In this document: piece after piece, positions 1 to 64,000 of the stretch
Position numbering within the stretch: position 1 is the stretch's first letter
Layout: the number at the start of each line of letters is the position of its first letter
Sequence record: NC_055712.1
Source of the DNA: Escherichia phage phT4A
DNA: 64,000 bases
Direction: 5' to 3' (one strand)
Notes under the pieces: model-generated
Databases searched by the model: none
What the model was told of the DNA's origin: nothing
Seen by the model: the letters and a program-made list of their open reading frames with translations, nothing else
Made by a program: the position numbers and the translations under genes

Positions 1-112
1 CGGTGAACGGGTTTAAACCCGTCTACCAGGTGCGGGATCGCACGTGAATAAATCGTGTAAAGGGCAAACGTTAGCCCTTCCACCTGTACAACATCTTTAA
101 TACTTCTTTCCA

Positions 113-2017
113 TTAGTCAACCTTAGAAAATTTGTGTTTTCCATTAACCCAATCTTTACGCGGATCAGATTCGTCGCCGAAGCATAGTTCTAACACTTCT
201 TTGTATTCGTCGTCAAGTACGATGACATCATACTTCAACTGATCACCCAGAACACGATCGTAATCTTCTTTGCGTAAAGAACCCAGCCCCTTGATATATC
301 GTACATCTTTTGCTTTATCGCGTAACGGTGCAAACTCATCAAGAGAATAGAACCATTTTTCTTCGCGTCCAACTTTAGCGATAACGATCGGGGTTCGAAT
401 ATATCGGATCCGTTTCTCAGTGAACAAAGAAGGCCAACGGCTAAAGAATGCAAGCAACAGAGTTAAAATGTCGCCGCCGTCAACGTCAGCATCGACCATG
501 ATGCCGATATTATCATAAGTCATTCCGGAAGTATCACCAGGATGAATATTGAGGATAGCCATTAGTTCAAACAGTTCTTTGTTTTTGATAATGTCTGTAA
601 AACTCATACCCCATGTATTCAGAGGCTTACCACGTAGCGGGAAAGCGCCTTGTGTTTCTTCATTACGGCATTCGATGAACTGACCAACAGCGGAATCACC
701 TTCTGTCAGAAACAATGTTGTTTCTACCCCAGGGGTATCAATACCGGAAGCCGGAACGTGTTTAGCAATTTTTGCCTTTTTTGCTTTCTTTTTCGCTTTG
801 GTGATCGCGGCGGCTTCTGCTGCTTGTTTACGAATCAATGCGGATTCAATGATCGGAGTAATGATTTCTGGAGTATCCATAATCATTTTTGCGATCTTTT
901 TGTAGTTCAAATTCGCATGATTGTTAAACTCACCTGCTGTATTTGCTAATCGCTCTTTTGTTTGGCTATCGAATGCAGGCGCATTAAAGTTATGCAAGAA
1001 TACCACAAGAGTTAAGCATTCTTTTACACGTGCTTTCGGGATCTCGATACTATGCTTTTTCTTGATCATTGGTTCAAGTTCAGAATAGATACCATCGATC
1101 ATACACTCAACATGAACACCGCCATTTTTCGTATCCAGACCGTTAACAAAGGATTTCTGTTTAAACCCGTCCTCAGTGCTCGCCAGAATGAAGCTGAGGC
1201 GATTATTTGTCTGGACAATGGTTTTATCCCCATACATGGAAGCGTACAGCGGGAAGCGATTAGAGAGCGTTTCGCCGTTATATGTGAATTTCACAGACGG
1301 GAAAGCAACGGCAAGGGCCATTAAGCGATCCTTAATCACTTCTTTGGTTTCTTCATCGATACCAGTTACACCAAACATAGAGAAGTCTGGAGTAAACTTA
1401 ACAGTAGTACCCTGTTCTTTACTGGGGCTGGTTCGGTAATCGATGTTCTGTGCGCCGTCCGTACAGTTAATGGTTACTTTGCGTTTCCCGTTTGCAGTCT
1501 CGCCAATAAAAATCGAGCTATAACAGTTTGTCAGGAAAGAACCAACACCATTCATACCCATCGTTACGCGGTTTTTATCATCGAAGTTAGAACCCGATTT
1601 TGCCATAGTCCATGCCGCAACTGGTTTAGGAACTATTTTCCCATCTGGGGTTTTTACATCATCCTGGGGAATACCGCGCCCGTTATCAGAGATTTTAACC
1701 AGATTATGATCAATGGTTACATCAATCTTATTAGCATGTTTGAATTCAGTTCGGATCGCTTCATCAATCGAGTTATCAAGGATTTCGTTGATGATTTTAA
1801 CCAACCCTTCCACGTACTCAACCTTGCGATATTGGCCCATTATGAAACGTTCATGCGCTTCTTTGTTAACCGATCCGACGTACATATTTGGACGCAACCG
1901 AATATGATCGCGATCGCTCATACAAAATGATTCGTCAACCTTTGCGCCCTTTTTGGCTGGTTGTGGTTTCTGTTCTGGTTCATCATCTGCCAGAAGAAAA
2001 TCTAAACTCATATTCAC
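113..2017 (-). CDS. 39: DNA topoisomerase II large subunit (unsplit equivalent of T4 gp39+gp60)
   Basis: 634 aa; GHKL ATPase-like N-terminus (DNSIDEA, DNGRGIP) and TOPRIM-like C-terminus, collinear with recalled T4 gp39/gp60. Confidence 0.9.
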   Translation of the reverse strand: MNMSLDFLLADDEPEQKPQPAKKGAKVDESFCMSDRDHIRLRPNMYVGSVNKEAHERFIMGQYRKVEYVEGLVKIINEILDNSIDEAIRTEFKHANKIDVTIDHNLVKISDNGRGIPQDDVKTPDGKIVPKPVAAWTMAKSGSNFDDKNRVTMGMNGVGSFLTNCYSSIFIGETANGKRKVTINCTDGAQNIDYRTSPSKEQGTTVKFTPDFSMFGVTGIDEETKEVIKDRLMALAVAFPSVKFTYNGETLSNRFPLYASMYGDKTIVQTNNRLSFILASTEDGFKQKSFVNGLDTKNGGVHVECMIDGIYSELEPMIKKKHSIEIPKARVKECLTLVVFLHNFNAPAFDSQTKERLANTAGEFNNHANLNYKKIAKMIMDTPEIITPIIESALIRKQAAEAAAITKAKKKAKKAKIAKHVPASGIDTPGVETTLFLTEGDSAVGQFIECRNEETQGAFPLRGKPLNTWGMSFTDIIKNKELFELMAILNIHPGDTSGMTYDNIGIMVDADVDGGDILTLLLAFFSRWPSLFTEKRIRYIRTPIVIAKVGREEKWFYSLDEFAPLRDKAKDVRYIKGLGSLRKEDYDRVLGDQLKYDVIVLDDEYKEVLELCFGDESDPRKDWVNGKHKFSKVD

Positions 2018-2050
2018 CTCTTTGTTTAATCACTGACATTATATAGGGTT

Positions 2051-2081
2051 CTATGAAAAAGAAAACCCCTTTCGGGGTTTA
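2051..2081 (-). terminator. Rho-independent-type terminator hairpin (AACCCCGAAAGGGGTT then U-run on minus strand)
   Basis: GC stem with GAAA loop followed by T-rich tract in the minus-strand sense, directly after stop of the small ORF. Confidence 0.5.
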
Positions 2082-2243
2082 CTTGTTATAAGGGAAACCA
2101 TCACGAACCATTTGAGGTTTATCAACCGTTCGTTTTGCTTCGCCTCCGCAATCACAATCTTTCGGTGCATCACGGGTAGCAATGCTTGCCATTTTTGGAA
2201 ATTCTTTATTACACTTGGTGCATTTATAGGTATAGGTAGGCAT
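2079..2243 (-). CDS. small zinc-ribbon protein (54 aa; CxxC...CxC), below the ORF-track size cutoff
   Basis: Hand translation MPTYTYKCTKCNKEF...DCDCGG...; start ATG overlaps upstream stop (TAATG). Confidence 0.45.
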   Translation of the reverse strand: MPTYTYKCTKCNKEFPKMASIATRDAPKDCDCGGEAKRTVDKPQMVRDGFPYNK

Positions 2244-2683
2244 TAATAAATCTCTTTTAAACTTAACATCTTAACTAAACGGGCTTTGTCTATGTCAAAA
2301 ACACATTGACGTGCGCCCGGATACAACTTTTCAACTTCGTATACCATGCAGACGAAACCAACATTGTGCATGTACTCGCGTTCATATGCATTGAACCAAC
2401 GAGAAAGGCGCTGTATTGACTGAAAACCAAAGTATAACCCAGCCGCTTGAAAGTCTATGTTATCTTTTTCAAGGTTGCGCATCAATCGATTATCGTCATC
2501 CGGCGCTGGATGTCGGTTATCATCCATATCAATATAGATATCAGGATTCATACAGAATTGATCCAGCCATTCAGCGGTATCCATTGACACATAACGATTG
2601 ACATATGGGCCGCTTTTTGTTTGCCATTTTTCTGTACAATCATTCCAGAAAGAACAAGAAAATTCCACACGATATACGAACAT
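2243..2683 (-). CDS. hypothetical protein
   Basis: 146 aa ORF co-directional with early genes, tight packing. Confidence 0.55.
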   Translation of the reverse strand: MFVYRVEFSCSFWNDCTEKWQTKSGPYVNRYVSMDTAEWLDQFCMNPDIYIDMDDNRHPAPDDDNRLMRNLEKDNIDFQAAGLYFGFQSIQRLSRWFNAYEREYMHNVGFVCMVYEVEKLYPGARQCVFDIDKARLVKMLSLKEIY

Positions 2684-2705
2684 AATATGATCCTCACAAG
2701 TAAAC

Positions 2706-3299
2706 TCAAGGTTTACAAGTACGATACCACTTATCTAATTTTTCTGCAAGCATTTCGTTGATAATTTTTGCAATTTCGTACCGTCCGTGAGTAGTACCCA
2801 GTTCCAGGTAAATCACATCAAGTGCGCACACAATCGCATCAATACTTTCTTCAACGATATTACCGCCGCGTTGAGGCTGAATGAGACATTCGCTGATCTC
2901 GCCAACTTCCGCTGATAGGTGATGAACCACATCACTCTTCGTGCGTTTCTTCACTTTATGAGCGATTTCAAAAAACTTATCAAGTACGATCGCCGTTTCT
3001 TCTCGCGTTGCGGTATTCTCGGATGTTGTTTCCATCGCATTTCGCAAAACAGTTTCCAAAGATGTAAAATAGTTTTCAAACACGTTGAAAGGGATCACAT
3101 GAGGAACACCATTCAAAAACACCCCTTCTTTACAAACATAATGGATTTTGCGCGGAATAGACAAACCGCCGCTGCATTCCAAATGTCGTTTAATGCTTGC
3201 TACAAAATCGAAATCTTTCCCGTATCCAGCCAACATACTGTGATAAGTGAGTTGACCAATTTCAGGAACATAGAGATCATTTTCTTTATACAGATTCAT
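2706..3299 (-). CDS. hypothetical protein with C-terminal MazG-like NTP pyrophosphohydrolase-type helical domain
   Basis: C-terminal SAEVGEISE...EESIDAIVCALDV...EKLDKW pattern resembles MazG/HisE EExxE helices. Confidence 0.45.
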   Translation of the reverse strand: MNLYKENDLYVPEIGQLTYHSMLAGYGKDFDFVASIKRHLECSGGLSIPRKIHYVCKEGVFLNGVPHVIPFNVFENYFTSLETVLRNAMETTSENTATREETAIVLDKFFEIAHKVKKRTKSDVVHHLSAEVGEISECLIQPQRGGNIVEESIDAIVCALDVIYLELGTTHGRYEIAKIINEMLAEKLDKWYRTCKP

Positions 3300-3564
3300 T
3301 TACAATACCTTTATGGTAGCCAAAAATATAACAATCAATTGAAGGACGTTCACCAGGGAAGTGAATGCATTGCATGATGCGTTCAGCCATTAGATCTTCT
3401 CCCATGTATACCGAAGTAGTTTCTTCGTTGTAATGGGTATCATACGACGTTTTAAGCGTCATGCCCGGAAGCCCTGCAATGTGCATGAATTTAGAATTGG
3501 TGCAAGGTTTTCCTACTTCACCGTTAATCATCAACACTGCATTAGTTTTACGTGCTTTTCTCAT
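3286..3564 (-). CDS. hypothetical protein
   Basis: ORF; start placed at internal ATG 3564 that forms ATGA overlap with upstream stop. Confidence 0.45.
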   Translation of the reverse strand: MRKARKTNAVLMINGEVGKPCTNSKFMHIAGLPGMTLKTSYDTHYNEETTSVYMGEDLMAERIMQCIHFPGERPSIDCYIFGYHKGIVNESV

Positions 3565-4157
3565 TTGAATTTCACCCCGATTTGCGATACGTTCCATTCT
3601 TTTACTTCATCAACAATATCATAATGGTTGATGTATGGTAAAGCAATTTTTAAATTACTCGCGTCTTGAATGTTGCGTAAGAAACGAGTAGGAGAAAGAA
3701 GACACAACCGCTCGGATCCGTTGTTTCCTTTAGCGGCAAATGATAGGGTTTCTCCCCCGTCAATCTTCATATCAACAGAAATCGTTTTGAATTCTGGTGC
3801 GTATGACGTGATTTTGCCGTTGTCTCTCGGCGTACTATAGAAACATACACTTTGTGGGACATTATAACGATCTGTTTCAATGTACATGTAATCGCCGTCA
3901 GTCATTCCCCACGCGGTATAAAGGGATCCGGTATAGTCACCAAAGGAATTTTTAAAATCTTCCTTCGTGGTATATCCCAGCGAGCGCAATTGCATAAGCT
4001 GGTTATGCTGTTCGATTGCGTCGGCTTTTTGTTGTTCCTGTACTTGCGCATCAATCGTTTCTTGCCAGGAATTATACGCATAGTAACCCACAACAGCGAT
4101 TACAGCCATAACCCCTACAGCTTTCCAGATTTTAGCGTCTTCGTTTTTGTTACTCAT
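3561..4157 (-). CDS. hypothetical membrane-anchored protein (N-terminal TM helix)
   Basis: 198 aa; hydrophobic AVGVMAVIAVVGYYAY near N-terminus. Confidence 0.55.
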   Translation of the reverse strand: MSNKNEDAKIWKAVGVMAVIAVVGYYAYNSWQETIDAQVQEQQKADAIEQHNQLMQLRSLGYTTKEDFKNSFGDYTGSLYTAWGMTDGDYMYIETDRYNVPQSVCFYSTPRDNGKITSYAPEFKTISVDMKIDGGETLSFAAKGNNGSERLCLLSPTRFLRNIQDASNLKIALPYINHYDIVDEVKEWNVSQIGVKFK

Positions 4158-4196
4158 GCTATATTCCTTTTAAGAAAAAGGGCCGAAGCCCCTTTG

Positions 4197-4526
4197 TTAA
4201 CGAAGATAAACCACATAACCGCTTTGGTCAATCGCGCGGTCTGCGTCATTGAAGATATTACCACGAATGCCTTTTGCTGGTGCTTTCCAGCTTGCAGGTT
4301 TCAGGATATTACCATCATTATCGATGAAAGCGGCAACAGAACGCTGATTGAACATTTCACCAGTTTCTTTGTTGCGAGTATCCTGAACAACGCGATGATA
4401 TTTGCGGCCTTTCTCCAGAAAGAAAACAGTTTCGAAAGGAGAATCTTGGAAACGAGCGTTACGCGCTTTGTACATTGCTTCCATGAAAGGGGCTGCTTTT
4501 TCTGCGAGGATTTCGAAAGTGTTCAT
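4197..4526 (-). CDS. hypothetical protein
   Basis: 109 aa; SD AGGAGA upstream; preceded by conserved ATCGAAACGAAAC leader. Confidence 0.55.
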   Translation of the reverse strand: MNTFEILAEKAAPFMEAMYKARNARFQDSPFETVFFLEKGRKYHRVVQDTRNKETGEMFNQRSVAAFIDNDGNILKPASWKAPAKGIRGNIFNDADRAIDQSGYVVYLR

Positions 4527-4585
4527 GGTATATCTCCTAAAGTGTGTTTCGTTTCGATGTAAGTACTATATCAAAGATGGTTATT

Positions 4586-4810
4586 CTATGCAAGGCTTTT
4601 TTCGTTATCCATCAAATATTTTAAGTGTTCTTTTAATGCAGGGAGTTCGTTCAAATGGCGTTGCTTAACTTTCTCGTACTCTTTGCGTTCCCAGTTTTCA
4701 AGATTGCTTGCCAACGCTTCATCACAATAAGCGATCCCGCGTTCTGCATCCTGAACTTTCTGTTTCCATTGTGCAACTGCTTGTTGATAAAGAGAACCGT
4801 TAACCATCAT
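4586..4810 (-). CDS. hypothetical protein
   Basis: 74 aa ORF with SD GGGAGG upstream. Confidence 0.5.
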   Translation of the reverse strand: MMVNGSLYQQAVAQWKQKVQDAERGIAYCDEALASNLENWERKEYEKVKQRHLNELPALKEHLKYLMDNEKSLA

Positions 4811-4883
4811 AATAATTTCCTCCCTTGTTTCGATGGGGTAACTATACCAAAGCTACCCCAGAATGTTTTAACAAAAAGTGCTA

Positions 4884-5147
4884 TTAGTAGGTATCCAGTT
4901 TATACATTTTGCACCAGTTCATGAATTCTTCGAAAGTCTGAGTATTAACACGTTTTTCCTTCTTCACTTTCTTAGTGATTACAGGACGGTTAGTAAAACG
5001 TTTTTGCATTTTCACAGTGATTGCTACTTTATCGCCCAGGTCTTCAACCTTTTCAACCAGCGCCCACTGAGAACCAATTTCAGCGCCGAAAGTCAAACCA
5101 ACAATCTCACCTGCTTTAACGTGTGCTGCATATTTTACTTTAACCAT
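4884..5147 (-). CDS. hypothetical protein
   Basis: Start moved to MVKVKYAAH (ATG 5147); longer track ORF runs into the upstream hairpin/promoter. Confidence 0.5.
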   Translation of the reverse strand: MVKVKYAAHVKAGEIVGLTFGAEIGSQWALVEKVEDLGDKVAITVKMQKRFTNRPVITKKVKKEKRVNTQTFEEFMNWCKMYKLDTY

Positions 5148-5228
5148 TTTCGTATTCCTTTCTCTGTTTCGTTTCGATGAATACAAGATACCAAAAAGCC
5201 TCCCGCAATGCAAGAGGCTTCTTTAACA
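5148..5228 (-). repeat. promoter-stem-loop cassette, family R (copy 2 of 2; partner at 50961-51046)
   Basis: About 85% identical over ~75 nt to 50961-51046 in reverse orientation: hairpin containing TTGCAT, -10-like TATCTT, ATCGAAACGAAAC leader. Confidence 0.6.
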
Positions 5229-5235
5229 AAAAATG

Positions 5236-5538
5236 CTATTTTATTTCTTTGAGTAATTTACGGATCCCGCCGCCCTGTGTCTTATCAAAGATTTTCTTTG
5301 CATCAATAACAGAAGTGATTATGTGGTAGTTGTTACCTTTTCCGTCAAACTCAAACTCGACCTTGTAGTCACTACGAAATTTCACAAAAACAAATTCACC
5401 TGCAAAGTGCTTACGAAACTGTTTTTCGTTAATGTCCAACCATTCCTGTGTATCATCTAACTGATACATGCGACAAAACAGGATCGAACCCATTACAGCA
5501 ATCACGACAAGGATAGCTAACGCGAATTCTGACATCAT
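5236..5538 (-). CDS. hypothetical membrane protein
   Basis: 100 aa, N-terminal TM (LAILVVIAVMGSILF). Confidence 0.5.
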   Translation of the reverse strand: MMSEFALAILVVIAVMGSILFCRMYQLDDTQEWLDINEKQFRKHFAGEFVFVKFRSDYKVEFEFDGKGNNYHIITSVIDAKKIFDKTQGGGIRKLLKEIK

Positions 5539-5759
5539 TTACCCCTGTTTACTGATTGACGGTGCAATGATTTAGGCACAACCGGATTTCGGTATGGTTT
5601 GACTTTATGGATCGTGGGTTCTTCCCCAACCAAATTAGGAAATTGGCTGTTCCATTCCATCGAAAATGGATAGGGTGATGACTTTAACTCTTCGATCATA
5701 CAGTTTACTAAACGGTCGCCGATTACACCCAAAGCCGCCCCAATAATCGCTATACGCAT
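5535..5759 (-). CDS. hypothetical protein
   Basis: 74 aa ORF, ATGA-type overlap with neighbour. Confidence 0.4.
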   Translation of the reverse strand: MRIAIIGAALGVIGDRLVNCMIEELKSSPYPFSMEWNSQFPNLVGEEPTIHKVKPYRNPVVPKSLHRQSVNRGK

Positions 5760-5762
5760 AAA

Positions 5763-5912
5763 TCACCCCTTAATTGTGTCAAGTACAGTAAACCAGTCAT
5801 GAAGCCATATCGTTGTTCTTACAGCGATATACGTTAACAAACTAATCAATGATACCGCTCCGCAAATAGCCAGCGTAATCAACAGCCGGATTTCAAATTT
5901 AGTAAAATTCAT
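5763..5912 (-). CDS. small membrane peptide (49 aa)
   Basis: MNFTKFEIRLLITLAICGAVSLISL...; SD AGGAG upstream of ATG 5912. Confidence 0.45.
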   Translation of the reverse strand: MNFTKFEIRLLITLAICGAVSLISLLTYIAVRTTIWLHDWFTVLDTIKG

Positions 5913-5929
5913 ATCAATCTCCTTTCTGA

Positions 5930-5975
5930 GAACCCAATATAACAAAAGCCCTCAACCGAAGTCAAGGGCTTTGTT
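5930..5975 (-). repeat. promoter-stem-loop cassette, family S (hairpin with TTGACT in loop, then TATATT)
   Basis: aaagcccTTGACTtcggttgagggcttttgtTATATT on minus strand; related copies at 20950-20995, 50311-50385, 60250-60302. Confidence 0.6.
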
Positions 5976-6257
5976 TTAAATTTTTACTAGTTTTGGCAAT
6001 CGAAGAACTATACCAGGATGGATCAGACGTGCATCCGGAATAGAATCACGGTTGATTTTAGCGATATCAGGCCAAAGTTCACCAACACCATACAGTTTCT
6101 TTGCTATAGAATATAGGCTATCGCCTGGTTGCACGACATAGCGATCAGATTCAATCTTAACCAGATCCTGGTTAATGATATCATCAAAGGCTTTTGCTTT
6201 CGCTTCGTTAATCGTGTTCCCGTAGTAATGGCGATCCATAATAGTTAATGTGATCAT
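5976..6257 (-). CDS. small LysM-domain protein
   Basis: YVVQPGDSLYSIAKKLYGVGELWPDIAKINRDSIPDARLIHPGIVLRLP matches LysM consensus pattern. Confidence 0.6.
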   Translation of the reverse strand: MITLTIMDRHYYGNTINEAKAKAFDDIINQDLVKIESDRYVVQPGDSLYSIAKKLYGVGELWPDIAKINRDSIPDARLIHPGIVLRLPKLVKI

Positions 6258-6925
6258 CGTTTCTTTCCTATGCTGTTTTCGTCTGTCTCTTCTAAGGATG
6301 GAGGTTCTTCCAGCCCCAGGGCATAACGTTTAGCATAGATTAGCATCAATGCATCTTTAGCGCAATCATGAATCGAATCATGCTGAATGAATCCATCTAA
6401 CATGCCTTTACGTAGTGGACACGTGGTCACTCCGCGAGTCAGTAAACGGTTTTCAATAGCTGTACGCACATCACGGCTATTCCAGAACACGGTCGGCATA
6501 TCTTCAAACGTGTCAAGTTTCCCTGTCATAGTTCGTACAACATCGGTTAGCATAGAACGATCGAATTCAGGGCCGCGCGTATAATCGTATGACTGCCAAC
6601 GACTCACACCGTCAGCCGCTAAATCAGCAAAGAATTGTCGATGACCTTCGTACAAATCCATGTCGATATCGGAAGGGAACAAAACCCTTTGCGCTTCTTT
6701 AGATTGCTGTTTCCACCATTCGATCGTTTTTTCATCTTTGATGCGTTCTGGTTGTTTCCGGATGTCAAATTTGTACTTTCTTCCTTTAGCAATCAGTTCC
6801 TGAAAGGTAGGCGGATCATAAGGATCATCAACAAACGGAACATAGCTAAGTTCAGCTAGTTTTCCTTTTGGAAACGGGCCAATACTTTCATAATCAAATA
6901 CGAAATCTACGGGTAAATGACTCAT
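6254..6925 (-). CDS. dexA: exonuclease A (DexA)
   Basis: 223 aa; collinear similarity to recalled T4 DexA (TIEWWKQQS, TTCPLRKGMLDGFIQHDSIHDCAKD). Confidence 0.85.
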   Translation of the reverse strand: MSHLPVDFVFDYESIGPFPKGKLAELSYVPFVDDPYDPPTFQELIAKGRKYKFDIRKQPERIKDEKTIEWWKQQSKEAQRVLFPSDIDMDLYEGHRQFFADLAADGVSRWQSYDYTRGPEFDRSMLTDVVRTMTGKLDTFEDMPTVFWNSRDVRTAIENRLLTRGVTTCPLRKGMLDGFIQHDSIHDCAKDALMLIYAKRYALGLEEPPSLEETDENSIGKKR

Positions 6926-7206
6926 TCGCGACCCCGCTTATACGATTCCATGAAATAGGCCAATGATAGCGCGACTTCCGGAGTAACATCAACGGATTCG
7001 ATCATGCCTGGAGTTACTGCCATCATCCCGAACTGACGAAGCCCACAACGAGCAATCGATTTTTCCAGTCGGATCATGTTTTCTACAGCCTCTGTAAAAT
7101 TGTCCAGATGTTCCCAATCGTGGTAATCTTCCATTGTAGAACGATCACTTTTCAAAATCAGATCGGCAACCAATTCAGCATAAAGGCGCGGAAGGTGAAT
7201 ATTCAT
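6922..7206 (-). CDS. hypothetical protein
   Basis: 94 aa ORF. Confidence 0.5.
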   Translation of the reverse strand: MNIHLPRLYAELVADLILKSDRSTMEDYHDWEHLDNFTEAVENMIRLEKSIARCGLRQFGMMAVTPGMIESVDVTPEVALSLAYFMESYKRGRE

Positions 7207-7515
7207 TTAAAATCCCTCAAGCATGTTTTTGTTTTCACGAATGTTACGACCCATTTTCAAAGTATCAATGATCACTGCATACTCTTCAAAAGTGAATTCG
7301 ATATCTTGTGAAATGTTTCCCCACGTGTAGGTCGGCCCGTTAGGACAGTATAACCCAACTTCTTTGTTTGCGTTGACAACGCAGCGCAATTTTGCAAACA
7401 ACAAATTGATATCGATAGAATTGAACCCTTCGAGATAATCAAGCCCCTCTCTACCAATACGGTCAACTTCTCGCAAAATCTTTTCTACATCTTTGACTTT
7501 AACAATAATTTTCAT
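7207..7515 (-). CDS. hypothetical protein
   Basis: 102 aa ORF; CUUCGG-type hairpin immediately upstream. Confidence 0.5.
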   Translation of the reverse strand: MKIIVKVKDVEKILREVDRIGREGLDYLEGFNSIDINLLFAKLRCVVNANKEVGLYCPNGPTYTWGNISQDIEFTFEEYAVIIDTLKMGRNIRENKNMLEGF

Positions 7516-7539
7516 AATAACCTCAAAGGGCCGAAGCCC

Positions 7540-8868
7540 TTAGACATAATCAACAGTGAATCGTGCGCGGGTAGTTCCTACATAAAGCAACTGCTTACAC
7601 AATTCATAATCGGCGTATGCGTATGCATCGCGCGTATACATGTATGAATGATCATACGTGCTTCCCTGACCTTTGTGATACGTACAAACCGGAAGCGCCT
7701 TAACCGTCTGGAACTTGTTTTTGATTTGCCAGAACGAATACCAGGGGGCTTTGTATCCGGTTTCCTGTTTCATCTTTTTATACTGAAACGCGACGTAGTT
7801 CAAATAATCGCCTAAACGTTCCTGCATAACCGGATCCGCGATAACCTGAATATCCGCTTTCGTATCCTCGAACATCGATTCTGTTTTCATCAAGAAATAA
7901 TCGATTTGTACCGGATCGCATCGGTCAGCTTTGATAGTATCAGAACGCGGTATGATTTCAAGGATTTTAATTTGCTCGTTGTTGTTATAGATAACTTCAA
8001 CAAACGAAACCCCATTCACACGGCCTTCTGTCACTAACGGTTCTTGCATCACAACCACTTCACCAACAATGAACGGCTGATCAGTTTTGTACAAGTGTTT
8101 ACGGATCACTGCGTTTAACTTGTCTACGTTTGCGTTAGTGTAAGCAAACATACGGTTATTGTTCAGGTCATCCGGAGTCTTAACACGGCTAAAATAACGT
8201 CTCAGGAAGTCACCAGCGTTTTCGTGCTTCATTACCCCTAGTTCACCATTCATGAGGGGCATTAACGGCTTACCGTCGCGTATAGCGCGTGATACCTGGA
8301 TGATTGGGTTTCCTTCTGCCTGACGCATAATCTTATCCATGCGAATGACATCAAAAATTTCCTCATCAAAGAACGGTGAAAGCTCGGTGATCCCTTCGGT
8401 ATTAACAGGACGGATCTGATCCTTATCACCCAATCCCAGGATCACCGCACAACTCGGAATAGTACGCTTGATGATACGGAATAGTTCTTTGTCAACCATC
8501 GATACTTCTTCAACCACAAACACACGACATTCAGACAGATCAGCGGCTTTTTTGCCTTTTTGCTGTTCAAATACTCGTAACTCTTCGTTGGTTACGGGGC
8601 TGATTTTCAGTGCTGAGTGAATGGTCGTTGCATCCATACCCACCGCCTCAGAGAGAACGTTTTTAGCCTGGTGCGTCGGTGCTGTCAACCAGATCCCACT
8701 AATACCCAGTTTTTTCAATGTTTCAAACACAAATTTTACCAGAGTAGTTTTACCAACACCCGGCCCACCTGTGATAGTAGTATGGATTTTGTTTCTGATA
8801 TTTTTAATCACTCGATCATGTGCATTTTTCTGGTCTTCGCTCAGATCGTCAAAAGTTAATTCGCTCAT
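7540..8868 (-). CDS. dda: Dda DNA helicase (SF1)
   Basis: 442 aa; Walker A GGPGVGKTT; collinear with recalled T4 Dda. Confidence 0.9.
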   Translation of the reverse strand: MSELTFDDLSEDQKNAHDRVIKNIRNKIHTTITGGPGVGKTTLVKFVFETLKKLGISGIWLTAPTHQAKNVLSEAVGMDATTIHSALKISPVTNEELRVFEQQKGKKAADLSECRVFVVEEVSMVDKELFRIIKRTIPSCAVILGLGDKDQIRPVNTEGITELSPFFDEEIFDVIRMDKIMRQAEGNPIIQVSRAIRDGKPLMPLMNGELGVMKHENAGDFLRRYFSRVKTPDDLNNNRMFAYTNANVDKLNAVIRKHLYKTDQPFIVGEVVVMQEPLVTEGRVNGVSFVEVIYNNNEQIKILEIIPRSDTIKADRCDPVQIDYFLMKTESMFEDTKADIQVIADPVMQERLGDYLNYVAFQYKKMKQETGYKAPWYSFWQIKNKFQTVKALPVCTYHKGQGSTYDHSYMYTRDAYAYADYELCKQLLYVGTTRARFTVDYV

Positions 8869-9155
8869 ACTTTAATCAATACCCCTTGAATACTTGCGTG
8901 TTCAATAAACCAACGCATATCTTTCTTTTTCTTTTCGGTTACGGTTTCAACTTCTTCCTTTCGAAAGAATCGGCTAAGACCACTTTGTTTAACTGGATTC
9001 ATCTTATCATGATATTCTTTGATAATCGAATTTTTATACTCGTTAGCATCGTCCGGAGATAGAAACAACAAAGGTGTTAACTCTCCTTCCTTAATGAAGG
9101 GAATTTTAAACCCGTCTTTATCCTTACTAACGACGATATAATATTTTGTAATCAT
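8865..9155 (-). CDS. hypothetical protein
   Basis: 96 aa ORF. Confidence 0.5.
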   Translation of the reverse strand: MITKYYIVVSKDKDGFKIPFIKEGELTPLLFLSPDDANEYKNSIIKEYHDKMNPVKQSGLSRFFRKEEVETVTEKKKKDMRWFIEHASIQGVLIKV

Positions 9156-9391
9156 TCTCGCCCCTCATAACAAACGTAGAATATTCCAACAAACCAAAAC
9201 ACTGATAGTATAATCAGTAAAAGTTTTCTTTCAACGCCATTTACGTGAAACACACACCAACCGAAAAGATATGTGATCATCGCGCAAACACCATAAGAAA
9301 GAACCCCAACAGCTACTAGCATCAAAAAGTGCCATTGATCGATACTATAAATATAATAAAGGAGATTATACATGATATCGACCGTAAGCAC
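9152..9391 (-). CDS. hypothetical membrane protein
   Basis: 79 aa, two hydrophobic segments; extended -10 (TGTATAAT) upstream. Confidence 0.4.
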   Translation of the reverse strand: MLTVDIMYNLLYYIYSIDQWHFLMLVAVGVLSYGVCAMITYLFGWCVFHVNGVERKLLLIILSVFWFVGIFYVCYEGRE

Positions 9392-9555
9392 AATAGTTGT
9401 TCATGCTCATTATACAACAACTCCCGTATTTGAAGGAGATATCTACACGTTCAAATACACTTTTCCTATCGAACAGATAGTTCAATTAATGAAAAATAGA
9501 CATCCTATCGGATGGATTACCCCAGCAACAAAACATCTACTAAGGAACACCATCG

Positions 9556-10215
9556 ATGGACTACCGTAAAATTTACACCAATCTTATAGAAAAAGCAAGA
9601 GATAGAACACTAAATTGTTACACAGAAAAGCATCATATCATCCCCCGATGTATGGGAGGTTGTGACGATCATGATAATTTAGTAGAACTTACCGCAGAAG
9701 AACATTATGTAGCCCATCAACTTCTTGTCAAGATGTATCCACACAATAATAAGTTGATATATGCTGCTAATATGATGTGCGTCAACGCAACACAGAGAAA
9801 TAATAAAGCATATGGATGGATCCGCAGAAAGTGGATATCTCAGATATCAAAAGACAGGACAGGGACAAAGGCAACAGAAGAACAACGCAAAAAGATGTCA
9901 GAATCCCATAGGGGAGACAAAAACTCTATGTATGGGTTACGCGGTGATAATCATCCTGCTTATGGTCAAAAACCCTGGAGAAATCAAATAACAATGAAAG
10001 GAAAGCATGAATGGAGGTATGCTGGGATTTTCTATGACTGGTATATTAACGATATTAAAGCTGGAATCTATAAAAGACAAGGACACAAGAGAATGCTACA
10101 AGAATTGCAAATTGCAACAATCTCCCGTGTTCCTAGAACATCAATCGAGTTATTCAAAAAGGGGTGGAACCCTTACGAAGATACCGATTGGGTTGAGTGG
10201 GCTAATAATCAATAG
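9556..10215 (+). CDS. freestanding HNH homing endonuclease (Mob-like), opposite to flanking genes
   Basis: HHIIPRCMGGCDDHDNLVELTAEEHYVAHQ HNH motif; paralog of 31484-32209. Confidence 0.8.
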   Translation: MDYRKIYTNLIEKARDRTLNCYTEKHHIIPRCMGGCDDHDNLVELTAEEHYVAHQLLVKMYPHNNKLIYAANMMCVNATQRNNKAYGWIRRKWISQISKDRTGTKATEEQRKKMSESHRGDKNSMYGLRGDNHPAYGQKPWRNQITMKGKHEWRYAGIFYDWYINDIKAGIYKRQGHKRMLQELQIATISRVPRTSIELFKKGWNPYEDTDWVEWANNQ

Positions 10216-10745
10216 CTGTTGGCCCAACGACGAAGATTTTCGGCTTGTTTAAGAGCGTACATCTTATAAATTGTTTCTGCATCCATACCCAATGCAATAA
10301 ACTTACATAGTACAAAGTGGAATTGGTCGATCATTTCAAACAGAACTTCTAAACGATCCTCTTCACTCAGATCCGCAAATTTAGTATTGCGCAATTCCTG
10401 GTGATTTGCTTTCCACGGTTTCCAAACACCGGATGCAGGTTTAACACCGCGAGACATTCCACCCAGAGCGGTATACAATTCGCGGGTTTCGTCGGCGATC
10501 GCGTCGTCTTGCAGTTTCAGCCAATCAAGGATTTCTCCGCAAGTTTCCAGATTATCAGGACGCGGAACCCAATGCAGGGTATCAGACAGGCTTTGTTGCG
10601 CATGGTTTTGTAAATCCAGCATGGATTGTAAAGGATCGCCATTACGGGCCAGAACCTTTTGATATTCGGAATCTACAAATTCCAGATCTTCCGGGTTAAC
10701 CAGGTGCGCACATGAATTAAATACAGGAGTTTTATCAGTAGTCAT
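10209..10745 (-). CDS. 56: dCTP pyrophosphatase (gp56, MazG-like)
   Basis: 178 aa; collinear with recalled T4 gp56 (CAHL, DPLQ.MLD.Q, FELVDIFHFVL-like). Confidence 0.85.
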   Translation of the reverse strand: MTTDKTPVFNSCAHLVNPEDLEFVDSEYQKVLARNGDPLQSMLDLQNHAQQSLSDTLHWVPRPDNLETCGEILDWLKLQDDAIADETRELYTALGGMSRGVKPASGVWKPWKANHQELRNTKFADLSEEDRLEVLFEMIDQFHFVLCKFIALGMDAETIYKMYALKQAENLRRWANSY

Positions 10746-10752
10746 ATCAATC

Positions 10753-11778
10753 TCATTTTTTCGGTGATTTGTCCCACGACTTAAATCGAAGTTTTGCCGT
10801 GAGTCCAGAAACAGTATTATCTTTCAAATACTGCATAATTTCAAGTTTAGTTGCGCCGTCCGTTTTTATCATTTCGTTGATATCTTTGGAAGGCCACGGG
10901 CATTTATCCCACATTACAACCTTTTCTCCAGCCTCAATCAATTTAAAGAGGCGGTGAGTAGTATCCGGATGACGTGCTTCATTGTCAAGAACCCAGACAC
11001 GCATATTTTTATACGGAACCTCAGAAAGTGCAAGCTGTCCACCAGTGATAGCGCCAGCATTATCAACAAACAGGCTATCTAATGGCCCCTCAAGAAGATA
11101 AACCGTTTTTAGCGGATCTATCGTATCCTGTCCGTAAATCTTGGTTGATTCTTCACAGGCTTTGATTGTGATATATTTCGACTTTGCCCCGTCGCGTAAA
11201 GCACGACCCTGGAAAGATTCAATTTTCCCTTTCTTATCGAAGATAGGGATCACTAATCTCGGTTCTGGTTTTGCGATCGGATAGGTATCCGGATTCACCG
11301 TATTAACCAGTTGTTGCCATTCGCGAGTAAACCACAACCGATCCCACTTGTCACGGGGGATACAACGATTCTGCACATATTTTATGATCGGATGTTCATC
11401 CGGCAAGGTATCTAACCTTTCGCAGAATTGAAGAGTAGGAATAAATTTCTTCTCTTCCTTCGGTTGTTCTGTATGCGTTGGCTTTAACGAATTGCGATCC
11501 TTAAACGATTCCATGAGATAATCACGGTAATCGTCTGGATAATATTCTTTCAGGAATACGCTAAACGGTACACCATAACCACAGTTAAAACAACCACAAT
11601 TCATATGATCACCCTTTTTAGAAGGGTAGATCCAAAATCGTTTTTTGTACTTGTCTTTCATTGAGTCGCCGCAAATAGGGCAACGCGCATTGATGCTTAA
11701 TGCCCCCGATTTACGAACGATTTCGCTTTGAGGCAGTGATCCCATGATTCGGGTTGCAAATTCTATATCAAGATACAT
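10753..11778 (-). CDS. 61: DNA primase (gp61)
   Basis: 341 aa; N-terminal zinc finger CPICGDS, TOPRIM-like core. Confidence 0.9.
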   Translation of the reverse strand: MYLDIEFATRIMGSLPQSEIVRKSGALSINARCPICGDSMKDKYKKRFWIYPSKKGDHMNCGCFNCGYGVPFSVFLKEYYPDDYRDYLMESFKDRNSLKPTHTEQPKEEKKFIPTLQFCERLDTLPDEHPIIKYVQNRCIPRDKWDRLWFTREWQQLVNTVNPDTYPIAKPEPRLVIPIFDKKGKIESFQGRALRDGAKSKYITIKACEESTKIYGQDTIDPLKTVYLLEGPLDSLFVDNAGAITGGQLALSEVPYKNMRVWVLDNEARHPDTTHRLFKLIEAGEKVVMWDKCPWPSKDINEMIKTDGATKLEIMQYLKDNTVSGLTAKLRFKSWDKSPKK

Positions 11779-11781
11779 TTC

Positions 11782-12042
11782 TTACCTCAGTTGACTATCT
11801 TTAGATCCTCGTCGATTATACCCCGCGCTGATCATTTCGTCATGTTCTTTTTGGCATTCAATACAATAACGGCAACCCTTCACGATAGCCCTACGTTTTT
11901 CGGGTATCGGATCCCCACAATCAAAACAATGCGTTAATGATTCTCCGTTTCTGATTTGAGAACGTGCAAAATCTATCGCATTGTCTATTGTTGCCTGAAT
12001 GGTATCTTGAACACCGTCAGCAGGGCCAAATCCAACCGCCAT
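11782..12042 (-). CDS. DksA/TraR-type C4 zinc-finger protein
   Basis: CFDCGDPIPEKRRAIVKGCRYCIECQ. Confidence 0.65.
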   Translation of the reverse strand: MAVGFGPADGVQDTIQATIDNAIDFARSQIRNGESLTHCFDCGDPIPEKRRAIVKGCRYCIECQKEHDEMISAGYNRRGSKDSQLR

Positions 12043-12097
12043 TGTAAATCCTCCTAATCAAATGATTTCAATATCATAGACTAAGAGGATTTTTCTG

Positions 12098-12316
12098 TCA
12101 AGAACTTACTTGCTTTTCTGTTCCGTCAAGCATTAACTTCCAACCACGAAATGCCTGTTTAAACGAATAATTTATTGCAATATCAATTTTATCAGAACCT
12201 TTTCGACGATTCTGATAAACGGTCGCGTTGTCACTCATATACATGATACAAATTGGAAACCATGTATAATCGTTAGCAGTAGCCCAGATAGTGATATTCA
12301 GCGGAGGAATTATCAT
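12098..12316 (-). CDS. hypothetical protein
   Basis: 72 aa ORF. Confidence 0.4.
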   Translation of the reverse strand: MIIPPLNITIWATANDYTWFPICIMYMSDNATVYQNRRKGSDKIDIAINYSFKQAFRGWKLMLDGTEKQVSS

Positions 12317-12801
12317 TTCTTTTTCCTTTTCCCTGCACGGGTAACGCCTAATACTTTCGGCCCGATGTTGGTTACTGCTCCAGTAGTCACACCAGAAGCA
12401 ATCTTTTCTGTATCGCCGCCAGAATCACCCGCGACCATATCCTCTAACATGCGCCCCTTATCATAATATTCTTTGAGGCGTGGAACGTTCAACATGATTT
12501 CTTCATGCTCTTGTTCTGTCAGATTGTAGCGATTGCGTAGGGTATCATATGAACTGGTTAAGTTCATAAACCCACTCATATACGGAACAGCATTCATTCT
12601 ACGCTTGATATGGCGTACTGAACGATGAAAAGGAGAATACGCTTCTAACTCTTCTTTTGTTTTGGGGTTGCGAATTACTTCGCCTTGTCCATCAAGGATC
12701 CCCAGCTTGTAAGCAGTCCATTCAGTCCAGGGCTTTTTGAGTAGCCGGATCATCCGGACGCTATATGTTAAATCCATATTTTTAACTAATTGATCACTCA
12801 T
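12313..12801 (-). CDS. hypothetical protein (basic C-terminus)
   Basis: 162 aa ORF. Confidence 0.5.
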   Translation of the reverse strand: MSDQLVKNMDLTYSVRMIRLLKKPWTEWTAYKLGILDGQGEVIRNPKTKEELEAYSPFHRSVRHIKRRMNAVPYMSGFMNLTSSYDTLRNRYNLTEQEHEEIMLNVPRLKEYYDKGRMLEDMVAGDSGGDTEKIASGVTTGAVTNIGPKVLGVTRAGKRKKK

Positions 12802-12806
12802 GATTA

Positions 12807-13583
12807 TTACTCTATTGTGAAAGTGAATAAATCAGATTTGGTTTCAGGTTCAAACTCCATACAAACAACCTCGCATAGTGGTTTAACCCCTTTCCAATCC
12901 TCCAGGTAATACCCAGTATCTATACCGCATCCAGGATTCATAACGAGGCCAGTTTCATCAAGAAACTTTTTGCATTTACTTGATGTGGTGCTGTCATCTT
13001 GTCGGAAACAGTGTGTTTTCGAATACCGGAAATTTGCAGACATTTGAGGGATTATGAAAGTTCCCTGACGTGCGATCTGTGATGCACGTTCGATTACTTT
13101 ATACTCAAATTCTGCCCCTGTATACTTACCCTTAAAATCAGAGGTTTTGATTTTACCAAAAGGCGGGTTACTGATCGCCATATCAAACACCTGATTAAAT
13201 TCAGTTGTTAAGGCGTCTCCATGCACCCAGGAGGCTTCTGGTACGATACGCTTACCTAACTCATAGTATGTGTGATTTAACTCAACACAGACGATTTCAC
13301 GCGGCGTATTGTACATCATGTAATGAACCATAGCGAAAGATAACCCACCGATACCAGCACACAGGTCAATAACACTTCCACCTGTGCAAGCATCGATTGT
13401 GAAATCGCGAGCAAGTCCAATAGGGGTAAAGAACGCCCCTAATTCAGAATTGTTTGTAAACGCGCCTTCATGAAAGTTTTCAATAATGAACAACTTCTCT
13501 TCGTAAGTTAGCGCTTTGTCAGAGTGAACCAGATCCATTATCTGATTGTGTTTCTTGGTTTCCGCTTTCGTTAACTTTGCCAT
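12807..13583 (-). CDS. putative N6-adenine-type (gamma-class-like) methyltransferase
   Basis: Motif order FFTP (X) -> VIDLCAGIGG (I) -> NPPFG (IV); start placed at MAKLTK (ATG 13583). Confidence 0.65.
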   Translation of the reverse strand: MAKLTKAETKKHNQIMDLVHSDKALTYEEKLFIIENFHEGAFTNNSELGAFFTPIGLARDFTIDACTGGSVIDLCAGIGGLSFAMVHYMMYNTPREIVCVELNHTYYELGKRIVPEASWVHGDALTTEFNQVFDMAISNPPFGKIKTSDFKGKYTGAEFEYKVIERASQIARQGTFIIPQMSANFRYSKTHCFRQDDSTTSSKCKKFLDETGLVMNPGCGIDTGYYLEDWKGVKPLCEVVCMEFEPETKSDLFTFTIE

Positions 13584-13911
13584 TTTCCCAGCTATACAAT
13601 AATGTTGATTCATTCGGATAGAATTCCCATCCGTCCACGTATCCGGTTTCCCAGTCAGTAGTTTGTTCAAAACCACAGATCCATTCATACACGCCAGGAG
13701 GCATTTCGACAGAATCAGGAAGCCCGATATCTTCCGCGCTCCGTCCACATTCAAAGAATGCATCATGAATGAATGGTCGAGATAATACCGTAACATAACC
13801 TTCATCGTCAACAGCTACGATCCAGCGGGAACTATGAGGACTATCGAACTTCGGTTCTTCTTCGTCTGCGTCAGCTTTTATTTCAGCCTTACAAAAATCT
13901 AAATTCATCAT
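13519..13911 (-). CDS. hypothetical acidic Trp-rich protein (overlaps methyltransferase 5' end)
   Basis: 130 aa ORF, protein-like composition. Confidence 0.5.
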   Translation of the reverse strand: MMNLDFCKAEIKADADEEEPKFDSPHSSRWIVAVDDEGYVTVLSRPFIHDAFFECGRSAEDIGLPDSVEMPPGVYEWICGFEQTTDWETGYVDGWEFYPNESTLLYSWENGKVNESGNQETQSDNGSGSL

Positions 13912-14195
13912 TTCAAACCCTCTTTAACACCCTCTTTCATAGCTTTCCAGGTAGAACCTGCTTCACCATTCAGGGCGGCAAATACAAATAATAAGATAGC
14001 AAGGACAAGATTCACGCCAGCAATCACCATGATTTTGCTATACACGAAAATGTAAGGCATTGCCACCACCCACCAACTAAAAGAATTACCAGTTACGATG
14101 TTGAGTGCTGCAAGTAAGAAAGTGATAACGAATGCGATTTTCATAATGTCCTCCTTTGTTATGATTAAGGTATCATCTTTTTTGAAAGAATGCAA
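13908..14195 (-). CDS. small membrane protein (2 TM)
   Basis: 95 aa, two hydrophobic helices. Confidence 0.5.
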   Translation of the reverse strand: MHSFKKDDTLIITKEDIMKIAFVITFLLAALNIVTGNSFSWWVVAMPYIFVYSKIMVIAGVNLVLAILLFVFAALNGEAGSTWKAMKEGVKEGLK

Positions 14196-14205
14196 TACCT
14201 ATAGA

Positions 14206-14232
14206 TACAAAAAAGCCCCGAAAGGGGCTTAA
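14206..14232 (-). terminator. terminator hairpin AAGCCCCTTTCGGGGCTT plus U-run (minus sense)
   Basis: GC stem followed by T-run downstream of gene 14237-14491. Confidence 0.5.
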
Positions 14233-14236
14233 TTTT

Positions 14237-14491
14237 TTATGCGTTATTGATGAGATACCGAAGAACGTTTTTCGCTTGTTCCTCATTACAACCAACTTTG
14301 AAACCAGGTTCGATAGGGAGGAAGTTCCAGAGGAAATCAACACTTCCTTCAACGTCATCTTTGCCTTTTTCCAGCATCGCTAACAGCAAACCTTTGTTTT
14401 TGATGCTGTTTACGATTGCGTCAAAATAACCATCGCTGAAATCAACATTCGGGTTCAGCATTTCGTTGTAAGGGTTGTTGAATACGTTCAT
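14237..14491 (-). CDS. hypothetical protein
   Basis: 84 aa; SD AGGAG. Confidence 0.55.
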   Translation of the reverse strand: MNVFNNPYNEMLNPNVDFSDGYFDAIVNSIKNKGLLLAMLEKGKDDVEGSVDFLWNFLPIEPGFKVGCNEEQAKNVLRYLINNA

Positions 14492-14535
14492 TTTGAATCT
14501 CCTTTGTTTAACTCAGTATCTTGTCTACGTGAGTT

Positions 14536-14563
14536 ATATTACCACAATGGAGATTCAGGTCAA
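14536..14563 (-). promoter_or_regulatory. sigma70-like early promoter (TTGACC -16- TAATAT)
   Basis: Canonical -35/-10 hexamers with 16-nt spacer upstream of gene 14237-14491. Confidence 0.5.
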
Positions 14564-14570
14564 TACCTTT

Positions 14571-14840
14571 TTACGATTTTTTGAAAAGTTTTTCGTATTT
14601 GGCTTTTACCCAGCGATACATATCTTCGGCCTTGTCACTGGCAAGCAGTGAGAACAGCAGATAGATCGCAGCACCCACCAACACAACGCCTACTACAATG
14701 TAGACGGGTAAGAGAACTGGGAAGAGAACCCAGAACCATGACATTTGCGAGAAGCCAAACACTTTAGCGGCTGCAAAAATCAGAGTTAGTCCAGTCAGCA
14801 GTTTGATAGCCGGAATAGGAATCGTTATAGTCTTAGTCAT
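14571..14840 (-). CDS. small membrane protein (2 TM)
   Basis: 89 aa, two TM segments. Confidence 0.5.
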   Translation of the reverse strand: MTKTITIPIPAIKLLTGLTLIFAAAKVFGFSQMSWFWVLFPVLLPVYIVVGVVLVGAAIYLLFSLLASDKAEDMYRWVKAKYEKLFKKS

Positions 14841-14883
14841 TTCATTACCTTACATTCTTTATGGGGCTATTCGCCCCAGTCAA

Positions 14884-16320
14884 TTAAAATTGAATGTCAG
14901 ATTTTGCAATCTGTGCCATTTTATCACGTCGGGTAGATTCAGCCTGTTTAATCATCGGGCCTTGTGTCTGTTCTACTGTTTTAGGCATAGTGTTGCCGTG
15001 GTAGTCAGATTTAAACCCGTATTCGCTGTTGTCGGTATCCATCCAGCGCTGATTACCCTTTCGAACTTCCAACTTGAACTTGTTGAAAGTGTTCTTATCG
15101 CCATAACGGGATTTGATTTGCTTGAACAGTTGCATACCCTGATCAGCTAACTCTTCCGTCTCGATTACAGCTAACATAAAATCAGCCGTAGCAGGTAAAC
15201 CAGCGGATTCCGCAACATCACCCATACTCACATCCGAACTATCCCATGCAGAACGCCCAACCTGTGCGCCTGTCCACATTACGGTATTAGTTTCAACAGC
15301 AAGACCGCGTAGTTCTTCGGCAATTGCTTTAACCAGAATATAGGTATTCTCAGCACCTTTAACACGGGTTGAAGTACAGATCCCCAGGTAATCGACAATG
15401 ATCACATCCGGAACAAACTGTTTCTTCAATTTAAGCTCTTTCACAAGCGCTCTAAAGTGGTTTGCACCTGCACCCGATGTAGGGTACTGCTTGACCACCA
15501 AACGCCCAACCTTACCCGCTTTAAGGCGCTCCATTTTGTTCTTATAGTCTGCGTATGTAATGTTCCCTTCGTCGATGTCATCCATAGTCACATCAAGAAG
15601 GTTAGCATCGATACGCTTAGAGCAAACATGCTCTGCCATTTCCATAGAAATGTAAAGAACGTTTTTACCCTGTTGCAGATAATCAGCCGCAAGAGAACAT
15701 AAGCCCAGTGATTTACCAACGTTAACACCAGCCATGATGATATTCAGTGTACCACGTTCCGCGCCGCCTTTGGTGATTGCGTTCAGGATCGGGATACCAA
15801 ACGGAATTTTCATCGCCTTCGATTGGTAAAGCATCCACCGTTTTTCATAATCTTCGAAATAGTCATGACCTACCGAACTATCGAATGAAATTGCTAATGC
15901 TTCCTCCATGATTTCAGGGATAGCCCCAACACCAGGAAGTTTCTTGTTCTGTTCTGCCAGTGGTTTTTCTGCGTTCGCCTGGATTTCGATTGCACGAGAA
16001 AGAGCACGATACATTGCTTTGTCTTTGCAATATGTTTCCGTTTCCTTCATTAGCCAATCTAAATCTTCTGGCGCATTTTTCAGCGACTGAATCGCCTTTT
16101 TCGTGTCTTCGTAGACTACATCACTTAGATTTCGTTTGTCAAGCGCAACCTCTAAAGCAGTTTTTGACGGAATGCCGTTGAATTCCTGTACATGTTTATC
16201 AATGAGGTCAAACAAAACTTGTGCATTGCCTTCAAAATATTCCTTTTTCAGATGAGGCCATGCTTGGACAAAATACGTCCCGTTATAAATCAGGTTAGAA
16301 AATATTGTATCAACGATCAT
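14884..16320 (-). CDS. 41: replicative DNA helicase (gp41, DnaB-like)
   Basis: 478 aa; Walker A GVNVGKS; RecA-like fold motifs. Confidence 0.9.
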   Translation of the reverse strand: MIVDTIFSNLIYNGTYFVQAWPHLKKEYFEGNAQVLFDLIDKHVQEFNGIPSKTALEVALDKRNLSDVVYEDTKKAIQSLKNAPEDLDWLMKETETYCKDKAMYRALSRAIEIQANAEKPLAEQNKKLPGVGAIPEIMEEALAISFDSSVGHDYFEDYEKRWMLYQSKAMKIPFGIPILNAITKGGAERGTLNIIMAGVNVGKSLGLCSLAADYLQQGKNVLYISMEMAEHVCSKRIDANLLDVTMDDIDEGNITYADYKNKMERLKAGKVGRLVVKQYPTSGAGANHFRALVKELKLKKQFVPDVIIVDYLGICTSTRVKGAENTYILVKAIAEELRGLAVETNTVMWTGAQVGRSAWDSSDVSMGDVAESAGLPATADFMLAVIETEELADQGMQLFKQIKSRYGDKNTFNKFKLEVRKGNQRWMDTDNSEYGFKSDYHGNTMPKTVEQTQGPMIKQAESTRRDKMAQIAKSDIQF

Positions 16321-16329
16321 TGTATTGCC

Positions 16330-16650
16330 TTATACCAGGTTGCTGAACATCATGAAAAAGTTGTAAACCTTTTGTTTGAATACATCCCATAATGTCAGCT
16401 TAGGCTTTGGGACAACTGAACCCTTTTCAAGCTCTTTAATCTGTGCATAAATTGCATCATGCACCAGCGGGATCAACGCTTCTTTGTCTTCGTCTGGGGT
16501 ACTGAATTCTACTTTCAGCCCATGATCCCAAAACACCTTATGAATATAAACCAGATGCGCAACACCTTTTTCATCGTTAATCAGAAGTTCCTGAATAACA
16601 TCTTTCATCGCTTCATCAATATAATTCTTTGCTTTGCTCTCGATATCCAT
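16330..16650 (-). CDS. hypothetical protein (occupies the T4 gene-40 position)
   Basis: 106 aa between gp41 and UvsX. Confidence 0.45.
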   Translation of the reverse strand: MDIESKAKNYIDEAMKDVIQELLINDEKGVAHLVYIHKVFWDHGLKVEFSTPDEDKEALIPLVHDAIYAQIKELEKGSVVPKPKLTLWDVFKQKVYNFFMMFSNLV

Positions 16651-16687
16651 ACATTGCCTCGGTTATGGGGCCGAAGCCCCATAGTTT

Positions 16688-17845
16688 TTATAAAATTTCG
16701 TCGTTTTCTTCGATATCATCAAATGATTCTGGGATATCGTCATCATCCAGATCAGGATCTGGGATGCTATCAGTGCTGTATAAATCTTCCAGCGCGGAAC
16801 CATCACTGATTTCACGATCTGGGATCTTATACTTTTCTTCGATAGCTTTCAAGAATGGTTGATGAGTAAACAGAGGACGCCAGAATTCAACGCTATTTGT
16901 TTCTGACTCACGCCATTTCTTTTCTTCAACTTCGAGTTCGCCAGTCTCGGTATTCAGGAAAGCGCGGTTGCGCCAGCCTTTGGTTACGGTCTGTACAAAG
17001 TTCATTTCCATTGCCAGATCCAAAAGGCCAGAATACATACTAATACCGCCTTCATAGGTAACATGCAGCGGGAATTTTGATTTCTCTTTCACGAATCGAG
17101 ATTTTTCGATATTCATGATGAAATCATAACCTACCACCTCAGTACCTTCTTTCACCTGTTGTTTACCCAGGATGATCGCAGTATCAGCGGAATACATTAA
17201 ACCAGTACCACCAGAAATAACTTTCTTGCTGTACATTTCTTGTGTGTCATAGGTATGACAGATACAAACCATCGGGATATCCAGGTCAGCCAGATAAGGC
17301 GTAACCATACGGAACATACCTTTTAATGCTTTTGCTCGCGTCATATCCTGTTTATCGTTATCAGAAAGCGCGTCAGCAAGTTCTTTTTTACTTGCCGTGT
17401 TGCCTACTGAGTCAACGAATACAATCACCTTATCACCGCGTTCAAGCGCGTTAAGCTGGCTTACAACGTCATTACGCAACTGCTCGACCGTCGTGATACG
17501 AGTATACACAACACGATCCGGATCAACACCCATTGATTTCAGATAGGATTTAGTAACACCTTTTTCTGAATCGTAGAACAGGCACACAGCATCTTCATAC
17601 GTTTTGAGATACGCCGCTACAGTAAGCAAACCTAAGTTGGATTTGAAGTGTTTGGACGGGCCAGCGAAAAGGGTAAGACCAGAAGTTAGGCCACCGTTAA
17701 ACGCACCGGACAACGCCAGATTCAGAATCGGCACACGGGTTCGCGTGATGGTAATATTGTTGAATACGTCGCTTTCAGAAAGTACAGATGCAGTTTGGCT
17801 ATTCGAGTTTTTGATCAGTTTTTTTAGTAGTGCTTTGTTTGACAT
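16688..17845 (-). CDS. uvsX: UvsX recombinase (RecA-like)
   Basis: 385 aa; GPSKHFKS Walker A; collinear with recalled T4 UvsX; acidic C-tail. Confidence 0.9.
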   Translation of the reverse strand: MSNKALLKKLIKNSNSQTASVLSESDVFNNITITRTRVPILNLALSGAFNGGLTSGLTLFAGPSKHFKSNLGLLTVAAYLKTYEDAVCLFYDSEKGVTKSYLKSMGVDPDRVVYTRITTVEQLRNDVVSQLNALERGDKVIVFVDSVGNTASKKELADALSDNDKQDMTRAKALKGMFRMVTPYLADLDIPMVCICHTYDTQEMYSKKVISGGTGLMYSADTAIILGKQQVKEGTEVVGYDFIMNIEKSRFVKEKSKFPLHVTYEGGISMYSGLLDLAMEMNFVQTVTKGWRNRAFLNTETGELEVEEKKWRESETNSVEFWRPLFTHQPFLKAIEEKYKIPDREISDGSALEDLYSTDSIPDPDLDDDDIPESFDDIEENDEIL

Positions 17846-17868
17846 TTAATTTTTCCGATTTATTCATT

Positions 17869-17968
17869 NNNNNNNNNNNNNNNNNNNNNNNNNNNNNNNN
17901 NNNNNNNNNNNNNNNNNNNNNNNNNNNNNNNNNNNNNNNNNNNNNNNNNNNNNNNNNNNNNNNNNNNN
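17869..17968. other. assembly gap (100 N), true length unknown
   Basis: Run of N; polymerase C-terminus (roughly 110 aa by comparison with T4 gp43) is missing. Confidence 0.9.
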
Positions 17969-20267
17969 CCTTATATTCTTCTTCGAACTTTTTATAATGT
18001 TCGTGCAAAGATAATTCACCTTCTTGCAGGATACGGCGGATCGCTTCTTTCAGGAATACTTTCACAGAGGTCGGAGTACTCGAACGCTGTGTTTCCATAC
18101 CCATGATTTTCAATTTCGGTTTTTCATAGCGAGTTCCTTCGGAGTCCCACACGTTAGCCGCATATCGTTTTTTAGCAGTCCAGAAACTTCCCAACCCTTC
18201 GGAACCCAACGGAGGCCCAGAAATGATTTCACGATCCATAAACATCAGGTGTTCCACGTTGTTCATGTATTCGCAAAGTTCACGATACCCTTTATCGATC
18301 ATTGGTTCCATTCTTTCTTTAGCAAAGCGATCCAGGAAGTCAACCCAATGGTTATTATCCTTAAATTTAGCCTCACCACCAACTTTTGCAATCACGTTAT
18401 CCATACAAACATAAATGGAGTCAGTATCACAGTATCGAACATATGCATGATCCGTAGTACCGCACAGGTCGTTAAGGTATTCGTTTACCTTACGTTCAAT
18501 CCACTGGATAGCCAACTGCCCGAACATGGTGATCGCGCTGGCGTTTCGTAGATCGAAGTATCGGAAGTGTTCGTTACCCAACGCACCATAAAGGGAGTTG
18601 ATAGAAATCTTACGGTTAAGCTGTGCGGTGTTAGCTTGTGCGATCTTCTTCTCACACACGCGCTTAACTGCTTTAAGCATTTGTTTTGTAAGAGTTTTCA
18701 GAACTGCTTTCGATTCATCACTGAAATCTGTATAGAAATCAAAGTCAGGATCAACCATTTGGTTATGCGCGTCTGTTAAGTGTTCGAGTTCGTGCTTGAT
18801 GAGTTCAAGATTTCGCTCACCCGCCATCATTCGTTTTTTCCACATCTTACGCTGATCAAATACTTTCTTGATCTCTACTGGGATCACGCCTTTGATATCA
18901 CGGCGGAACATCCACCCGTTAGGAGAACAGCTAAATTCATCGCTAGGGCGCGGCGCGGTCTTATTAATATACTCTTCAAGAGCACGTACCGCAAAACTTC
19001 CCATAATCGTTTCAGGGCTTATATTCACCTGTCGGATGATGGAAGGGTACAGGCTTGTTAAGTCAAACGATACCATGTATTTGTAAGGCCCAGGAACTGG
19101 ATCCTTCACAAATGCCCCAGGGTAAGGGGTTTTAGTATGGCGTCTGTTTTCCGGAATAACAACCTTATCTTCACGCAGAGAGTTATAAATGATCGCGTCC
19201 CACGTTTTCAGCGGAGACATAACCCCTGGGAAGTTAATTTTTGCATAGTACGCTACAGACAGAACCAGTTCAATAAAGTTTCGTTTACCGTCGATATCAA
19301 GTACGCGGATAACGTCAACAATGTTGTACGTGATGTACAGTTGGTGATCGCGCTGGCGTAGTTCAGACAGGGAACCTTCATACTCAACTTTATTTTTACC
19401 AGTTTCGTATTCCGCGATCGCGTCCAGACGGTAAGACGGTTGCGGGGTAAAGCTGAATTTCTTATACAGCGCCATACCATCCATTTGAGCAACGCCGAAA
19501 ATATCATATCCTAATTGTTCGTTGCCGTAAGCGTCAGTAGTGGTTCTGGCGGTTACTTTACCAAACGGGCTAAAATGCCTTACCACGTTTTGACCGAAAA
19601 TGTTCAGGTATCGCGTGATGATATATGCAATATCGAATTTGTCAGAGTTCCATCCGGTTACAATAACAGGGGTTCGCTCTTTCCAATCTTTGATATACGC
19701 AGACAATAACGACTTCTCGGTCTGGAAAGACCGATAAACAATTTTGTTTAAATCTTCTTCGCTAATGTCTTTGCGATCAACGTTTGCCGCGCACCATTCC
19801 GCAAGGCCACCCTCAACCAGATCGTATACATAGAATTTATCTTCAATGCTATCGTAATGGGTGATCGCATCGATTGGATATTTTGCTTCACGCGGATCCG
19901 GAAATTCTGGGGCGGTCACCTCGATATCGATAGAAGCAATGCGAATGTGTTCGCGGTTGTATTCGATTTCATTCCGGTACATGTCAGAAATGTAAGCCAG
20001 TCGATAATCGTCCATACCTAGCGCTTCCATCCCAACATCGCGCATACGCTGCATCCAGTTTTTAGCTTCTTTGATGCTGTCAAACTGTTTTTTGAGGCAA
20101 GGCTTGCCATAAATGTCTTTGTATGGGGTTTCTACGCCATTCATAGCGTGTTGATACATTACGGGCGCATATTTCGTCTTACGTACCTGTTCGGTGCCGT
20201 TAGAGTCAACGAAGCGCTCGTAAATGGTATCTCCCATTTGTTCAACTGATAGGTAAAATTCATTCAT
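17969..20267 (-). CDS. 43: DNA polymerase (gp43, family B), 3' end truncated by gap
   Basis: Collinear with recalled T4 gp43 from N-terminus through the polymerase motifs (YGG-like SLYGALG, DTDS); reading across the gap in the ORF track is artefactual. Confidence 0.9.
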
Positions 20268-20313
20268 TGGATCTTGTCTTCTCCATTAATATAATGTTCC
20301 ATTGTAACACCAC

Positions 20314-20643
20314 CTACAGCAAATTCAAGTTTACTCGATGTTCTAAAACCAACAACCCTTCTGCTAACAAGTCACGGATCTTTCTCAGTTGAACAAGCTG
20401 GCGTTCAAGTTTAAACCCGTCGAATAACATGCTAAAAATACTGGAATTTATACTATGATATTTTGCTTCTGCAATGCCCTGGTTAACCATCATGATAGCT
20501 TTGTTAACCAGTAGTTTCCTTTCCGTTACTGTATGTTCATCCAGTTGACAGGTTGCAAGGGAAACCAAATCATCATAAGCACGTTGGTCAATAACGTTAT
20601 CCATACGGGCCGCGAAAATTTTATTCATGTAAGTGCGGATCAT
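20314..20643 (-). CDS. hypothetical protein
   Basis: 109 aa ORF between regA and gene 43. Confidence 0.5.
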   Translation of the reverse strand: MIRTYMNKIFAARMDNVIDQRAYDDLVSLATCQLDEHTVTERKLLVNKAIMMVNQGIAEAKYHSINSSIFSMLFDGFKLERQLVQLRKIRDLLAEGLLVLEHRVNLNLL

Positions 20644-20927
20644 TGCGCGTCCTCCATTCTTTTCATAAAGACTTCTTTTGCTTGTTGGATCAAGTCCAGA
20701 GATTTTTTAATACGCTCATAGAAATGAGTGGTTTCAACTTGATTGCATAACAATGTGTACTCTGAAATGTTACGATCGTAAAATCCAGGAAAGTAGTGCT
20801 GTGCATAGCTGTAAGTGCGGGTATCTGACAGATTGCAAGTTAACGATAACAAGATGTCATCTTTTACAATCGGGATGATCAAAGTTTCGTTGGATTTGAT
20901 TGAATCCATGATTTCGTTAATAGTCAT
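20640..20927 (-). CDS. hypothetical protein
   Basis: 95 aa ORF, SD GAGGG. Confidence 0.5.
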   Translation of the reverse strand: MTINEIMDSIKSNETLIIPIVKDDILLSLTCNLSDTRTYSYAQHYFPGFYDRNISEYTLLCNQVETTHFYERIKKSLDLIQQAKEVFMKRMEDAQ

Positions 20928-20949
20928 AATATATCCCTCTCAATGGTGT

Positions 20950-20995
20950 ACACCCAATATAACAAAGCCCCTGCACGAATGCAAGGGCTTTTTGA
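20950..20995 (-). repeat. promoter-stem-loop cassette, family S (TTGCAT variant)
   Basis: aaaagcccTTGCATtcgtgcaggggctttgtTATATT on minus strand. Confidence 0.55.
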
Positions 20996-21358
20996 TTAGT
21001 GACCGATCCGGTACTTGTACTTGAGGATCCAATCTGCTTTTTGCGAGTGAGTCAGTACGCGGAAGTTGTTTTCTTCTGCAAACTTCAACCCAGGGGTTAC
21101 GATCTTAACCATGCCCCACTCTTCGAGAAGTCGCGCAATGTTGTTCCGGCGTAGTTCGTCTTCTTCCGTCATATCGACTTGACGACCATCGAGTTTCAAC
21201 AGTTCTTTAAAATGCACGATAAAATACTTACCTTGCTTTTTCAGAATGTGGCACGATTGCCAGAGCATTTTCTTTTTGTTATTTGCAATACCAATACGGG
21301 TTAGCGTTTCACGGATCTTTAAAAAAGAATCGTCGCTGATTAGTTGAATTTCTAACAT
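20996..21358 (-). CDS. regA: RegA translational repressor
   Basis: 120 aa; ETLTRIGIANNKKKMLWQSCHILKK...DGRQVDMTEEDE matches recalled T4 RegA. Confidence 0.85.
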   Translation of the reverse strand: MLEIQLISDDSFLKIRETLTRIGIANNKKKMLWQSCHILKKQGKYFIVHFKELLKLDGRQVDMTEEDELRRNNIARLLEEWGMVKIVTPGLKFAEENNFRVLTHSQKADWILKYKYRIGH

Positions 21359-21361
21359 ACA

Positions 21362-21925
21362 TCACCATTGTTTAATCAATTTTTCCAATTTCTTTTGTTC
21401 AGCTTTGTTTTTCACAATACCCAACAAAGACAGAGCGACCTTTGCGTGTTTTCTTTTCCAATCCTCGAACATTCCGAGATCTTTAAGTTCCTGCAAATAT
21501 TCCATCGCTGTACGTGTATTTACACTGTATTTTTCGCGAAGGATTTCGATAATAATTTTCTCTTCAAAATCTTCCGATAGTTTAGCCCATGCACCGAAGC
21601 GTTTAGCCTTCCTAACAGAGTTGAGATAATAGTTATAGTGCATTTGGTCAGAGATACTACCGCCTACCAGATTCATCACATACGCGTTATATATCGTGTC
21701 TATGTGCTGGCTCATTGCGTTGTCTACAAAGTACTTATCATACACTTCATCGATAACCAACGGAGTTTTACCGTTGTTGATTTCGTCTATAATGTTAAAC
21801 AAGGTGTTTTCTTTATCCTTGCCGTACTCTTTGATCAGTTCTTCAACCTTATCCCAATCTTTAGAAAGCCAAGCGGATTCATGCGGGGATAACTCTTCTT
21901 CATCCAGAAATTCCGCCAGGCTCAT
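21362..21925 (-). CDS. 62: clamp loader small subunit (gp62)
   Basis: 187 aa, position and length as T4 gp62. Confidence 0.8.
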   Translation of the reverse strand: MSLAEFLDEEELSPHESAWLSKDWDKVEELIKEYGKDKENTLFNIIDEINNGKTPLVIDEVYDKYFVDNAMSQHIDTIYNAYVMNLVGGSISDQMHYNYYLNSVRKAKRFGAWAKLSEDFEEKIIIEILREKYSVNTRTAMEYLQELKDLGMFEDWKRKHAKVALSLLGIVKNKAEQKKLEKLIKQW

Positions 21926-21927
21926 GA

Positions 21928-22926
21928 TTACGCCTCCCAGACCATAGAAAGCATCAGGTTCATCAACAGATATTGCAGATGAATTTCTTTATTCATCGCC
22001 AGCCCGTATTGCGCGTTGTTTTCGCCCACAATCTGGATCAGTGCGATTTTCGAATCCTGATTCACGATAGGGTAAATCGTATCAGTCAATTTTCCGATAA
22101 AGGTATCGTATTCTGACGCATATTTAATAACCTCAGAGCGCAACCCTTTATAGTTCTTTTCTTTCAACAGGGTAATGATATGAGACACATCAGAACCAAC
22201 GATCTCATTCAGGATCCCAGCATCAATTTCACCACGTTTCGAGTAGAACCCGATCGCTTTGATAATAGAACGCGCATCCGGATAATGCTCTTTAACAAAC
22301 GCTGCAATGACTTTAGGATCATACTTGATATTCTCGATTTCAAGGATACCGAAACAACGCTTGATTAACTGTTTCATCAGTTCGATACGTTCAGCATCAG
22401 ACGGAACACCGAATTTAACAGGAGGACAACGAGAAAGCAGAGCACTATGCACACCGTTAATGTTGTTCGCTGTTACAATAACAGAAACGTTTTTACTGTA
22501 TGCTTCGATAAAGCTACGCAAGTGTTTCTGTGCTTCCGCCATACCAGAACGATCGAATTCATCAATGATGATAATCTTTCCGCCTGGTTTCTGCGTCATT
22601 GATGAAGCAAAACGATCCAGTTCATTACGAATGAAGTTTACACCACAGTTCGAACCGTTGACAAAGAACACCTCAGCATCAACCTCACGGGCCAACACAA
22701 GCGCGAGTGTCGTTTTACCAGTGCCAGGGGAATCAGATACAAGGGTCATATTCTCAACGCGCCCAGATTTGATTATGCCCCGCATAGCGGCTTTGTCACC
22801 AGAAGGTAAAATACACTCTTCAATCGTTGTTGGGCGATAGCGCTGATCCCATGCAAATTCATCAGGAGATCGGGAGATTTTACCGTATTTGGTTTCGATG
22901 ATTTCAATATTTTCACTAAGTTCCAT
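21928..22926 (-). CDS. 44: clamp loader large subunit (gp44, AAA+)
   Basis: 332 aa; Walker A SPGTGKTT, DEFD Walker B. Confidence 0.9.
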   Translation of the reverse strand: MELSENIEIIETKYGKISRSPDEFAWDQRYRPTTIEECILPSGDKAAMRGIIKSGRVENMTLVSDSPGTGKTTLALVLAREVDAEVFFVNGSNCGVNFIRNELDRFASSMTQKPGGKIIIIDEFDRSGMAEAQKHLRSFIEAYSKNVSVIVTANNINGVHSALLSRCPPVKFGVPSDAERIELMKQLIKRCFGILEIENIKYDPKVIAAFVKEHYPDARSIIKAIGFYSKRGEIDAGILNEIVGSDVSHIITLLKEKNYKGLRSEVIKYASEYDTFIGKLTDTIYPIVNQDSKIALIQIVGENNAQYGLAMNKEIHLQYLLMNLMLSMVWEA

Positions 22927-22984
22927 AATATACCTTCAAAATAAATGGTGTAAAAGAAAGGGGCCGTAGCCCCTTAAAACTATC

Positions 22985-23650
22985 TTACTTGAATGTGCTA
23001 CTTGCTTCAAGTACGACGACGTAAGCAACGCCGTTATCAGAAGAGAATTTTGCGGCCCCTTTGGAGGAAATCTCTACTTTGTAATCGCTGTTGATGAACT
23101 GCATGTTATCAATCTTCATATCGAAATTGAAAACATTGTCGCCTTCATACTCACCTACTTCAACGGAGAAAGTTGATTGACTTTCTTTGCTTTTCGCGGT
23201 GATGACCAGTTTACCATCAATCGGTTCAACGGACAGGTCGGTCAGTTTCATCATGCGAGACGCTTTGATCAGTTTTTCGAAATCGTTAGCGGTAATCTGG
23301 AAAATCAGATCTGCTACTGGCATCACCAGACGTTTTTTCGGTTTCGGGATCGTTGTTGCGTCTGCTGAACGTTCGATGATCTTCATCTTGTCGCCGCGAA
23401 TCACGATTTCACCAGTGGAAATATCATGAGTGATTTCCGCGTCAGTGCCGACGATGTTCAGCATGTTCAGGAATGAGTTGAGATCGTAGATACCAACATC
23501 TTCATCAATCACATCAGCAATTTCAGCTTCTGCGTATACAACGCTGTTGATTGATTTCGTCATGATGAATGAACCTTTGGTCAACATGATCGAAGAGTTG
23601 ATTTGAGAAAAGTTTTTCAGGATATCAATAGTTTGTTTAGAGAATTTCAT
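22985..23650 (-). CDS. 45: sliding clamp (gp45)
   Basis: 221 aa; collinear with recalled T4 gp45. Confidence 0.85.
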   Translation of the reverse strand: MKFSKQTIDILKNFSQINSSIMLTKGSFIMTKSINSVVYAEAEIADVIDEDVGIYDLNSFLNMLNIVGTDAEITHDISTGEIVIRGDKMKIIERSADATTIPKPKKRLVMPVADLIFQITANDFEKLIKASRMMKLTDLSVEPIDGKLVITAKSKESQSTFSVEVGEYEGDNVFNFDMKIDNMQFINSDYKVEISSKGAAKFSSDNGVAYVVVLEASSTFK

Positions 23651-23676
23651 ATTCAGCCTTTAGTTTTCAATAAGTG

Positions 23677-23946
23677 TTACTTAATAAGTGATTTTACAAC
23701 GGTTTCCGCTGCTGTGTCAAGCATATCAGCCATTTCTTTAACGGTTGTACGCTTCGGATCTTCGCGGCGTTCGCTGGTAAGTTTACGATGTTCCGCAACC
23801 ACTTTTTCATCAATGTCACGATAGTGTTTAAAACGTTCCTCTTGAGGCATAGCTTTAAACAGTTCTTTTGTTTCGTCCGAGAGTTTAGCAACCCAGGATT
23901 TACGGACGCGGTTCATGTAGTCAACAAAAACATTACTTTCATTCAT
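23677..23946 (-). CDS. hypothetical protein
   Basis: 89 aa ORF between gp32 and gp45. Confidence 0.5.
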   Translation of the reverse strand: MNESNVFVDYMNRVRKSWVAKLSDETKELFKAMPQEERFKHYRDIDEKVVAEHRKLTSERREDPKRTTVKEMADMLDTAAETVVKSLIK

Positions 23947-24001
23947 ATATTTCTTCTCTAACTTAGAATTCTTTGAGTGGGGGCCGAAGCCCCCGCTTGT
24001 A

Positions 24002-24973
24002 TTACATGTCTAACAGTTTATCCAGGTCGTCATCACCGGAGCTATTAGAATCATCCAGATCGAACGGTACGCCGTCATCTTCGCCTACCGGAACCGATGC
24101 AACACCACCAGATGATTTCACATCAGATGTCTGATTGTCAAACTTAGCCATTTCATTATCGAAGTTGCTCAGTTCGCTATCAAGGTCAGCGGAAGCGCTG
24201 GAACCAGCAGAACCGATCGAACTACCCATAACTTTATTGAAGCGAGTGGTCAGGTCAGCCAGCGGTTTGAATTCGCTTTCGGCAGTAATCGGACGGAGAT
24301 CGCTCATACCTTCGAAAATTGCTTTCTGAACTTCTTCATCGTCGATGTTTTTGATCTTAGCCGGAACACCAAACGAACTATCGTCATAGTTAGGCCAATC
24401 ACCAACTTTTTTCGCTTTCAGGGTGAAGTTAGCACCATCAAACGGACAGGTTACAGCAATACCCGGTTCATCAAGTTCTGGATTACCGTTAATTGCGGCG
24501 GTGATCTTGTCCATGATTTTCTTACCGAAGCGGTATTTGAACACCTTACCTTCGTTTTCTGGAGCGCCTGGGTCTTTAACGATCAGGACGTTAGCCCAGA
24601 AACTTTGTTTACGACCGATCTGGCTCAGTAGCTTATCTTCTGGCCCGTTTTTGTTGGCTTTAGCCTTCTCATACAGATCGTTTTCGGAAATGTACTTACA
24701 TGCAGGACAGCCGTCATAATCGCCGTGGGTAGAGGAACAGTTCTCAATGTACCACTGGTTGTTTTTCTTGAAAGAGTGGCTCACGATACGGACGAACGCC
24801 AGTTCATCATCGGAACGTGCTGGGAGGAATCGAATAACGGCGGAACCGTTTTTCTGTGCGTCCAGGGTCAGTTTCCATTCTTTCTCATCTTTCTGGAAGC
24901 CGGAACCACCTTTCAGATTTGCTACCTGTGCCTGGAGTTTAGCGGGATCTTGACGTTTAAAAATGCTGCTCAT
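24002..24973 (-). CDS. 32: single-stranded DNA-binding protein (gp32)
   Basis: 323 aa; AVIRFLP, WYIE.CSSTHGDYD, NEGKVFKYRFGKKI as in T4 gp32; acidic C-tail; host-optimal codons. Confidence 0.9.
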   Translation of the reverse strand: MSSIFKRQDPAKLQAQVANLKGGSGFQKDEKEWKLTLDAQKNGSAVIRFLPARSDDELAFVRIVSHSFKKNNQWYIENCSSTHGDYDGCPACKYISENDLYEKAKANKNGPEDKLLSQIGRKQSFWANVLIVKDPGAPENEGKVFKYRFGKKIMDKITAAINGNPELDEPGIAVTCPFDGANFTLKAKKVGDWPNYDDSSFGVPAKIKNIDDEEVQKAIFEGMSDLRPITAESEFKPLADLTTRFNKVMGSSIGSAGSSASADLDSELSNFDNEMAKFDNQTSDVKSSGGVASVPVGEDDGVPFDLDDSNSSGDDDLDKLLDM

Positions 24974-24988
24974 ATTCTGTTTTCTCGT

Positions 24989-25648
24989 TTAGTTTAGTTT
25001 GATTAACGTTTGTTTCATTAAGTTTCGATATTTTATGATATCTTTTTCAGTAAGGTCAAATATTTTTCTGTATGCCTTTAACTTAATGCTAAAGTCAGAC
25101 CAAATAATATCATCAGCTACTTGATCGTGTTTATTTATGATACCTAAAAATGAGTCAAAAATCAAAAACGATTCGTAAGATATCACATTTGACAGGACAA
25201 GTTTGCTTATGTAGGACGTTGATGATTTTTCGCTGTACTTGAACACCAGAGACACGGGGATCTCTTTCATTTTGGCGAATTCGTACACGTTTTTAACGTC
25301 ATCCACAAACACGTTATCTAGTCTTTGTAACTTTCCTATGTACTGCCTGTAAAAGACAATACTATCTTCATCAACATCGCCTACCCAGAAATCCGGATTG
25401 GCTACGAAGTTGGAGAGGAATATAAAATAGATTTCTTTGAATGTAAAGCGTTGAGCTAATTTTACAAAGAAATATCTATCCTTTCGCTTGTTAAAGGCGT
25501 TTTCACTAACTTTGATCTGCCAGTTGTATTGAAGGACATCAAAACGCCCCTGGAAATGAGTTTTCATCGCCAGATATAACTTGTATACAGACAAAGGCAC
25601 AAGCCGTGAATTCGCCTCGCTATCAGCAAACGGAGCTTTGAATCTCAC
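24989..25648 (-). CDS. 59: helicase loader (gp59)
   Basis: 219 aa; collinear with recalled T4 gp59 (SVYKLYL, YNW, SIKLKAYRKI). Confidence 0.85.
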   Translation of the reverse strand: MRFKAPFADSEANSRLVPLSVYKLYLAMKTHFQGRFDVLQYNWQIKVSENAFNKRKDRYFFVKLAQRFTFKEIYFIFLSNFVANPDFWVGDVDEDSIVFYRQYIGKLQRLDNVFVDDVKNVYEFAKMKEIPVSLVFKYSEKSSTSYISKLVLSNVISYESFLIFDSFLGIINKHDQVADDIIWSDFSIKLKAYRKIFDLTEKDIIKYRNLMKQTLIKLN

Positions 25649-25890
25649 ATGAAGCCGTCCAGAGTGGTTGATGAACTATGTTCAAGCGCAACCGATGGGC
25701 GAAGCATGTTTCCTTTGATCGCTTCGTCGCTAATCTTATCAAGGATCGCGCGAGGAACCGTTTTATTCAGCATCGCATAATCAATAGAATTTTCATCCAT
25801 CCATTGTAGCGTTGCTTCCATGTAGGTTGCCCCCTCAGAGGCAACCAGATTTTCGATATACAAACCGACTTCGGTCTTATTTCCGATCAT
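25645..25890 (-). CDS. 33: late transcription co-activator (gp33-like)
   Basis: 81 aa; YMEATLQWMDENSI / LRPSV resemble T4 gp33. Confidence 0.55.
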   Translation of the reverse strand: MIGNKTEVGLYIENLVASEGATYMEATLQWMDENSIDYAMLNKTVPRAILDKISDEAIKGNMLRPSVALEHSSSTTLDGFM

Positions 25891-25893
25891 GCT

Positions 25894-26157
25894 TTACGCC
25901 TTATCGATCATATCATACAGTTCGATCAGTTCGTTGTTTTCTTCTTCGAAAGCGGTACGGGCCTGTTCGTGATACAGTTTGAACAGTTTCCCGAAGGTTT
26001 TTCCATCGATACCGAAATCAGTTTTTGCTTTGGATTTGATATCCTTGAACGTACCGTTGAAGATCTCAACTTGAGTTTTCACGTTGGATGCTTCTTTGAT
26101 CAGTTCTTTTACCTGTTTTGCTACATCAGGGTTTGTTTGTAAAAATTCTACACTCAT
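25894..26157 (-). CDS. dsbA: DsbA-like dsDNA-binding late-transcription protein
   Basis: 87 aa; IKEAS...GIDGKTFGKLFKLYHE...ELYD resembles T4 DsbA. Confidence 0.7.
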   Translation of the reverse strand: MSVEFLQTNPDVAKQVKELIKEASNVKTQVEIFNGTFKDIKSKAKTDFGIDGKTFGKLFKLYHEQARTAFEEENNELIELYDMIDKA

Positions 26158-26166
26158 TTTGTTACC

Positions 26167-27102
26167 TCAAAAATCACTCAGTTTTTCGAACATACGGGAA
26201 AGTTTGTTATCCATGAAGTAACGTTCCATTTTGGCTTTACTTCCGGATTTTGGAGTATTATACGCTTCAATAATCGAATTTTCAATATCTTTTGGTATAA
26301 ATTCGAAATCGCGTAGTTCCTCATTTTCTTTGTAACGTGCGGCCCATTCAGGGGTCATCAATGTTGTCGGATCGTCTGCCTCCAGCCATGCCTCTAACTC
26401 AGAGGATTTTACCGCTGGGGCGCGTTCACCTTCAACCTTCGTCACAATATAATCATTTCTAATTTTAATGCAAGCGATACTATCTTTTTTATCGCCTTTG
26501 ATATTTTTGTATCGCAGATCGTTACGTGGCGAACCGTACTTAGGCGTTACCCATTTTTTCTGGGGAGGCGACCATTGACGAACACCGTTATATTTCTGTA
26601 GTTGTGTAAAGTCGCTATCAGCAGAAACCACTAATACTCGTCTACCTTCACCAACAGCTTTTTTCGTAACAACAGCAATTATATCATCAGCTTCCGCGAA
26701 TTCAACCTTTAATCCAAGATAAGGCATATTCTGACGGATTTCTTCGAACACTGGGTTCAGGAAGTTGTTCAGACGATCCCAATCCCATTCTGATTCTTCA
26801 TGTTCGATCTGACGACGTTTTTTGTAGTACCAGGCTTTTTGCCTACGCCAGTAATTTCTGTCATCGAAGGCAATCACGATTTCTGGATACTCACCTTTAA
26901 ATTTTACAACGTTAAACCGTAAAGTGTCAAGCACCAGATGACGAATCATTTCGATCGTGATGGATGCTTGTTCCTTTGGTTTGAAGTTGTTCATCAGTGT
27001 AGCGATGGAAATGTTAGAGATATCGATGACCATAGTATCATCGGGTTCCCCTTCATCTTGCATCAGCTTGTTCAAGTTAAACATGCTTGCAAAACTGCTC
27101 AT
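26167..27102 (-). CDS. rnh: RNase H / 5'-3' flap exonuclease (Rnh, FEN-1 family)
   Basis: 311 aa; collinear with recalled T4 RNase H (WDW, EADD.IAV, SADSDFTQL, KGDKKD). Confidence 0.9.
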   Translation of the reverse strand: MSSFASMFNLNKLMQDEGEPDDTMVIDISNISIATLMNNFKPKEQASITIEMIRHLVLDTLRFNVVKFKGEYPEIVIAFDDRNYWRRQKAWYYKKRRQIEHEESEWDWDRLNNFLNPVFEEIRQNMPYLGLKVEFAEADDIIAVVTKKAVGEGRRVLVVSADSDFTQLQKYNGVRQWSPPQKKWVTPKYGSPRNDLRYKNIKGDKKDSIACIKIRNDYIVTKVEGERAPAVKSSELEAWLEADDPTTLMTPEWAARYKENEELRDFEFIPKDIENSIIEAYNTPKSGSKAKMERYFMDNKLSRMFEKLSDF

Positions 27103-27406
27103 ACATACCTCAATTTTTCAAAGAACGGGGTTATTGTAGTAACTTACGAAATGAAGTCAATACAAAAGACCATAAAAATTTTGATCAATAATACTTGATC
27201 TGATCAAATTTATGATCTATAATTTATTAATTAATAATTATTTTACTACAATGATCATTGTAGGTCAAGTACTAAAATCAATAAATTTTATATAATTTAG
27301 ATCTGATCTATAGATCATTAGATCTACTTTAACCTTAAATAATATAGAATGAAATTTGATTTTGTCTACAGTTATTATATAATATTCTTAACTTCAAAGA
27401 GGAAAT
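27103..27406. promoter_or_regulatory. AT-rich divergent intergenic region with a GATC-palindrome cluster (candidate origin/divergent promoters)
   Basis: 9 GATC in 27183-27324; perfect palindromes CAATGATCATTG (27249-27260) and GATCTATAGATC (27305-27316). Confidence 0.5.
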
Positions 27407-27934
27407 ATGAATACTATGACTAAAGAAACAACCAATATCTACGCAGACAATGAAAAATTATACCCTATCCTCTGTGCATGGAAAAAGCAAATCGCCGAAA
27501 CAGGTGATCGCAAAATGCCTAATGAGTTAGGTGCTGCTATTATGGATATTGCAAACGGGCTATCACGTCGTTACAACTTCAACCGTTATTCCGAAGATTG
27601 GAAAATGGATATGATTGATGACGGAATTTCCGCTGCAATCTCAGGACTACATAACTTCGATGAAACTCGTTATACCAACGTTTACGGTTACATTAACAAA
27701 GCATGTTGGCAAGCATTCGTAACACGTATTCTGTACGAGAAAAAAGAGAACGCGAAGAAATATAAATTCTTCCTTGAGCACGTTTACGACTGCGAAGATT
27801 CGGATATGGTTAGTATTGCAGACGAAGGTTTCATTCAAGATCTACATGACAAACTATCTCAGTACGAGGCTTCCGCCACCAAAACCAAAGACAAGGAAGC
27901 GGAAGTATTCCCAACATTGGAAGATTTTCTATGA
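27407..27934 (+). CDS. 55: late sigma factor (gp55)
   Basis: 175 aa; GLHNFDET, ACWQAFVTRI collinear with recalled T4 gp55. Confidence 0.85.
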   Translation: MNTMTKETTNIYADNEKLYPILCAWKKQIAETGDRKMPNELGAAIMDIANGLSRRYNFNRYSEDWKMDMIDDGISAAISGLHNFDETRYTNVYGYINKACWQAFVTRILYEKKENAKKYKFFLEHVYDCEDSDMVSIADEGFIQDLHDKLSQYEASATKTKDKEAEVFPTLEDFL

Positions 27935-28146
27935 AAGCAATAATTGACTTAAACAAAATATTAACTGATATCGATTACGAAATTGACTTGCTACCCTACT
28001 TCGTAAAATTAGAGTTGCAAAACGTGGGAATCCCGGTTATCATCGATCCAACTGACGTAAGAAACCCCGATTTCGAAGTAGAAGAAGGGGTTTTGTCTTA
28101 TATGATAAACGCCGAAACTATGATCATGGAGATCACTTATGATTGA
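27931..28146 (+). CDS. hypothetical protein
   Basis: 71 aa, ATGA overlap. Confidence 0.45.
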   Translation: MKAIIDLNKILTDIDYEIDLLPYFVKLELQNVGIPVIIDPTDVRNPDFEVEEGVLSYMINAETMIMEITYD

Positions 28147-28465
28147 TGAAGAGAAAGAAGTACTAACCAGTGTGGAAGAAGTGGATCCAGAAGAGGAAAT
28201 TCGACAAAAGATCCAGGCACGTGTAGAAGCCGACGCATTGAAGCGAGCACAAAAATTCATTAAGAAGAACCGGACTGAGATCAAACGCCTCCGTAGACAC
28301 GCAGAGGAAGCCCTATTCAGGGGTAATAAGGTTCAGTATGTGTATGCGGTTAAGAAACTTCGTGATATGCTCAAACAGCCGTATACAGAGGATTTCATTG
28401 ATACGATGTGGAACACTTCACTAGCATCAATTCGAAATATCGTAGCTTCACAACAGAAGCACTAA
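28139..28465 (+). CDS. hypothetical protein
   Basis: 108 aa ORF. Confidence 0.5.
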   Translation: MIDEEKEVLTSVEEVDPEEEIRQKIQARVEADALKRAQKFIKKNRTEIKRLRRHAEEALFRGNKVQYVYAVKKLRDMLKQPYTEDFIDTMWNTSLASIRNIVASQQKH

Positions 28466-28501
28466 CAAACAAGTAGCCCCGAAAGGGGCTATGAGGGTCT
28501 T

Positions 28502-29548
28502 ATGAGAAAGTACTTAATGATCGGGGATACACACGCTGGCTTGCGTCAGGACAACCCCTGGAATGAAGAAAACCTATACAATGTATTCGTGCAAATCGTA
28601 GAACACTGCAAAGCAAACGGCATTACCGAGGCTTTCCATGCTGGTGATTTCTTTGATGTGCGAAAGGCCACCACACAAACCACGATGAAATTCATTCGTG
28701 AACGTATTGTGCCATTACTGGAAGAAGCCGGATTACATATCTATGTTCTGGTTGGGAACCACGATTGCCAGTTTAAAGACAAGATCCGCCCTAACTCACC
28801 GCGAGAGATTCTTGATCAGTATGATTGCTTCACGGTTGTTGATGAACCGATGACAGTAAATCTTGATACTTCTCCGCTGCAATCAATCGATTTGATCCCG
28901 TGGATTTGTCAAGAAAATACACAGCAGATTTTTGATTTCATCAAAAAGTCAAAATCTCAATACTGCTTAGGACACTTTGAACTGTCCGGATACTATTTCT
29001 ATAAGAACAGTAAAGCGGATCATGGGCTTGAACCGGATTTCTTAAAGAAATATGATATCGTGTATTCAGGCCACTATCATCACGCTAACGAAGGCGCTAA
29101 CGTTTTCTATATCGGTACACCTCTTACCATGAGCGCGAACGATGAGGACGAAACCAGGGGCTTCTATGAGCTATCTTATGGCGACGGTAAACGTGAATTA
29201 ACTTTCATTGCTAACCCAGTATGCCACCATCGCCGGATCACCTATCCGGATCAAAAAGATGTTGATGTTGCCGATTACAAAAATTGCTCTGTTCGTTTGA
29301 TTGTTCGCGAAGTTGATAACGATTTGCCTAAGTTTCAAACAAAACTGGAAGAAACAGTTTATGAGTTGAACATTGTCGATCGTGTGATCACTGATTCAGA
29401 AGTTGATACTGATTTTGAAATCAAAAGTGTATCTGGATTGATTAGTGAGTACATCAACAACATGCAGATCACTCCAGAAGAAAAGACCGAAGTATCTGCA
29501 ATAATGAGTGCATTGTATGCAGAGGTTACGAGCAATGGAAATAGTTGA
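28502..29548 (+). CDS. 47: recombination endonuclease subunit (gp47, Mre11/SbcD-like)
   Basis: GDTHAG, GNHD phosphoesterase motifs; collinear with recalled T4 gp47. Confidence 0.85.
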   Translation: MRKYLMIGDTHAGLRQDNPWNEENLYNVFVQIVEHCKANGITEAFHAGDFFDVRKATTQTTMKFIRERIVPLLEEAGLHIYVLVGNHDCQFKDKIRPNSPREILDQYDCFTVVDEPMTVNLDTSPLQSIDLIPWICQENTQQIFDFIKKSKSQYCLGHFELSGYYFYKNSKADHGLEPDFLKKYDIVYSGHYHHANEGANVFYIGTPLTMSANDEDETRGFYELSYGDGKRELTFIANPVCHHRRITYPDQKDVDVADYKNCSVRLIVREVDNDLPKFQTKLEETVYELNIVDRVITDSEVDTDFEIKSVSGLISEYINNMQITPEEKTEVSAIMSALYAEVTSNGNS

Positions 29549-29822
29549 TTACGTTAATATTTTAAACGAAGAAGGGCGATATAAAGCCCTTTATAAAATG
29601 TTTGGATTTGATGTGATTGTTGCAGTACAGCAGGATTCCTATAACGAGTATGTGTCATTGGGGTTCACTCTGATTAAAGACAACTATCACGAAACAAAGG
29701 TTTGGACATTTACTGTCCTGAATAGCATGGATGAAGATTCCGTGATATACTGCTTTGATAGCACGATTACAAACATGATTAGTGATATATCCCAAAGGAT
29801 AATTGATGAAACTCAAATTTAA
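29534..29822 (+). CDS. hypothetical protein
   Basis: ORF between gp47 and gp46; start set at MEIVDY. Confidence 0.4.
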
Positions 29823-31497
29823 AACATTGACTTATCAAAATATCTTGTCGGTTGGTAACGTACCGATCGTCATTGATTTTGATTCAGCAAAGAAAACCCT
29901 CATTACGGGTAAAAACGGCGGTGGTAAATCCACCATGATCGAAGCGCTTACATATGCTCTCTTTGGTAAGTCATTTCGCGATCTGAAAGTCGGACAACTG
30001 GTGAACAGTATCAACAAGAAAAAATGTCTGGTTGAACTGTTGATCGAATACGGCAATGATGAATATAAAATCATCCGTGGACAAAAGCCGAAAGTATTTG
30101 AGATCTGGAAGAATGGCGAAAAACTGCCGGAAGATTCAGCCGCTGGTGATTATCAGTCACAGCTTGAATCAATGTTGAATATTAACCTGGTGGGCTTTAA
30201 ACAGGTTATCGTTCTGGGTACTGCTGGTTATGTACCTTTCATGGAACTAAAAACACCAGATCGCCGTAAACTGGTTGAAGATTTGTTGTCTTTGTCTATC
30301 ATCAGTGAAATGGACAAACTGAACAAATCATACATCCGTGGTGTTAACCGTGAACTGGATACGCTTTCAATGCAGATTGGACACGTACAACAGCAGATCA
30401 CAACACATCAAAAGTTCATTGACGAACAACGGGCAAAAGCAAATCAGAATACGGCGCGTTACCAGGATATCTACGATTCCCACGTAGAAACAGCAAAACA
30501 GATTAAAGCGCAATTAGTTGAACTTCAAACCCAGATCGCAGAATGTGTGATCAATGGTGAAGACCAAACAGCAAATATTCAAAAACTGCGTGATGGCTAT
30601 ACACGCCTCTCAATGAACGTAGAACAGTTGCAGCGTCTTGAGGTGATGTATCGCAAGGGTGGTGAATGTCCGGCCTGTAAACAGCCAATTAGCCCCACTC
30701 CTGAACGCATGGAAGAAATTGCCGAGAACATTAAAAACGGTACTCAGAAACTTACGCTGATTAAGAACAAGCAAGATCAGCTACAGAAAATCATGGATGA
30801 TTTACTAACACAACAACGTACACTAAATGGGCTGAAATCCAAATACGAATCACTACGCGGTACACTTCAAAATGAAGTTGCAGCGGCTAAACGTGTTCGG
30901 GCTGTCATGGATAAAGCACAGGAAGACGTGGTGATCGACGAATCCCCAGTTGAAAAACTCCGTGAAGATGAAAAGGAACTTGATTCTAAACGTTCTGGAT
31001 TTGTCAAGGAAAAATATTTTAGAGGTATTGTTACGGATCTGCTGAAAGATTCCGGCGTTAAAGCGAGCATCGTTAAACGTTATATTCCTTACTTCAATAA
31101 ACAGATTGCGTACTATCTGGATCTGTTGGGTGCTGATTATCAGTTCACTCTGGATGACGAATTTAACGAATCGATTAAATCGCTGGGTCGTAATGATTTT
31201 AGTTACGCATCGTTCAGTCAAGGCGAAAGAGCACGTATTAACCTTGCTTTATTGTTCACCTGGCGCGATGTAACCAGTAAAATTTCTGGTGTTGATTTAT
31301 CCCTTCTGATCCTGGATGAAGTGTACGATGGTGCAATTGATCGTGATGGTAGTTTTGCTGTAAAAGCACTATTGGATGGGATAAATGGTAACGTAATTGT
31401 TATCAGTCATCAGGATTTGGATCCGGAAGATTTCGACCGACATATTGTTATGTCAAAAGTCGGTCGATTCTCTAAAATGGAAGTTAAGAAGTCTTAA
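29803..31497 (+). CDS. 46: recombination endonuclease subunit (gp46, Rad50/SbcC-like ATPase)
   Basis: 564 aa; Walker A GKNGGGKST, coiled-coil middle, signature/Walker B at C-terminus. Confidence 0.9.
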   Translation: MMKLKFKTLTYQNILSVGNVPIVIDFDSAKKTLITGKNGGGKSTMIEALTYALFGKSFRDLKVGQLVNSINKKKCLVELLIEYGNDEYKIIRGQKPKVFEIWKNGEKLPEDSAAGDYQSQLESMLNINLVGFKQVIVLGTAGYVPFMELKTPDRRKLVEDLLSLSIISEMDKLNKSYIRGVNRELDTLSMQIGHVQQQITTHQKFIDEQRAKANQNTARYQDIYDSHVETAKQIKAQLVELQTQIAECVINGEDQTANIQKLRDGYTRLSMNVEQLQRLEVMYRKGGECPACKQPISPTPERMEEIAENIKNGTQKLTLIKNKQDQLQKIMDDLLTQQRTLNGLKSKYESLRGTLQNEVAAAKRVRAVMDKAQEDVVIDESPVEKLREDEKELDSKRSGFVKEKYFRGIVTDLLKDSGVKASIVKRYIPYFNKQIAYYLDLLGADYQFTLDDEFNESIKSLGRNDFSYASFSQGERARINLALLFTWRDVTSKISGVDLSLLILDEVYDGAIDRDGSFAVKALLDGINGNVIVISHQDLDPEDFDRHIVMSKVGRFSKMEVKKS

Positions 31498-32209
31498 ACT
31501 TGCAGTTATCAAAATGCCAGCGATTCATATTGCTGGCATCACCAGATTTATTGCAATATGGACAAATCAACTGCTTCCTTTTTGCTGGCGTCTTTCTATT
31601 TGGGTTATTTCTGCAATACGGTATATGTGAACGCAGATAATGTAATGACGATTCTGTTCCGCAATATGGACAATTGCCCCGTTCTTTAGGTACGTTTCCG
31701 TTCTTATGGGAACACGGGATACCCTCGAACTTATGTTTCAATCCTTCATTACCTGGTTTCAGTTTGCAGTTGTCGAAGTGCCAACGAGTCATATTTCCAA
31801 TTATACCTGATTTTCCGCAATGAGGACACACAACCCTTTCTTGTTGCTTTTTGGCTTTACTCATTCGCTGTCTGGTTTCTTCGGTGAACTCTCTATTCCT
31901 ATGTGCTTCTGACGCCTTTTTCTTTAACCATTCATAGCGGCGGTTAGCTGTTCTTTCCTTTGATCTATTGGAACCAACTGTTAACATATGTGCTGCAAAA
32001 ACAAGTTTGTTGTTTCCTGGGTACATCTTGACTAATAACAGATGCGCAATATAATGTTGACGCGCTGTAAGATTAACCAAATTATCATCAGAATCTGTTC
32101 CACCTATGCACTTAGGTATGATATGGTGTGATTCTGTATATCCATCATACTGCGTTTGTTTAGCATGTTCTATGATAGAGTTATAAATTTTGTTATAGTT
32201 CATAAACAT
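31484..32209 (-). CDS. freestanding HNH homing endonuclease with C-terminal zinc-finger repeats
   Basis: HHIIPKCIGGTDSDDNLVNLTARQHYIAH; repeated CP.CxKSG...RWHFDNCK modules; paralog of 9556-10215. Confidence 0.8.
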   Translation of the reverse strand: MFMNYNKIYNSIIEHAKQTQYDGYTESHHIIPKCIGGTDSDDNLVNLTARQHYIAHLLLVKMYPGNNKLVFAAHMLTVGSNRSKERTANRRYEWLKKKASEAHRNREFTEETRQRMSKAKKQQERVVCPHCGKSGIIGNMTRWHFDNCKLKPGNEGLKHKFEGIPCSHKNGNVPKERGNCPYCGTESSLHYLRSHIPYCRNNPNRKTPAKRKQLICPYCNKSGDASNMNRWHFDNCKFKTS

Positions 32210-32259
32210 ATCTCTTGTTTGATGGGCCGTTAGATACCCCTATTTAAGAGGATGAAATT

Positions 32260-32454
32260 ATGTTATTAGAAAAATCTTTTGAATTAGAAACCGCTCCGGA
32301 AATAGAGCGGTTTTATCTCCACAACAATTTTCTTGAAGAAAAACATATAGTTACTATGAAAGATGTTGAAGAAGCATTCAAAGATAACCCTATAGAGTTG
32401 ACGCGAATCAAGAACAACAAAAGTTCTGTTTGGTTCCTCGAAAAAATCTATTGA
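32260..32454 (+). CDS. hypothetical protein
   Basis: 64 aa; SD AAGAGGA. Confidence 0.4.
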   Translation: MLLEKSFELETAPEIERFYLHNNFLEEKHIVTMKDVEEAFKDNPIELTRIKNNKSSVWFLEKIY

Positions 32455-32527
32455 CCGAAATCCATAAATACAGTAAAGTAGCCCATGTAACGAAACGTGG
32501 GCTTTGTTTTTATTTGAGGAACAATAA

Positions 32528-34237
32528 ATGATCACCGAATCCAAAATGACTTATCAGGAAGCACTGAAAGTTTTGGGCGCAACTGGTAGCGAAACCAGCG
32601 CTGAAATGTCCAGACTCTTCAAACGTGCATCCTTACGCAATCACCCCGACCGTGGTGGTAGCAATGAATTAATGCAGAAAATCAACCAGGCTTACGATGT
32701 CGTTACAAAAACTGGGCCTAGTGGCGCACGTTCTGAGACTGCTGGTGATGTTCGAGCACGTTATGCCCGTCAAAAGAAAGAATGGGAAGAAAAAGTTGAT
32801 GCTTACTTTGTAGTGGCGAAAAACTATTTCAGCACCAAATTTAACGCACAGGAATTTGCGGATTACTTCACCAAATACACTGGATTGCCTACCACTTTCA
32901 AACAGGAAGTAACAAAAGGTAGTCACGGTGTTTATGCTTCGTTCCGTTTCACTTCTGGTGATGCTTACTTTGATTTCGGTTTCAACTGCACCCCTCCGAA
33001 TGGACAAGGGTTAGCCGCTCCGGATTCATCTGCACTGGGTAGCGTTTCTGTTAGTACCTTTGTACTGGTTGGAACTAAAAAACACAAAATGGCAAGCCGT
33101 GATTATCAATGGGGCAAAAACCCGGATAAGATCACTCCGGAAAGCCTGTTCCCGTCTAAAAAACTGGAAAGCATTTTCAGCCCTGTACAGAAAAATATCA
33201 AATACAAACGTGCTGACTACCTGGCATCATTCCGTAAGCTGTTAGGCGCTGACGTTAGCGGAAACGATATCTTTGTTGAAGTTGGTACACTGAAAGTTCG
33301 TTTCTATCGTCACGTATTCATGCGCAAAGGTGCTTATGTGTTTAGCGCGGTGTATGATCCTGCTGTATCGAAGTATCGTCCGGCTGCACAACTTCGCGGA
33401 ACCATGTTCGAAGACGAGGACGGCGCTTGCCTGGATATGATCGTTGATACGTTCAAAGAGTTGCAGAAACTGAAACCGAGTGTTCAAGGCGTTGTGAACG
33501 CGATCGATAAGATGAACGCAGAGTTTGCGGCGGGGCATCGTTCAGCATCTTTTGTTAAACGTGTAGCTGCTCAGGAAGCCGCACCGAAGCCAGAAGAGAA
33601 GCCAAAACGCACTGTTAATCGTATCGGTAAAGAGGAATATTTCGCAGCACTAAAAGATATTGGTGCTCGTGTAATGCCTACCAGCGGTTATGTTGAATTT
33701 GATAACGGCGCTGGTGTTACTATCAACTTCAAGCGTATTGTTGTAAACCGTAAAGCATACTACTCATTCAGTAGCTTTGATTTCACGTACTCTGGTCAGA
33801 AACACATTGAGTGGTTGAAAGGAATCGATATCGCAGAAGATACCAAAGGCGCAAGCATTAGCCTACTCACTGATACTCTGAAATCTTTACGTGGGATCTC
33901 TGACTGGAACACTGTTAAGAGCGCTTTAGATCAAATGAATTCTAACTTCAAGGCGGGTAAATTCTCCGCACCTCATGTGAAGAAGGAAGCAGAGCAAAAA
34001 GCACCGAAACAGAAAGACGAAATCGGCGCACAGCCTACCAAACCACAGGCGGCTAAGAAAGATACACCAGAAGTGGAAAAATCACAGGCTGTTCATGCAG
34101 CACGTGAGAAAGCGAATATGAACAACACTATTCGTAAAATGATGACTATGTTAGTCAAAGCACAGCGCAAAGACACTCCGGAAGATATCAAGAAGGAAGT
34201 TGATGCAGCAATTCAATTGTGGCGCTTGACTTATTAA
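32528..34237 (+). CDS. J-domain (DnaJ-like) protein with internally repeated C-terminal modules
   Basis: N-terminal J-domain with HPD motif (LRNHPDRGG...QKINQAYDVV); two or three related ~130-aa modules; host-optimal codons. Confidence 0.8.
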   Translation: MITESKMTYQEALKVLGATGSETSAEMSRLFKRASLRNHPDRGGSNELMQKINQAYDVVTKTGPSGARSETAGDVRARYARQKKEWEEKVDAYFVVAKNYFSTKFNAQEFADYFTKYTGLPTTFKQEVTKGSHGVYASFRFTSGDAYFDFGFNCTPPNGQGLAAPDSSALGSVSVSTFVLVGTKKHKMASRDYQWGKNPDKITPESLFPSKKLESIFSPVQKNIKYKRADYLASFRKLLGADVSGNDIFVEVGTLKVRFYRHVFMRKGAYVFSAVYDPAVSKYRPAAQLRGTMFEDEDGACLDMIVDTFKELQKLKPSVQGVVNAIDKMNAEFAAGHRSASFVKRVAAQEAAPKPEEKPKRTVNRIGKEEYFAALKDIGARVMPTSGYVEFDNGAGVTINFKRIVVNRKAYYSFSSFDFTYSGQKHIEWLKGIDIAEDTKGASISLLTDTLKSLRGISDWNTVKSALDQMNSNFKAGKFSAPHVKKEAEQKAPKQKDEIGAQPTKPQAAKKDTPEVEKSQAVHAAREKANMNNTIRKMMTMLVKAQRKDTPEDIKKEVDAAIQLWRLTY

Positions 34238-34253
34238 TCAAATGAACTATAAT

Positions 34254-34284
34254 GGGAACTGTTAACGCAGTTCCCTTTTTATTT
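34254..34284 (+). terminator. Rho-independent terminator (GGGAACTG-loop-CAGTTCCC then T-run)
   Basis: Perfect 8-bp stem followed by TTTTTATTT. Confidence 0.55.
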
Positions 34285-34296
34285 GAGGAAAATATT

Positions 34297-34587
34297 ATGA
34301 GTTGTCCAACATGGTTACGTTTGGAAAATCTGAAAGAAGGTACACAAAAACGGATTTATATTAATCTTGGTTGGGTTCCTCCTACCGATTTTCAAATGGC
34401 TGAGATTTTAATCAATGCTGTTAAAGAAGTAAGCGACACTTACGAATGGGAAAGGCTCTATTTTCCTTTGATTGGTTTGTATATGACGCGAAATAAATTT
34501 GAAGAAATGAAACTTGCTGTTATTCGCGCTACGATTATTAATTCCCAACAAAGATTTACTTTGAAAAATGCATGGAGTTCTGAATGA
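34297..34587 (+). CDS. hypothetical protein
   Basis: SD GAGGA; start at MSCPTWLR. Confidence 0.45.
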   Translation: MSCPTWLRLENLKEGTQKRIYINLGWVPPTDFQMAEILINAVKEVSDTYEWERLYFPLIGLYMTRNKFEEMKLAVIRATIINSQQRFTLKNAWSSE

Positions 34588-34814
34588 TTATTCAAGTATC
34601 TGTACAGGGTGACACTCTGACTGTCACCGAATCCATCAATACCGCTCTTGCTGTATGTCGTGACCATATCTCACAAAATCCTCCAGTGACTGAGATCCTG
34701 GAAATTGATGTTTGGGATCAGATTGGGATGATCGACGCATCATATGGATTTACCCCGCGAGATGAAGAACTATCTCGTATCGAATCATGGCTGAATGAAC
34801 AGGAAACGGAATGA
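34584..34814 (+). CDS. hypothetical protein
   Basis: 76 aa, ATGA overlap. Confidence 0.45.
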   Translation: MIIQVSVQGDTLTVTESINTALAVCRDHISQNPPVTEILEIDVWDQIGMIDASYGFTPRDEELSRIESWLNEQETE

Positions 34815-35068
34815 AACTCCCTAAGAACACAACACTACTAACCCGCGAAAAACTTCACTCTGTTGATTGGTGTCCTCTGGATATCATGATTTTTGATATT
34901 GAATCTCGCGTGATCAATGCAAAATATCAGGGGTGTAGTATTTTCTCTGTTGAATTCGAGAAGATTCGCGGGTATGATGAGAAGTACAAAGAAAAACTGA
35001 AAGTTATGATTGAAGCATTGGGCTATATTGTAACTGTTGAAGACAATAAAATGTGGATCGCAATATGA
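34811..35068 (+). CDS. hypothetical protein
   Basis: 85 aa, ATGA overlap. Confidence 0.45.
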   Translation: MKLPKNTTLLTREKLHSVDWCPLDIMIFDIESRVINAKYQGCSIFSVEFEKIRGYDEKYKEKLKVMIEALGYIVTVEDNKMWIAI

Positions 35069-35643
35069 GCATAGTAAAAGCGGTGTTTGCATTGGGGCAC
35101 GATATCTACCACGATGATTTCGCTTTTGGATATCAGCAAGGCTTGCCGTGGGGCCACTGTAAAGAAGATTTACAGAACTTCAAAGAAGAAACCGCCGATA
35201 GCGTTCTGATTATGGGTGCAAATACGTTTACCTCTCTTCCGGGTAAATTGCCTGGTAGAATTCATTGCGTTCTGTCTGGTTCCGGTAGTTTTTTGAAAAC
35301 CAAAAAAGGCGAGGTTGCTGATTACGTGATCCACGGTGGCGGGTTGTCTGCTGCTATTGGTACAATGCAAGCAACACACCCAGATAAAAATGTGTGTGTC
35401 ATTGGTGGTAAGGGGTTGCTTTTAGATTCAATCAATAATAAAATGGTTGATGAAGTAGTTTTGACACACATTTACGGACATCATGTATATAATGCCCCCG
35501 CATTTAAACGCGATGTTTCGTTTACTGCTTCTGAATTGGGTGATGCATTGTTAAAATATGAATTTTCTGATTTCGAAACTCAGTACATCAAAGAACATGA
35601 ACGCATTGAAAAAATCATAGTCGATCGATATAAAAAGGTATAA
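35065..35643 (+). CDS. frd: dihydrofolate reductase (Frd)
   Basis: GLPW motif, DHFR-like length; start at ATG 35065 overlapping upstream stop. Confidence 0.75.
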   Translation: MSIVKAVFALGHDIYHDDFAFGYQQGLPWGHCKEDLQNFKEETADSVLIMGANTFTSLPGKLPGRIHCVLSGSGSFLKTKKGEVADYVIHGGGLSAAIGTMQATHPDKNVCVIGGKGLLLDSINNKMVDEVVLTHIYGHHVYNAPAFKRDVSFTASELGDALLKYEFSDFETQYIKEHERIEKIIVDRYKKV

Positions 35644-35644
35644 A

Positions 35645-36520
35645 ATGAAACAATATCTGGATATTATTAAACTTGTACTTGATAACGGTGTTGAATCAAC
35701 TGATCGCACTGGTGTAGGTACTATTCGTATTTTCGGCGCACAAGCCCGATGGGATCTAAACAGAGGTTTCCCAGCAACTACCTGTAAAAAACTATTCTTC
35801 AAACCGTGCAAGCATGAATTGCAATGGTTCCTGTCCGGTTCAACCAACGTTGAAGAACTTCGCCGGATGACCTGGGGTGAAAATAGCGATAAGCGCACAA
35901 TCTGGGATGATAACTATGAAAAACAAGCTATTGATTTAGGATATGATTCTGGTTATCTGGGGCCAATCTACGGTCATCAATGGCGTTCGTTTGGTTCTCT
36001 TTATGGGGATGATGATAGTTATTATGGCGGTTGTGGTGTTGATCAGATTGCAAAAGTCATCGAACAACTGAAATCAACTCCAGACGATCGCGGGATCATC
36101 GTTTCTGCCTGGAACCCTGTTGATCTTGATGATATGGCTCTGCGTCCGTGTCACTGTTTCTTCCAGTTCGTTGTAATCAACGGTAAACTGTCTCTACAGT
36201 GGTATCAGCGTTCAGTTGATGTCTTCTTAGGGTTGCCGTTCAATATCGCCTCCTATGCTCTCCTGACGCATATTATCGCTGATATTTGCGGGTACGAAGT
36301 GGGCGATCTGGTTTGGACTGGTGGTGATGTCCATATCTATAAAAATGCGGTTGAACAGGCAAAAGAACTTTTACAGCCTAACCGTTCACCAATGCCATTA
36401 CCGATTCTAAAAATGCCGAAGGTAAATAGCTTACTTGATTTAGATCAAGAATTCTTTGACTCGATAACCTTAGAAGGGTATCATAATCACGGCTCTCTAA
36501 AAGCTGAAATGGCAGTATGA
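35645..36520 (+). CDS. td: thymidylate synthase (Td)
   Basis: 291 aa; collinear with recalled T4 Td incl. DRTGVGT, SAWNP, RPCH, WYQRSVDVFLGLPFNIASYALL. Confidence 0.9.
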   Translation: MKQYLDIIKLVLDNGVESTDRTGVGTIRIFGAQARWDLNRGFPATTCKKLFFKPCKHELQWFLSGSTNVEELRRMTWGENSDKRTIWDDNYEKQAIDLGYDSGYLGPIYGHQWRSFGSLYGDDDSYYGGCGVDQIAKVIEQLKSTPDDRGIIVSAWNPVDLDDMALRPCHCFFQFVVINGKLSLQWYQRSVDVFLGLPFNIASYALLTHIIADICGYEVGDLVWTGGDVHIYKNAVEQAKELLQPNRSPMPLPILKMPKVNSLLDLDQEFFDSITLEGYHNHGSLKAEMAV

Positions 36521-36559
36521 AAAATGGGGCTTCGGCCCCTTTCTTAACAAGGTAAGAGA

Positions 36560-38054
36560 ATGAATGACATTAAAGTAGTAGTAAAATCCTCTGGTGTACG
36601 CCAGCCGTTTGACAAAGAAAAAATATACAAAGTGCTCAAGTGGGCCTGTGATGGTCATAATATCGATGTTCGTGCATTCCTTGAAAATGTATTAGAACTG
36701 ATCCGCGATGGTATGACTACCAAACAAATTCAACGTATCGCTATCAAGTATGCAGCAGATCATATTTCTGTTAAAGAACCGGATTGGCAATACGTAGCAT
36801 CGAATCTTGAAATGTTTGCATTGCGTAAAGACGTTTACGGTCAGTTCGATCCTATCCCGTTCTACGATCACATCGTTAAAATGGTTGAAGCGGGGAAATA
36901 CGATAAAGAGATCCTGGAAAAATACAGCAAGCAAGATATTCAAGTTTTCGAACGTGCAATTGATCATGATAAGGATTTTGAATTTTCGTATGCTGGTTCC
37001 CAACAGTTAATCGGGAAATATCTGGTTCAGGATCGCGATACTGGCGAAATCTTTGAAACCCCTCAGTATGCGTTTATGCTTATTGCGATGTGTCTGCATC
37101 AGGAAGAAACTGGGTTAGCACAGGTTACGCATATCGTTGATTTTTATAACGCAATTTCCGATCGCAAACTGTCTCTACCGACTCCAATTATGGCGGGTGT
37201 ACGTACTCCTACGCGCCAGTTCTCCAGTTGTGTAGTAATTGAATCGGGTGATTCTCTTGGTTCTCTTAACGCTGTAACCTCTGCGATCGTGAAGTATATT
37301 TCACAACGTGCTGGTATTGGGGTTAACGCGGGACATATTCGCGCAATGGGTTCTAAAATCCGTGGTGGTGAAGCTGTTCATACTGGTGTGATTCCTTTCT
37401 GGAAACATATTCAAACCGCTGTTAAATCCTGTTCACAGGGTGGCGTTCGTGGTGGTGCTGCAACACTGTATTATCCTTTCTGGCATCTGGAAGTTGAAAA
37501 CCTTCTGGTGTTGAAGAACAACAAAGGCGTAGAAGAAAACCGCGTTCGTCATCTTGATTATGGTGTACAGCTTAACCAGTTGATGTATAAACGCTTAATG
37601 AATCGTGATTACATTACGCTGTTTAGTCCGGATGTTGCTAACGATCGTCTGTATGATCTGTTCTATGAAGCTGATCAGACTGCATTTGAAGAACTGTATG
37701 AAAGCCTGGAAAAAGATCCAACTGTTCGTAAGAAACGCATCAAAGCGGTTGACCTGTTCCAACTTTTAGCACAGGAACGCGCACAGACAGGACGCAAATA
37801 CATTTTCAACACTCATCACGTCAACCAACAGGGTAGTTTTACGGTTCCTGTCCGTATGTCTAACCTGTGTTGTGAGATTGCGATCCCAACGTCGCCGCTG
37901 GATGACGATGATAAAATGGCTGGTGAAATCGGATTGTGTACGCTAATGGCTATCGTTCTGGATAACGCTGATATCAGCGAATTCCCGAAACTCACGCGTA
38001 TTGCAGTACGTGCGCTTGTATAACCTGTTGGATTACCGTAACTACCCTGTAAAA
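36560..38054 (+). CDS. nrdA: ribonucleotide reductase alpha subunit (NrdA), interrupted by +1 frameshift at ~38018 and truncated by gap
   Basis: ATP-cone N-terminus, active-site NLCCEI; in-frame stop 38021-38023 but +1 frame continues YNLLDYRNYP as expected for NrdA. Confidence 0.85.
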
Positions 38055-38154
38055 NNNNNNNNNNNNNNNNNNNNNNNNNNNNNNNNNNNNNNNNNNNNNN
38101 NNNNNNNNNNNNNNNNNNNNNNNNNNNNNNNNNNNNNNNNNNNNNNNNNNNNNN
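38055..38154. other. assembly gap (100 N), true length unknown
   Basis: Run of N; roughly the C-terminal third of NrdA (and possibly further genes such as nrdB) is missing. Confidence 0.9.
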
Positions 38155-38284
38155 GCATGTGGTTAATGTTTTGTGTGGTAAGAAAAGATCACTTGACTTT
38201 TTGGATATATAAATGTATGAAAATCTGAATTCAACTTAACCCTTGATAAATGTGGTCGCATCGATCGAAGTTTTTGTTTAAAGT

Positions 38285-38591
38285 GTGGGTGAACTTAGGC
38301 ATTGTGTTTATTTTTATTGCAAATTAAACGATGAAATAGTATATGTTGGTAAATGTCGGGGATATGTGGAAGCGTTTAGACACATATCGCAATGCAAAGT
38401 ATTGGAGAGAAGCCAACCCCAGCAACATCTTAAAAACGTGTCGATTGGAAATGGCTATCAAAAAACGAAAAACTGTGAAACTTATCGTGACTACTCACGA
38501 TGAAAATACATATCATGATTATGAAATCAACATGATACGAAAATACAACCCTGAATGGAATAAACAGCACTATGACAAAGGCACAAACTAA
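38285..38591 (+). CDS. small GIY-YIG nuclease-domain protein, frameshifted at G-run 38358-38361
   Basis: VYFYCKLNDEIVYVGK (GIY...YVG) in one frame, continuing DMWKRLDTYRN...E...N in +1 frame. Confidence 0.5.
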
Positions 38592-39729
38592 AATTATCAA
38601 TACCCTTTACAAACAACTCATGCAGTTGTGTGGTGAATCCGAAACATTTTTCTTCGTTGATCAAGTAACCGTGATGGGTACACCTGTTCGAATCTTTAAC
38701 TATCGCATGGCCTCATATACAGACTGGCTAAAGCCTGGTGCTCTGGAATGTCGCGGTATCATGTTTGAAATGGATGGAGATACCCCCGTATCAATCATCA
38801 GCCGCCCTATGGAGAAGTTTTTTAACTATGCCGAGGTAAAGGCATGGGAAGCGCTTAACGAGTCTCCTATTGAATTAGGCGAAGTTTTAGACGTGATGAT
38901 TAAAGAAGATGGTTCCTTGATCTCAACTTTCCTTGACGGTGGATTTCTGGCGGTCAAGTCTAAAGGTTCGGTTAAATCAGAACAAGCTATGGATGCGCAC
39001 AGCGTGTTAATGGCAAATCGTGAATTGCTGACCCGCTTAACTGAGATCGCTAAAGAAAACTATACGGTGAACATGGAATACGTTTCCCCGAAAAACCGTA
39101 TTGTCGTTGGTTATGATTCTCCTGATCTGCGTATCCTGAACGTTCGTCACAACATCACGGGTGAATACATCCCTTATGATGAACTCTTTGCTGACGCGCT
39201 GTTACGTGCGTATCTGGTTAAGCGTGAGAATATCGAAGTACTGGATCTGGATGCATTCGCAAAAGAAGCATATCAGAATGAAGGATTCGAAGGCTATGTT
39301 GTTCTGACAACGAAAGGGTTTGTAAAAATCAAAACAAACTGGTATGTCAATCTGCATCGCACAAAAGATAGCATCACCAACAATAAGGATCTTTTCCTAA
39401 ATATTGTTGAGAATACGGTCGATGACCTGAAACAGCTATTCAGTTCGGATCTGGTCTCTCTGAAAAAGATTGACGATTTCGAAAAACTTTTCCTTGATAG
39501 TCTCAATCGTTTGAGTGCAAAAGCGTTCAAAGCTATTGAAGATAATAAAGGGAAATCGCGTAAAGATTTTGCTATCAGTCTAAGCGCGGATTTGTCAAAC
39601 GACGGTCGGATCATCTTCGGGCCTCTTATGAAGTACTTCGAAGAAACCGATCCACAAAAACTGGTCGATCGCATCATTGAAATGATGGTTAAAAATTACG
39701 ATCAGTTCATTCCTGGAGAGTACAAGTGA
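38572..39729 (+). CDS. rnlA: RNA ligase 1 (RnlA, gene 63 equivalent)
   Basis: 385 aa; collinear with recalled T4 Rnl1 (ALECRGIMFEMDG, IKEDGSL, FKSKGS). Confidence 0.85.
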   Translation: MTKAQTKIINTLYKQLMQLCGESETFFFVDQVTVMGTPVRIFNYRMASYTDWLKPGALECRGIMFEMDGDTPVSIISRPMEKFFNYAEVKAWEALNESPIELGEVLDVMIKEDGSLISTFLDGGFLAVKSKGSVKSEQAMDAHSVLMANRELLTRLTEIAKENYTVNMEYVSPKNRIVVGYDSPDLRILNVRHNITGEYIPYDELFADALLRAYLVKRENIEVLDLDAFAKEAYQNEGFEGYVVLTTKGFVKIKTNWYVNLHRTKDSITNNKDLFLNIVENTVDDLKQLFSSDLVSLKKIDDFEKLFLDSLNRLSAKAFKAIEDNKGKSRKDFAISLSADLSNDGRIIFGPLMKYFEETDPQKLVDRIIEMMVKNYDQFIPGEYK

Positions 39730-40262
39730 AATCATTTGGCGCATATAGCCGAACGATAGAACAAGAAAAAGCAGGGATTGATTCCCTGCTTTCTTTCGTT
39801 GATGTTTTCCCCGAAACTGGAAAAATTTACTGGAATGATAAAGCATATCATAAAAGTAAGAGAGGAAAAGAAGCGGGTTCTATTGTTTGTGAAGAATACC
39901 CTTATACGAAAATAAAGTATGCTGGGAAAAATTACATGAGGCATAGAATAATATTTTACTATGTTCATGGTTACTTACCAATCATAGTTGATCATAAAAA
40001 TGGTCTTGATTTTGGTGATTGTATTGATAATCTTCAAGAATCCGATCCCGTTCATAATATATTGAAGAAAAACAAAACCAGAAAATCTAAAACTACCACA
40101 TCAAAAGGGGTTGACTATCGTTCTTCTCGTGGAAAATATAGAGCACAAATACGGATTAATGGTAAAACGAAACATATAGGATATTATGATACAGAAGAAC
40201 AGGCGTCTATCGCATATGAGGAAACTTTGAATGAATATCAAAAGCATCTTGGGTATGATTAA
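39726..40262 (+). CDS. HNH endonuclease with AP2 DNA-binding domain (freestanding homing endonuclease)
   Basis: IVDHKNGLDFGDCIDNLQ HNH core; C-terminal YRSSRGKYRAQIRINGKTKHIGYYDTEEQASIAYEE AP2-like; paralog of 47175-47693. Confidence 0.8.
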   Translation: MKSFGAYSRTIEQEKAGIDSLLSFVDVFPETGKIYWNDKAYHKSKRGKEAGSIVCEEYPYTKIKYAGKNYMRHRIIFYYVHGYLPIIVDHKNGLDFGDCIDNLQESDPVHNILKKNKTRKSKTTTSKGVDYRSSRGKYRAQIRINGKTKHIGYYDTEEQASIAYEETLNEYQKHLGYD

Positions 40263-40566
40263 TATAAAATCGTGGATATGGCCTATTATTGTTGCTTGCT
40301 CCCTAATAGCCCTTTTTTACATTGCAGTCGATACCAAAATTGAAAATGCATCATTACGCAAGGATATAAAATCTTTGCAAGACGATGTGAAGAAAGTAAA
40401 AGAGACAAATACAAGCAATACTGTGATCTATGTCGAACAAAAAGGTAAGGATCAGCAGTTGGTCAAGGATGCCGGACGTAAAGATCTGCTGTTTAAAAAA
40501 CCAGGACTGATCGAAATCAAGATCAACAAATCCTTCGAAGAGTATATGGCGGAATACGACAAATGA
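40255..40566 (+). CDS. putative i-spanin (inner-membrane anchored, coiled-coil)
   Basis: N-terminal TM (WIWPIIVACSLIALFYIAV) then charged coiled-coil; followed by lipoprotein gene; upstream of pnk as T4 pseT.3/pseT.2. Confidence 0.55.
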   Translation: MINIKSWIWPIIVACSLIALFYIAVDTKIENASLRKDIKSLQDDVKKVKETNTSNTVIYVEQKGKDQQLVKDAGRKDLLFKKPGLIEIKINKSFEEYMAEYDK

Positions 40567-40880
40567 AAATTGCAACGTTAGCCCTTGTTCTGGGCGTTCT
40601 GTTGGTCGGGTGTGCTGAGAAGCCCCCAGAAAAGATTTTGCCTACGCTCCCCGCTAAGGTGAATCCGGTGAATGTGAAATGGAAAGTGGTTGCAGAAGTC
40701 CGAGAGATTGACGGTAAAAAATACCTTGTAATGCCCTATGACGGAAATCCTTATGTTGCATTATCATATCCAGATTCATTGATTTTTCGTAGCTGGATGA
40801 ACGACGTTAAAAGACAAAAGGATCAGACCGATAATGTTCTGTGTACTTTGGGATACCCTGAGAAATGCAAATCAAAATAA
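40563..40880 (+). CDS. putative o-spanin (outer-membrane lipoprotein)
   Basis: Signal peptide with lipobox LLVGC; ATGA overlap with preceding gene. Confidence 0.6.
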   Translation: MKIATLALVLGVLLVGCAEKPPEKILPTLPAKVNPVNVKWKVVAEVREIDGKKYLVMPYDGNPYVALSYPDSLIFRSWMNDVKRQKDQTDNVLCTLGYPEKCKSK

Positions 40881-41037
40881 CCAAAACATTTTTTCGTGAC
40901 ATAACAGAAGGAAAAGTTTATACTGCGAAAAAGGATAAAGAAGGTCTATGGATAGAAAACGATTGGAATCGTGATATATGGCTCAATCTGACGAATGAGT
41001 ATAACAAAGAACTAATTGAATATGAGATAGTGAAATG
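40865..41037 (+). CDS. small hypothetical ORF (56 aa)
   Basis: Hand-translated; overlaps o-spanin stop and pnk start. Confidence 0.3.
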
Positions 41038-41421
41038 AATCTGTTTATGACTATTGGCGTTCCGGGTAGTGGAAAAACTACCTGGGCGCATGAGAAAGCC
41101 CGTGAATTGGGTAATACTGTTACGATCTCTCGCGATGATCTGCGTAGCTCTTTGTATAATGCNNNNNNNNNNNNNNNNNNNNNNNNNNNNNNNNNNNNNN
41201 NNNNNNNNNNNNNNNNNNNNNNNNNNNNNNNNNNNNNNNNNNNNNNNNNNNNNNNNNNNNNNGATACCAGGACAGATTTTGAAGTAAAAGAAGAAATTTT
41301 GTTTGACAAGATTTTAGATAAGTATTATCCTGTTATTGCAGTGGACGATAGAGACACTCCGGTCGGGATGTGGCGAGCAAACGGGATTCCGTGCTTACAA
41401 GTCGATTATGGTGATTTCTGA
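41035..41421 (+). CDS. pseT: polynucleotide kinase/3'-phosphatase (Pnk), middle part lost in gap
   Basis: N-terminal kinase P-loop GVPGSGKTTWA; C-terminal DTRTDFEVKEEILF...AVDDRDTPVGMWRANGIPCLQVDYGDF matches T4 Pnk C-terminus. Confidence 0.8.
   Translation: MNLFMTIGVPGSGKTTWAHEKARELGNTVTISRDDLRSSLYNXXXXXXXXXXXXXXXXXXXXXXXXXXXXXXXXXXDTRTDFEVKEEILFDKILDKYYPVIAVDDRDTPVGMWRANGIPCLQVDYGDF
41163..41262. other. assembly gap (100 N), true length unknown
   Basis: Run of N; about 200 aa of Pnk missing by comparison with T4. Confidence 0.9.
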
Positions 41422-41473
41422 TTGACATCTAATGTGGGTATGTTAAAGTACCCACACAAAAGAGGATTACATT

Positions 41474-41761
41474 ATGAACGTTATTCGTGAAGATAAAGGC
41501 ATCATGGTTGAACTTGGCGATCGCATTCGCGTAGAAAATTTGGGCGATTTTAATCAAAAAGTTCGTTTGTTGTGCCAAAAAATTGCTAACAAAATCCAGG
41601 AACAGAGAAAAGCACCAGGCGGGTTTGAAGTTAGCGCCACTCCGGTTTCTCAGTACTCGTACATTGTGTATATTCATGACGTGGATACTAACAGCACCCA
41701 ATCTTTCGGGCTGGTGTTAAATCCTATTACTGGCTACGTTACATGGGCGGTTGTATTATGA
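41474..41761 (+). CDS. hypothetical protein
   Basis: 95 aa; SD AGAGGA. Confidence 0.5.
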   Translation: MNVIREDKGIMVELGDRIRVENLGDFNQKVRLLCQKIANKIQEQRKAPGGFEVSATPVSQYSYIVYIHDVDTNSTQSFGLVLNPITGYVTWAVVL

Positions 41762-42009
41762 ACGTAAAAATTATTGATAGAGCGATGATCACGGACGAAT
41801 CTGTATACCCGGATCCTCGTTATTATGGCGGCGTTTTCGGATACATCAAAGGAACTGATATTGATGTAGTAACAAGTCCGATCGCTGAATATGATATCAA
41901 CAAAAATCAAACAGAAGTTCGCGTTACTACAATCAACGGTTCAGAATATATCGTTGAAGCGACTCCTGATTTTATCAAACAGTTACTAAAGGTGATGAAA
42001 GATGCTTGA
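41758..42009 (+). CDS. hypothetical protein
   Basis: ATGA overlap; start at MNVKIID. Confidence 0.45.
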   Translation: MNVKIIDRAMITDESVYPDPRYYGGVFGYIKGTDIDVVTSPIAEYDINKNQTEVRVTTINGSEYIVEATPDFIKQLLKVMKDA

Positions 42010-42286
42010 TCATCCTGGCTCTATGAGCATGGTTCTCCTGGAAGCATTAAAGGCATATGATATCCCTTGTCATTTCGGTGAAGTAAATGTTAATACTATT
42101 GTTGACGAAATCGACAACCCAAATACTTTCATTGCTTGTCTTGTTCGAAAATTCACAAGTTGTTTTCGTCCGAGTCCAGAAAAAGTAGTGATTAGTTCTG
42201 TTTCTGCACATCATCGAGTGTTGGATGATAGAAAGATTCAAGTTTACTGGAAAGTTCTTTATCACGTGGTGTATCATGAAGATTGA
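42002..42286 (+). CDS. hypothetical protein
   Basis: 94 aa ORF. Confidence 0.4.
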   Translation: MLDHPGSMSMVLLEALKAYDIPCHFGEVNVNTIVDEIDNPNTFIACLVRKFTSCFRPSPEKVVISSVSAHHRVLDDRKIQVYWKVLYHVVYHED

Positions 42287-42782
42287 TGATATTATGTTTA
42301 TGCTTAGAGCGGTAAGCGCTTCTAAGTTCTCTCAATGTGTCTCTGTTAATGTCGGTGCTGCGTTGAGAAATGGTAACGGGCGTGTGTTTGTAGGCGCAAA
42401 TAATACGGTTGATCCTAGTCATCGTTGTACAGATCAGTGCAATCACTTATTAGATGATAACGGGAAACTGAGTGAAGAAAAGCGCCCTGAACATTCACAA
42501 TGGTCAGATCGCAACGAAGTACACGCAGAAATGCGCGTTATTATGCTGGCGGCGTCTCATGAACAAATCAAAGACGCAACTTTGTATACAACTCATTCCC
42601 CTTGCTCACAATGTGCGAAAAATATCGAATTTTGTGTTGCAACAGGTATGATTAAGCGTGTAGTATATCTACATAAATACGATCGTGGTGGCATCGAGTG
42701 GATATGGCGTCTACAGCAATACGGTGCCGAAGTAGTACAACTTGACCCCGAAGAAATGAATAAACATTTCCGGATCAAATAA
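42276..42782 (+). CDS. cd: dCMP deaminase (Cd)
   Basis: HAEMRVI and PCSQCAKNI zinc-binding motifs. Confidence 0.85.
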   Translation: MKIDDIMFMLRAVSASKFSQCVSVNVGAALRNGNGRVFVGANNTVDPSHRCTDQCNHLLDDNGKLSEEKRPEHSQWSDRNEVHAEMRVIMLAASHEQIKDATLYTTHSPCSQCAKNIEFCVATGMIKRVVYLHKYDRGGIEWIWRLQQYGAEVVQLDPEEMNKHFRIK

Positions 42783-42785
42783 CAA

Positions 42786-43139
42786 ATGAGTAAATGTATG
42801 TCTGAACTGAGTGTAAAAGCATCCTTTGAATATGTTTTGATTGAAACCAACGCTAAAGCGGCTGGAACTGAAATTGTATCACCTTCTGGTATTGTGACTG
42901 GTGTTCGTCAACACGGCGAGGAACCGATCTACGGCACAGTGTTATCATGTGGGCCGGATGTACCGGAAGAATATAAAACCCTGCTTATGGGTAAGCGAGT
43001 ACCGCTTCCTCATGCACAAATGGCAAACGTGCCGGATCCTGAACTGATTGCAGGAAAGGCAACAAAAGAAGAAGCTCGCAAGTATCCGGTTAAATATGTA
43101 ACCGCACACTATAAAGCGATTCAAGCAATTTACGAATAA
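42786..43139 (+). CDS. 31: co-chaperonin (gp31, GroES-like)
   Basis: Collinear with recalled T4 gp31 (SCGPDVPE, VTAHYKAIQAIYE). Confidence 0.8.
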   Translation: MSKCMSELSVKASFEYVLIETNAKAAGTEIVSPSGIVTGVRQHGEEPIYGTVLSCGPDVPEEYKTLLMGKRVPLPHAQMANVPDPELIAGKATKEEARKYPVKYVTAHYKAIQAIYE

Positions 43140-43149
43140 GAGATCCAAC

Positions 43150-43401
43150 ATGGCTAAACAAATTCAAGCAATCATCGCCGATACCGTCGCAAAATCCAAA
43201 AAACTTTTCGACAAAGGCGACATCCTCGAAGCACCGACCCGCATCGATGTAATGACTTCAATGATCATTGATGCTCACCAGGGAAAACTGAATTCCCGTG
43301 CTTCGGAAGTAATGGAATACATCGTACAGTTCGAGGATGTATGCAAATACGCCAAAGCTGTTGATCCGGCTGTTCGCGAAATCTACCGCAAACAGTTCTA
43401 A
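43150..43401 (+). CDS. hypothetical protein (position corresponds to rIII next to gene 31 in T4)
   Basis: 83 aa; synteny only. Confidence 0.4.
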   Translation: MAKQIQAIIADTVAKSKKLFDKGDILEAPTRIDVMTSMIIDAHQGKLNSRASEVMEYIVQFEDVCKYAKAVDPAVREIYRKQF

Positions 43402-43408
43402 AAATATT

Positions 43409-43485
43409 GGCCCCTTAGCTCAATAGGTAGAGCTAATCACTCATAATGGTTAGGTTCCCGGTTCAAGTCACGGGAGGGGCCACCA
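43409..43485 (+). tRNA. tRNA with CAU anticodon (Met, or Ile if lysidine-modified); T-stem imperfect
   Basis: Hand fold: 7-bp acceptor GGCCCCU/AGGGGCC, canonical D and anticodon arms, loop CUCAUAA, encoded CCA; T-stem has a mismatch. Confidence 0.6.
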
Positions 43486-43490
43486 AACAA

Positions 43491-43567
43491 GGCAAGGCAC
43501 TTAGAGAAGCGGGAGGAACAGAATCTGATTCTGTTGGTTGTAGGTGCAAATCCTACCCTTGCCACCA
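43491..43567 (+). tRNA. tRNA-Gln-like (anticodon CUG); weak D-stem
   Basis: Hand fold: 7-bp acceptor, 5-bp anticodon stem with loop AUCUGAU, 5-bp T-stem with loop UGCAAAU, encoded CCA. Confidence 0.5.
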
Positions 43568-43716
43568 AATTTGGGTGCGTAGCGCAATGCCGTTAAATGG
43601 TTCGGAATATGCAACCTTATCCACAGGAAAGGCTCTGTTGGTATCCGGTAATAGGTTCCCCGGAATGCGGGGTGAAGTAAAGAAACTTCCAGCCCACTAA
43701 TTTTAATGAGGTTTAT

Positions 43717-43998
43717 ATGAAATTTCGTGAAACTGTGAAATACCATAACGCGGTCGAATATACGCAGATTTTTGTTGATATGTCTCCTGCAAAATTCAAA
43801 GAACGCTATGGCATGACATTTAATGAATGGAAAGATGGATTGTCCGATGGGGATTACCGAAAAAACTTCAAATTCAGTGAATGTTATGTGGATGATGACC
43901 CTTACGATCTGGATGTTTGTAGTAAAACAACACCTCTCATTGAGAATTCACCAGAACAGCTTTACGAATCTTGTATTGATTCTGCATACGAAATTTAA
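43717..43998 (+). CDS. hypothetical protein
   Basis: 93 aa ORF. Confidence 0.5.
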   Translation: MKFRETVKYHNAVEYTQIFVDMSPAKFKERYGMTFNEWKDGLSDGDYRKNFKFSECYVDDDPYDLDVCSKTTPLIENSPEQLYESCIDSAYEI

Positions 43999-44007
43999 AG
44001 AGATAAC

Positions 44008-44427
44008 ATGAAAAATTTACAAAAACTGTTTAAAATGTCTCCGGCAATTAGAAAAATCATCGGAGAAAGCAATCCAACGAATCGCAATAAAAAGTTGATG
44101 GAACTTTTTGTAAAAGAGTTCGATGATTTTGATTCTGAACTTCGTAAAGCGCTTGAGGCATATTCCAAACAAGGGTTCTTTGCATCGCCGCAAGTGAATA
44201 GTAAGAAAGAGTATAGCGAACGATTCTTTGATTGGGAGATTGTCAACCTCGTTCGTAGAACAAATATATCTCCGAGCAATCACCAATTGATTTCTCTTGA
44301 TACTTCGGTATTCTTCATCCAGTATCTTATTAGTGGTGGTTTCAAAAATCCTGAAATTCCGTTTACAAATGAAGCGGTTAGCAGTGAATTTGATGAATCA
44401 TTTGTATACATCAACACAAACAAATAA
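44008..44427 (+). CDS. hypothetical protein
   Basis: 139 aa ORF. Confidence 0.5.
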   Translation: MKNLQKLFKMSPAIRKIIGESNPTNRNKKLMELFVKEFDDFDSELRKALEAYSKQGFFASPQVNSKKEYSERFFDWEIVNLVRRTNISPSNHQLISLDTSVFFIQYLISGGFKNPEIPFTNEAVSSEFDESFVYINTNK

Positions 44428-44462
44428 TCAAATGGCTATCTTCGGATAGCCTTATTTTTGGG

Positions 44463-45035
44463 GTGTCTATGCGCTTTTTAAAGTATGCAAGTTGGATCGT
44501 ACTCGTCCCTCTTGACATTATTACTGGAGTATTAGCAATTCTGTTTGCCCCGTTTGTTGTACCATTCTACAACGAGAAAACAGGGCATCTTCCTAAAGGC
44601 TTCCGGTGGATGGAAACCTTCGATAACCCTATTGATGGTGATGGTGGACATATCCGCCGTTGGGCGTCCATACGCTATCATCTGGGGGATTTTGGGGTGT
44701 ACATGCAACGTGTTGGCTGGTTGTGGAGAAACAAGGCTTATAACTTCGCATATCACGTTTTAGGACGTGAAGCGACAAGCAAATTCAACTGGAAAGGCAA
44801 CCCAAAAACAGAAGGTGGGCCGAACCCTGTAAATCATGGGTATCTGCTCATGTGGAACGAATCAGCATGGGGTTTGTACGTTTACAAACCGTGGCTACGG
44901 ATCCACAAAGTGCAATTCTGTTTGCGCGTTTATGCTGGATGGAAACTGAAACAAGAAGTTAGCGACCCAGTTAACCTGGATCGTGCAATGCTGGCGTTTC
45001 ATTTCAACCCGTTCAGGTATTATGTAATCAAGTAA
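44463..45035 (+). CDS. hypothetical Trp-rich membrane protein
   Basis: 190 aa; N-terminal TM segment. Confidence 0.5.
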
Positions 45036-45045
45036 AGGTAATACA

Positions 45046-45408
45046 ATGAAAGCATTTCAAATTTTAGAAGGTTTGCATACTGGTACGATCTATCTGGAAG
45101 AAGGTAACGACGTTCGGATCGTAGTATCAAAAACATTAACTATGGATTCTGTGATCGGTAAAGCTCGCGTTACTCCGTTTGAAAAGCGAGAGATTGAGAT
45201 CGAATATCAACCAACTGTTAAGGTGGAAGGTGGACAGCATTTAAACGTAAACGTGTTGCGCCGCGAAACTCTCCTGGATGCGGTTGAACATCCTGAAAAA
45301 TATCCACAATTGACGATCCGTGTATCTGGTTATGCAGTGCGTTTTAACTCACTGACCCCTGAACAGCAACGCGACGTTATCGCCCGAACCTTTACAGAGA
45401 GTCTATAA
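45046..45408 (+). CDS. grcA: autonomous glycyl-radical cofactor (GrcA/YfiD-like)
   Basis: C-terminal ~60 aa ([17 protein letters not shown]...[33 protein letters not shown]) near-identical to recalled E. coli GrcA incl. RVSGY glycyl-radical motif. Confidence 0.85.
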
Positions 45409-45677
45409 TGGCAATTGATGATATCAAGGGTTATAAACCCCATACTGATAAAAAAGTAGAAACGGTAAACCGTATCAAAGATGCTGAAAATGCATTAGGT
45501 GCAATCCTGGAAGATATCGAACAGCGACTATCAAATTCAGATATTGATTCACTGATAGAGGAAGAATTAGATGAGGTGCTTGAACGTATCCATCAAATTC
45601 AACTAGCGAAAGACCGACTGAAAGAAGCCTCTATGTGGGCGTGTCGTGCGGTGTTTCAGCCTGACGAAAAATATTAA
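45408..45677 (+). CDS. hypothetical protein
   Basis: 89 aa, ATGA overlap. Confidence 0.5.
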   Translation: MAIDDIKGYKPHTDKKVETVNRIKDAENALGAILEDIEQRLSNSDIDSLIEEELDEVLERIHQIQLAKDRLKEASMWACRAVFQPDEKY

Positions 45678-45682
45678 AAATC

Positions 45683-45718
45683 AAGCCGTTGCCGAAAGGT
45701 AGCGGCTTTTTCTTTTTT
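45683..45718 (+). terminator. Rho-independent terminator
   Basis: Hairpin AAGCCGTTGCC-GAAAGG-TAGCGGCTT followed by TTTTTCTTTTTT. Confidence 0.6.
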
Positions 45719-45723
45719 GGTGT

Positions 45724-45752
45724 AAAAAGTTGTTGACTCCCTTCTCACATTC
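45724..45752 (+). promoter_or_regulatory. sigma70-like promoter (TTGACT -17- TATAGT)
   Basis: Consensus-like hexamers, 17-nt spacer, upstream of gene 45803. Confidence 0.55.
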
Positions 45753-45802
45753 CCTTATAGTTAATCCCGTAGACAAGAAAACACTTTTATGAGGATGACA
45801 TT

Positions 45803-46096
45803 ATGAAACGCTCTTACAACATGAATGAACTGGTTTTCTTCAAAACTCGTCGTGAAGCACGTGCTTACGTTCTGGCGGCTGGTAAAAATACTTCTGCTGC
45901 TATCGATATGGGTACTGATAAAGCTGTTGGTGCTCGTTGGGCCGCTGTTATCGTTATCGCTGCTCCGGTTACTCCGGTTAAAACTCTGGTACTTGGTGCG
46001 CGTCACGCCGAAACTCTTAACACTGCTGCAAGCGGTAGGGGCCACGAAGTTAAAGTGTTCAAGAAGCGTTCTTATCTTTCATGTGCAAGGGGTTAA
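45803..46096 (+). CDS. hypothetical small basic protein (host-optimal codon usage)
   Basis: 97 aa; strong promoter upstream; CGT/CTG/GCT-rich codons. Confidence 0.5.
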   Translation: MKRSYNMNELVFFKTRREARAYVLAAGKNTSAAIDMGTDKAVGARWAAVIVIAAPVTPVKTLVLGARHAETLNTAASGRGHEVKVFKKRSYLSCARG

Positions 46097-46098
46097 CT

Positions 46099-46338
46099 AT
46101 GGCACGATTCATATATAAAGTGGAATACGAAAATACTGAGTTATCTGATACCTTTTTGAAGATGATTCGTGACCACGGGCAACGTCTGGAAAGAGTAACG
46201 ATTGATACTGCGTTTGATTGTCCTGTTGGGTTGGTTCTAACATTATCTTGCAGCCCTGCAAAAGAATCAGCCCGTGTTGAAATGTTACATAAACTAAATG
46301 CATTTTATGAAGGTGGTAGTGTATGGCGAGTATTGTAA
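46099..46338 (+). CDS. hypothetical protein
   Basis: Start at MARFIYK, SD AAGGGG. Confidence 0.45.
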   Translation: MARFIYKVEYENTELSDTFLKMIRDHGQRLERVTIDTAFDCPVGLVLTLSCSPAKESARVEMLHKLNAFYEGGSVWRVL

Positions 46339-46495
46339 AATTTTTCACCGACTCAGTGAAAGAAATTAACAGCGCTCTGGAACAATGGAACACTCGCTGT
46401 GATGTATCCATTAAATCAGAGTACGAAACAACTTATGATCGTTATGATCAGGCCCGTGGTTTGCACAATAACCCCCATGAGGTGGAAGTGTGAAA
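46325..46495 (+). CDS. small hypothetical ORF (56 aa)
   Basis: Hand-translated. Confidence 0.3.
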
Positions 46496-46640
46496 TACTA
46501 CGGATTCAAAACGAGTCATTTTGGTAAAGCGTATCGTACAGAAAACATCGATCGCAAACGTCCGTACTATGATTCTTTAGTACGCGCGGGACGCAAACGC
46601 GCTCGCCAGGAAGGGAAGAAGGAAGCAGAAAATGAACTTT
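46490..46640 (+). CDS. small basic hypothetical ORF (GTG start)
   Basis: Hand-translated; SD GAGG upstream. Confidence 0.25.
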
Positions 46641-46734
46641 GATCAACCCATTGCAATGATAATCGGTGCTGTCCTGGGAATGCTTCTTTTGTTTGGCGGA
46701 ATCCCATTAACTGCATATATCATGAGGTTATTCT
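46630..46734 (+). CDS. small membrane peptide (34 aa)
   Basis: MNFDQPIAMIIGAVLGMLLLFGGIPL... Confidence 0.25.
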
Positions 46735-46737
46735 AAA

Positions 46738-47178
46738 ATGGACATCGGATCAGGTAGTCAGTATCCCTCATGCGCTTTAAGCAACTTTGCCCCGCATCCG
46801 TTTACGTTCGACGGGGTAGAATGCGCATCGATGGAGGGGCTTTTACAAAGCCTGAAATTCAGCAATCCAGACATGCAAGCGCATGTATGTACGCTGGTTG
46901 GTAAAGCCGCCAAGTTCAAAGGCAAGAAAAAGAAATGGTATCGCGATCAGACCTTGTACTGGAAAGGTACACCGATCCATCGCGAATCCGAAGCGTACCA
47001 GATTCTTATTGAAAATGCGTACAATGCTCTTTTCCTGAATGACGGGTTCCGCCGTGCGCTGGCAGCAACCGGAAAAAGTACCTTGACACATTCAATGGGG
47101 AAATCTCGTATGAACGAAACTATTCTGACAGAACGAGAATTTATTAGAAATTTGAACAGGTTGAGAAATTTGTTATGA
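46738..47178 (+). CDS. NADAR / YbiA-like (DUF1768) domain protein
   Basis: ALSNFAPHPFTFDGVECASMEGLLQSLKF matches the YbiA/NADAR signature. Confidence 0.7.
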   Translation: MDIGSGSQYPSCALSNFAPHPFTFDGVECASMEGLLQSLKFSNPDMQAHVCTLVGKAAKFKGKKKKWYRDQTLYWKGTPIHRESEAYQILIENAYNALFLNDGFRRALAATGKSTLTHSMGKSRMNETILTEREFIRNLNRLRNLL

Positions 47179-47693
47179 AAAGCGCTGATAACCTAAAAAA
47201 AGAAATTGAAGGAATCAAGAAATTATTGCATTATATCGATGTTGATATAGAGACTGGAATATGTACTTGGAAAAGACCCAGAAAATCTATAAATGTTGGT
47301 GATGTTGCTGGATGTAAGAAAGAAAAATATCATGTTATTTGTTTCGATTATAGGTTGTATAGACGACACAGGATTGTGTTCTATTTTGCTAAAGGTTACT
47401 TACCTCAAGTAGTAGACCACATTCATGGTGTTGAACATGGCGACGGTATTGATAATTTACAAGAGGCATCGCAAAGACAAAACGTTATTAAAAAGAAAGG
47501 ACAGAAAAACAACAAAAGTGGTTATCGAGGGGTGTGTTGGTCGTCTCGTGCTGAAAAGTATCGAGCAACTATAGGTATTGATGGAAAACAAATACATTTA
47601 GGATATTTCGATACTCCAGAAGAAGCAAGTAAAGCATATCATCAAAAAGCGAAAGAAACTTTTGGTGATTTTTATAATCCATTGGTTAAATGA
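47175..47693 (+). CDS. HNH endonuclease with AP2 domain (freestanding homing endonuclease)
   Basis: VVDHIHGVEHGDGIDNLQ HNH core; YRGVCWSSRAEKYRATIGIDGKQIHLGYFDTPEEASKAY AP2-like. Confidence 0.8.
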   Translation: MKSADNLKKEIEGIKKLLHYIDVDIETGICTWKRPRKSINVGDVAGCKKEKYHVICFDYRLYRRHRIVFYFAKGYLPQVVDHIHGVEHGDGIDNLQEASQRQNVIKKKGQKNNKSGYRGVCWSSRAEKYRATIGIDGKQIHLGYFDTPEEASKAYHQKAKETFGDFYNPLVK

Positions 47694-47701
47694 GATCTGT
47701 T

Positions 47702-47965
47702 ATGAGTGAAAAAGAAAGAGTAGAATGCGTGTTCCTGTTCAAAGGCGCGATTAATCCATTAGCGTTACTGTATGCGCAACATGCATTACGTTCAACGTTG
47801 ATTCAGAGTGTTATCTATAAAGCAGGTGTGTATTATGTTACCATCGGCGCAAATAACATGGTTGTTATTGAATCCTATGTTAAGGAATGTGCATCAAACG
47901 GCGTTGTCTTTGATAAAGTCGATTTTGATGCAGGGGTAGATGCTGTTTATATGTATAAGGGTTGA
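47702..47965 (+). CDS. hypothetical protein
   Basis: ORF. Confidence 0.4.
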   Translation: MSEKERVECVFLFKGAINPLALLYAQHALRSTLIQSVIYKAGVYYVTIGANNMVVIESYVKECASNGVVFDKVDFDAGVDAVYMYKG

Positions 47966-47966
47966 T

Positions 47967-48188
47967 ATGAGTTACGTAGTTTATTTCGATTGTTCGGATC
48001 TCGATCCGTTCGTGCTTCAACAGGCAAAGAAATATCATCAAGATGTCGTTGGCATTGGTGTAACAAATGATGATATGTTGTGCATCGAATTTGAATATTA
48101 TCGGACATTTGAGCGTGAACAATTCCTGGGTGAATTGAATGCATTCAAAAGTACCCTTTTCTTTGATCGTTATGAGGTTATATCTTGA
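47967..48188 (+). CDS. hypothetical protein
   Basis: ORF. Confidence 0.4.
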   Translation: MSYVVYFDCSDLDPFVLQQAKKYHQDVVGIGVTNDDMLCIEFEYYRTFEREQFLGELNAFKSTLFFDRYEVIS

Positions 48189-48799
48189 AACCTGTTATTC
48201 TTACCGATATTGACGGGATCGCCGTAAAATGGCAGTCGGGGTTGCCTTTCTTTTTGTCTAAGCACAACATGCCTACTGATATTGCATTGGAAATGGTTAC
48301 GGATGAAAAATTTCGTGATATGACCGAAATCTTCGGATGTGATCAGCAGTTGGCTAAAATCCTTATGGAAGAATACAATAACAGTTCTTTCATTCGTTAT
48401 CTGAATGCGTATGATGATGCATTGATTGTGATCAACCGTCTGAAAACGCAGTATGATTTCGTTGCCGTTACCGCTCTGGGAACAACACCAACGGCAAGCC
48501 TTAACCGAATTGCTAACCTGAATACTCTTTTCCCGTCTGCGTTTAAAGAGGTGATGGTCGTGGGCCACGGTGAAACAAAAACTCATCGTTACCTGGAAGC
48601 AAAAGCAAAGTATGGTAATCGTCTGGTTTGCTTTGTTGATGATCTCGCGATAAACTTAAACGAATGTCATAACGTCATTAGTCAGTTGCCGTTATTCCAT
48701 ATGTTACGTGGTGAACGTGAAGAAACAAATGCACCTCACCAGTTAGTAAAATCGTGGTTTGAAATTGAAGAGAAACTAAATGATCTTGTCAATCCTTAA
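48185..48799 (+). CDS. HAD-superfamily hydrolase-like protein (putative nucleotidase/phosphatase)
   Basis: N-terminal ILTDIDGI (DxD HAD motif I); TTG start. Confidence 0.45.
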   Translation: MKPVILTDIDGIAVKWQSGLPFFLSKHNMPTDIALEMVTDEKFRDMTEIFGCDQQLAKILMEEYNNSSFIRYLNAYDDALIVINRLKTQYDFVAVTALGTTPTASLNRIANLNTLFPSAFKEVMVVGHGETKTHRYLEAKAKYGNRLVCFVDDLAINLNECHNVISQLPLFHMLRGEREETNAPHQLVKSWFEIEEKLNDLVNP

Positions 48800-50309
48800 T
48801 GAACTTGCGTCTACTCTGAAAACCAAAGAGAAAGAAGCAATTTTAAAACGTAATGCCGATAATGAATTATTGAAAGAAGTTTTCCGCATTACGTATACAA
48901 AACAGATTATGTTTTATGTGCGTCAATTTCCTCTGGTAGAAGGGAAACCAGGCACAACACCGCTTTCCGATGCAATCAAAGCATTGCTGGAAGATTTAGC
49001 AAGCCGGAAATATACAGGCAATGCAGCGCGTGATCGTTTACTGGATATTGTATCATCAGTGAACATTAACGATCGTGAAGTGCTACGCCGTATCATTAAC
49101 CGCGATCTGGAATGTGGTGCTGGCACAACCTTACCAAACAGGGTATGGAAGAAACTCATTCCTGAACAGCCTCAATGCCTCGCTACGCCGTTTAGTGAAA
49201 AGGCTTTACGTCGCATCATTTTCCCTGCTTACTCGCAGCTTAAAGCCGATGGTGCGCGTTGTATGGCTGATTTGTTGGAAGCATTAAACCGTAAAGTATC
49301 GAGGGCGGGTAACGAGTACGAAGGGTTAACCCAACTTGATATCGATCTGAAAAAGATTCGCGATTATCTGGGATATGATGTAGTTCTGGATGGAGAATTG
49401 ATTTATGTTCCTTCCGGAACCGTACCAACATTACCTGAACCTGAAACAGACATGCCTTTTTCTTTATCTGCTTTCATGGACGATGATGATAACGACATTG
49501 CGTTATTTGCGGAAGAAGTTCGCAAAGTATCGACCCCAGAAGAAGAACAGGCCGAAGCAAAACGCGAAGAAGGGAACGGGATCGTAAACAAATCTCTGAA
49601 AGGGACGATCACCGAAGAAGAACAGCGAAACATTGTTTATGTTGTTTGGGATATTATTCCATATGAGGTGTATTACGGCGAAGCTGAAAGTGTTCAGACT
49701 TATGATGAACGGTTTAGCCTGTTGCGTGATATCCTCCTGGATCTTTCTCTGCCTTCTGTTCGTTTGATTCAGTCTAAGCTGGTTAATAACATTGCAGAAG
49801 CGAAACAGGACTATAACAATTACCGCAATGACGGTAAAGAAGGTTCTATTCTCAAAAACAGAAACTTCAAATGGAAAGATTCGCGAGTAGCCGATCAGGT
49901 TAAGCTGAAAAACAAAACCCCGATTGAACTACGGATCATTGATATCTACGCGCACACTAAAGAAGACCATAAGGTCGGCGGGTTTGTGGTGGAAGATTTA
50001 TCCGGAATGGCTCGAACGAATACCGGATCTGGGTTAACTGATACCGATTATCGTTACGATGATGATGGTATTACCCGTGTATACATTCCATTAGATGAAC
50101 GTGGTGAACTGGATCGCGAATACATCATGGCGCATAAAGATGAATACATTGGGGCCATTGTAGAAATGGAAGTTGACGGCCTCCAGAAGTCGAAAACGCG
50201 TAAGAAAGGGGAACCGGAATACAGTTTCTTCCTTCCTATTATCAAGAAGATAAGACGCGATAAGACCGAACCCGACGATATTCATGTTGTCTTTGCAGAT
50301 CTATTTTGA
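48780..50309 (+). CDS. 30: ATP-dependent DNA ligase (gp30)
   Basis: 509 aa; adenylation motif KADGAR; collinear with recalled T4 ligase. Confidence 0.9.
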   Translation: MILSILNELASTLKTKEKEAILKRNADNELLKEVFRITYTKQIMFYVRQFPLVEGKPGTTPLSDAIKALLEDLASRKYTGNAARDRLLDIVSSVNINDREVLRRIINRDLECGAGTTLPNRVWKKLIPEQPQCLATPFSEKALRRIIFPAYSQLKADGARCMADLLEALNRKVSRAGNEYEGLTQLDIDLKKIRDYLGYDVVLDGELIYVPSGTVPTLPEPETDMPFSLSAFMDDDDNDIALFAEEVRKVSTPEEEQAEAKREEGNGIVNKSLKGTITEEEQRNIVYVVWDIIPYEVYYGEAESVQTYDERFSLLRDILLDLSLPSVRLIQSKLVNNIAEAKQDYNNYRNDGKEGSILKNRNFKWKDSRVADQVKLKNKTPIELRIIDIYAHTKEDHKVGGFVVEDLSGMARTNTGSGLTDTDYRYDDDGITRVYIPLDERGELDREYIMAHKDEYIGAIVEMEVDGLQKSKTRKKGEPEYSFFLPIIKKIRRDKTEPDDIHVVFADLF

Positions 50310-50310
50310 T

Positions 50311-50385
50311 AAAAAGCCCTTGACTCCGGTCGGGGGCTTTGTTATATTGGGCCTATCGAAACGTAAATCACTAAGAGAATATATT
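50311..50385 (+). repeat. promoter-stem-loop cassette, family S (hairpin with TTGACT, TATATT, ATCGAAACG)
   Basis: aaaagcccTTGACTccggtcgggggctttgtTATATTgggcctATCGAAACG. Confidence 0.6.
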
Positions 50386-50955
50386 ATGACTAGTAGTTAT
50401 CAGAAACACAAAACCCTTATGGCAAACCTGTCCGGTAAACATATCGACGAAGTAAAATCTCTGCTGACAGTAACCGAAGGTTCCCGTTTTGACACAAATC
50501 ACATTATCAAACCTTCTGTGAAGAAAGTACTGAAAGTGATTTACCGACATCCGGTGTATCAGTGCGTTCATATCATGAACAGCAACGCATTTATTTTCGT
50601 ATATAACGAATCCGATGATAAGTGTGTTGGTATTTTCCGAAAACCTAACTTTGAATGCATGAGCGAAGCGGCTGTTGCAACCCCGATCGTTGAAGAATAT
50701 CCGGATTATGTTCAACGCAACATGCGTTATGTGCAATCCCGACTTGATTATGCATACGATTTCAATTCTGACGCGGTAGAAGCGCTGGCGGATATCCTTT
50801 GCAAAAACCAGAAAGATCGTCAAATGACAAAATATCTGACTGACCCAACACCGTCAACAATCCGAATTTCTGTCGAAGTTCCGTTTGAAAATCATTTCAT
50901 GGCGGTTGAAGCACTTGCTAAACTTGGTTTAGAAGTGAAAACAGAAGCCGTTTAA
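50386..50955 (+). CDS. hypothetical protein
   Basis: Start at MTSSYQ with SD; 189 aa. Confidence 0.5.
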   Translation: MTSSYQKHKTLMANLSGKHIDEVKSLLTVTEGSRFDTNHIIKPSVKKVLKVIYRHPVYQCVHIMNSNAFIFVYNESDDKCVGIFRKPNFECMSEAAVATPIVEEYPDYVQRNMRYVQSRLDYAYDFNSDAVEALADILCKNQKDRQMTKYLTDPTPSTIRISVEVPFENHFMAVEALAKLGLEVKTEAV

Positions 50956-50960
50956 TAGCA

Positions 50961-51046
50961 CTTTTTGTTAAAGAAGCCTCTTGCAATGCAGGGGGCTTTT
51001 TTGTATAGTGTGTTCATCGAAACGAAACAGACAAAAGGAACATCAC
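50961..51046 (+). repeat. promoter-stem-loop cassette, family R (copy 1 of 2)
   Basis: Hairpin containing TTGCAA, TATAGT -10, ATCGAAACGAAAC leader, SD; ~85% identical to 5148-5228 reverse strand. Confidence 0.6.
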
Positions 51047-51337
51047 ATGAACTTCATCGATATCAACAAAGATTTGGAAGGTAAAAACATCAAACTCGTT
51101 AACCGTGAAATGTTAGAGAGTCTTGGTAACGGTGGCGAAAAATTCAGTGAAGAATTCTATAACAATTTATCGTTGATGACGGTCAAGCGCGTTGATGTTC
51201 AGGGTGGTTCTGGTTGGGTTTCTGCAATTCCGGTTTCCCTTGTAGATCAAGCAACATATGACCCAGTTGCGGATTCATGGGATCTGGAAATGCCGTTGGT
51301 ATTCGAAGAAGTCATGAAGTGTTACGAAATCGCATAA
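51047..51337 (+). CDS. hypothetical protein
   Basis: 96 aa; start at MNFIDINK. Confidence 0.5.
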   Translation: MNFIDINKDLEGKNIKLVNREMLESLGNGGEKFSEEFYNNLSLMTVKRVDVQGGSGWVSAIPVSLVDQATYDPVADSWDLEMPLVFEEVMKCYEIA

Positions 51338-51347
51338 GGGTATTATT

Positions 51348-51659
51348 ATGAATAGCGGAAAATTACAAATGAAAGTTAGCGAAGAAGAAGTTAAAGAGCG
51401 GTTATCGGTAGCAAGAAGATTCCTTGAATCTATCGACCCTGATAAACTTGGAAAATGCCCTGATACGATTTGCCTTAATTGTGGGCGTTCTGTTCTTGTT
51501 GGTAAGTGTTGCGATAATCCAAATATAGTTGTGATGGAAAAGGAACAAGTATCCCCCGAAACATGGGATCAGATCCAGGAAATCATTAAAAACCCTCCAG
51601 CGCCAACTAAGAAATTACGTGAATTGATGACAAGGAAAATGAAATATGAGCAAATTTAA
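51348..51659 (+). CDS. hypothetical Cys-rich protein
   Basis: CPDTICLNCG...CC. Confidence 0.5.
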   Translation: MNSGKLQMKVSEEEVKERLSVARRFLESIDPDKLGKCPDTICLNCGRSVLVGKCCDNPNIVVMEKEQVSPETWDQIQEIIKNPPAPTKKLRELMTRKMKYEQI

Positions 51660-52023
51660 ATTGAGTGCAACCGTTCGCCTTATTCGTTGGAATGGTGAAG
51701 AGATCCGTTATGATGACCCCGAATTCGCCCATGAAATTCTTTCGCATCGTTTGGGATTGAAAAACGCGTCATTGGTTCAAACTGTTAAAACATCAGCAGA
51801 GCCGGAAATTTGGCGTTGTGTTATTCTGGATCTCGATAACAACATTGATTATGATGATCCTAAGAACTATCCTCTTCTGGAAGCACAAGTTGAGAATGCT
51901 CCAGAAGACAGACAGTGTTTTTTGGTTGAGTTACCACGCGAACATTACGAAAACATCATAAAGGCCCGTAAAAAGGTCAATAACAATGTTTTCGATCTCC
52001 ACCTCGGATTGTTTGAGGATTAA
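51646..52023 (+). CDS. hypothetical protein
   Basis: 125 aa ORF. Confidence 0.5.
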   Translation: MSKFKLSATVRLIRWNGEEIRYDDPEFAHEILSHRLGLKNASLVQTVKTSAEPEIWRCVILDLDNNIDYDDPKNYPLLEAQVENAPEDRQCFLVELPREHYENIIKARKKVNNNVFDLHLGLFED

Positions 52024-53129
52024 GTACTGCTAGTTGTGTTCGTAGTAGCGGCGCTGGTAGGTTCCCCCACCTGTATACATTCAAGTGTTTGCAGGTGGAA
52101 ATCTTTTGATACGTCTCGAACACATTCAACGATCAGATATTTTCCTGCATACTCTTCCCCAAATACCTCAATGATTGCCCCTACCTTAACATCTAAACGA
52201 CCCTGCTTTATATCGAATCGGATCCGGCGTTCATAGCTGGATAACAATTGCATTTTAGACGCCTGGAAAGGTTTACCTTCTGAATCTGGGTTCTGAAAGT
52301 TGGTATCATAGATTGCATTACGGTTTGTGAAGATCCATGTATTTTCTGTGTCTGTATCAGCCAGTATGTCACCGTACATCTTTTTATCAGTCAATGACAG
52401 ACTAAAGAAACTGGCATCTTTAAACAGCGTTGTGTTATCCTTATGGGTAATATACTGGGCTTCTGTGAATATGACAGTATCACCAACAAACACGTTATCA
52501 ACGTTAAATTTGTATGCTGGGATCGGTGTCTGGGCCAGAATGTCAGTTGAACTTTTAAGGAAAATACCGGAACCATCTTCCCACAGATAACAGAAGTCAG
52601 AAGAAACTACACTTTGCCCGTTGTCCCTGATATAATCAAATATATCCTGATATGTACCATTTAGACATCCAGGAGGGATACGTATGTTACCGCCGTCAAC
52701 TTCGGGGGTAAGTAGTTTCATTTTGCTATACAGTGCCGTCATACACTCTGTAATCGTCTGTACGGCGTTGTTACTAAATGAACGGGCAAACTTACGTCTG
52801 AACGTTTTATGCAGCGGAGAGAGGTTCATACGCAGCACAGAACGGTTCTTATCGTCAGTATCTACGTTAGAGTAAAGCAATCCGTAATAATGTTGTTCCT
52901 GTGTACCGTTATACTGGAAAGATACCTGTATGATCGGCTGGATAAGTTGCTGATAGATTAACTGTGCGTCGTATATCTGCATCAGCGTTTCCGATGAGCC
53001 GTTAATCATCGTCTTTTCACTAAACGAGACAAGAGCGGGTAGCAATTCAGTATATGCGTTATCAATGTATTTTTCGTATGATGTATATAATTTAATCGAT
53101 GTGACTCGATTGACGATTTTTTCAGCCAT
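52020..53129 (-). CDS. hypothetical late-region protein (possibly baseplate hub, gp27-like)
   Basis: 369 aa; Ser/Thr-rich C-tail; adjacent to baseplate genes; identity not verified. Confidence 0.4.
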   Translation of the reverse strand: MAEKIVNRVTSIKLYTSYEKYIDNAYTELLPALVSFSEKTMINGSSETLMQIYDAQLIYQQLIQPIIQVSFQYNGTQEQHYYGLLYSNVDTDDKNRSVLRMNLSPLHKTFRRKFARSFSNNAVQTITECMTALYSKMKLLTPEVDGGNIRIPPGCLNGTYQDIFDYIRDNGQSVVSSDFCYLWEDGSGIFLKSSTDILAQTPIPAYKFNVDNVFVGDTVIFTEAQYITHKDNTTLFKDASFFSLSLTDKKMYGDILADTDTENTWIFTNRNAIYDTNFQNPDSEGKPFQASKMQLLSSYERRIRFDIKQGRLDVKVGAIIEVFGEEYAGKYLIVECVRDVSKDFHLQTLECIQVGEPTSAATTNTTSST

Positions 53130-53171
53130 AAAAATCCCTCCTAATATATCCTATTTACTAAATAGTAAATA

Positions 53172-53774
53172 ATGACCCAGGTTCAATTTGAGGCAATAAT
53201 GAAAAATAAAACTCTTGATAAATTTATGACTACACGGCTTGAAATCAAGAAGACTAACGTTAAAACCGTTCATCTTCCGGATGGAACAGCCATTGAGATC
53301 CCTAAGATGTCGTATCGTCATTTTGTAAAGATTAAGACTCTGAAAGATGACCCAGTTGCGATCATGCGATTCATCATTGATGACATCAAACCGCGTGAAC
53401 TAACAGCAGCGGAAATTGAATTTGTGTTGATCCATATGTATGCACACAATAACGCTGATTATGCCAATACGCTTAAAGAAATTGGGCTAAATCTTGATGA
53501 CCTCAAAATCTCCGAACCTTGCTATGATTTTACGTTTGACAATGTGCGGTTAGTCTTTGACAAACCCAGCCTGTTAAATGCTCACCTTCCGTTCCTCATC
53601 AAAGAGGCATATGTTGACGGTAAGCCAGTAGAATTAACTGAGGATAAACGAGACGAATTAATTAATTGCCTGTACCGATTCGAATATGATCAGGTATCGC
53701 GTGGTGTCCTCCAGGAAGTATACATTATTCATGAGGGGAAAACCATCAAAGGGCTTAACATCATTGGTGAATGA
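53172..53774 (+). CDS. hypothetical protein preceding gp29-like gene (baseplate hub candidate)
   Basis: 200 aa; synteny with T4 27-28-29-48-54 cluster. Confidence 0.4.
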   Translation: MTQVQFEAIMKNKTLDKFMTTRLEIKKTNVKTVHLPDGTAIEIPKMSYRHFVKIKTLKDDPVAIMRFIIDDIKPRELTAAEIEFVLIHMYAHNNADYANTLKEIGLNLDDLKISEPCYDFTFDNVRLVFDKPSLLNAHLPFLIKEAYVDGKPVELTEDKRDELINCLYRFEYDQVSRGVLQEVYIIHEGKTIKGLNIIGE

Positions 53775-55551
53775 TAATGGCTAACTCTTATTTCAACGAA
53801 GAACAAAAGAAAAAGTTCTGAACAGAAACAGCAACAAACAACCAGCGGTCACCAAAGTAACAGCCTCCCTTGATGCTGAAAGCGCCCGTGACCTAAAGGA
53901 AATCAACGATAACACCCTTGAAAGTGCAATCAATACTCTTGATATCAAAGAAGGGTTGAAATCGTTCGAAGAAAAATTCCGTGACAAATTCGCGGGGTTC
54001 AAAGAACAATACGAAGAGGATAAAAAGGAATCATTAGCCGAACAACTACCTGATTTCGTCGGCCCGATCCGTCCTATATCCTTAACCGATGATAACTCAA
54101 AAACTGTTGACAATACAGTAAACGTTAACCAAAATGGTCAGTTCGGTAAACTGGAAGAAAACACCGAATCTATTTTTCATGCTATTAACAAACTTGTTGA
54201 TTTATATGAAAATACTGATAAGCATAAGCCGCTTCCTGAACCAGTGGAAGAACCTGATCCGTATGTAGACACTAAGAAAAAACGCATCAATGATGATGAT
54301 GACAAAAGAAGCAAAACTCTGGATAGTATTGCTAAAAGTCTGGTTTCTATTAAAGGTTTTACATCGCAGATCCTTAGCCGTTTCATTGGTTACTCTCTGG
54401 AAGCAATGGCAAAGTTTGCTAAATGGACGCTCCTTATTGGTTCGTTAATCTTTACATTCGATGTGTTGCGCGTCACAATACGCAAATGGTTCGAAGATAT
54501 CCTGAAAGAAGGGGAATCCTCAAAGAAACTATTTGGTACATATCTGGGTAACGTAAAGGCTATCGTAACAAAGATCGAAGAAGGTTTGAACAACTTCAAT
54601 ATGAACAACTTAGGCGAATCACTTCGTGATTTGTTCGTTGAGCCTATGAAGTTGTTGGGGCAAACTGTACAAACGGCAATCACTGAGGGTATCGGTCGTC
54701 TTATTCAATCATTGGGTGAATCAACTGGCATAGACAGCATTACCAATGCCGGACGCGGAATGCAGATCACCGCTTTACGTGATAAACAGAAATTTGGTCT
54801 TGAATTGACTAAAGAAGATATTCTTATGATCAAGAAACAGGAACTAGAAGACCAAAAAGCGGCATTAGAAAAAGAAGATAAAGCTATTGCAGCACGTCAT
54901 GCATTAACAATAACTCCTTCTCAAATTCCTAATGGTTCTATCTATAAAGTTGCTCCTACTGATTATCAAGAAAGAAATCAGAAAACCGTAGATGCTGATA
55001 AAGAACGGCTTGATAATATGAAGAAAGCAACGGAAGAAATGCAGAAACAATACGATTTAGCTAAAAGCAGCGAAGAGGAAGCACAAAAATTAGCCGATGA
55101 GGAAAACAAACGCAACCGCGCACGTATAGAAGAAGCAAAAAGGTTAGAACAAGCGAGGAAGGAAGGAAAACAGCCGCCAGAAGGTGAAGAGAAAAAGGGT
55201 GATGATCTGTTGGGTAAAGCAACCAACTATGCTAACTCTGAAAATCTGGATGCAGCCGATATCAAATACATTAACGATGAACTGTTGGATCAGCTTGAAA
55301 AACGTCGTAATGAAGGCAATCTGGACGATGTACAGAAGGATAGAATCTCTGACCTTATCGAGAAATTGCAAAACAAGATTGCAGCCCGTACAGAATCCAG
55401 CGCCCCGATCGACGCACAGCCACCGTTAGCAGCAAATAAACCGGATGCTGATAAAGCAAGCAACATTCAGGTTAACAACAAAACTGTTAACAACAACGTA
55501 ACTCATTCAGTACAACGCACAGAGCATAAACCGCTCGTAGCGCTGGCATAA
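53771..55551 (+). CDS. 29: baseplate hub / tail-length protein (gp29-like), apparent frameshift near the 5' end
   Basis: ATG 53771 opens a 16-codon frame ending 53819-53821; long frame (open from 53785, first start TTG 53956) encodes a coiled-coil-rich protein; junction in A-runs 53805-53814. Confidence 0.55.
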
Positions 55552-55561
55552 GGAACATATA

Positions 55562-56635
55562 ATGAAGTTTTCTATTATTGATGACAGTATAAACACTCTC
55601 AAAAATATTAAAAATCGCGGTATCCCCTCTGGGGGTGCCGCAATCACAGAATCAGTATTAAAGCAAACTATCGTTACCGCCGAATTTCCGGCCCAACGTG
55701 CAGCAGGTATCGATAACGCTTATAATGCTTCGAGTCTGTATAATAACGGCCTTCTGTTCACTGCATATGATTTTAATGGTGTTGGTAGTAAAGACAACTA
55801 TCGTTCATTACGTCAGGCAGCACAGAACCCAAAACAAATACTATCATCTGCGACGGGTAATGTTAAGTACAAACAAGTGTTGAATAGTTCTATTGGTACT
55901 ATGGAACCTGTTTGCCAGATCCTGCTACCGCGAAGCCTGAACGATAACGAAGTAAACAGCCACCGCTATCAAGATGCAAACGATAGTTTCTTAACCAAAG
56001 GGTTGAGCCGTGTTGTTTCAAACATGGTATGGGGCGCTGTAGAATCCGTTTCAGGCGGTATTATGGCAGACCGAAGAGAAGCCCTTGATGTTGGTACTAA
56101 AGCCGCTTTCCAGGGTTCTGACAAGCGAACAAAGATGTATTACAATACATTCGTGATTGAAAGCCGTAATGATTTGCTGGAACTGATTAAAATCTACTAT
56201 CTGTTTACTGTTCTGGGATATGGCACAACTTCTGGCGGTACTGCTAAAGAGGTTGCTGCATTGGTTAAACAGTATTACGGTGTTCTGGGTGCTAAAACCG
56301 CTAACGCAATTAGCCCTTCCAGTAACCCAGTAACAGCGTCAGATTTTGATAATAGTCTGGGTAATGACGTGGTTGATTTCATTTCAAACGTAGAGGTTAT
56401 TAAATCGCCTCCTGTCTGGTTTATTCGTGATTTCCAGTCTGGGGATTCCTTGCGTTTACCTCATTCAACCTTTGGGCCAGCAGGTATTACCAGTGTTCGC
56501 TTTGGTCGTTCTATTGATAATATTGTAAATACATTAAGAGAATCACCAAATACCCCGATCTCACTTGAGGTCGAAATTCAATTTATGGAACTGATCGATA
56601 TGCGTCAGGATTCTATTTTTGATACAAATTACTAA
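55562..56635 (+). CDS. 48: baseplate tail-tube junction protein (gp48-like)
   Basis: 357 aa; position between gp29-like and gp54. Confidence 0.6.
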   Translation: MKFSIIDDSINTLKNIKNRGIPSGGAAITESVLKQTIVTAEFPAQRAAGIDNAYNASSLYNNGLLFTAYDFNGVGSKDNYRSLRQAAQNPKQILSSATGNVKYKQVLNSSIGTMEPVCQILLPRSLNDNEVNSHRYQDANDSFLTKGLSRVVSNMVWGAVESVSGGIMADRREALDVGTKAAFQGSDKRTKMYYNTFVIESRNDLLELIKIYYLFTVLGYGTTSGGTAKEVAALVKQYYGVLGAKTANAISPSSNPVTASDFDNSLGNDVVDFISNVEVIKSPPVWFIRDFQSGDSLRLPHSTFGPAGITSVRFGRSIDNIVNTLRESPNTPISLEVEIQFMELIDMRQDSIFDTNY

Positions 56636-56641
56636 GGAGAT

Positions 56642-57508
56642 ATGATGTTTTACAACGTAGATGAATTTTTATCAGGTATGGCTAATCGCGATTTTCAGCG
56701 TAGCAACCTGTTTAGCGTTGTATTTGCAACCAGCCCTGCATCACGTATCCTTGACAACACGATCGGTAGTATTCGAGATACTTTGATTGATGGATCTATT
56801 AGTTCTATCAACGCGAACAACCCGAACGAATTCATTAATGCTATCACTGGCGGTGTGAGTAAATTGTTTAGTTACACCGTTGATAAGGCGATTATGTCGC
56901 TGAACAAAACAGGATTTAGCAAAATCATCGGGGCAATTAGCCCCCGTTTGATTACTTCCCTGTTTGGTGATAGCATGTATGGACAACTGCTATCTGAATT
57001 CCGTGATGAAATGATGTATAATATGGGTTTAAGCATTATGGGAGTTAACCTCCCTGGTAAATCCATTGGGTACGAATACGTTTATAATGGTGGCGTACCT
57101 CAAATCAGATTCACTCGCCCTGAGAATGGGGAATTGTCATTGACGTTCCGCACCGATTCAGAAGCCCGTAACCTGAAAATCTTTAACGAATGGATTTCCG
57201 CTATTCGCGATGATGTAACAGGACAATACGCCTTCATTGATGAAGTGACAAGTACTATTCAGGTTAACTTACACGATCGTGATGGTTCACCGCATACAAC
57301 ATACGTATTTCAGAAGTGCTTGCCCGTCAAAATCAGTAACAGTGAATTGAGCTATGAGAACAACAACGAAATCTGGACATTTACTGTTGATTTTGCCTAT
57401 AAAACATCATGGGTTGTCGAGGCTGATAAAGAAGGCTGGGAAGGGTTCAAACAATCCGTAGAGGAAGGTTTAGCCATTGCAGCACGTACCGCAATTACAG
57501 GACAATAA
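56642..57508 (+). CDS. 54: baseplate tail-tube initiator (gp54)
   Basis: RDFQRSNLFSVVFAT, IQVNLHDRDGSPHT, FTVDFAYK resemble T4 gp54. Confidence 0.75.
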   Translation: MMFYNVDEFLSGMANRDFQRSNLFSVVFATSPASRILDNTIGSIRDTLIDGSISSINANNPNEFINAITGGVSKLFSYTVDKAIMSLNKTGFSKIIGAISPRLITSLFGDSMYGQLLSEFRDEMMYNMGLSIMGVNLPGKSIGYEYVYNGGVPQIRFTRPENGELSLTFRTDSEARNLKIFNEWISAIRDDVTGQYAFIDEVTSTIQVNLHDRDGSPHTTYVFQKCLPVKISNSELSYENNNEIWTFTVDFAYKTSWVVEADKEGWEGFKQSVEEGLAIAARTAITGQ

Positions 57509-57531
57509 AGGGGCTACGGCCCCTTTTGAGG
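57507..57531 (+). terminator. hairpin GGGGCUACGGCCCC followed by short U-run
   Basis: Stable tetraloop hairpin after gp54 stop. Confidence 0.4.
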
Positions 57532-57536
57532 ATCTT

Positions 57537-58280
57537 ATGTTTGATATTATTCGAGTAACATTACCATCAGGGATCAAACGATTCCCTATGTTTACAGTTA
57601 AAGACCAGTTTAAATTAATGCTGACCCGTATTGATATGGAAGGTCGGCCCCTTAAAGAGCAACAGGAAATACTGGATGAAGTGTTGGATCTGCTTTACCC
57701 TGGGTATTCCAAAACAGAACAGGAATACATTTTCAGCCGGGTGTATTGTGGTTCGTTCGGTAAAAACGTTATCAAGGTTGTGATAGGTGGTAAAGGTGGG
57801 GGCCACTCCGAAGCCTTCATGGTGATTAATGATATTCAACTGGAAAATGAATACAAGCTGAATGATGAAATCACATTAGGGTTTAACTTCCCCCGTACAC
57901 GCAATACAAGCGAAGAGTTGTTTCTTGAATGTATTAGTTATGTAATATACAACGAACAGCGCTATGAATGGACATCACTAACCGAAGAAACGAAAGAAAA
58001 TATTCTTGATATCGTCGAACTTGATGATGTCGAAAAAATCGTTACTATGCTAACGAAATCGGTTGATGTGTCTATGCGCGGTAAATCATTTAGTGGTATG
58101 TTAACCCTGTTCAAGATCCTGTTTAGTCGTGGGGATCTGGATGAATTTGTGAAGACCAACTATCTGCTAAATAAAAACGGCCTGAACCTGGAACCTATCA
58201 TGAATAGTAGCCCGATGGAAAGGCAAATTTATACTGCATTGCTTGCAGAAGACTTGAAAAAACAAGGTGCTGTTAAATGA
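57537..58280 (+). CDS. hypothetical protein
   Basis: Start set to MFDIIRV after the hairpin. Confidence 0.45.
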   Translation: MFDIIRVTLPSGIKRFPMFTVKDQFKLMLTRIDMEGRPLKEQQEILDEVLDLLYPGYSKTEQEYIFSRVYCGSFGKNVIKVVIGGKGGGHSEAFMVINDIQLENEYKLNDEITLGFNFPRTRNTSEELFLECISYVIYNEQRYEWTSLTEETKENILDIVELDDVEKIVTMLTKSVDVSMRGKSFSGMLTLFKILFSRGDLDEFVKTNYLLNKNGLNLEPIMNSSPMERQIYTALLAEDLKKQGAVK

Positions 58281-58831
58281 GAAAGCATGAATATAAACAC
58301 GTTGAGAAATATAATGTTGATTATCGTCCTCTGACACATACAGAGTTTACCCCCGACGCAGATTTTATCAAAGGGGATGTTTACCTGTATCAAAGAGAAT
58401 ATCTTTTCATTCTGGCACTTCTGGAAAGTAAAAATATTGATACCCGTCAACTGTTCATCAACTGTGAAGAATGTCAGGAAAGAATTGAATTCCAGCTTAA
58501 ACGCAATCAAATAATGGTTGAAGATTTCGACGATAAGCTATACGGCAATGACGGGATCGCGTTATCTGTTCACCCTCGTAAGACTGGTGATGAAGAAATC
58601 CCCGATCTTATCGATTACGTAATGATAGACGGCGAACAGATCATGTGGAGTGATTGCAGCGACAAAGATAAAGAAATGGTGTTGGATGCAATCGACTATG
58701 CAACCTATAAATCGATTTCTACCGCCCTGGATAAGCCAGCAGTGGTCGCAAACATTCCGGTAAGGTGTTCGTGTGGACATAGCCATATCGTCTCTCTGAG
58801 AGGCTTACAGCAATTTTTAAAGGTGGTCTAA
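58277..58831 (+). CDS. hypothetical protein (Cys-containing)
   Basis: 184 aa; CEECQ...CSCGHSH. Confidence 0.5.
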   Translation: MRKHEYKHVEKYNVDYRPLTHTEFTPDADFIKGDVYLYQREYLFILALLESKNIDTRQLFINCEECQERIEFQLKRNQIMVEDFDDKLYGNDGIALSVHPRKTGDEEIPDLIDYVMIDGEQIMWSDCSDKDKEMVLDAIDYATYKSISTALDKPAVVANIPVRCSCGHSHIVSLRGLQQFLKVV

Positions 58832-59224
58832 ATGGGTGTAAATCTGAGGTTGCTATATAGCGATATAGAACCTAACATGCAACGAGATTGGAATAATGAC
58901 GTAGCGGCCTCAAAAGGGGCCGCAGCAGTAAGAAATAGTTTGATTGGTATCGTAACCACGATCAAGGGTACACGTCCATTTGATAGTAACTTTGGTTGTG
59001 CAATTAGTGATATGCTGTTTGAGAACATGAACCCTCTGACAGCGGAATCAATTAGAACTTCTATCGTATCTGCGATCCGGACATATGAGCCTAGAGTATA
59101 TAATCTTTCTGTTGAAGTCATTCCACAGTATGATGATAACTCAGTAACAGTAACTATCTATTACAGCATCATTGATGACCCGGATGACGTAGAGCAAATC
59201 AAACTACAGCTTTCCGCATCATAA
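58832..59224 (+). CDS. 25: baseplate wedge protein (gp25, GPW family)
   Basis: LYSDIEPNMQRDWNNDV, TIKGTRPFD, NFGC, IDDPDDVEQIKLQLSAS match recalled T4 gp25. Confidence 0.85.
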   Translation: MGVNLRLLYSDIEPNMQRDWNNDVAASKGAAAVRNSLIGIVTTIKGTRPFDSNFGCAISDMLFENMNPLTAESIRTSIVSAIRTYEPRVYNLSVEVIPQYDDNSVTVTIYYSIIDDPDDVEQIKLQLSAS

Positions 59225-59225
59225 C

Positions 59226-59260
59226 AAAAAGCCCCTTCCTTTCGGTTGGGGCTTTCTTTT
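59226..59260. terminator. bidirectional terminator hairpin between convergent genes
   Basis: AAAAAGCCCC-loop-GGGGCTTTCTTTT. Confidence 0.5.
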
Positions 59261-59714
59261 AGAATTCAATGAATCCCATTAGTGTTTGATATCGCAATTC
59301 AAACGGGGAGATATAACTTTGCATCTGGTTTTGATCGGATACGATGTAATAATACACCTCATCATTATCATCGTATAGTGCTTCTTTGATGATGCAATAT
59401 CGATCGGTTTCCACGTTCACATAAAGAGTATCCATGTACTTTGTAACTTTGGAACCCTGTGAACTGATTTCACGAATAGCGTTATCTATGAAAAGCGACA
59501 ATGCTTGCATGAAGTTATCAAACTCACCATATTCACAGCCCATAATAGAAATTGCAGTGTATTGGTGCCAGCCTTTGATTGTGTCTCCACGGCGGATCCA
59601 TCCAATTTGTCTACCCCCGATAGATACACACCACACTTTACCAACGGGACTATAGAACCGCACAACTTCTTTTAATAACAGGGACATGATCCCACATTTT
59701 GTATAAGGATTCAT
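59259..59714 (-). CDS. hypothetical protein
   Basis: 151 aa ORF. Confidence 0.5.
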   Translation of the reverse strand: MNPYTKCGIMSLLLKEVVRFYSPVGKVWCVSIGGRQIGWIRRGDTIKGWHQYTAISIMGCEYGEFDNFMQALSLFIDNAIREISSQGSKVTKYMDTLYVNVETDRYCIIKEALYDDNDEVYYYIVSDQNQMQSYISPFELRYQTLMGFIEF

Positions 59715-59721
59715 TTCAACC

Positions 59722-59973
59722 TCATTTCATATCAAGTAGCCAGGAAGGGCTAGTTTCAAGCGAAATTGCAGTATATTCGTATTTTACAGTATAACCTTTG
59801 AAACCGAAAGGAATGACTGCATTTTCATTGAGATATTTTACTTTATGCTTTGCTTCTTCTTCATTCAGAGCAGCACAGACTGTTGTTTGTTCAACGTTAC
59901 CAGCAGGAGAAGTAAATTTTTCAATGATAATGTATACGCAGTTCATCCTATTGCCCTCTTTCCATTTTTTCAA
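59722..59973 (-). CDS. hypothetical protein
   Basis: ORF. Confidence 0.4.
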   Translation of the reverse strand: MKKWKEGNRMNCVYIIIEKFTSPAGNVEQTTVCAALNEEEAKHKVKYLNENAVIPFGFKGYTVKYEYTAISLETSPSWLLDMK

Positions 59974-60232
59974 GTTTCAGTGTATCCACTTGTAGTTGAA
60001 GTTTAAGAATACAACCTTTCGATATGTTATACAAGTAGTCACTAACGATTTTTGACTTTACCTGATCGTAATCAGAAGATAACGTAATCCAATCATACAT
60101 CGTTTGGTATGATGGAAGATACGTACATTGTTCTTCTTTTGATAACGCTTTAAATGATTGGTAATCGGTTGGAGGTTCCGAAGCAATTGCGGTTGTGGTC
60201 ATAAGACTAAGTGCAAGTAGTAGATATTTCAT
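59948..60232 (-). CDS. secreted/periplasmic small protein (signal peptide)
   Basis: Start at MKYLLLALSLMTTTAIASEP; family-S cassette upstream. Confidence 0.5.
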   Translation of the reverse strand: MKYLLLALSLMTTTAIASEPPTDYQSFKALSKEEQCTYLPSYQTMYDWITLSSDYDQVKSKIVSDYLYNISKGCILKLQLQVDTLKLEKMERGQ

Positions 60233-60249
60233 AATGTATTCCTCATTGT

Positions 60250-60302
60250 TTTCGATAGAACCAATATAGCAAAAAGCCCCGACCGAAGTCAAGGGCTTTT
60301 TC
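60250..60302 (-). repeat. promoter-stem-loop cassette, family S
   Basis: aaaagcccTTGACTtcggtcggggctttttgcTATATTggttctATCGAAAAC on minus strand. Confidence 0.6.
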
Positions 60303-60303
60303 A

Positions 60304-60588
60304 TCAATGCAAGAAAGATTTCACGTACTGTTCGATCTTTTCACGACATGTATCAACTGAGGTGCTTTCCGCAATTACGGCATGACATAACGCCTCGCCT
60401 CCGACCCAGAAACTCATCATGTACTGAATATCACGACCTTCCATTTCTTTTTGATGCGCTTTGATTCGATCGAAAGCGTTTTCGATTGTTTCAGTAGCAG
60501 TAAGCATTTCGGATTCCCCGTCAACCTCCGCCAGTTCCCCATCGATCATTTCGCTTTCGACTTCTTCCCAGTATACTATCGTTATCAT
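60304..60588 (-). CDS. hypothetical acidic protein
   Basis: 94 aa, Glu/Asp-rich. Confidence 0.5.
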   Translation of the reverse strand: MITIVYWEEVESEMIDGELAEVDGESEMLTATETIENAFDRIKAHQKEMEGRDIQYMMSFWVGGEALCHAVIAESTSVDTCREKIEQYVKSFLH

Positions 60589-60603
60589 GCATTACCCCAG
60601 TGG

Positions 60604-61074
60604 TTAACCGTCGTAATCCCCGCCACAATTCACATCGCCTTCAATGAACAGTTCGCGGTTATCACGTAATAAATTATACTTTCTTTCGAGTTCAGGCCCG
60701 AACGCGTCGGCGTCTTCATACCAGCTATAATTGTATCTTCCGCATTCATCATCATATTCTGGTTCATCACCGCGCTCGTTGAAGTGAACAATTTTAATAT
60801 CGTCCATCCCCAGTTCTTTCAGCTTATCCCAGATATACGAAATCTCAACGCTATGGGAACCGAACGCTTCCAGTGAGATCGTACCGTCGCTATCGACTTG
60901 AGGAACACCCCACTTCGAACGAGTATCATCGGTGATCATATCTATTAATGACTCAATATTATTCTCACCGTAGATATCAGCAACTTCCTTTTCTTTACCA
61001 GGGCGAACAAGTCCGATCCCGATAATAAAGCTACTGCTTGAGCTATTGCTCACAAACCCAGAACGAATTTTCAT
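60604..61074 (-). CDS. hypothetical protein
   Basis: 156 aa ORF. Confidence 0.5.
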   Translation of the reverse strand: MKIRSGFVSNSSSSSFIIGIGLVRPGKEKEVADIYGENNIESLIDMITDDTRSKWGVPQVDSDGTISLEAFGSHSVEISYIWDKLKELGMDDIKIVHFNERGDEPEYDDECGRYNYSWYEDADAFGPELERKYNLLRDNRELFIEGDVNCGGDYDG

Positions 61075-61229
61075 CGCATCACCATATTACCAATCATGAA
61101 TAGAGGGATTAGCGCGAAGACGATACCCCATAGAATGACCTTATCTTCACGACGGTCACACCCATAATAGATAACACCTCCAGCGAAAATCAATACAACA
61201 ACTGAAACGAACGCGAATAAATAAATCAT
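61071..61229 (-). CDS. small membrane peptide (52 aa)
   Basis: Hand-translated MIYLFAFVSVVVLIFAGGVIYYG...; ATGA overlaps both neighbours. Confidence 0.35.
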   Translation of the reverse strand: MIYLFAFVSVVVLIFAGGVIYYGCDRREDKVILWGIVFALIPLFMIGNMVMR

Positions 61230-61876
61230 TTGCAGGTATCCATTCTCATAGAAACTTCTTTCAGGATCTTATTCAGATCGTGAAGCGCATCTTTTACGTT
61301 ACCTTCGTTATAGGTAAGCATATCCTGGTACAGCCCTTTCAAGCAACGATTGATTACATATGCTTTTTCAGAAGGTAACATTGTACCAGAGCGATTATAA
61401 TCTCTGAAAATGTCCATCATCGTGCCGTTGTTACCAGGTAATGACGGGTTGAAGTTAACCATACCGGACATCAAACTATCAACATACACAACTGTTGTGT
61501 TATCAGAACGATACGCGCCACCAACTTTAAACCAGTTGCTGAACACATACGGAGATTCCCGCACTTCGCTCAAATCGGTTCCGATTTCATCGATGTTTAC
61601 ACGAATGTTGTTAAAATACACCGATTCATCAATAGAACCATGACGCCATAAGATAGCACCATTGTTATTTTTGAATCCGACTACATCAACCTGCCAGCCG
61701 TTATCTGTTAACCGGACATCATCAACGACAATGAAATCAGGTAGCTGTGAATGAAAGCCGATGTTTTCAGGACGGGAATTACGAAACCCATCACGATTGG
61801 AGAAATAAAGGATGTCGCCTTGATTCAGTTCGCATATATTCATAAGATTTTTAAAGTCCAATTCAAGTAATTCCAC
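61226..61876 (-). CDS. hypothetical protein
   Basis: 216 aa ORF. Confidence 0.5.
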   Translation of the reverse strand: MELLELDFKNLMNICELNQGDILYFSNRDGFRNSRPENIGFHSQLPDFIVVDDVRLTDNGWQVDVVGFKNNNGAILWRHGSIDESVYFNNIRVNIDEIGTDLSEVRESPYVFSNWFKVGGAYRSDNTTVVYVDSLMSGMVNFNPSLPGNNGTMMDIFRDYNRSGTMLPSEKAYVINRCLKGLYQDMLTYNEGNVKDALHDLNKILKEVSMRMDTCK

Positions 61877-61912
61877 AAGTCACCTCAAAGCCCCCTTTCG
61901 GGGGCAAATTCA

Positions 61913-64000
61913 TTAGAGTTTGACTTCTTTTTCTTCCAGAACGATTGTGCAATCAAATTTCACATCTTTCCAGAATTCCGCTGCAACGATATCTGTTGCG
62001 GTAACGCTTACGCTGGTTTCTTCGAAATCCAGATCCGCAAACCATGCGTGTCCGACGACAATACCGTACATTACACGACTCAGGCGATTATTAAGGGCGC
62101 GAACCTCTTTAATAGTTTCCTTTGTCTGTTTATCAAGATACTCGATCAGGTCATTCTTGTCAAGCGCTTCGATCTCTTTAGATACGGTATCGTAAGCCCA
62201 CAGAATGATCAGGTCACCATTGTTGAGTTTCTTCTTACCTTCGGCGCGTTTTGCAACGGTAGCCGCAACAGCCGGAAGTGATGAAACGCCTTTGATTTTC
62301 ACGTTCAGTTCTTTCGACATGTAAACATCAGTCGATTCTGTGCGCTCAACCTTCGGAGAGAAGCCGTAATCACGGATCCCTTGCTCAGACAACCATTCAC
62401 CAGCCGCCTCGCCAAAACGCTGTTTAAGCCCTTCTGCGTTGCGTAAACCAATCGCGTTATCACGGAAGAACTTCATTACCTTCTGACGGCCTTTCAGGAT
62501 TTCCAGACGGACGTTATCAGCAACAAATTCCTTACCAGAAATACCGCGAGTCATCGAACGGTTAACCAGAGGCAGAGAGGTAAAGTCAACCAGTACAGAC
62601 ATACGGTCTTCACCAATTTTAGCCAGCGGTTTGATAGTCAGACCAGAAGCACGTAAGTTTTTCAGAGTCGGAATATCGGTTTCCAGCGGAAGTACCTTAA
62701 CGTTCACGATACCATCTTTAACAATGGTAAAGTTACGCACTTGTTTGGTTTCTACTTTTTCCGGTAATCCAAACTCTTTTTGTTTGCTTTCCGGAATGGT
62801 TACATAACCTTGCAGATCCGTATTGATGGAAATGTTCGGACGGGAACTGTTACCCACCAGGTGTTTCACTGCAACTTTCGTTGTGGTTTGGGTAAATTCC
62901 GGTTTCCATACTTCATGCGCTACCAGTTGCGCCGCCAGTGCTTTACGTTCTTCCGGAGTAGAAGCGTTTGCAATCTGTTCTGACAGTTTATCCAGAGTAT
63001 CATCATCTTTCTGGACAGTCTGACGGCCTGTACGATTGTACGCCCAGTGTTCAGAAGACAGGTCGATCACTGTGTCGGTTTCTGCCAGCAGTTCGAGAGC
63101 ATCAACCAGAGTAAACGCGTTTTCATCAGGAACCATGTTGTAATCAACACCATCCATCAGACGTTTAGCCGGATCAACAACCGCTTCGGAGATCATATCT
63201 TTAGCGTTGGAATAATCCTGTTTGGTAAAGCAGTTATCGTATGCTTTAATCAGACGCACATCACCCAGCTTTTTCAGAACTTTCCATGCCAGATCTGGAT
63301 TCATGGTATGAAGCGCATGATACAGAACCACATACAGAACCTGTTCACCTTCTGCTGTTGCCGGATCGAAGCCGTCAACGTCATTGATCGCGTTTTCACC
63401 CAGCGCCCAAATGTTTTTGATATGTTCCGGAACCAGAACAACACCATTTGCAGCATTCAGGACATACACACGGCCTTCATCCAGGTAGATCGCATGGGTT
63501 GCATCGCCAACTTTGACTTCAACACGTGCGGAGGTTTGCGCGGTAATGATTTCATCAAATGCAGGTACATACGCATCAAACCCTTCAACGAATTTGTGTA
63601 ATGCGTTGGTTGCTTCCGCCATTTTTTCCAGCAGAGGACGGTTTACATAATAACCATATTCCAGGAAAGCAATGTTGTTAAACGTCAACGGCAGAGTAGA
63701 ACACGCTTTCAGGATATCATCAGTACGCCAGCAGTTATCATAACCATCAGTCAGGAAGATCAGACTGTTCAGATTGCCATTATCCGCTTGCAGATCGGTA
63801 GCGACTTCAACCGCCAGTTGCAGAGGTTCAACGAAGCCAGTACATCCGGTCGGACGCAGATAACGATCGATAGCATCATTGATTTTGCTCAGGTCGGATA
63901 CAGAGCTAACCTTTTCGCCAACGAATACAGAACCGAACTGACCACGGCTGGAGAAATACAGAATAGATACGGTATCATCCTGTTTAACCAGCGTTGCCAG
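61913..64000 (-). CDS. large VWA-domain-containing protein, 5' end outside window
   Basis: Frame stays open upstream of the track start (TTG 63688) to the window edge; 63689-64000 encodes a VWA-like segment (...TGCTGF...LIFLTDGYDN); host-optimal codons. Confidence 0.65.
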   Translation of the reverse strand: MATLVKQDDTVSILYFSSRGQFGSVFVGEKVSSVSDLSKINDAIDRYLRPTGCTGFVEPLQLAVEVATDLQADNGNLNSLIFLTDGYDNCWRTDDILKACSTLPLTFNNIAFLEYGYYVNRPLLEKMAEATNALHKFVEGFDAYVPAFDEIITAQTSARVEVKVGDATHAIYLDEGRVYVLNAANGVVLVPEHIKNIWALGENAINDVDGFDPATAEGEQVLYVVLYHALHTMNPDLAWKVLKKLGDVRLIKAYDNCFTKQDYSNAKDMISEAVVDPAKRLMDGVDYNMVPDENAFTLVDALELLAETDTVIDLSSEHWAYNRTGRQTVQKDDDTLDKLSEQIANASTPEERKALAAQLVAHEVWKPEFTQTTTKVAVKHLVGNSSRPNISINTDLQGYVTIPESKQKEFGLPEKVETKQVRNFTIVKDGIVNVKVLPLETDIPTLKNLRASGLTIKPLAKIGEDRMSVLVDFTSLPLVNRSMTRGISGKEFVADNVRLEILKGRQKVMKFFRDNAIGLRNAEGLKQRFGEAAGEWLSEQGIRDYGFSPKVERTESTDVYMSKELNVKIKGVSSLPAVAATVAKRAEGKKKLNNGDLIILWAYDTVSKEIEALDKNDLIEYLDKQTKETIKEVRALNNRLSRVMYGIVVGHAWFADLDFEETSVSVTATDIVAAEFWKDVKFDCTIVLEEKEVKL

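Follow-up and report, generated by a model that had tools for sequence, protein, structure and literature searches.

The window, the whole 64,000-nucleotide stretch analysed here, is from the genome of a T4-like Klebsiella Slopekvirus. Two + strand ORFs in it, 7.5 kb apart and at exactly the coordinates given in the initial annotation, are candidates for free-standing HNH-AP2 homing endonuclease genes: HNH1 (39726-40262; GTG start; 178 aa) and HNH2 (47175-47693; ATG start; 172 aa). The HNH1 translation carries the motifs IIVDHKNGLDFGDCIDNLQE and YRSSRGKYRAQIRINGKTKHIGYYDTEEQASIAY, and that of HNH2 carries QVVDHIHGVEHGDGIDNLQE and WSSRAEKYRATIGIDGKQIHLGYFDTPEEASKAY; the consensus strings originally proposed for the pair were essentially right, except that HNH1 has DTEEQAS rather than DT.EEAS. 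The two proteins align over their full length (40% identity, E = 2e-37). A tblastn search of the window returned no further HNH-AP2 copy, ruling out a third paralogue there.

Domains were called with Pfam at strict gathering thresholds on the whole-protein score (24.8 bits for HNH_3, PF13392; 33.3 bits for AP2, PF00847). Both proteins match both profiles, as the initial annotation had anticipated, with one match in each falling narrowly under its cut-off. For AP2, HNH1 scores above the cut-off (3.1e-8, 34.2 bits) and HNH2 narrowly under it (5.4e-7, 30.3 bits); for HNH_3, HNH2 is above (6.6e-6, 26.1 bits) and HNH1, with a partial match to profile positions 1-26 of 46, narrowly under (4.2e-5, 23.5 bits). 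Since HNH1 and HNH2 are homologous along their full length, each domain call can be transferred to the other protein, and this homology, together with the structure model, bridges the low HNH_3 score of HNH1. Both also match PHROG 99, 'HNH endonuclease' (HNH1, 1.2e-44; HNH2, 1.6e-57). On the + strand, the nuclease core of HNH1 spans 39903-40079 (approximately residues 60-118) and its AP2 DNA-binding domain 40101-40241 (residues 126-172); in HNH2 the HNH_3 match is at 47358-47486 and the AP2 match at 47517-47654.

The catalytic His and two Asn of a beta-beta-alpha-metal (H-N-N) nuclease are present in both proteins: H90, N102 and N111 of HNH1 (codons 39993-39995, 40029-40031 and 40056-40058) and H82, N94 and N103 of HNH2 (codons at 47418, 47454 and 47481). 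All are conserved in a family alignment of 50 sequences, where those of HNH1 are invariant or reach at least 90%; the alignment was built from the homologues found with the HNH2 query (92 proteins; the HNH1 query gave just 4). In the AlphaFold model of HNH1 (pLDDT 90.6), strands at residues 87-90 and 103-106 and a helix at 108-118 form the strand-strand-helix unit, and the nuclease part matches I-HmuI. Foldseek and sequence searches of the PDB found the AP2 half alone, with sequence matches to WRI1 and ERF096 (HNH2 against the WRI1 AP2 domain, 3e-4) and structural matches to TEM1 and AtERF1. The HNH core with C-terminal AP2 domain that was first noted in both proteins is thus confirmed by profiles (Pfam, PHROG 99), the family alignment and the structure model. 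Both proteins divide into a short beta region at the N terminus, the nuclease and the AP2 domain; the first two resemble I-HmuI, and AP2 stands in the place of its C-terminal module. HNH1 has dN/dS = 0.11 relative to its orthologue in Enterobacter phage EC-W2, and the protein is therefore under purifying selection.

Insertion sites and gene-linked flanks

Pfam and the annotation of relatives bear out the insertion positions originally assigned, HNH1 between rnlA and the spanins and HNH2 after the NADAR gene. The upstream neighbour of HNH1 is the T4 RNA ligase 1 gene, rnlA (Pfam RNA_lig_T4_1 and T4_Rnl1_C), and annotations in relatives identify the genes downstream as those of the i-spanin and o-spanin. 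The rnlA stop overlaps the HNH1 start (GTGA). Compared with BL02 and KLB3, the last rnlA codons (39715-39728, + strand) are recoded, in HNH1-carrying genomes only, and bound the mobile block on the left; the altered codons contain a newly formed GGAG Shine-Dalgarno sequence (39715-39718) 7 nt ahead of the GTG. At the other end the HNH1 stop overlaps the i-spanin start codon (ATG at 40255; ATGATTAA), and an HNH1-linked variant of the first ~16 i-spanin codons (40255-40306, + strand) forms the right edge. The records with this variant and the 22 that carry HNH1 are the same set. The unoccupied site is clean, reading TGA-GGTTCATA-ATG. Miro and VAC66 have HNH1 100% identical to that of the window, with the 3′ part of their i-spanin genes just 85-88% identical. 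HNH1 brings its own Shine-Dalgarno sequence in the recoded rnlA end and provides the start region of i-spanin.

A terminator-like hairpin (39768-39792, + strand; 10-12 bp stem, T-rich tail; folding z-score -2.7) lies 43-67 nt into the HNH1 ORF. Its stem is unaltered in two diverged orthologues whose remaining ORF is 71-78% identical, and the Miro annotators likewise marked it as a terminator. Conservation of the stem is partly at the protein level, because it overlaps the conserved peptide EKAGIDSLL. The hairpin is probably an attenuator limiting endonuclease expression, like the internal terminator of T4 mobE. No regulatory hairpin was found in HNH2 (folding z-score 0.14). A promoter scan, which covered the sigma-70 consensus, gave no excess of sites over shuffled sequence, and the stretches immediately ahead of HNH1 and HNH2 had none; both genes appear to sit in translationally coupled junctions and to lack promoters of their own.

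Upstream of HNH2 lies the gp30.3 gene, adfN (46738-47178, + strand; Pfam Phage_30_3, 6e-55), whose stop overlaps the HNH2 ATG (ATGA). Pfam gives Phage_30_3 alone, but the NADAR label stands because gp30.3 has been shown to be the NADAR protein AdfN (bioRxiv 10.1101/2024.07.11.602962). The window has a diverged, HNH2-linked adfN allele, with 81% nucleotide and 91% amino-acid identity to the allele of genomes without HNH2; the linked allele is 86-89% identical to those of other phage genera, as against 81% to the resident slopekvirus allele, and it alters 6-7 residues in the C-terminal 25 codons. Diagnostic sites were mapped in the window and 10 aligned genomes (seven sequences with HNH2, including the window, and four without it at this site), and the adfN/HNH2 identity table also takes in CPRSB. 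Map and table together delimit the full upstream tract travelling with HNH2 in the window to 46620-47174 (+ strand), whereas the minimal tract common to all examined HNH2 carriers is approximately 47090-47174. Tracts anchored at HNH2 range from ~85 bp in KP13MC5-1, through a mosaic in KMI9, to ~560 bp in the window. Among carriers HNH2 is 99.2-100% identical, while the adjoining adfN allele varies from 87% to 100%. Occupied and unoccupied adfN alleles differ at 28% of positions in the 85 bp adjoining HNH2 and at 17% elsewhere (p = 0.03), and the carrier-type adfN 3′ end is in none of the four examined genomes that lack HNH2.

At the downstream side, alignment with Miro, BL02 and phi1_146054 reveals a second copy of a translation-initiation sequence, GAGATCTGTTATGA (47692-47705, + strand), the first being at the adfN end (47163-47178). 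The true ATG of the gene downstream of HNH2 is at 47702, from which relatives also annotate it. HNH2 occupies the ATGA junction after adfN, and the duplicate junction gives the gene that it displaces downstream its start region back.

Distribution among related phages

The flanks are matched at 90% identity or more by ~111 phage records, of which 22 have HNH1 and 19 have HNH2, every copy 99.2-100% identical. Presence is thus sporadic among close relatives: each gene is absent from ~80% of related slopekvirus records (occupancy ~15-20%). The proposed synteny comparison bears this out as a presence/absence polymorphism with clean empty sites and all four states: both genes (VAC66), HNH1 only (Miro), HNH2 only (KLB3) and neither (BL02). 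The genes occur together in 16 of ~110 phages, with five having HNH1 only and three HNH2 only (Fisher p = 2e-12). Both are free-standing, outside any intron or intein; the flanking genes are intact in occupied and unoccupied genomes alike, and insertion is at the gene junctions. Despite the 99-100% identity of the endonuclease genes, backbone DNA beside them differs by 5-20%. Variants in the flanks are linked to the genes and the tract lengths differ by genome, a comparative indication of co-conversion of flanking markers. As to individual copies, an A-run in VAC66 HNH2 is longer by one A, and the gene has a shorter annotation there; the CPRSB HNH2 copy is annotated as truncated.

The two genes were originally called paralogs. 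They do belong to one family, but not through duplication within this genome: with 40% identity between them, and each having its own 99-100% identical copies elsewhere, they are separately acquired members of that family.

Probable homing with co-conversion and its alternatives

We consider it likely that both ORFs are free-standing HNH-AP2 homing endonuclease genes that home with co-conversion. Read from the aligned genomes, the linked flanking tracts are the signature of intronless homing (reviewed in PMC2988022) with co-conversion, a process demonstrated by experiment on the seg and mob genes of T4 (PMC2988022, PMC2790892). Comparison with the ~110 related records suggests that HNH1 and HNH2 spread recently. 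Of the active or recent mobility first proposed, the comparative part holds (precise polymorphism, 99-100% identity, variable anchored tracts), while for activity itself we infer that both enzymes cleave and bias inheritance.

By analogy with the T4 seg and mob genes, homing would begin in a cell infected both by a carrier phage and by a relative that lacks the gene. The AP2 domain and N-terminal contacts would recognise the unoccupied allele, and the enzyme would nick or cut near the insertion point. To judge from polymorphism clustering, HNH1 probably targets the rnlA/i-spanin junction and HNH2 the adfN 3′ end, although in T4 the cleavage sites of free-standing endonucleases often lie hundreds of bp from the gene itself. 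Recombinational repair would then copy the endonuclease gene and a variable flanking stretch from the carrier, which would itself be immune because its own flanking sequence differs.

AdfN, a NADAR enzyme, reverses DarT1 ADP-ribosylation of DNA, and loss of its C-terminal region inactivates AdfN in RB69. Tracts extending into this anti-defence gene bear on the movement of counter-defence alleles between phages. It is conceivable, though doubtful, that adfN is overwritten time and again, partly or entirely, through HNH2 homing and that, if the changes alter counter-defence specificity or activity, the endonuclease spreads anti-defence alleles from phage to phage.

Ordinary recombination among mosaic phages, carrying the endonuclease gene along, could account for some of the comparative pattern. 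In its full form this alternative, which we regard as unlikely, holds that the genes are homing genes by descent that no longer home, being passengers or decaying remnants whose patchiness reflects ordinary recombination among mosaic slopekviruses and occasional deletion. Shared ancestry of one lineage could explain the strong co-occurrence of HNH1 and HNH2 (Fisher p = 2e-12), damaged-looking copies exist (HNH2 of VAC66, with its extra A, and of CPRSB, annotated as truncated), and a linear gain-then-decay model has been proposed for Xanthomonas phage HNH-AP2 genes (PMC2248197). However, both ORFs in the window are intact with all catalytic residues kept, dN/dS is 0.11 across a long divergence, and 99-100% identical genes on backbones differing by 5-20% are not expected of old passengers. 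Simple deletion would leave gene-less genomes with carrier flanks, yet none was seen for HNH1 among the records or for HNH2 among the four genomes. The differing lengths of the HNH2-anchored tracts fit repeated repair starting near the gene.

That the proteins mainly benefit the phage, as AP2-type DNA-binding regulators or as nucleases acting against co-infecting relatives or host DNA by exclusion or degradation, seems to us very improbable. Viable isolates lack each gene in ~80% of related records, so neither is needed for growth, and the retained nuclease catalytic residues argue against a pure regulator, even though plant and apicomplexan transcription factors use the AP2 fold and selection on the protein is purifying. 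The activity of T4 seg and mob genes is known to exclude markers of a competing phage as a side effect (PMC2988022), but competitor exclusion then belongs to the homing mechanism and is no alternative to it. Separately, a terminase-associated HNH role of the HK97 gp74 type was ruled out, the neighbours being rnlA, the spanins, adfN and small early genes; the ~80% of related records without each gene also speak against such a packaging role.

Comparison with known systems

The finding is already known, in that HNH or AP2 homing endonuclease annotations exist in close relatives; GenBank holds deposited and annotated copies with 99-100% identity, among them Miro gp70 (HNH1), 'homing endonuclease; contains AP2/ERF domain'. 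The present analysis adds, for both sites, the precise limits of the insertion, its frequency (22 and 19 of ~110 records) and flanking-tract maps. Alone, confirming a routine annotation matters little. Homing of HNH1 and HNH2 would be a clean natural example of the intronless kind, with two related genes, four states and graded tracts in a well-sampled phage-therapy genus. No experiment on any T4-type HNH-AP2 endonuclease was found in the literature searched; carrier and non-carrier isolates exist (Miro, VAC66, KLB3, Matisse, BL02), and the group would suit a first test.

Descriptions of HNH-AP2 homing endonucleases go back to 2004 (Magnani et al. 2004), and in 2010 these enzymes were listed as a class in T4-related phages, including the slopekvirus KP15 (Petrov 2010, PMC2993671); T4-related carriers are RB16, RB43, RB49, JSE and KP15 (Nolan 2006, PMC1524935; PMC2993671). 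HNH1 and HNH2 show no essential difference from this class, whose genes are likewise free-standing and sporadic among close relatives, with an N-terminal H-N-N nuclease and a C-terminal AP2 domain.

Likeness to the T4 Mob family (MobA-E) is one of genetic organisation only (PMC2790892). T4 mobE lacks a promoter and contains a terminator; its product nicks nrdB of phage T2, and co-conversion accompanies its spread (Wilson & Edgell 2009, PMC2790892). Like HNH1 and HNH2, it is an HNH gene wedged among phage genes (nrdA/nrdB) and relying on upstream transcription, it spreads with co-conversion of neighbouring sequence, and its single HNH site leads one to expect a strand-specific nick; it shares the hairpin or terminator within the ORF with HNH1. 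The C-terminal DNA-binding region of MobE is not AP2, unlike that of HNH1 and HNH2, and its nick site and biased inheritance are experimental, whereas we infer those of HNH1 and HNH2. I-HmuI of Bacillus phage SPO1 (PDB 1u3e) is an HNH nicking endonuclease in a group I intron, whereas HNH1 and HNH2 are free-standing; at its C terminus I-HmuI binds DNA through a helical part (helix-turn-helix type) rather than AP2. The IPA-HNH genes of the lytic Vibrio phage ICP1 also combine N-terminal HNH with C-terminal AP2 and, as here, are found where tracts recombined between related phages begin or end (Barth, Dunham & Seed 2023, PMC10448857); their HNH domains are too diverged for Pfam HNH_3, which detects HNH2 directly and HNH1 with a score narrowly under the cut-off.

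The two HNH-AP2 genes and their setting

The plus-strand ORFs at 39726-40262 (HNH1; 178 aa, GTG start) and 47175-47693 (HNH2; 172 aa, ATG start) are present exactly as the initial annotation placed them, and the HNH core and C-terminal AP2 domain that it ascribed to both agree with Pfam, PHROG 99 and a 50-member family alignment. Profile search matched both domains in both proteins, some scores falling slightly under the cut-off: Pfam AP2 (cut-off 33.3 bits) gave 34.2 bits (3.1e-8) for HNH1 and a slightly sub-threshold 30.3 bits (5.4e-7) for HNH2, and HNH_3 (cut-off 24.8 bits) gave 26.1 bits (6.6e-6) for HNH2 and a partial match, again slightly sub-threshold, of 23.5 bits (4.2e-5) for HNH1. 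Since HNH1 and HNH2 can be aligned over their full length (40% identity, E = 2e-37), the borderline calls of each are backed by the other. Both also match PHROG 99, 'HNH endonuclease' (HNH1, 1.2e-44; HNH2, 1.6e-57). No third copy was found by tblastn within the 64 kb window.

The family alignment was taken from 92 HNH2 homologues and four HNH1 homologues. Residues H73, R74, D89, H90, N102, L103 and N111 (HNH1 numbering) are invariant or at least 90% conserved in it and present the His-Asn-Asn of 'HNN' type HNH nucleases; the HNH2 counterparts of the HNH1 catalytic residues are H82, N94 and N103. With this alignment as input, AlphaFold2 gave a confident model of HNH1 (mean pLDDT 90.6). Comparison with the orthologue from Enterobacter phage EC-W2 (66% amino-acid identity) gave a dN/dS of 0.11, which is approximate with synonymous sites close to saturation; long-term purifying selection acts on the HNH1 protein. 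It is nearly certain that both genes encode HNH-AP2 endonucleases.

Aligned with T4-like Klebsiella phages in the genus Slopekvirus (Straboviridae), the region is 95-99.6% identical; these phages include phi1_146054, R6_1, Prick1_ER44, VAC66, Miro and Matisse. The first stretch has the gene order of these relatives (nrdA, nrdB, denA, rnlA, [HNH1], i-spanin, o-spanin, pseT), bearing out the placement of HNH1 between rnlA, a T4 RNA ligase 1 gene (Pfam RNA_lig_T4_1 and T4_Rnl1_C), and the spanins. The second, also ordered as in these relatives, runs gp30.3, [HNH2], two small genes, HAD-like gene, DNA ligase. HNH2 was likewise correctly placed downstream of a NADAR gene: its upstream neighbour matches Pfam Phage_30_3 (6e-55), and gp30.3 has been renamed AdfN, a NADAR-family ADP-ribosylglycohydrolase neutralising the DarTG1 defence (bioRxiv 10.1101/2024.07.11.602962).

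In relatives, additional HNH endonuclease genes occupy other junctions of the same 10 kb: between the i-spanin and o-spanin genes in phi1_146054 (L009, 10333-10836), between a small ORF and the HAD-like gene in KLB3 (L007, 10507-11019) and also in phi1_146054, and on the upstream side of adfN in Earwig_ER32 (L015, 2096-2524; 69-71% identical to HNH2). Insertions of HNH endonuclease genes have a hot spot in this early-gene block.

Three runs of exactly 100 N (17869-17968, 38055-38154 and 41163-41262) behave like scaffold gaps, not equal-length masks, and ORFs entering them are artefacts. In relatives the place of the run at 38055-38154 is taken by about 2.1 kb, with the 3′ third of nrdA, the whole of nrdB and a small ORF, and denA may have lost part of its 5′ end to the run as well; the run at 41163-41262 lies inside pseT. 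The gap-cut denA (endonuclease II) remnant at 38285-38591 is labelled a GIY-YIG 'homing endonuclease' in Miro and EC-W2 and endonuclease II in other relatives; it is not mobile-like, since all relatives examined have it. ARAGORN found a single tRNA-Met (CAT) at 43409-43485, where annotations disagree: KLB3 has two tRNAs (Ile, Gln) and Miro one tRNA-Met on the opposite strand.

Occupancy and flanking tracts

About 111 phage records match the HNH1 and HNH2 flanks at 90% identity or more. HNH1 is found in 22 (21 phages, Miro being deposited twice) and HNH2 in 19, and every copy of either gene among these carriers is 99.2-100% identical. Synteny comparison revealed clean empty sites and all four presence/absence states: both genes (the window, VAC66, Prick1), HNH1 alone (Miro, phi1_146054), HNH2 alone (KLB3) and neither (BL02).

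Where HNH1 is absent, the site reads CCTGAACAATATAAATGA-GGTTCATA-ATGCCTAAG (rnlA stop, 8-nt spacer, i-spanin start). HNH1 carriers have in common one block, at about 39715-40306, in which the endonuclease gene is preceded by recoded final rnlA codons and followed by a diverged form of the first 16 i-spanin codons; the records with this i-spanin 5′ variant are precisely the 22 that carry HNH1. Past 40306 the window does not differ from the HNH1-lacking BL02, whereas the carriers Miro and VAC66 hold another i-spanin haplotype (85-88% identical), so the identical block sits on different backgrounds. The HNH1 GTG start overlaps the rnlA stop codon (GTGA), and the recoding (GGA GAG for GAA CAA) provides a GGAG Shine-Dalgarno sequence 7 nt upstream that is absent from genomes without HNH1. 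At 40255-40262 (ATGATTAA) the HNH1 stop codon and the homologous start of i-spanin overlap, and the endonuclease cassette thus now supplies the i-spanin start region. A mechanical ORF call starting i-spanin at 40231 is probably wrong, the start homologous to that of HNH1-lacking genomes being the ATG at 40255.

At the adfN site, identity to HNH2-lacking genomes returns right behind the HNH2 stop codon, and upstream the carriers have a diverged haplotype. Mapped with 153 diagnostic sites, this haplotype always begins at HNH2 and varies in length: some 560 bp, as far as 46620, in KLB3, Prick1, VAC66 and the window; near full length with resident-haplotype patches in RCIP0008; interrupted in KMI9; and only about 85 bp in KP13MC5-1. 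The adjacent adfN allele spans 87% to 100% identity among carriers, against 99.2-100% for HNH2. Carrier and non-carrier adfN differ more densely within the 85 bp that adjoin HNH2 (28% versus 17%, p = 0.03). HNH2 starts in an ATGA overlap at the adfN end, and a second copy of this junction behind its stop (GAGATCTGTTATGA at 47692-47705) gives the displaced downstream gene its start region back. The real start of that gene is the ATG at 47702, according to the alignment and relatives' annotations, and the mechanical call at 47690 is probably wrong. VAC66 HNH2 (L006, about 17450-17963) has one extra A in a 5′ A-run (equivalent to window 47219-47226) and is annotated 51 nt shorter; the CPRSB copy (L013, 2081-2512) is likewise annotated shorter.

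The HNH2-linked adfN allele (46640-47174) is 86-89% identical to alleles of Cronobacter, Enterobacter and Citrobacter phages, which belong to other genera, versus 81% to the resident slopekvirus allele without HNH2, which suggests that the adfN/HNH2 block came from outside the genus. Carrier alleles alter 6-7 residues within the C-terminal 25 codons, and truncation of the AdfN C-terminal region inactivates the protein in RB69 (bioRxiv 10.1101/2024.07.11.602962); HNH2 homing could thus spread adfN alleles of differing function among phages, but such a functional consequence is improbable.

Probable homing and its alternatives

With their domain architecture, intact catalytic residues, presence/absence polymorphism and linked flanking tracts, HNH1 and HNH2 are probably homing endonuclease genes whose mobility by intronless homing is current or very recent. 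Of the 'active or recent mobility' proposed initially, recent mobility is upheld by the polymorphism, the uniform genes and the anchored tracts; current activity is less certain than HNH-AP2 identity. If the genes were instead carried along passively by ordinary mosaic recombination, perhaps while decaying, their strong co-occurrence (16 phages with both, five with HNH1 only and three with HNH2 only among about 110 records; Fisher p = 2e-12) would fit, as it may reflect shared lineage or hitch-hiking across the 7.5 kb separating them. So would the disrupted-looking copies in VAC66 and CPRSB, which could represent early decay or sequencing error. We consider this improbable: the genes are far more uniform than their surroundings, the empty sites are clean and the anchored tracts vary in length, and these features combined are the hallmark that homing with co-conversion leaves in genome comparisons. 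Retention because the phage gains from the genes, for example through regulation or competitor exclusion, seems more improbable still.

By homing, HNH1 would recognise the unoccupied allele near its insertion point, at the rnlA/i-spanin junction, and HNH2 in the last 85 bp or so of adfN. During mixed infection the enzyme would nick or cut the unoccupied allele, and repair would copy the endonuclease gene across. A strand-specific nick seems likelier than a direct double-strand break, because there is one HNH site per monomer and the nearest characterised enzymes are I-HmuI and MobE. The true cut site could lie further from the insertion points; several T4 seg enzymes cut at a distance (PMC2988022).

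Comparison with known systems

Later papers credit the definition of HNH-AP2 endonucleases to Magnani et al. 2004 and Wuitschick et al. 2004, and their genes have been noted in RB49 and RB43 (PMC1524935) and tallied in T4-related phages (RB16, six; RB43, three; slopekvirus KP15, one; PMC2993671). The family is very common, HNH2 having tblastn matches in 1564 of 50,697 phage records (E ≤ 1e-10). Miro gene 70, 100% identical to HNH1, is annotated 'homing endonuclease; contains AP2/ERF domain', and other relatives label the two genes 'HNH endonuclease' or 'homing endonuclease'; homing endonuclease genes are also listed among variable slopekvirus genes (bioRxiv 10.1101/2022.04.06.486684; PMC9960720). 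With the family described and tabulated and identical or near-identical genes annotated in relatives, HNH1 and HNH2 are already known in kind and in instance. The literature searched yielded no mapping of boundaries, occupancy or co-conversion tracts at these two loci, and no report of adfN being overwritten by HNH2 tracts. Experiments on the seg and mob genes of T4 have established homing with co-conversion (PMC2988022; PMC2790892).

Both genes are translationally coupled to their neighbours, and a promoter scan found no convincing sigma-70-type promoter of their own. A terminator-like hairpin at 39768-39792, 43-67 nt into the HNH1 ORF (AAAGCAGGGATTGATTCCCTGCTTT followed by a T-rich tail; folding z-score -2.7), was also marked by the Miro annotators. 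The EC-W2 orthologue and a metagenomic one retain the same stem, although identity across the rest of their ORFs is 71% and 78%, respectively; in the metagenomic orthologue the first 110 nt show 94.5% identity versus 78% elsewhere. The encoded conserved peptide EKAGIDSLL partly explains this conservation. T4 mobE likewise has no promoter and is regulated by a terminator within its ORF (PMC2790892); given this likeness and the conserved stem, the HNH1 hairpin is a candidate attenuator of endonuclease expression.

In Foldseek and PDB sequence searches the AP2 half alone was matched. HNH1 consists of an I-HmuI-like N-terminal region and nuclease, with AP2 in the place where I-HmuI has its own C-terminal DNA-binding module.

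Follow-up and report, generated by a model that had tools for sequence, protein, structure and literature searches.

The protein considered here is very probably (we put the probability at roughly 0.85) a phage autonomous glycyl radical cofactor of the GrcA/YfiD type, that is, a spare part for pyruvate formate-lyase (PFL). Its gene lies in a stretch of 64,000 nucleotides, the whole of which we call the window. On alignment, the gene is the Slopekvirus ortholog of T4 vs.6, which encodes Y06I. The spare-part role proposed in the original prediction is established for Y06I, which is 76% identical to the window protein, and it would be expected to extend to the latter. The gene family is already known. 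Y06I was tested biochemically in 2001 and the gene is annotated in near-identical phage records, so the finding is correct but not new. What we add is modest: selection on the gene is quantified (0 nonsynonymous against 33 synonymous differences), the match to Klebsiella-type GrcA is exact over the C-terminal half, and both contrast with T4-group phages, whose 3′ halves were seemingly copied recently from E. coli.

The protein matches the Pfam model Gly_radical (PF01228) with an E value of 3.6e-18 (66.5 bits; cutoff, 22.2). A BLASTP comparison with E. coli GrcA (WP_000627807) gives 71 identities in 103 positions (E = 1e-50), with residues 19-120 placed on GrcA 25-127. The last ~60 residues, including RVSGY, had been described from the sequence as essentially identical to E. 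coli GrcA, and 58 of these 60 residues are indeed the same. Identity is complete (60/60), however, to the GrcA of two Klebsiella entries, one Raoultella and Salmonella, and the best protein match is Klebsiella-type GrcA rather than the E. coli protein that had been named. This exact 60-residue variant (…LLDAVEH…) occurs in 11 of the 80 bacterial species sampled, including all three Klebsiella/Raoultella entries. The protein alignments with GrcA place the similarity over 102 of the 120 residues, so it is not restricted to the short glycyl-radical motif. As a separate observation, a full-length bacterial-type grcA is present on a 276-kb plasmid-labelled record (Klebsiella sp. WOUb02 plasmid unnamed4, NZ_CP170105.1 36554-39934); thus, bacterial copies of grcA are not always chromosomal.

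The two halves of the protein differ in their similarity to bacterial GrcA. The N-terminal half is 23-27% identical to residues 1-67 of bacterial GrcA, with an alignment that begins at residue 19 and includes the common motifs AR.(I/V)V(S/A)K, ED and RE(I/V), and is 55-88% identical among T4-like phages. Among solved structures, the closest relative is the NMR structure of GrcA (6OWR, E = 4.7e-41), followed by PFL, and residues 57-120 align with PFL 696-759 (E = 1.6e-27). The PFL-activating enzyme recognises the heptapeptide RVSGYAV (structure 3CB8), and this heptapeptide is intact in the window protein. A single-sequence AlphaFold2 model has a mean pLDDT of 42, with residues 1-71 below 50, and is uninformative on order or disorder in the N-terminal half.

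T4 Vs.6 and the window protein are of equal length and align without gaps, with 91 of 120 residues identical. Residues 1-120 match positions 1-121 of the PHROG 1209 profile (E = 2.6e-59), and the copy in Klebsiella phage KP15 is annotated as "Vs.6". The window gene has the full-length similarity and the conserved position by vs.4 that characterize the phage Vs.6/Y06I family, with a different upstream neighbour, and also the features of the GrcA kind: a small stand-alone protein, a PFL-type radical domain, RVSGY and Gly95. Against the GrcA equivalog model (NCBIfam TIGR04365), residues 18-120 match positions 23-126 with 151.6 bits (E = 1.2e-44), which is below the 170-bit cutoff because the N-terminal half has diverged. 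We therefore place the protein in a phage subfamily of the GrcA kind and not with the bacterial-type equivalogs; given this divergence, docking and regulation may differ from those of bacterial GrcA. The PFL model (TIGR01255) is matched only at profile positions 678-744 of 744, with 91.7 bits against a cutoff of 994. Since only the last ~65 positions of PFL are represented, the label "pyruvate formate-lyase" carried by some phage records is a misnomer. A full-length glycyl radical enzyme such as PflB or TdcE has a ten-stranded barrel of ~750 residues with catalytic cysteines, and the 120 residues found here do not amount to one. One IMG/VR locus (L122), on a 19-kb contig, was excluded because the GrcA that it encodes (MITGIQITK...) is of the bacterial type and not of the phage type.

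The gene is the middle member of a three-gene cassette (Table 1). The predicted product has a mass of 13.7 kDa and a pI of 5.9, computed from the window ORF, and its predicted radical site, Gly95 (codon 45328-45330), is equivalent to Gly734 of PflB. The Shine-Dalgarno-like AAGG shares one base, the last of the stop codon, with the upstream DUF7338 gene, and the record of Citrobacter phage Miller has an annotated ribosome binding site in the same relative place. The start assigned to the DUF7338 gene agrees with the 567-nt annotation in KP15 and in Klebsiella phage vB_KpnM-VAC66. This upstream gene is kept in KP15, VAC66, Miller and RB43-like phages, and stands where T4 has vs.7 and vs.8. Its identification as T4 vs.8/vs.7 was ruled out by sequence comparison, which showed zero similarity to T4 Vs.8. 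Downstream, the acb2 product is 51% identical to T4 Vs.4. The acb2 ATG and the GrcA-like TAA have one base in common, an overlap that suggests translational coupling of the two genes; a metabolic helper and a counter-defence gene thus appear to be joined within one small cassette. Putative terminators are annotated in KP15 at the places of both hairpins. A consensus scan returned nothing convincing as a sigma-70 promoter upstream of the cassette (4 sites against 6.1 expected). Likewise, there is no MotA box (WWTGCTTYA) near the cassette, and the overall count of 14 against 7.9 expected does not amount to enrichment.

Table 1 Positions in the window of the GrcA-like gene, its parts and the surrounding cassette
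Feature	Position	Strand	Basis
Terminator-like hairpin, 5′ of the three-gene cassette	44434..44451	+	Consensus scan
DUF7338 gene, PHROG 2143 (KP15_72), function without assignment	44469..45035	+	Pfam DUF7338, E = 5e-65
Shine-Dalgarno-like AAGG	45035..45038	+	Read from sequence; 7 nt upstream of the GrcA-like ATG
GrcA-like CDS (ortholog of T4 vs.6/Y06I; KP15_73)	45046..45408	+	ORF, ATG to TAA; Pfam Gly_radical; PHROG 1209
N-terminal half, residues 1-60 (phage-specific)	45046..45225	+	Per-half alignment
C-terminal glycyl radical domain, residues 61-120	45226..45405	+	Corresponds to GrcA 68-127 and PflB 700-759
RVSGY glycyl radical loop, residues 92-96	45319..45333	+	Computed position; PFL alignment
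vs.4/acb2 ortholog (Acb2, anti-CBASS cyclic-nucleotide sponge)	45408..45677	+	Pfam Acb2_Tad1_hairpin, E = 3.4e-17
Strong terminator-like hairpin (11 pairs, then T run) closing the cassette after acb2	45683..45708	+	Consensus scan

The window comes from a KP15-like Slopekvirus. It is collinear with positions ~5,900-69,900 of KP15, with 97-99% identity over most of its length and a few blocks at 81-89%. According to its record, KP15 is a T4-like myovirus of Klebsiella (Slopekvirus, Straboviridae). The GrcA-like gene itself is 99.7% identical at the nucleotide level to that of VAC66 and 98.9% identical to that of KP15. Three runs of exactly 100 N interrupt the window (17869-17968, 38055-38154 and 41163-41262), which may be assembly gaps or masking. 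The first falls in the DNA polymerase region, and the second replaces ~2.2 kb of KP15 that hold the 3′ third of nrdA, all of nrdB and KP15_58. A loss of 3′ nrdA and nrdB was considered and rejected, as this is a 100-N assembly gap and not a deletion; the truncated 487-residue NrdA ORF (36560-38023) is thus an artefact. Four ORFs are without an aligned counterpart in KP15: 39726-40262, 47175-47693 and 9556-10215 on the plus strand, and 31484-32209 on the minus strand. Two of these encode HNH and AP2-domain homing endonucleases, one has a NUMOD3 motif, and the remaining one encodes a 240-residue protein with weak zinc-ribbon matches only. The KP15-unaligned ORFs probably represent insertions of mobile endonucleases that differ from one Slopekvirus to the next. 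ARAGORN calls a tRNA-Met (CAT) at 43409-43485 (plus strand) and makes no call between 43490 and 43700 for the adjacent tRNA-Gln annotated in KP15.

The functional assignment relies on work with the E. coli and T4 proteins. Only two "spare part" proteins have been validated, E. coli YfiD and T4 Y06I, as stated in PMC8683613 with reference to Wagner et al. (2001, BBRC 285:456). As described there, the PFL-activating enzyme installs a glycyl radical on Y06I or YfiD, and a complex of either protein with PFL that has been cleaved by oxygen at Gly734 restores activity in vitro. In YfiD, the segment 61-127 folds like PFL 693-759; the segment 1-60, although disordered, is needed for binding to cleaved PFL and for efficient installation of the radical (PMC8683613).

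For the window protein we propose the following sequence of events. The 120-residue protein would be made during infection from the cassette of DUF7338, vs.6 and acb2 genes. The host radical-SAM activase PflA would take a hydrogen from Gly95 in the RVSGYAV loop and, after oxygen cleavage of the host PflB at Gly734, residues ~57-120 would plug into the damaged enzyme. This insertion would bring back the radical site, and with it the conversion of pyruvate to acetyl-CoA and formate and the generation of ATP through Pta-AckA, in microaerobic infected cells. The phage-specific N-terminal half probably aids docking to cleaved PFL and activation, as do residues 1-60 of E. coli GrcA. We infer that the protein has the same activity with Klebsiella PflA and PflB and that the phage benefits from it; a gain in phage fitness is assumed.

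A different partner has been suggested in the literature. From the common Pfam domain, Nolan et al. (2006, PMC1524935) proposed a role in nucleotide metabolism, in which case the protein would serve the anaerobic ribonucleotide reductase NrdD of the phage itself, as a spare part or an accessory, and not host PFL. The original prediction had called for a check for nrdD and nrdG elsewhere in the genome. Both genes are present in the closest annotated relative, KP15, which encodes NrdD (152,709-154,832), NrdG (157,386-157,877) and NrdH, but they lie outside the window, where tblastn gives no match to NrdD, NrdG or NrdH within the 64 kb, as the KP15 map predicts. The nrdD and nrdG genes of KP15 are ~100 kb from its GrcA-like gene, and the window follows the KP15 map. 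Closer arrangements occur in other phages and would suit the nucleotide-metabolism proposal: the homologue is two genes downstream of nrdD in Yersinia phage fHe-Yen9-04 (L088:1-1557), and comes directly after nrdB in Vibrio phage D479 (L092:1-1413), whereas its place in T4-like phages is the vs region. Against this, the domain is of the PFL/GrcA type and identical to that of Klebsiella-type GrcA, and it has no sequence relationship to the radical loop of KP15 NrdD (RRTCGYLGAP) or to the residues around that loop, which argues against the 2006 suggestion. In addition, the T4 ortholog complements PFL, according to PMC8683613. We consider an accessory role for NrdD very unlikely.

The comparison at the DNA level bears on how the phage came by the gene. 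Over the C-terminal 60 codons, the window gene and a Klebsiella grcA have 0 nonsynonymous and 33 synonymous differences, spread over 32 of the 60 codons. The dN is 0 over 135 nonsynonymous sites and the pS is 0.73 (33 of 45 sites), which is saturated. The codon usage that the original prediction had described as different is thus borne out, all of the differences being synonymous. Nucleotide identity in this half is 81.7% to that Klebsiella grcA, likewise 81.7% to E. coli grcA, and 75.6-83.9% across the grcA genes of 81 bacterial species. Among 5,426 complete E. coli genomes none exceeds the 80-90% band, and the best among the matches listed is 81.7%, over nucleotides 178-363. When the same peptide was randomly recoded with synonymous codons, using enterobacterial grcA codon usage, the identity was 78.5% (95% range 74.4-82.2%). 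The observed identity is near this recoding floor, and the DNA therefore keeps essentially no similarity beyond that forced by the protein.

The codons had also been described as shifted towards AT. This holds in comparison with Klebsiella/Raoultella, where the phage has A or T against G or C at 16-23 sites, compared with 5-9 sites that differ in the opposite direction, but is weak in comparison with E. coli grcA, where the split is only 14 versus 10. For the C-terminal half, GC3 amounts to 40% in the phage gene, compared with 45% in E. coli and 48-58% in Klebsiella/Raoultella.

Based on the dN of 0, the saturated synonymous sites and the identity at the recoding floor, we conclude that the GrcA-like gene is under strong purifying selection and was not recently captured, as had been argued from the codons. 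The data do not separate an ancient capture from an old conversion by a Klebsiella-type host with full synonymous turnover afterwards, and either history needs the same selection. The N-terminal half is constrained as well: compared with Citrobacter phage Miller, its dN is 0.08 and its dS 0.81 (dN/dS ~0.1), and among relatives the dN of the GrcA-like gene is below that of both flanking genes. The dS of the two halves has no constant order. In comparison with Miller/RB43-like phages it is higher in the C-terminal half (~2.4 versus 0.8), and in comparison with another group of relatives the order flips (0.64-0.76 in the C-terminal versus 1.1 in the N-terminal half; flanking genes, 0.66-2.4). In neighbour-joining trees of the N-terminal half and of the full length, the window gene groups with Miller/RB43-like phages, beside a group of T4, Jiaodavirus and Karamvirus. 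The bacterial GrcA clade lies among diverse phage branches in these trees, the rooting and support of which are too weak for captures to be counted.

These data also speak to whether the phage recently took up host grcA and carries it as a neutral passenger that serves no function specific to the phage. The 100% identity of the C-terminal half to the Klebsiella-type protein is what such a capture would leave, and T4-group phages show that DNA is exchanged with host grcA (see below). But the best nucleotide identities, both across the 81 species and in the E. coli genomes, stand at the floor set by synonymous recoding, and GC3 has moved towards the phage composition. The N-terminal half is unlike that of any bacterial GrcA and yet is conserved among phages, and the gene is syntenic, in about 1,590 phage records. 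Since the synonymous sites are saturated, the passenger explanation is already refuted for the window gene, and we give it almost no weight.

The protein might also do something other than repair. It could be a decoy that titrates PflA or occupies PflB and so redirects pyruvate flux, or the N-terminal half could retarget the radical domain to another partner. Such manipulation would fit the replacement of the part that serves PFL binding and activation in E. coli GrcA by a phage-conserved sequence under purifying selection, the score below the GrcA equivalog cutoff, and the apparent translational coupling to the counter-defence gene acb2. The adjacency to acb2 is, however, not universal among the homologues, and full conservation of the catalytic domain is expected of a working cofactor and is not needed for a decoy. 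Moreover, the N-terminal half of T4 Y06I is of the same phage type (57% identical), and Y06I restores PFL activity in vitro, as reported in PMC8683613. Manipulation in place of repair is in our judgement unlikely, and repair of PFL is the reading that we retain.

The T4 gene has a different history at the nucleotide level. T4 vs.6 (NC_000866 63557-63919; L003:9558-9920, minus strand) is a chimera: nucleotide identity to E. coli grcA is 97.2% over the last 60 codons, with a dS of 0.10, but 43.9% over the first 60. The switch is sharp, at the EGGQH codons, and GC3 is 18% before and 42% after the midpoint of the gene. Six T4-group contigs from IMG/VR (L104-L109) have the same pattern, at 96.7-97.8%. 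E. coli grcA diverges from its Klebsiella and Salmonella counterparts to a similar extent in both halves and thus looks vertically inherited, so the direction of conversion is most likely from host to phage. The 3′ half of the T4-group gene accordingly looks like the product of recent gene conversion by host grcA. This signal, a host-like 3′ half, is absent from the window gene. In the literature that we searched, we found no earlier report of the nucleotide-level chimerism of T4 vs.6.

The window gene matches the Klebsiella type exactly and the T4 gene the E. coli type, a pairing that hints at a radical domain kept matched to the host. Only two coupled residues, 77 and 81, tell the types apart (L77/E81 versus E/K), and there are counter-examples in RB49-like and T5-like coliphages with L at position 77. 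A broader proposal is that the phage spare part is kept matched to host GrcA, PflB and PflA, through purifying selection in the window gene and recurrent conversion of the 3′ half in the T4 group, with the N-terminal half evolving separately. The phage-specific N-terminal half might then give different docking or regulation. We regard this proposal as speculative and give it rather low odds. If it is true, vs.6 would be a small, tractable case in which an auxiliary metabolic gene tracks its host, and host compatibility would be marked by the helix positions L77/E81 versus E/K.

The family is widely distributed. A tblastn search found homologues in 1,586 phage records, of which 1,531 cover at least 80% of the query. 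The carriers include T4-like phages of Escherichia, Salmonella, Klebsiella, Shigella, Yersinia, Aeromonas and Proteus, and also T5-like phages, jumbo Yersinia phages and Vibrio phages. In many records, including those of near-identical Klebsiella phages, the gene already bears the name grcA or autonomous glycyl radical cofactor. In an earlier comparison, vs.6 was among the 11 T4 ORFs of unassigned function that are conserved in all five T4-like genomes compared (Nolan et al. 2006, PMC1524935). In the reading favoured here, this phage, like T4, would carry a part with which a central enzyme of host fermentation can be repaired. Such a part fits the anaerobic ribonucleotide reductase genes of KP15 and the oxygen-poor, fluctuating gut.

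Bacterial GrcA/YfiD (P68066 in E. coli) is likewise a small stand-alone glycyl radical domain protein, with homology to the window protein that is detectable from residue 19 on. The phage protein is 7 residues shorter, however, and is without the bacterial start (23 residues), and its gene sits in a phage cassette and not beside ung. In PflB (2PFL/1H16), the aligned segment 696-759 comprises the β-strand, the Gly loop and the C-terminal helix that are lost or damaged on cleavage by O2. In contrast to PflB, the window protein stands alone and has neither the catalytic barrel nor Cys418/Cys419, and therefore cannot act by itself. Over the last 60 residues it is ~83% identical to PflB, against 100% for Klebsiella-type GrcA.

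The closest system is T4 Vs.6, with which the window protein has in common the phage-type N-terminal half, a C-terminal domain that is 95% identical and the RVSGY loop. Both genes are upstream of vs.4/acb2 in a T4-like genome. The arrangements differ in that the T4 order is vs.8-vs.7-vs.6-vs.5-vs.4, so that the small vs.5 parts vs.6 from vs.4, and in that vs.7 and vs.8 are upstream in T4 where the window has the DUF7338 gene. T4 has the E. coli-type residues LEDAVKH and the window the Klebsiella-type LLDAVEH. In the C-terminal half, T4 retains its near-identity to E. coli grcA at the nucleotide level, whereas the window gene, at ~82%, is fully recoded.

Follow-up and report, generated by a model that had tools for sequence, protein, structure and literature searches.

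The locus under study lies in a window of 64,000 nucleotides (the whole stretch of DNA that was analysed) from Escherichia phage phT4A (NC_055712.1). The 45-49 kb stretch of this window was found to be 99.3% identical to Klebsiella phage vB_KpnM_Prick1_ER44 and 95-99% identical to approximately 100 other Klebsiella, Enterobacter and Raoultella myoviruses of approximately 176 kb. On account of these near-identical relatives, which include Raoultella phage Rpl1 (classified as Straboviridae, genus Slopekvirus), the window was assigned by sequence to a T4-like phage genome. The open reading frame (ORF) to which an earlier note on this DNA had drawn attention is present on the plus strand and is predicted to encode a protein of 146 amino acids; it starts with ATG at 46738 and ends with TGA at 47176-47178, the stop codon overlapping the ATG of the gene downstream. 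It is designated adfN here, and the features of the locus are listed in Table 1. The downstream gene was matched by Pfam HNH_3 (26.1 bits, cutoff 24.8), by AP2 (30.3 bits, E=5e-7, slightly under the cutoff of 33.3) and by PHROG 99 'HNH endonuclease' (E=1.6e-57), in agreement with the HNH-AP2 endonuclease that the earlier note had placed beside the ORF. The surroundings had also been described as a stretch of small genes without assigned function, and the flanking small ORFs do match only PHROGs of unknown function.

Table 1. Features of the adfN locus; positions are those of the 64,000-nucleotide window
Feature	Position	Strand	Details
Candidate sigma-70-type early promoter	45733..45761	+	TTGACT-17-TATAGT; consensus scan
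Diverged tract	46600..47178	+	63-87% nucleotide identity to HNH-less relatives; 34-amino-acid ORF and whole of adfN
adfN (gene 30.3 orthologue)	46738..47178	+	146 amino acids; phage-type NADAR, core domain only
Glu33 codon (GAG)	46834..46836	+	Catalytic/ribose-binding; equivalent to T4 E36, YbiA E48, PnNADAR E43, E. coli C7 NADAR E88
Lys40 codon (AAA)	46855..46857	+	Phosphate-binding; equivalent to T4 K43, YbiA K55, PnNADAR K50, E. coli C7 K95
His118 codon (CAT)	47089..47091	+	Last-strand, subfamily-defining residue; equivalent to T4 H123
C-terminal alpha-helix (residues 132-145)	47131..47172	+	From the AlphaFold2 model; element absent from the weakened RB69 allele
Free-standing HNH-AP2 homing-endonuclease gene	47175..47693	+	Pfam HNH_3, AP2; PHROG 99
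Gene 30.2 orthologue	48185..48799	+	48% identity to T4 gp30.2, E=4e-67
Gene 30 (DNA ligase)	48780..50309	+	39% identity to T4 gp30, E=3e-106

Searches of the window with T4 proteins (tblastn) located pseT, cd and 31 at 41.0-43.1 kb, 30.3 at 46.7 kb, 30.2 at 48.2 kb and 30 at 48.8 kb, all on the plus strand. The adfN gene therefore occupies the same slot as in T4, between gene 31/cd/pseT and 30.2/30. No counterpart of T4 30.1, 30.4-30.9 or rIII was detected in the window by tblastn, so that 30.3 is among the few genes persisting across this hyperplastic region. The arrangement differs from that of T4 in that T4 30.3 and 30.2 overlap, whereas approximately 1 kb (the HNH-AP2 gene and two small ORFs) separates them in phT4A; in addition, the internal ORF 30.3' of T4 has no counterpart in phT4A adfN. 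The gp30.2 orthologue has 204 amino acids compared to 278 in T4, lacking the C-terminal ~80 residues of the T4 protein, and begins MKPVILTDIDG, which resembles the DxD motif I of HAD phosphatases ('phosphatase' is the annotation in one relative's record); when it was considered as a functional partner of AdfN, no match was obtained among Pfam, NCBIfam or PDB sequences.

Upstream, the region from gene 31 to 30.3 (43800-46740) carries approximately ten unrelated small plus-strand ORFs. One of these, of 120 amino acids (45046-45408), has a glycyl-radical-type C-terminus and relatives' records label it 'autonomous glycyl radical cofactor' (GrcA-like). A strong terminator-like hairpin (45683-45708; an 11-bp stem followed by a T-run) directly precedes the promoter-like site of Table 1, both being located in a 125-nucleotide gap ahead of the ORF at 45803. 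Promoter-like sites were no more numerous in this region than expected from shuffled sequence, and it is plausible that 45683-45761 forms the boundary of an early transcription unit containing adfN. Directly upstream of adfN, and inside the diverged tract, lies a hydrophobic ORF of 34 amino acids (46632-46736; MNFDQPIAMIIGAVLGMLLLFGGIPLTAYIMRLF) whose product looks like a single-pass membrane peptide; no gene is annotated at this position in the Rpl1 record. On the other side of adfN there is a further indel polymorphism: in Prick1_ER44, the closest relative, an extra ~490 bp (three tiny annotated minus-strand ORFs), absent from the window, follows the small ORF that ends at 48188 and precedes 30.2.

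The AdfN protein sequence was matched by the Pfam model PF08010 ('Bacteriophage protein GP30.3', Phage_30_3) with E=6.2e-55 and 185.2 bits (cutoff 36), the match covering profile positions 2-137/138, and by PHROG 652 with E=4e-52. The N-terminal signature quoted in the earlier note, ALSNFAPHPFTFDGVECASMEGLLQSLKF, corresponds to residues 13-41. BLASTP comparison with T4 gp30.3 gave 43% identity (E=1e-35), T4 residues 4-152 aligning to residues 1-146 and the alignment running to the C-terminal end of gp30.3. Judged by these alignments, the product is orthologous over its full length to T4 gp30.3, which also goes by the names AdfN and 'phage NADAR'. The two proteins share this end-to-end similarity, the PF08010 match, the slot upstream of 30.2 and the ligase gene, an E/K/H active-site triad, the C-terminal helix and a core-only NADAR architecture; they differ at 57% of residues, phT4A AdfN is 6 amino acids shorter, and the relatives of phT4A have Klebsiella, Enterobacter and Raoultella as their host group.

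Homologues of AdfN form 4138 clusters at 90% identity and 1434 representatives at 50% identity; with the PF08010 and PHROG 652 matches, this places the ORF and its signature far beyond chance. The gp30.3 family was found in 1508 of 50,697 phage records, 272 of them Klebsiella phages, and the phage hosts are very diverse, including Aeromonas, Vibrio, Acinetobacter and Brevundimonas; phT4A AdfN is 64-78% identical to copies from Cronobacter, Yersinia, Stenotrophomonas and Vibrio phages. Against the family representatives, phT4A AdfN had a median identity of 48% and T4 AdfN one of 36%, a comparison that is biased by the ranking of the representatives with a profile built from the relatives of phT4A AdfN itself. 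T4 AdfN, the sole characterised member, may thus be atypical, with phT4A AdfN nearer to the bulk of the family.

Some metagenomic members of the family are longer. Tandem gp30.3-family domains were observed in proteins of ~290 amino acids, or of 480 amino acids with three matched stretches, and other domains are fused to BspA-type LRR_5, Lgt or FtsW/RodA-like membrane modules; these tandem or fused members are among P0125, P0150, P0171, P0192 and P0210, and gene-calling artefacts are possible. The duplications and fusions suggest that the 'phage NADAR' domain also serves in cellular or other settings. The long family members showed no consistent fusion partner that would hint at a co-factor of T4 AdfN, their partners being BspA-type LRR, Lgt, FtsW/RodA-like modules, tandem copies or nothing recognisable.

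The earlier note had proposed a NADAR (YbiA-like) identity, to be checked with an HMM search against NADAR/DUF1768 and to be given up if no significant profile match or no conserved catalytic residues were found. The profile part of this check did not come out as anticipated: Pfam NADAR (PF08719) gave 13.8 bits (E=0.069), below its gathering cutoff of 35.1, TIGR02464 gave 16.2 bits (E=0.0095, cutoff 73.7) and NF053876 ('NADAR family anti-phage protein') gave 12.4 bits (E=0.06, cutoff 240), although all three sub-threshold matches share one span, residues ~10-118. The HMM-defined PF08719 family thus excludes phT4A AdfN. The PADLOC defence-system models gave no match for the protein, and searches of PDB sequences with phmmer (single protein) and hmmsearch (36-sequence profile) found no NADAR; only the fold search and hhalign connected AdfN to solved NADARs.

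An AlphaFold2 model built from the 36-sequence alignment had a mean pLDDT of 90.5 and a pTM of 0.86. It is predicted to adopt the YbiA fold, a helical core between two small sheets, with 122-129 residues aligning to NADAR cores in structural comparison; Foldseek ranked the same three entries at the top. By hhalign, the family profile was aligned to the single YbiA sequence over 90 columns (E=9.6e-5, at a probability of just 58%), and one family member, P0236, matches Pfam NADAR at E=1.6e-4. The model, together with the tentative profile-profile signal and not a PF08719 match, places phT4A AdfN in the NADAR superfamily by fold, within a sister family that Pfam models separately. A demand for a significant NADAR match is too strict here because the family has its own model, PF08010, and the case is a caution, since a correct idea would have been discarded had only NADAR/DUF1768 been searched by HMM. 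The proposed identity is instead supported by orthology to T4 gp30.3, by the predicted fold and by the catalytic residues, all of which (E33, K40 and H118) are present.

E33, K40 and H118 aligned with T4 E36, K43 and H123 by BLASTP, and the first two with YbiA E48 and K55 by hhalign. The hhalign block ends at T117/YbiA V124, and H118 was placed on YbiA E125 by a one-residue ungapped extension; the YbiA-PnNADAR alignment equates YbiA E125 with PnNADAR E125. In PnNADAR, the distal ribose is coordinated by E43 and E125 and the phosphate is bound by K50, and mutation of the E. coli C7 DarG1 equivalents, E88, D171 and K95, abolishes activity (PMC11543638); E36A and K43A mutants of T4 AdfN are impaired (PMC11825919). 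The last-strand His is a signature of phage NADARs (PMC11543638, PMC11125620, PMC12945103). All three residues are invariant in the 36-sequence alignment of relatives, and across the family they are 95-97% conserved (Glu in 148/156, Lys in 152/157 and His in 141/146 domains), as counted in 159 domains from the best 150 of the 1434 representatives at 50% identity plus T4 and phT4A.

The C-terminal helix was also considered, as the DarTG1-sensitive phage RB69 has lost this helix by a frameshift and a 15-amino-acid truncation of T4 AdfN lowers activity (PMC11825919). In phT4A AdfN the helix is complete, both in the model and in the alignment to the T4 C-terminus, and the conserved C-terminal residues are T131, E134, F135, L139 and R143. 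Compared to a divergent Slopekvirus allele, phT4A adfN has 80.5% nucleotide and 91% amino acid identity with a dN/dS of 0.03-0.05, which points to strong purifying selection, and both alleles keep all catalytic and helix residues. Conservation therefore strongly suggests that phT4A AdfN is catalytically competent.

The divergence of the two alleles is linked to the neighbouring endonuclease gene. The HNH-AP2 gene is carried by some of these phages and not by others: it is missing from Rpl1 and CP-p-KP-21068, in which the adfN stop codon overlaps the next ORF directly (GAGATCTGTTATGAGTG), while in phT4A a cassette of ~516 bp sits precisely where the adfN stop meets the next gene's start, and each end of the cassette carries the junction motif. 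Identity to Rpl1 (blastn blocks and sliding identity) is 99-100% up to ~46600 and again from 47692 on, with the diverged tract of Table 1 lying between ~46600 and the end of adfN. The possibility that recoding was limited to the last ~75 nucleotides of adfN was rejected, as the diverged tract takes in the whole gene and ~140 nucleotides upstream. In the phage collection, approximately 19 records carry adfN together with the HNH gene, and their adfN copies are at least 90% identical to that of phT4A; approximately 150 other records match the adfN portion only, at 80-89% identity. Such a pattern would be expected of a free-standing homing endonuclease dragging flanking DNA with it, here a whole anti-defence allele, and it looks like a one-sided co-conversion moving that allele.

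What is published on the T4 orthologue bears directly on function. The earlier note had pointed to reports that NADAR proteins remove ADP-ribose from guanine, which holds for the T4 protein: gp30.3 hydrolyses guanosine-ADPr on DNA, and not T-ADPr, in vitro (PMC11125620). The T4 phage NADAR also removes G-ADPr from RNA, less efficiently than DarG1 (PMC11833690), and removal of C-ADPr is listed for the NADAR and YbiA families only (summary table of PMC12945103). The anti-defence role that the note had put forward has been shown for the T4 orthologue against DarTG1, and would extend to the phT4A copy by orthology. DarT1 ADP-ribosylates N2 of guanine in phage DNA, by which replication is blocked, and T4 gp30.3 is necessary and sufficient for the resistance of T-even phages to DarTG1; T4 without adfN is sensitised to DarTG1, and expression of AdfN rescues RB69 (PMC11825919). 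T4 AdfN acts by removing ADP-ribose enzymatically and does not bind DarT1, and the thymine-specific DarTG2 is unaffected by it. In uninfected cells T4 AdfN cannot detoxify DarT1, and phages other than T-even phages are barely helped (PMC11825919).

Among NADARs, those of the DarG1 type are reported to stand nearest to the phage clade (PMC11825919). DarG1 proteins (the BC4488 family, represented by E. coli C7 and Geobacter/Trichlorobacter lovleyi, PDB 8BAT) have a catalytic Asp where phT4A AdfN has His118. Their N-terminal extension forms an electropositive DNA channel (PMC12945103), an extension that AdfN, with 146 amino acids, lacks; phage NADARs have been described as core-only in the same source. 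DarG1 is encoded beside darT1, and published work states that T4 AdfN is unable to replace it in uninfected cells. By contrast, phT4A adfN is an orphan: no darT/ART (DUF4433-type) domain was found in the nine flanking ORFs tested (46081-48799). Because it has His for Asp, lacks the N-terminal extension and has no darT beside it, phT4A AdfN is not a DarG1. Nor does it belong to the YbiA family, given the same His in place of the last-strand Glu (E125) of E. coli YbiA (PDB 2B3W). YbiA is an N-glycosidase of riboflavin intermediates encoded in a LexA-controlled operon, and gives no protection against DarT1 in vivo (PMC11125620).

Other phage proteins counter DarT as well. AdfN(Bas32) and AdfN(Bas60), of T5-like and Vequintavirinae phages, are likewise NADARs encoded by phages and act against DarTG1 but not against DarTG2 (PMC11825919); they stem from separate acquisitions out of other branches of NADARs, fall outside PF08010 and, unlike T4 AdfN, are autonomous in uninfected cells. 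AdfA (of the T4 gp61.2 type) and AdfB also counter DarT, but as non-enzymatic toxin binders with neither sequence nor structural kinship to NADAR. A search of the 64-kb window (tblastn) for this second anti-DarT factor AdfA, reported to be T4 gp61.2 (LeRoux et al. 2022), found no gp61.2-like sequence; the window probably does not extend to the gene 61 region, so this absence carries little weight. In every feature that could be tested, phT4A AdfN agrees with the phage NADAR/gp30.3/AdfN type.

On this evidence, phT4A AdfN is the Slopekvirus orthologue of T4 AdfN and probably a guanine ADP-ribosylglycohydrolase that would erase DarT1 marks and so counter DarTG1 (probability of about 0.8). The activity is most likely the same as that of T4 AdfN. 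The gene would be expressed together with the surrounding small genes of the same strand, as part of an early cluster suggested by T4 gene order and by one promoter-like site. The protein would bind ADP-ribose on guanine N2 in phage DNA and cleave the N-glycosidic bond, with K40 holding the diphosphate, E33 and H118 flanking the distal ribose, and the C-terminal helix completing the fold. Removal of the ADP-ribose would erase the replication-blocking marks of a host guanine-specific ADP-ribosyltransferase of the DarT1 type and allow the phage to replicate, so that AdfN would serve the phage as an orphan type-IV 'antitoxin'. A partner, such as T4 AdfN seems to require from T-even infection, may or may not exist in the phT4A system. 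The weakest link would be the target in vivo, a DarT1-like toxin of Klebsiella-group hosts, because no report of DarTG1 was found in the literature for Klebsiella, Enterobacter or Raoultella, where just a macrodomain-type DarTG in K. pneumoniae was encountered.

The same chemistry could therefore be directed at something else, with DarTG1 irrelevant in these hosts: the G-ADPr might be placed by a toxin other than DarT1 (pierisin/ScARP-like, YarT-like or another Klebsiella ART), or might be on RNA. Apart from the lack of a literature report of DarTG1 in Klebsiella, the occurrence of the family in approximately 1500 phage records from very diverse hosts suggests selection by something widespread. 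We know of no RNA-guanine ART defence system. The T4 phage NADAR does hydrolyse G-ADPr on RNA (PMC11833690), and NADARs of the YbiA family are paired with YarT, a toxin unrelated to DarT (PMC11125620), but the sole known in vivo phenotype of a family member is against DarTG1, and DarG1 NADARs are the nearest kin of the phage clade (PMC11825919); such a change of target is considered quite unlikely. It is also unlikely, though somewhat less so, that the phT4A branch, which appears larger and more typical, differs from T4 AdfN (being autonomous, or acting on a guanine toxin other than DarT1) and that its allele is spread by the linked HNH-AP2 gene; if true, a selfish endonuclease would be driving the exchange of an anti-defence gene.

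Two further explanations would take phT4A AdfN out of counter-defence altogether, and both are considered very improbable. A metabolic N-glycosidase of the YbiA type, clearing riboflavin-pathway intermediates, or a similar housekeeping enzyme of nucleotide metabolism, is opposed by the replacement of the last-strand Glu by His, by the placement of the protein in PF08010 outside the YbiA family and by the anti-DarTG1 role demonstrated for the T4 orthologue, and a lytic phage has no obvious need of riboflavin damage control. That the copy is decayed or inactive as in RB69, and kept just as the flank or target of the adjacent homing endonuclease, would fit the position of a mobile HNH gene exactly at the 3' end of adfN, the appearance of the allele as imported with it, and the weakening of the RB69 protein by 3'-end lesions (PMC11825919). 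Against this stand the full-length frame, alignable to the last residue of T4 AdfN, the retention of all catalytic and conserved C-terminal helix residues, and a dN/dS indicative of strong purifying selection.

The preferred reading, that of a T4-type AdfN directed against DarTG1, introduces no new principle: a bioinformatic prediction of the family dates from 2012, experiments published in 2023-2025 established its chemistry and its role against defence, and phT4A adfN is a conserved gene of an ordinary counter-defence type that has already been characterised in phages. A side observation is the linkage of an adfN allele to a mobile HNH-AP2 homing endonuclease at its stop codon. The practical value lies in annotation, as essentially all of the approximately 1500 phage records carrying the gene, including those of many therapeutic-candidate Klebsiella phages, label it 'hypothetical protein', a label that adfN (phage NADAR, DNA guanine ADP-ribosylglycohydrolase, anti-DarTG1) can now replace. 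In phage therapy, the presence of adfN would predict insensitivity to defence of the DarTG1 type.

Follow-up and report, generated by a model that had tools for sequence, protein, structure and literature searches.

T4-like phages carry repeated intergenic cassettes, the PeSLs (promoter-early stem-loops), in which a strong sigma70-like promoter is combined with a stem-loop terminator (Arbiol 2010, PMC2839356; Comeau 2014, PMC4122927). For the PeSLs of RB49 and phi1, both promoter and terminator activity were shown with lacZ fusions (PMC2839356), and five subclasses were defined by the position of the stem-loop, in one of which it overlaps the -35 box (PMC2839356). Recombination between neighbouring PeSL copies removes ORFans or brings them in, with a single chimeric cassette as its product (PMC2839356), and mini-circle formation is counted among the characteristics of the class; in nt-1/KVP40 and T4/PST the elements are found preferentially beside variable ORFs and indels (PMC4122927). 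The phage pairs covered by the PeSL papers are RB49/phi1, T4/PST and KVP40/nt-1, with no analysis of Slopekvirus (PMC2839356, PMC4122927), and RB43 receives a single mention in the 2010 text (PMC2839356). Slopekvirus is the KP15 group of the Straboviridae. The KP15 paper (Maciejewska 2016, PMC5219037) counts predicted promoters and terminators, and describes neither an overlap between them, nor dual coding, nor a link to the PeSLs.

The four cassettes described here, S1 to S4, are to all appearances lineage-specific members of the PeSL class. They lie in a window of 64 kb, the whole stretch of DNA that was analysed, from Escherichia phage phT4A (NC_055712.1). The window contains replication and nucleotide-metabolism genes, some of the baseplate genes and several groups of small genes of unknown function; Rfam also places a tRNA at 43409-43482. 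It is colinear throughout with Klebsiella phage KLB23. In sequence comparison, the region from 48 to 53 kb is about 99% identical to KLB23 and Raoultella phage Rpl1, and equally so to dozens more Klebsiella myoviruses of 174-178 kb from the genus Slopekvirus, and it is 60-80% identical to Pseudotevenvirus genomes (RB43, Lw1, Margaery, and Cronobacter and Enterobacter phages). With the PeSLs the S copies share a sigma70-like promoter, a stable stem-loop, a position that fills the intergenic gap from stop codon to ATG, and genome-wide repetition next to ORFans.

A preliminary description of this DNA had listed four copies of the element, and all four are present where it placed them, near-identical to one another. 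Their pairwise identity is 79-88% (34-38 matches in alignments of 41-44 nt). The gapped pattern AAAGCCC-N12-16-GGGCTTT-N1-4-TATATT matches the window four times, exactly at S1-S4, and did not occur in any of 300 first-order Markov randomisations; TATATTGG is likewise found four times in the window, each time in an S copy. An IUPAC pattern of fixed length, allowing three mismatches at most, recovered only two of the four copies because the stem and U-tract vary in length by 1 nt, and the gapped pattern took its place. Other occurrences of GCCCTTG and TATATTG in the window were considered as further copies and rejected, since they belong to ordinary coding sequence.

The common layout runs from the stop codon of one gene through 1-6 nt to AAAAAGCCCTTGAC-TYCG-GTCGGGGGCTTT(T)-G(T/C)-TATATT-GG(G/T), then through a leader of 20-37 nt with a ribosome-binding site to the ATG of the next gene, which in S1-S4 lies 20-37 nt past the -10. 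On the plus strand, the core of S1 (50311-50351), delimited by its sequence and by promoter and terminator scans, begins with an A-tract (50311-50315) and contains an RNA hairpin at 50313-50340, with the 5' arm at 50313-50324, a UCCG loop at 50325-50328 and the 3' arm at 50329-50340. Its promoter parts are the -35 TTGACT at 50320-50325, a 17-nt spacer, TGT at 50340-50342 and the -10 TATATT at 50343-50348, followed by GGG at 50349-50351 and a predicted 5' leader (50355-50385) with an SD-like AAGAGAA, directly before the ATG at 50386. The other three copies are on the minus strand. S2 has its core at 5975-5933, a hairpin at 5972-5945 with a UUCG loop (5960-5957), TTGACT at 5965-5960, an 18-nt spacer, TGT at 5944-5942, TATATT at 5941-5936 and GGG at 5935-5933. 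The variant S3 (core 20993-20953, hairpin 20991-20964, UUCG loop 20979-20976) has the -35-like TTGCAT at 20984-20979, which is the TTGCAT form reported earlier for 20950-20995, then a 17-nt spacer, TGT at 20964-20962 and TATATT at 20961-20956; its 3' arm contains TGCAG, which compensates for the change to TTGCAT. In S4 the core (60301-60260) and hairpin (60301-60271, UUCG loop 60287-60284) accompany TTGACT at 60292-60287, an 18-nt spacer, TGC at 60271-60269 and TATATT at 60268-60263.

Each of the four cassettes fills the intergenic gap between a stop codon and a small co-oriented gene. S1 is preceded on the plus strand by the DNA ligase gene (gp30, 48780-50309, stop TGA at 50307-50309) and followed by a gene of 189 aa (50386-50955) that has no Pfam family and is seen in Slopekvirus records only. 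On the minus strand, S2 separates the gene of a LysM protein (6257-5976) from a gene of 50 aa (5915-5763, ATG at 5915) whose product is annotated as transmembrane in KLB23. S3 belongs to the stretch from regA to gp43 in the conserved cluster of replication genes, with regA (21358-20996) upstream and a gene of 95 aa (20927-20640, ATG at 20927) downstream, both on the minus strand. S4 has an unknown gene of 94 aa (60588-60304) before it and a signal-peptide-like one, also of 94 aa (60232-59948, ATG at 60232), behind it, again on the minus strand. A Pfam search with the four downstream genes (189, 50, 95 and 94 aa) returned no family. The placement of every copy directly upstream of a small unknown or accessory gene, as described earlier, is borne out in four of four cases, all co-oriented. 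A reading as a mobile, MITE-like element was rejected, since neither terminal repeats nor target duplications are present and the element amounts to the intergenic region as a whole.

It is quite probable, in our judgement, that the S elements are composites of an intrinsic terminator and a sigma70 early promoter, that is, PeSL-type insulator cassettes. From the sequence we infer termination, initiation, the start site, the early timing and the mechanism of recombination. One stretch of 40 nt would be read twice, once as RNA and once as duplex DNA. As RNA, polymerase arriving from the upstream gene would transcribe AAAGCCCUUGAC-UYCG-GUCGGGGGCUUU and then UUUGUUAUAUU, and the GC-rich hairpin of 12 bp with its stable tetraloop, followed by the U-tract, would act as an intrinsic terminator for the upstream transcript and be left on it as a protective 3' end. 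The S1 hairpin would form the end of the DNA ligase (gp30) transcript, and the upstream 3' ends would be expected in UUUGUUAUA, at about 50341-50348 in S1 and at the equivalent positions elsewhere. As DNA, the same bases would make up a strong host sigma70 promoter of the early type, in which a UP-like A-tract stands at about -44 to -40, the -35 TTGAC(T) lies within the 5' arm, the 3' arm forms a spacer of 17-18 bp, the U-tract supplies an extended -10 (TGn plus TATATT) and GGG serves as the discriminator. Open complexes tend to be stable where a G-rich discriminator adjoins an extended -10. Initiation would take place about 7 nt downstream of the -10, in S1 and S4 at the A that opens their conserved leader ATCGAAAC; with the start downstream of the hairpin, the new transcripts would be free of it and would carry only a leader of 23-39 nt with a ribosome-binding site. 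Each small downstream gene would in this way receive its own early transcript, at a level independent of read-through. Over evolutionary time, dispersed and co-oriented cassettes could serve as portable regulatory ends, and also as patches of homology for the gain, loss and swap of gene modules.

The RNA side of this proposal is documented by folding and by covariation. In RNA folding, AAAGCCCUUGAC pairs with GUCGGGGGCUUU in each S hairpin to make a stem of 12 bp, and a tetraloop, UCCG or UUCG, caps it. The sense strands of S1-S4 fold at -17.0 to -21.2 kcal/mol, with z values of -3.1 to -5.1 relative to shuffled sequences (S1: -20.8 kcal/mol, z -4.2), and the four copies rank top among the terminator-like sites of their 20-kb scans. 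Five to six of the 12 pairs are G-C, and the stem is followed by the U-rich, though interrupted, tract UUUGUUAUAUU, as expected of an intrinsic terminator. Five bases of the -35 hexamer form the innermost part of the 5' arm, and only its last T is unpaired, as the first base of the loop. TTGACT had been assigned to the loop in the preliminary description; folding and the covariation of the inner pairs place TTGAC in the inner 5' arm of the stem instead. An Rfam search of the window found no family at the S elements, the tRNA being its sole match.

Across 23 distinct family sequences, 98.6% of the cells are paired, and double-sided changes number 24, as against 8.4 in shuffles, none of 500 of which reached 24; the pattern that collected these sequences fixed the outer seven pairs of the stem, and the informative ones are the inner five. 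At the two apical pairs AU, CG, GC and UA all occur (as AC/GU, CA/UG, CG/CG, CC/GG and UA/UA), and pairing is lost when the partner columns are shifted by one. The loops alternate between the UUCG and GAAA classes across the family, as in the positional orthologue of S3 in the Pseudotevenvirus Lw1, which differs from S3 only in its loop (UUCG to GAAA) and in one wobble partner. The earlier claim that the -35 hexamer is embedded in a terminator-like stem is upheld by the folding scores and this covariation. The further claim that the architecture is distinctive did not stand, as a published PeSL subclass has the same overlap and the RefSeq record of KP15 (NC_014036) already carries overlapping features, a 'putative middle promoter' found with MEME and a 'putative terminator' found with ARNold, at the S1, S2 and S3 loci.

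Operators, too, commonly take the form of an inverted repeat whose centre falls on the -35 and spacer of a promoter, and the outer GCCC/GGGC arms are common to all copies, as would suit binding by a dimeric protein of phage or host, or a cruciform, extruded by supercoiling, that gates the -35. Against such a DNA-level element, two to three of the 12 pairs in each copy are G.U wobbles, which pair in the sense-strand RNA only. The antisense strands fold at just -12.8 to -14.9 kcal/mol, 3.5-8 kcal/mol worse than the sense strands, because the G.U pairs turn into A.C mismatches. The wobbles and the strand asymmetry therefore favour an RNA structure in the direction of the genes over a DNA cruciform or a protein-binding palindrome. 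The inner arms, moreover, vary freely as long as they pair, swaps between UNCG and GNRA tetraloops included, which is unlike a sequence-specific protein site, and a DNA-level role is exceedingly improbable.

Another question is whether the elements are anything other than plain intrinsic terminators, with TATATT as the tail of the U-tract, TTGAC as stem sequence and no initiation. The hairpin and U-tract alone are sufficient for the terminator scans. At these sites the KLB23 record annotates only terminators, the S2 locus being a terminator there and a promoter plus terminator in KP15, and Matisse and Margaery, too, have only 'terminator' annotated at matches to the consensus. AAAGCCC...GGGCTTT followed by TATATT is, in addition, an ordinary terminator in many contigs of unrelated viruses. 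In IMG/VR, a pattern in which nothing but the outer stem and TATATT was fixed gave 126 matches, 34 of them (22 distinct) in Slopekvirus or Pseudotevenvirus contigs and the others in ordinary terminators of unrelated viruses; family membership was assigned by contig only, without any requirement for TTG. At the -35 position, (C)TTG is present in 34/34 family copies and in 8/72 distinct unrelated viral terminators (Fisher p = 4e-15), and TGn precedes TATATT in 33/34 family copies, as opposed to 1/92 copies of unrelated terminators. An SD and ATG are found by regular expression 23-39 nt past the -10 in 32/34 family copies.

Within the window, S1, S2 and S4 have TTGACT-17/18-TATATT and S3 has TTGCAT-17-TATATT, with TGn in all four. 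The promoters of S1 and S2 match the consensus at 10/12 positions and have the TG besides; the -35 of S3 is poor (TTGCAT, 3/6 matches), so this copy would rely on its TGn and -10. In the alignment of 23 sequences the TTG is invariant while its 3' partners toggle between A and G and between C and U, and a TTG that stays fixed while only its partners change indicates a dual constraint. The stem appears to be under selection for RNA pairing, with the promoter bases superimposed on it under selection for sequence. The distance from the -10 to ATCGAAAC is exactly 6 nt in six cassettes of the window, and from this constancy the start is placed at the first A of ATCGAAAC, which would be 50355 in S1, 7 nt after the -10, and is predicted to be 60256 in S4 (ATCGAAAAC). 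For S2 and S3 the start would be expected at about 5929 and 20949. Several features speak against elements that only terminate: TTG never changes although its pairing partners do, the spacer is held at 17-18 nt, the 6-nt gap to a conserved leader is fixed, and a 'half' cassette that has lost its 3' arm retains TTGCAT-17-TGATATAGT upstream of a gene. Terminators without initiation are accordingly very unlikely. The earlier description of a -35 in the stem followed by the -10 TATATT is strengthened by these comparisons, as the promoter bases are fixed in the phage group and rare in look-alike terminators.

The label given to these promoters in KP15, 'putative middle promoter; discovered using MEME', would make them phage-activated promoters of the MotA/AsiA type. 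TGn/-10 promoters are reported to be immune to AsiA and could remain active later in infection (Hinton 2010, PMC2988021), which would be compatible with middle-mode use. A MotA box, sought as (a/t)(a/t)(a/t)TGCTTtA with its centre at -30 and a distance of 11-13 nt to the -10 downstream, is nevertheless absent from S1-S4. There is no TGCTT, the region from -35 to -25 reads TTGACTYCGGT, and the sole GCTT, at -19 to -16, lies within the 3' arm. RB43, the type phage of the sister genus, has neither a motA or asiA orthologue nor a middle-promoter motif (Nolan 2006, PMC1524935), and the MEME motif is the only basis for 'middle' in the KP15 paper (PMC5219037). The gene KP15_4, which adjoins gp52, was the one positional candidate considered for MotA, and it was rejected as SprT-like. 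Middle-mode promoters are thus highly improbable, and an early promoter of the host sigma70 type is preferred. For Slopekvirus and Pseudotevenvirus, no mapping of transcript ends was found in the literature.

If the S elements are terminator and promoter in one, termination might also be coupled to initiation, as suggested in the preliminary description; polymerase released at the U-tract would then be recycled onto the promoter, or promoter-bound polymerase would act as a roadblock that enforces termination. The conjecture draws on geometry: the release site is the -10 region, and the hairpin overlaps the -35. In single-molecule work, E. coli RNA polymerase is reported to slide along after termination and to initiate anew. 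PeSL stem-loops, in contrast, take up five positions relative to their promoters (PMC2839356), and 'half' cassettes exist as separate parts. The variable position of the stem-loop and the 'half' cassettes argue that the overlap is compaction and not an obligatory coupling, which we regard as quite unlikely; compaction, together with insulation between transcription units, is enough to account for the layout. A broader alternative, also unlikely, is that the overlap is functional, with termination handing polymerase to the embedded promoter so that transcription from upstream would feed initiation downstream, or that the cores are kept uniform by exchange or gene conversion, the cassette and its ORF being mobile between Slopekvirus and Pseudotevenvirus. 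The 40-nt cores are 93-100% identical between the two genera, and the core genes 72-83%.

Four related cassettes accompany the four S copies in the 64-kb window, and a 41-nt consensus matches each Slopekvirus genome about 10 times and each Pseudotevenvirus genome about 4 times, at 90-98% identity. One of the four, a sister-subfamily cassette at 50953-51046 on the plus strand, consists of TAATAGCACTTTTTGTT, a hairpin with CTTGCA, TATAGT, GTGTTC and a ATCGAAACGAAAC leader, and folds at -21.4 kcal/mol. The other three are on the minus strand. The full cassette at 5240-5148 has AATAGCATTTTTTGTT, a hairpin at 5223-5193 with TTGCAT, TATCTT and a ATCGAAACGAAAC leader before the ATG at 5147, and the degenerate one at 4883-4811 has TAATAGCACTTTTTGTT, no good hairpin, TATAGT at 4846-4841 and a ATCGAAAC leader before the ATG at 4810. 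The 'half' cassette at 4604-4527 has kept its AAAAAAGCCTTGCAT 5' arm and lost the 3' arm; its TGA-TATAGT at 4573-4565 is followed by a ATCGAAACGAAAC leader and the ATG at 4526.

The cassette at 50953-51046 is chimeric, its left part corresponding to the upstream and its right part to the downstream one of two cassettes in the relatives. In KLB23 and most relatives, three small genes (about 620 bp), absent from the window, lie between these two cassettes, which have TAATAGCACTTTTTG...GTATAGTGTGTTCAT in common, and the crossover lies within GTATAGTGTGTTCAT, the 15 nt shared between the -10 and the leader. The identical junction is seen in VAC66, KLB10, ALF_ER54 and KLB1, and other genomes lose homology at the cassette or just past it. 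The cassette at 50953-51046 therefore appears to be the chimeric product of a three-gene indel. With the exception of this cassette-mediated event, at about 51.0 kb, window and KLB23 differ by indels that are either 100-N gaps or genes for homing endonucleases, and when S copies were sought at the indels relative to this 99% identical genome, none was found there.

At the level of the genus, the junctions of homology also fall at cassettes. In RB43 and RCIP0009 the ligase gene is followed directly by just one cassette, a hybrid, and the gene behind it is an orthologue (48% aa identity) of the window gene behind the second cassette, while S1 and the 189-aa gene are confined to Slopekvirus. S1 and its gene therefore look like an inserted module of cassette plus ORF. 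The S2 core is 93-100% identical to Pseudotevenvirus genomes over about 40 nt with unrelated flanks, and at S4 the homology to Pseudotevenvirus (72% in the upstream gene) stops at the cassette. Such mosaic junctions could reflect selection for regulatory ends and not recombination.

The value of these observations lies mostly in annotation. The cassettes mark the predicted 3' ends and early-promoter starts of many small Slopekvirus genes, several ORF calls in the databases cross a regulatory element (e.g., the long start given in KLB23 to the gene downstream of S4), and the KP15 record uses the name 'middle promoter' without support. The elements would also be a clean example of dual coding, with TTG, TGn and TATATT under constraint at the DNA level and the same bases under constraint as an RNA stem and U-tract. 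They would extend the PeSL type to two more genera, which include therapeutic phages of Klebsiella, Enterobacter and Cronobacter, and in both genera the cassettes probably mark sites where accessory genes are swapped. The current understanding of phage transcription is unchanged, and three of the four sites were already annotated as predictions in KP15.

Among the known systems, the PeSLs of RB49 and phi1 resemble the S cassettes in their near-consensus sigma70 promoter, AT-rich upstream segment, stable stem-loop and small-ORFan neighbours. They differ in their host phages, RB49 and phi1 belonging to Krischvirus and the S copies to Slopekvirus and Pseudotevenvirus. The S stem, AAAGCCC...GGGCUUU, carries a tetraloop of UUCG or GAAA, whereas that of RB49 and phi1 is polyG/polyC, and the S cassettes are set apart further by TGn with TATATT, the GGG discriminator and the conserved leader ATCGAAAC(GAAAC). 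The stem consensus of the nt-1 PeSLs, A3-4G3-loop-C3T3-4, represents the same terminator form of A-tract, GC stem and U-tract (PMC4122927). In nt-1/KVP40 and T4/PST, however, the stem-loop is just upstream of the promoter, while in the S cassettes it contains the -35 and forms the spacer (PMC4122927), and the nt-1 promoter consensus, TTGYVH...TAWWAT, is unlike the S promoter (PMC4122927). As promoters, the S elements are like the T4 early promoters of the UP/-35/TGn/-10 type in their TGn and in the A at -11 and the T at -7 of the -10 (Hinton 2010, PMC2988021), and like the predicted early promoters of RB43 in the A-rich stretch from -40 to -44, the G at -33 and TTGAC, the last of these shared with RB49 as well (Nolan 2006, PMC1524935); the T4 and RB43 descriptions concern the promoter alone, and the S promoter is superimposed on a terminator hairpin. 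Finally, the S modules recall the lambdoid 'morons', gene modules with a start and stop of their own that can be inserted between resident genes (PMC1524935). Unlike morons, which are single acquisitions of atypical GC content, the S cassettes form a dispersed repeat family, and the terminator in each belongs to the upstream gene.

Six cassettes in the window carry a conserved leader, ATCGAAAC(GAAAC), that begins exactly 6 nt past the −10 hexamer, with starts at 50355 and 51016 in the plus-strand cassettes and at 60256, 5178, 4834 and 4558 on the minus strand. The same leader, at the same spacing, is also carried by the Pseudotevenvirus RB43 and by Klebsiella phage RCIP0009, and it probably represents the transcription start together with the initial transcribed sequence.

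The cassette at 50953-51046 (plus strand) is chimeric and marks the site of an indel of ~620 bp comprising three genes, MVRA207-209 of the closely related Klebsiella phage KLB23. In relatives, two direct-repeat cassettes flank these three genes (4455-4545 and 5087-5170 of the stretch L001), and the crossover lies within GTATAGTGTGTTCAT, which is common to both. Slopekvirus isolates vary at this indel, and VAC66, KLB10, ALF_ER54 and KLB1 share the state of the window. A mosaic junction also falls inside the cassette in RCIP0009 (2810-2901 of L005, the RCIP0009 stretch), where the ligase is Slopekvirus-like (92% identity) and an S-like hairpin is followed by the RB43-type leader and an RB43-type downstream gene set.

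The gene downstream of S4 is annotated in KLB23 from an upstream start as a 118-aa protein (window 59948-60307, minus strand; 11587-11943 of the relative's stretch L003), a call that reads through the cassette. Starting instead from the SD and ATG at 60232 gives a protein of 94 aa with a signal-peptide-like N-terminus, MKYLLLALSLM. Matches to the cassette consensus are covered by "hypothetical protein" annotation in several other records too.

Three free-standing homing-endonuclease-like ORFs lie on the plus strand (9556-10215, 39726-40262 and 47175-47693), one with a NUMOD3 motif and two encoding paralogous proteins with HNH_3 and AP2 domains; the first and third of the ORFs explain insertions relative to KLB23. 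The window also contains three runs of exactly 100 N, which are assembly gaps or else masked sequence, at 17869-17968, 38055-38154 and 41163-41262, where KLB23 has 453, 2206 and 599 bp; they lie within or close to the regions of DNA polymerase, nrdA/nrdB and polynucleotide kinase. A single tRNA, with a CAT anticodon (43409-43485, plus strand), is detected by ARAGORN and Rfam; directly downstream of it a second tRNA (Gln) is annotated in KLB23 and KP15, detected by tRNAscan-SE 2 only, according to the KP15 paper (PMC5219037). GC hairpins that are perfect palindromes, with a tetraloop and with T-runs on either side (2063-2080, 14213-14230, 36526-36539 and 39766-39794) fall outside the S family and are candidate bidirectional terminators.

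Of the four cassettes that cluster within 1.5 kb on the minus strand at 4500-6000, one is S2 and the other three (one full, one half and one degenerate) belong to the sister subfamily; together they set apart very small genes, an arrangement characteristic of a hyperplastic region.
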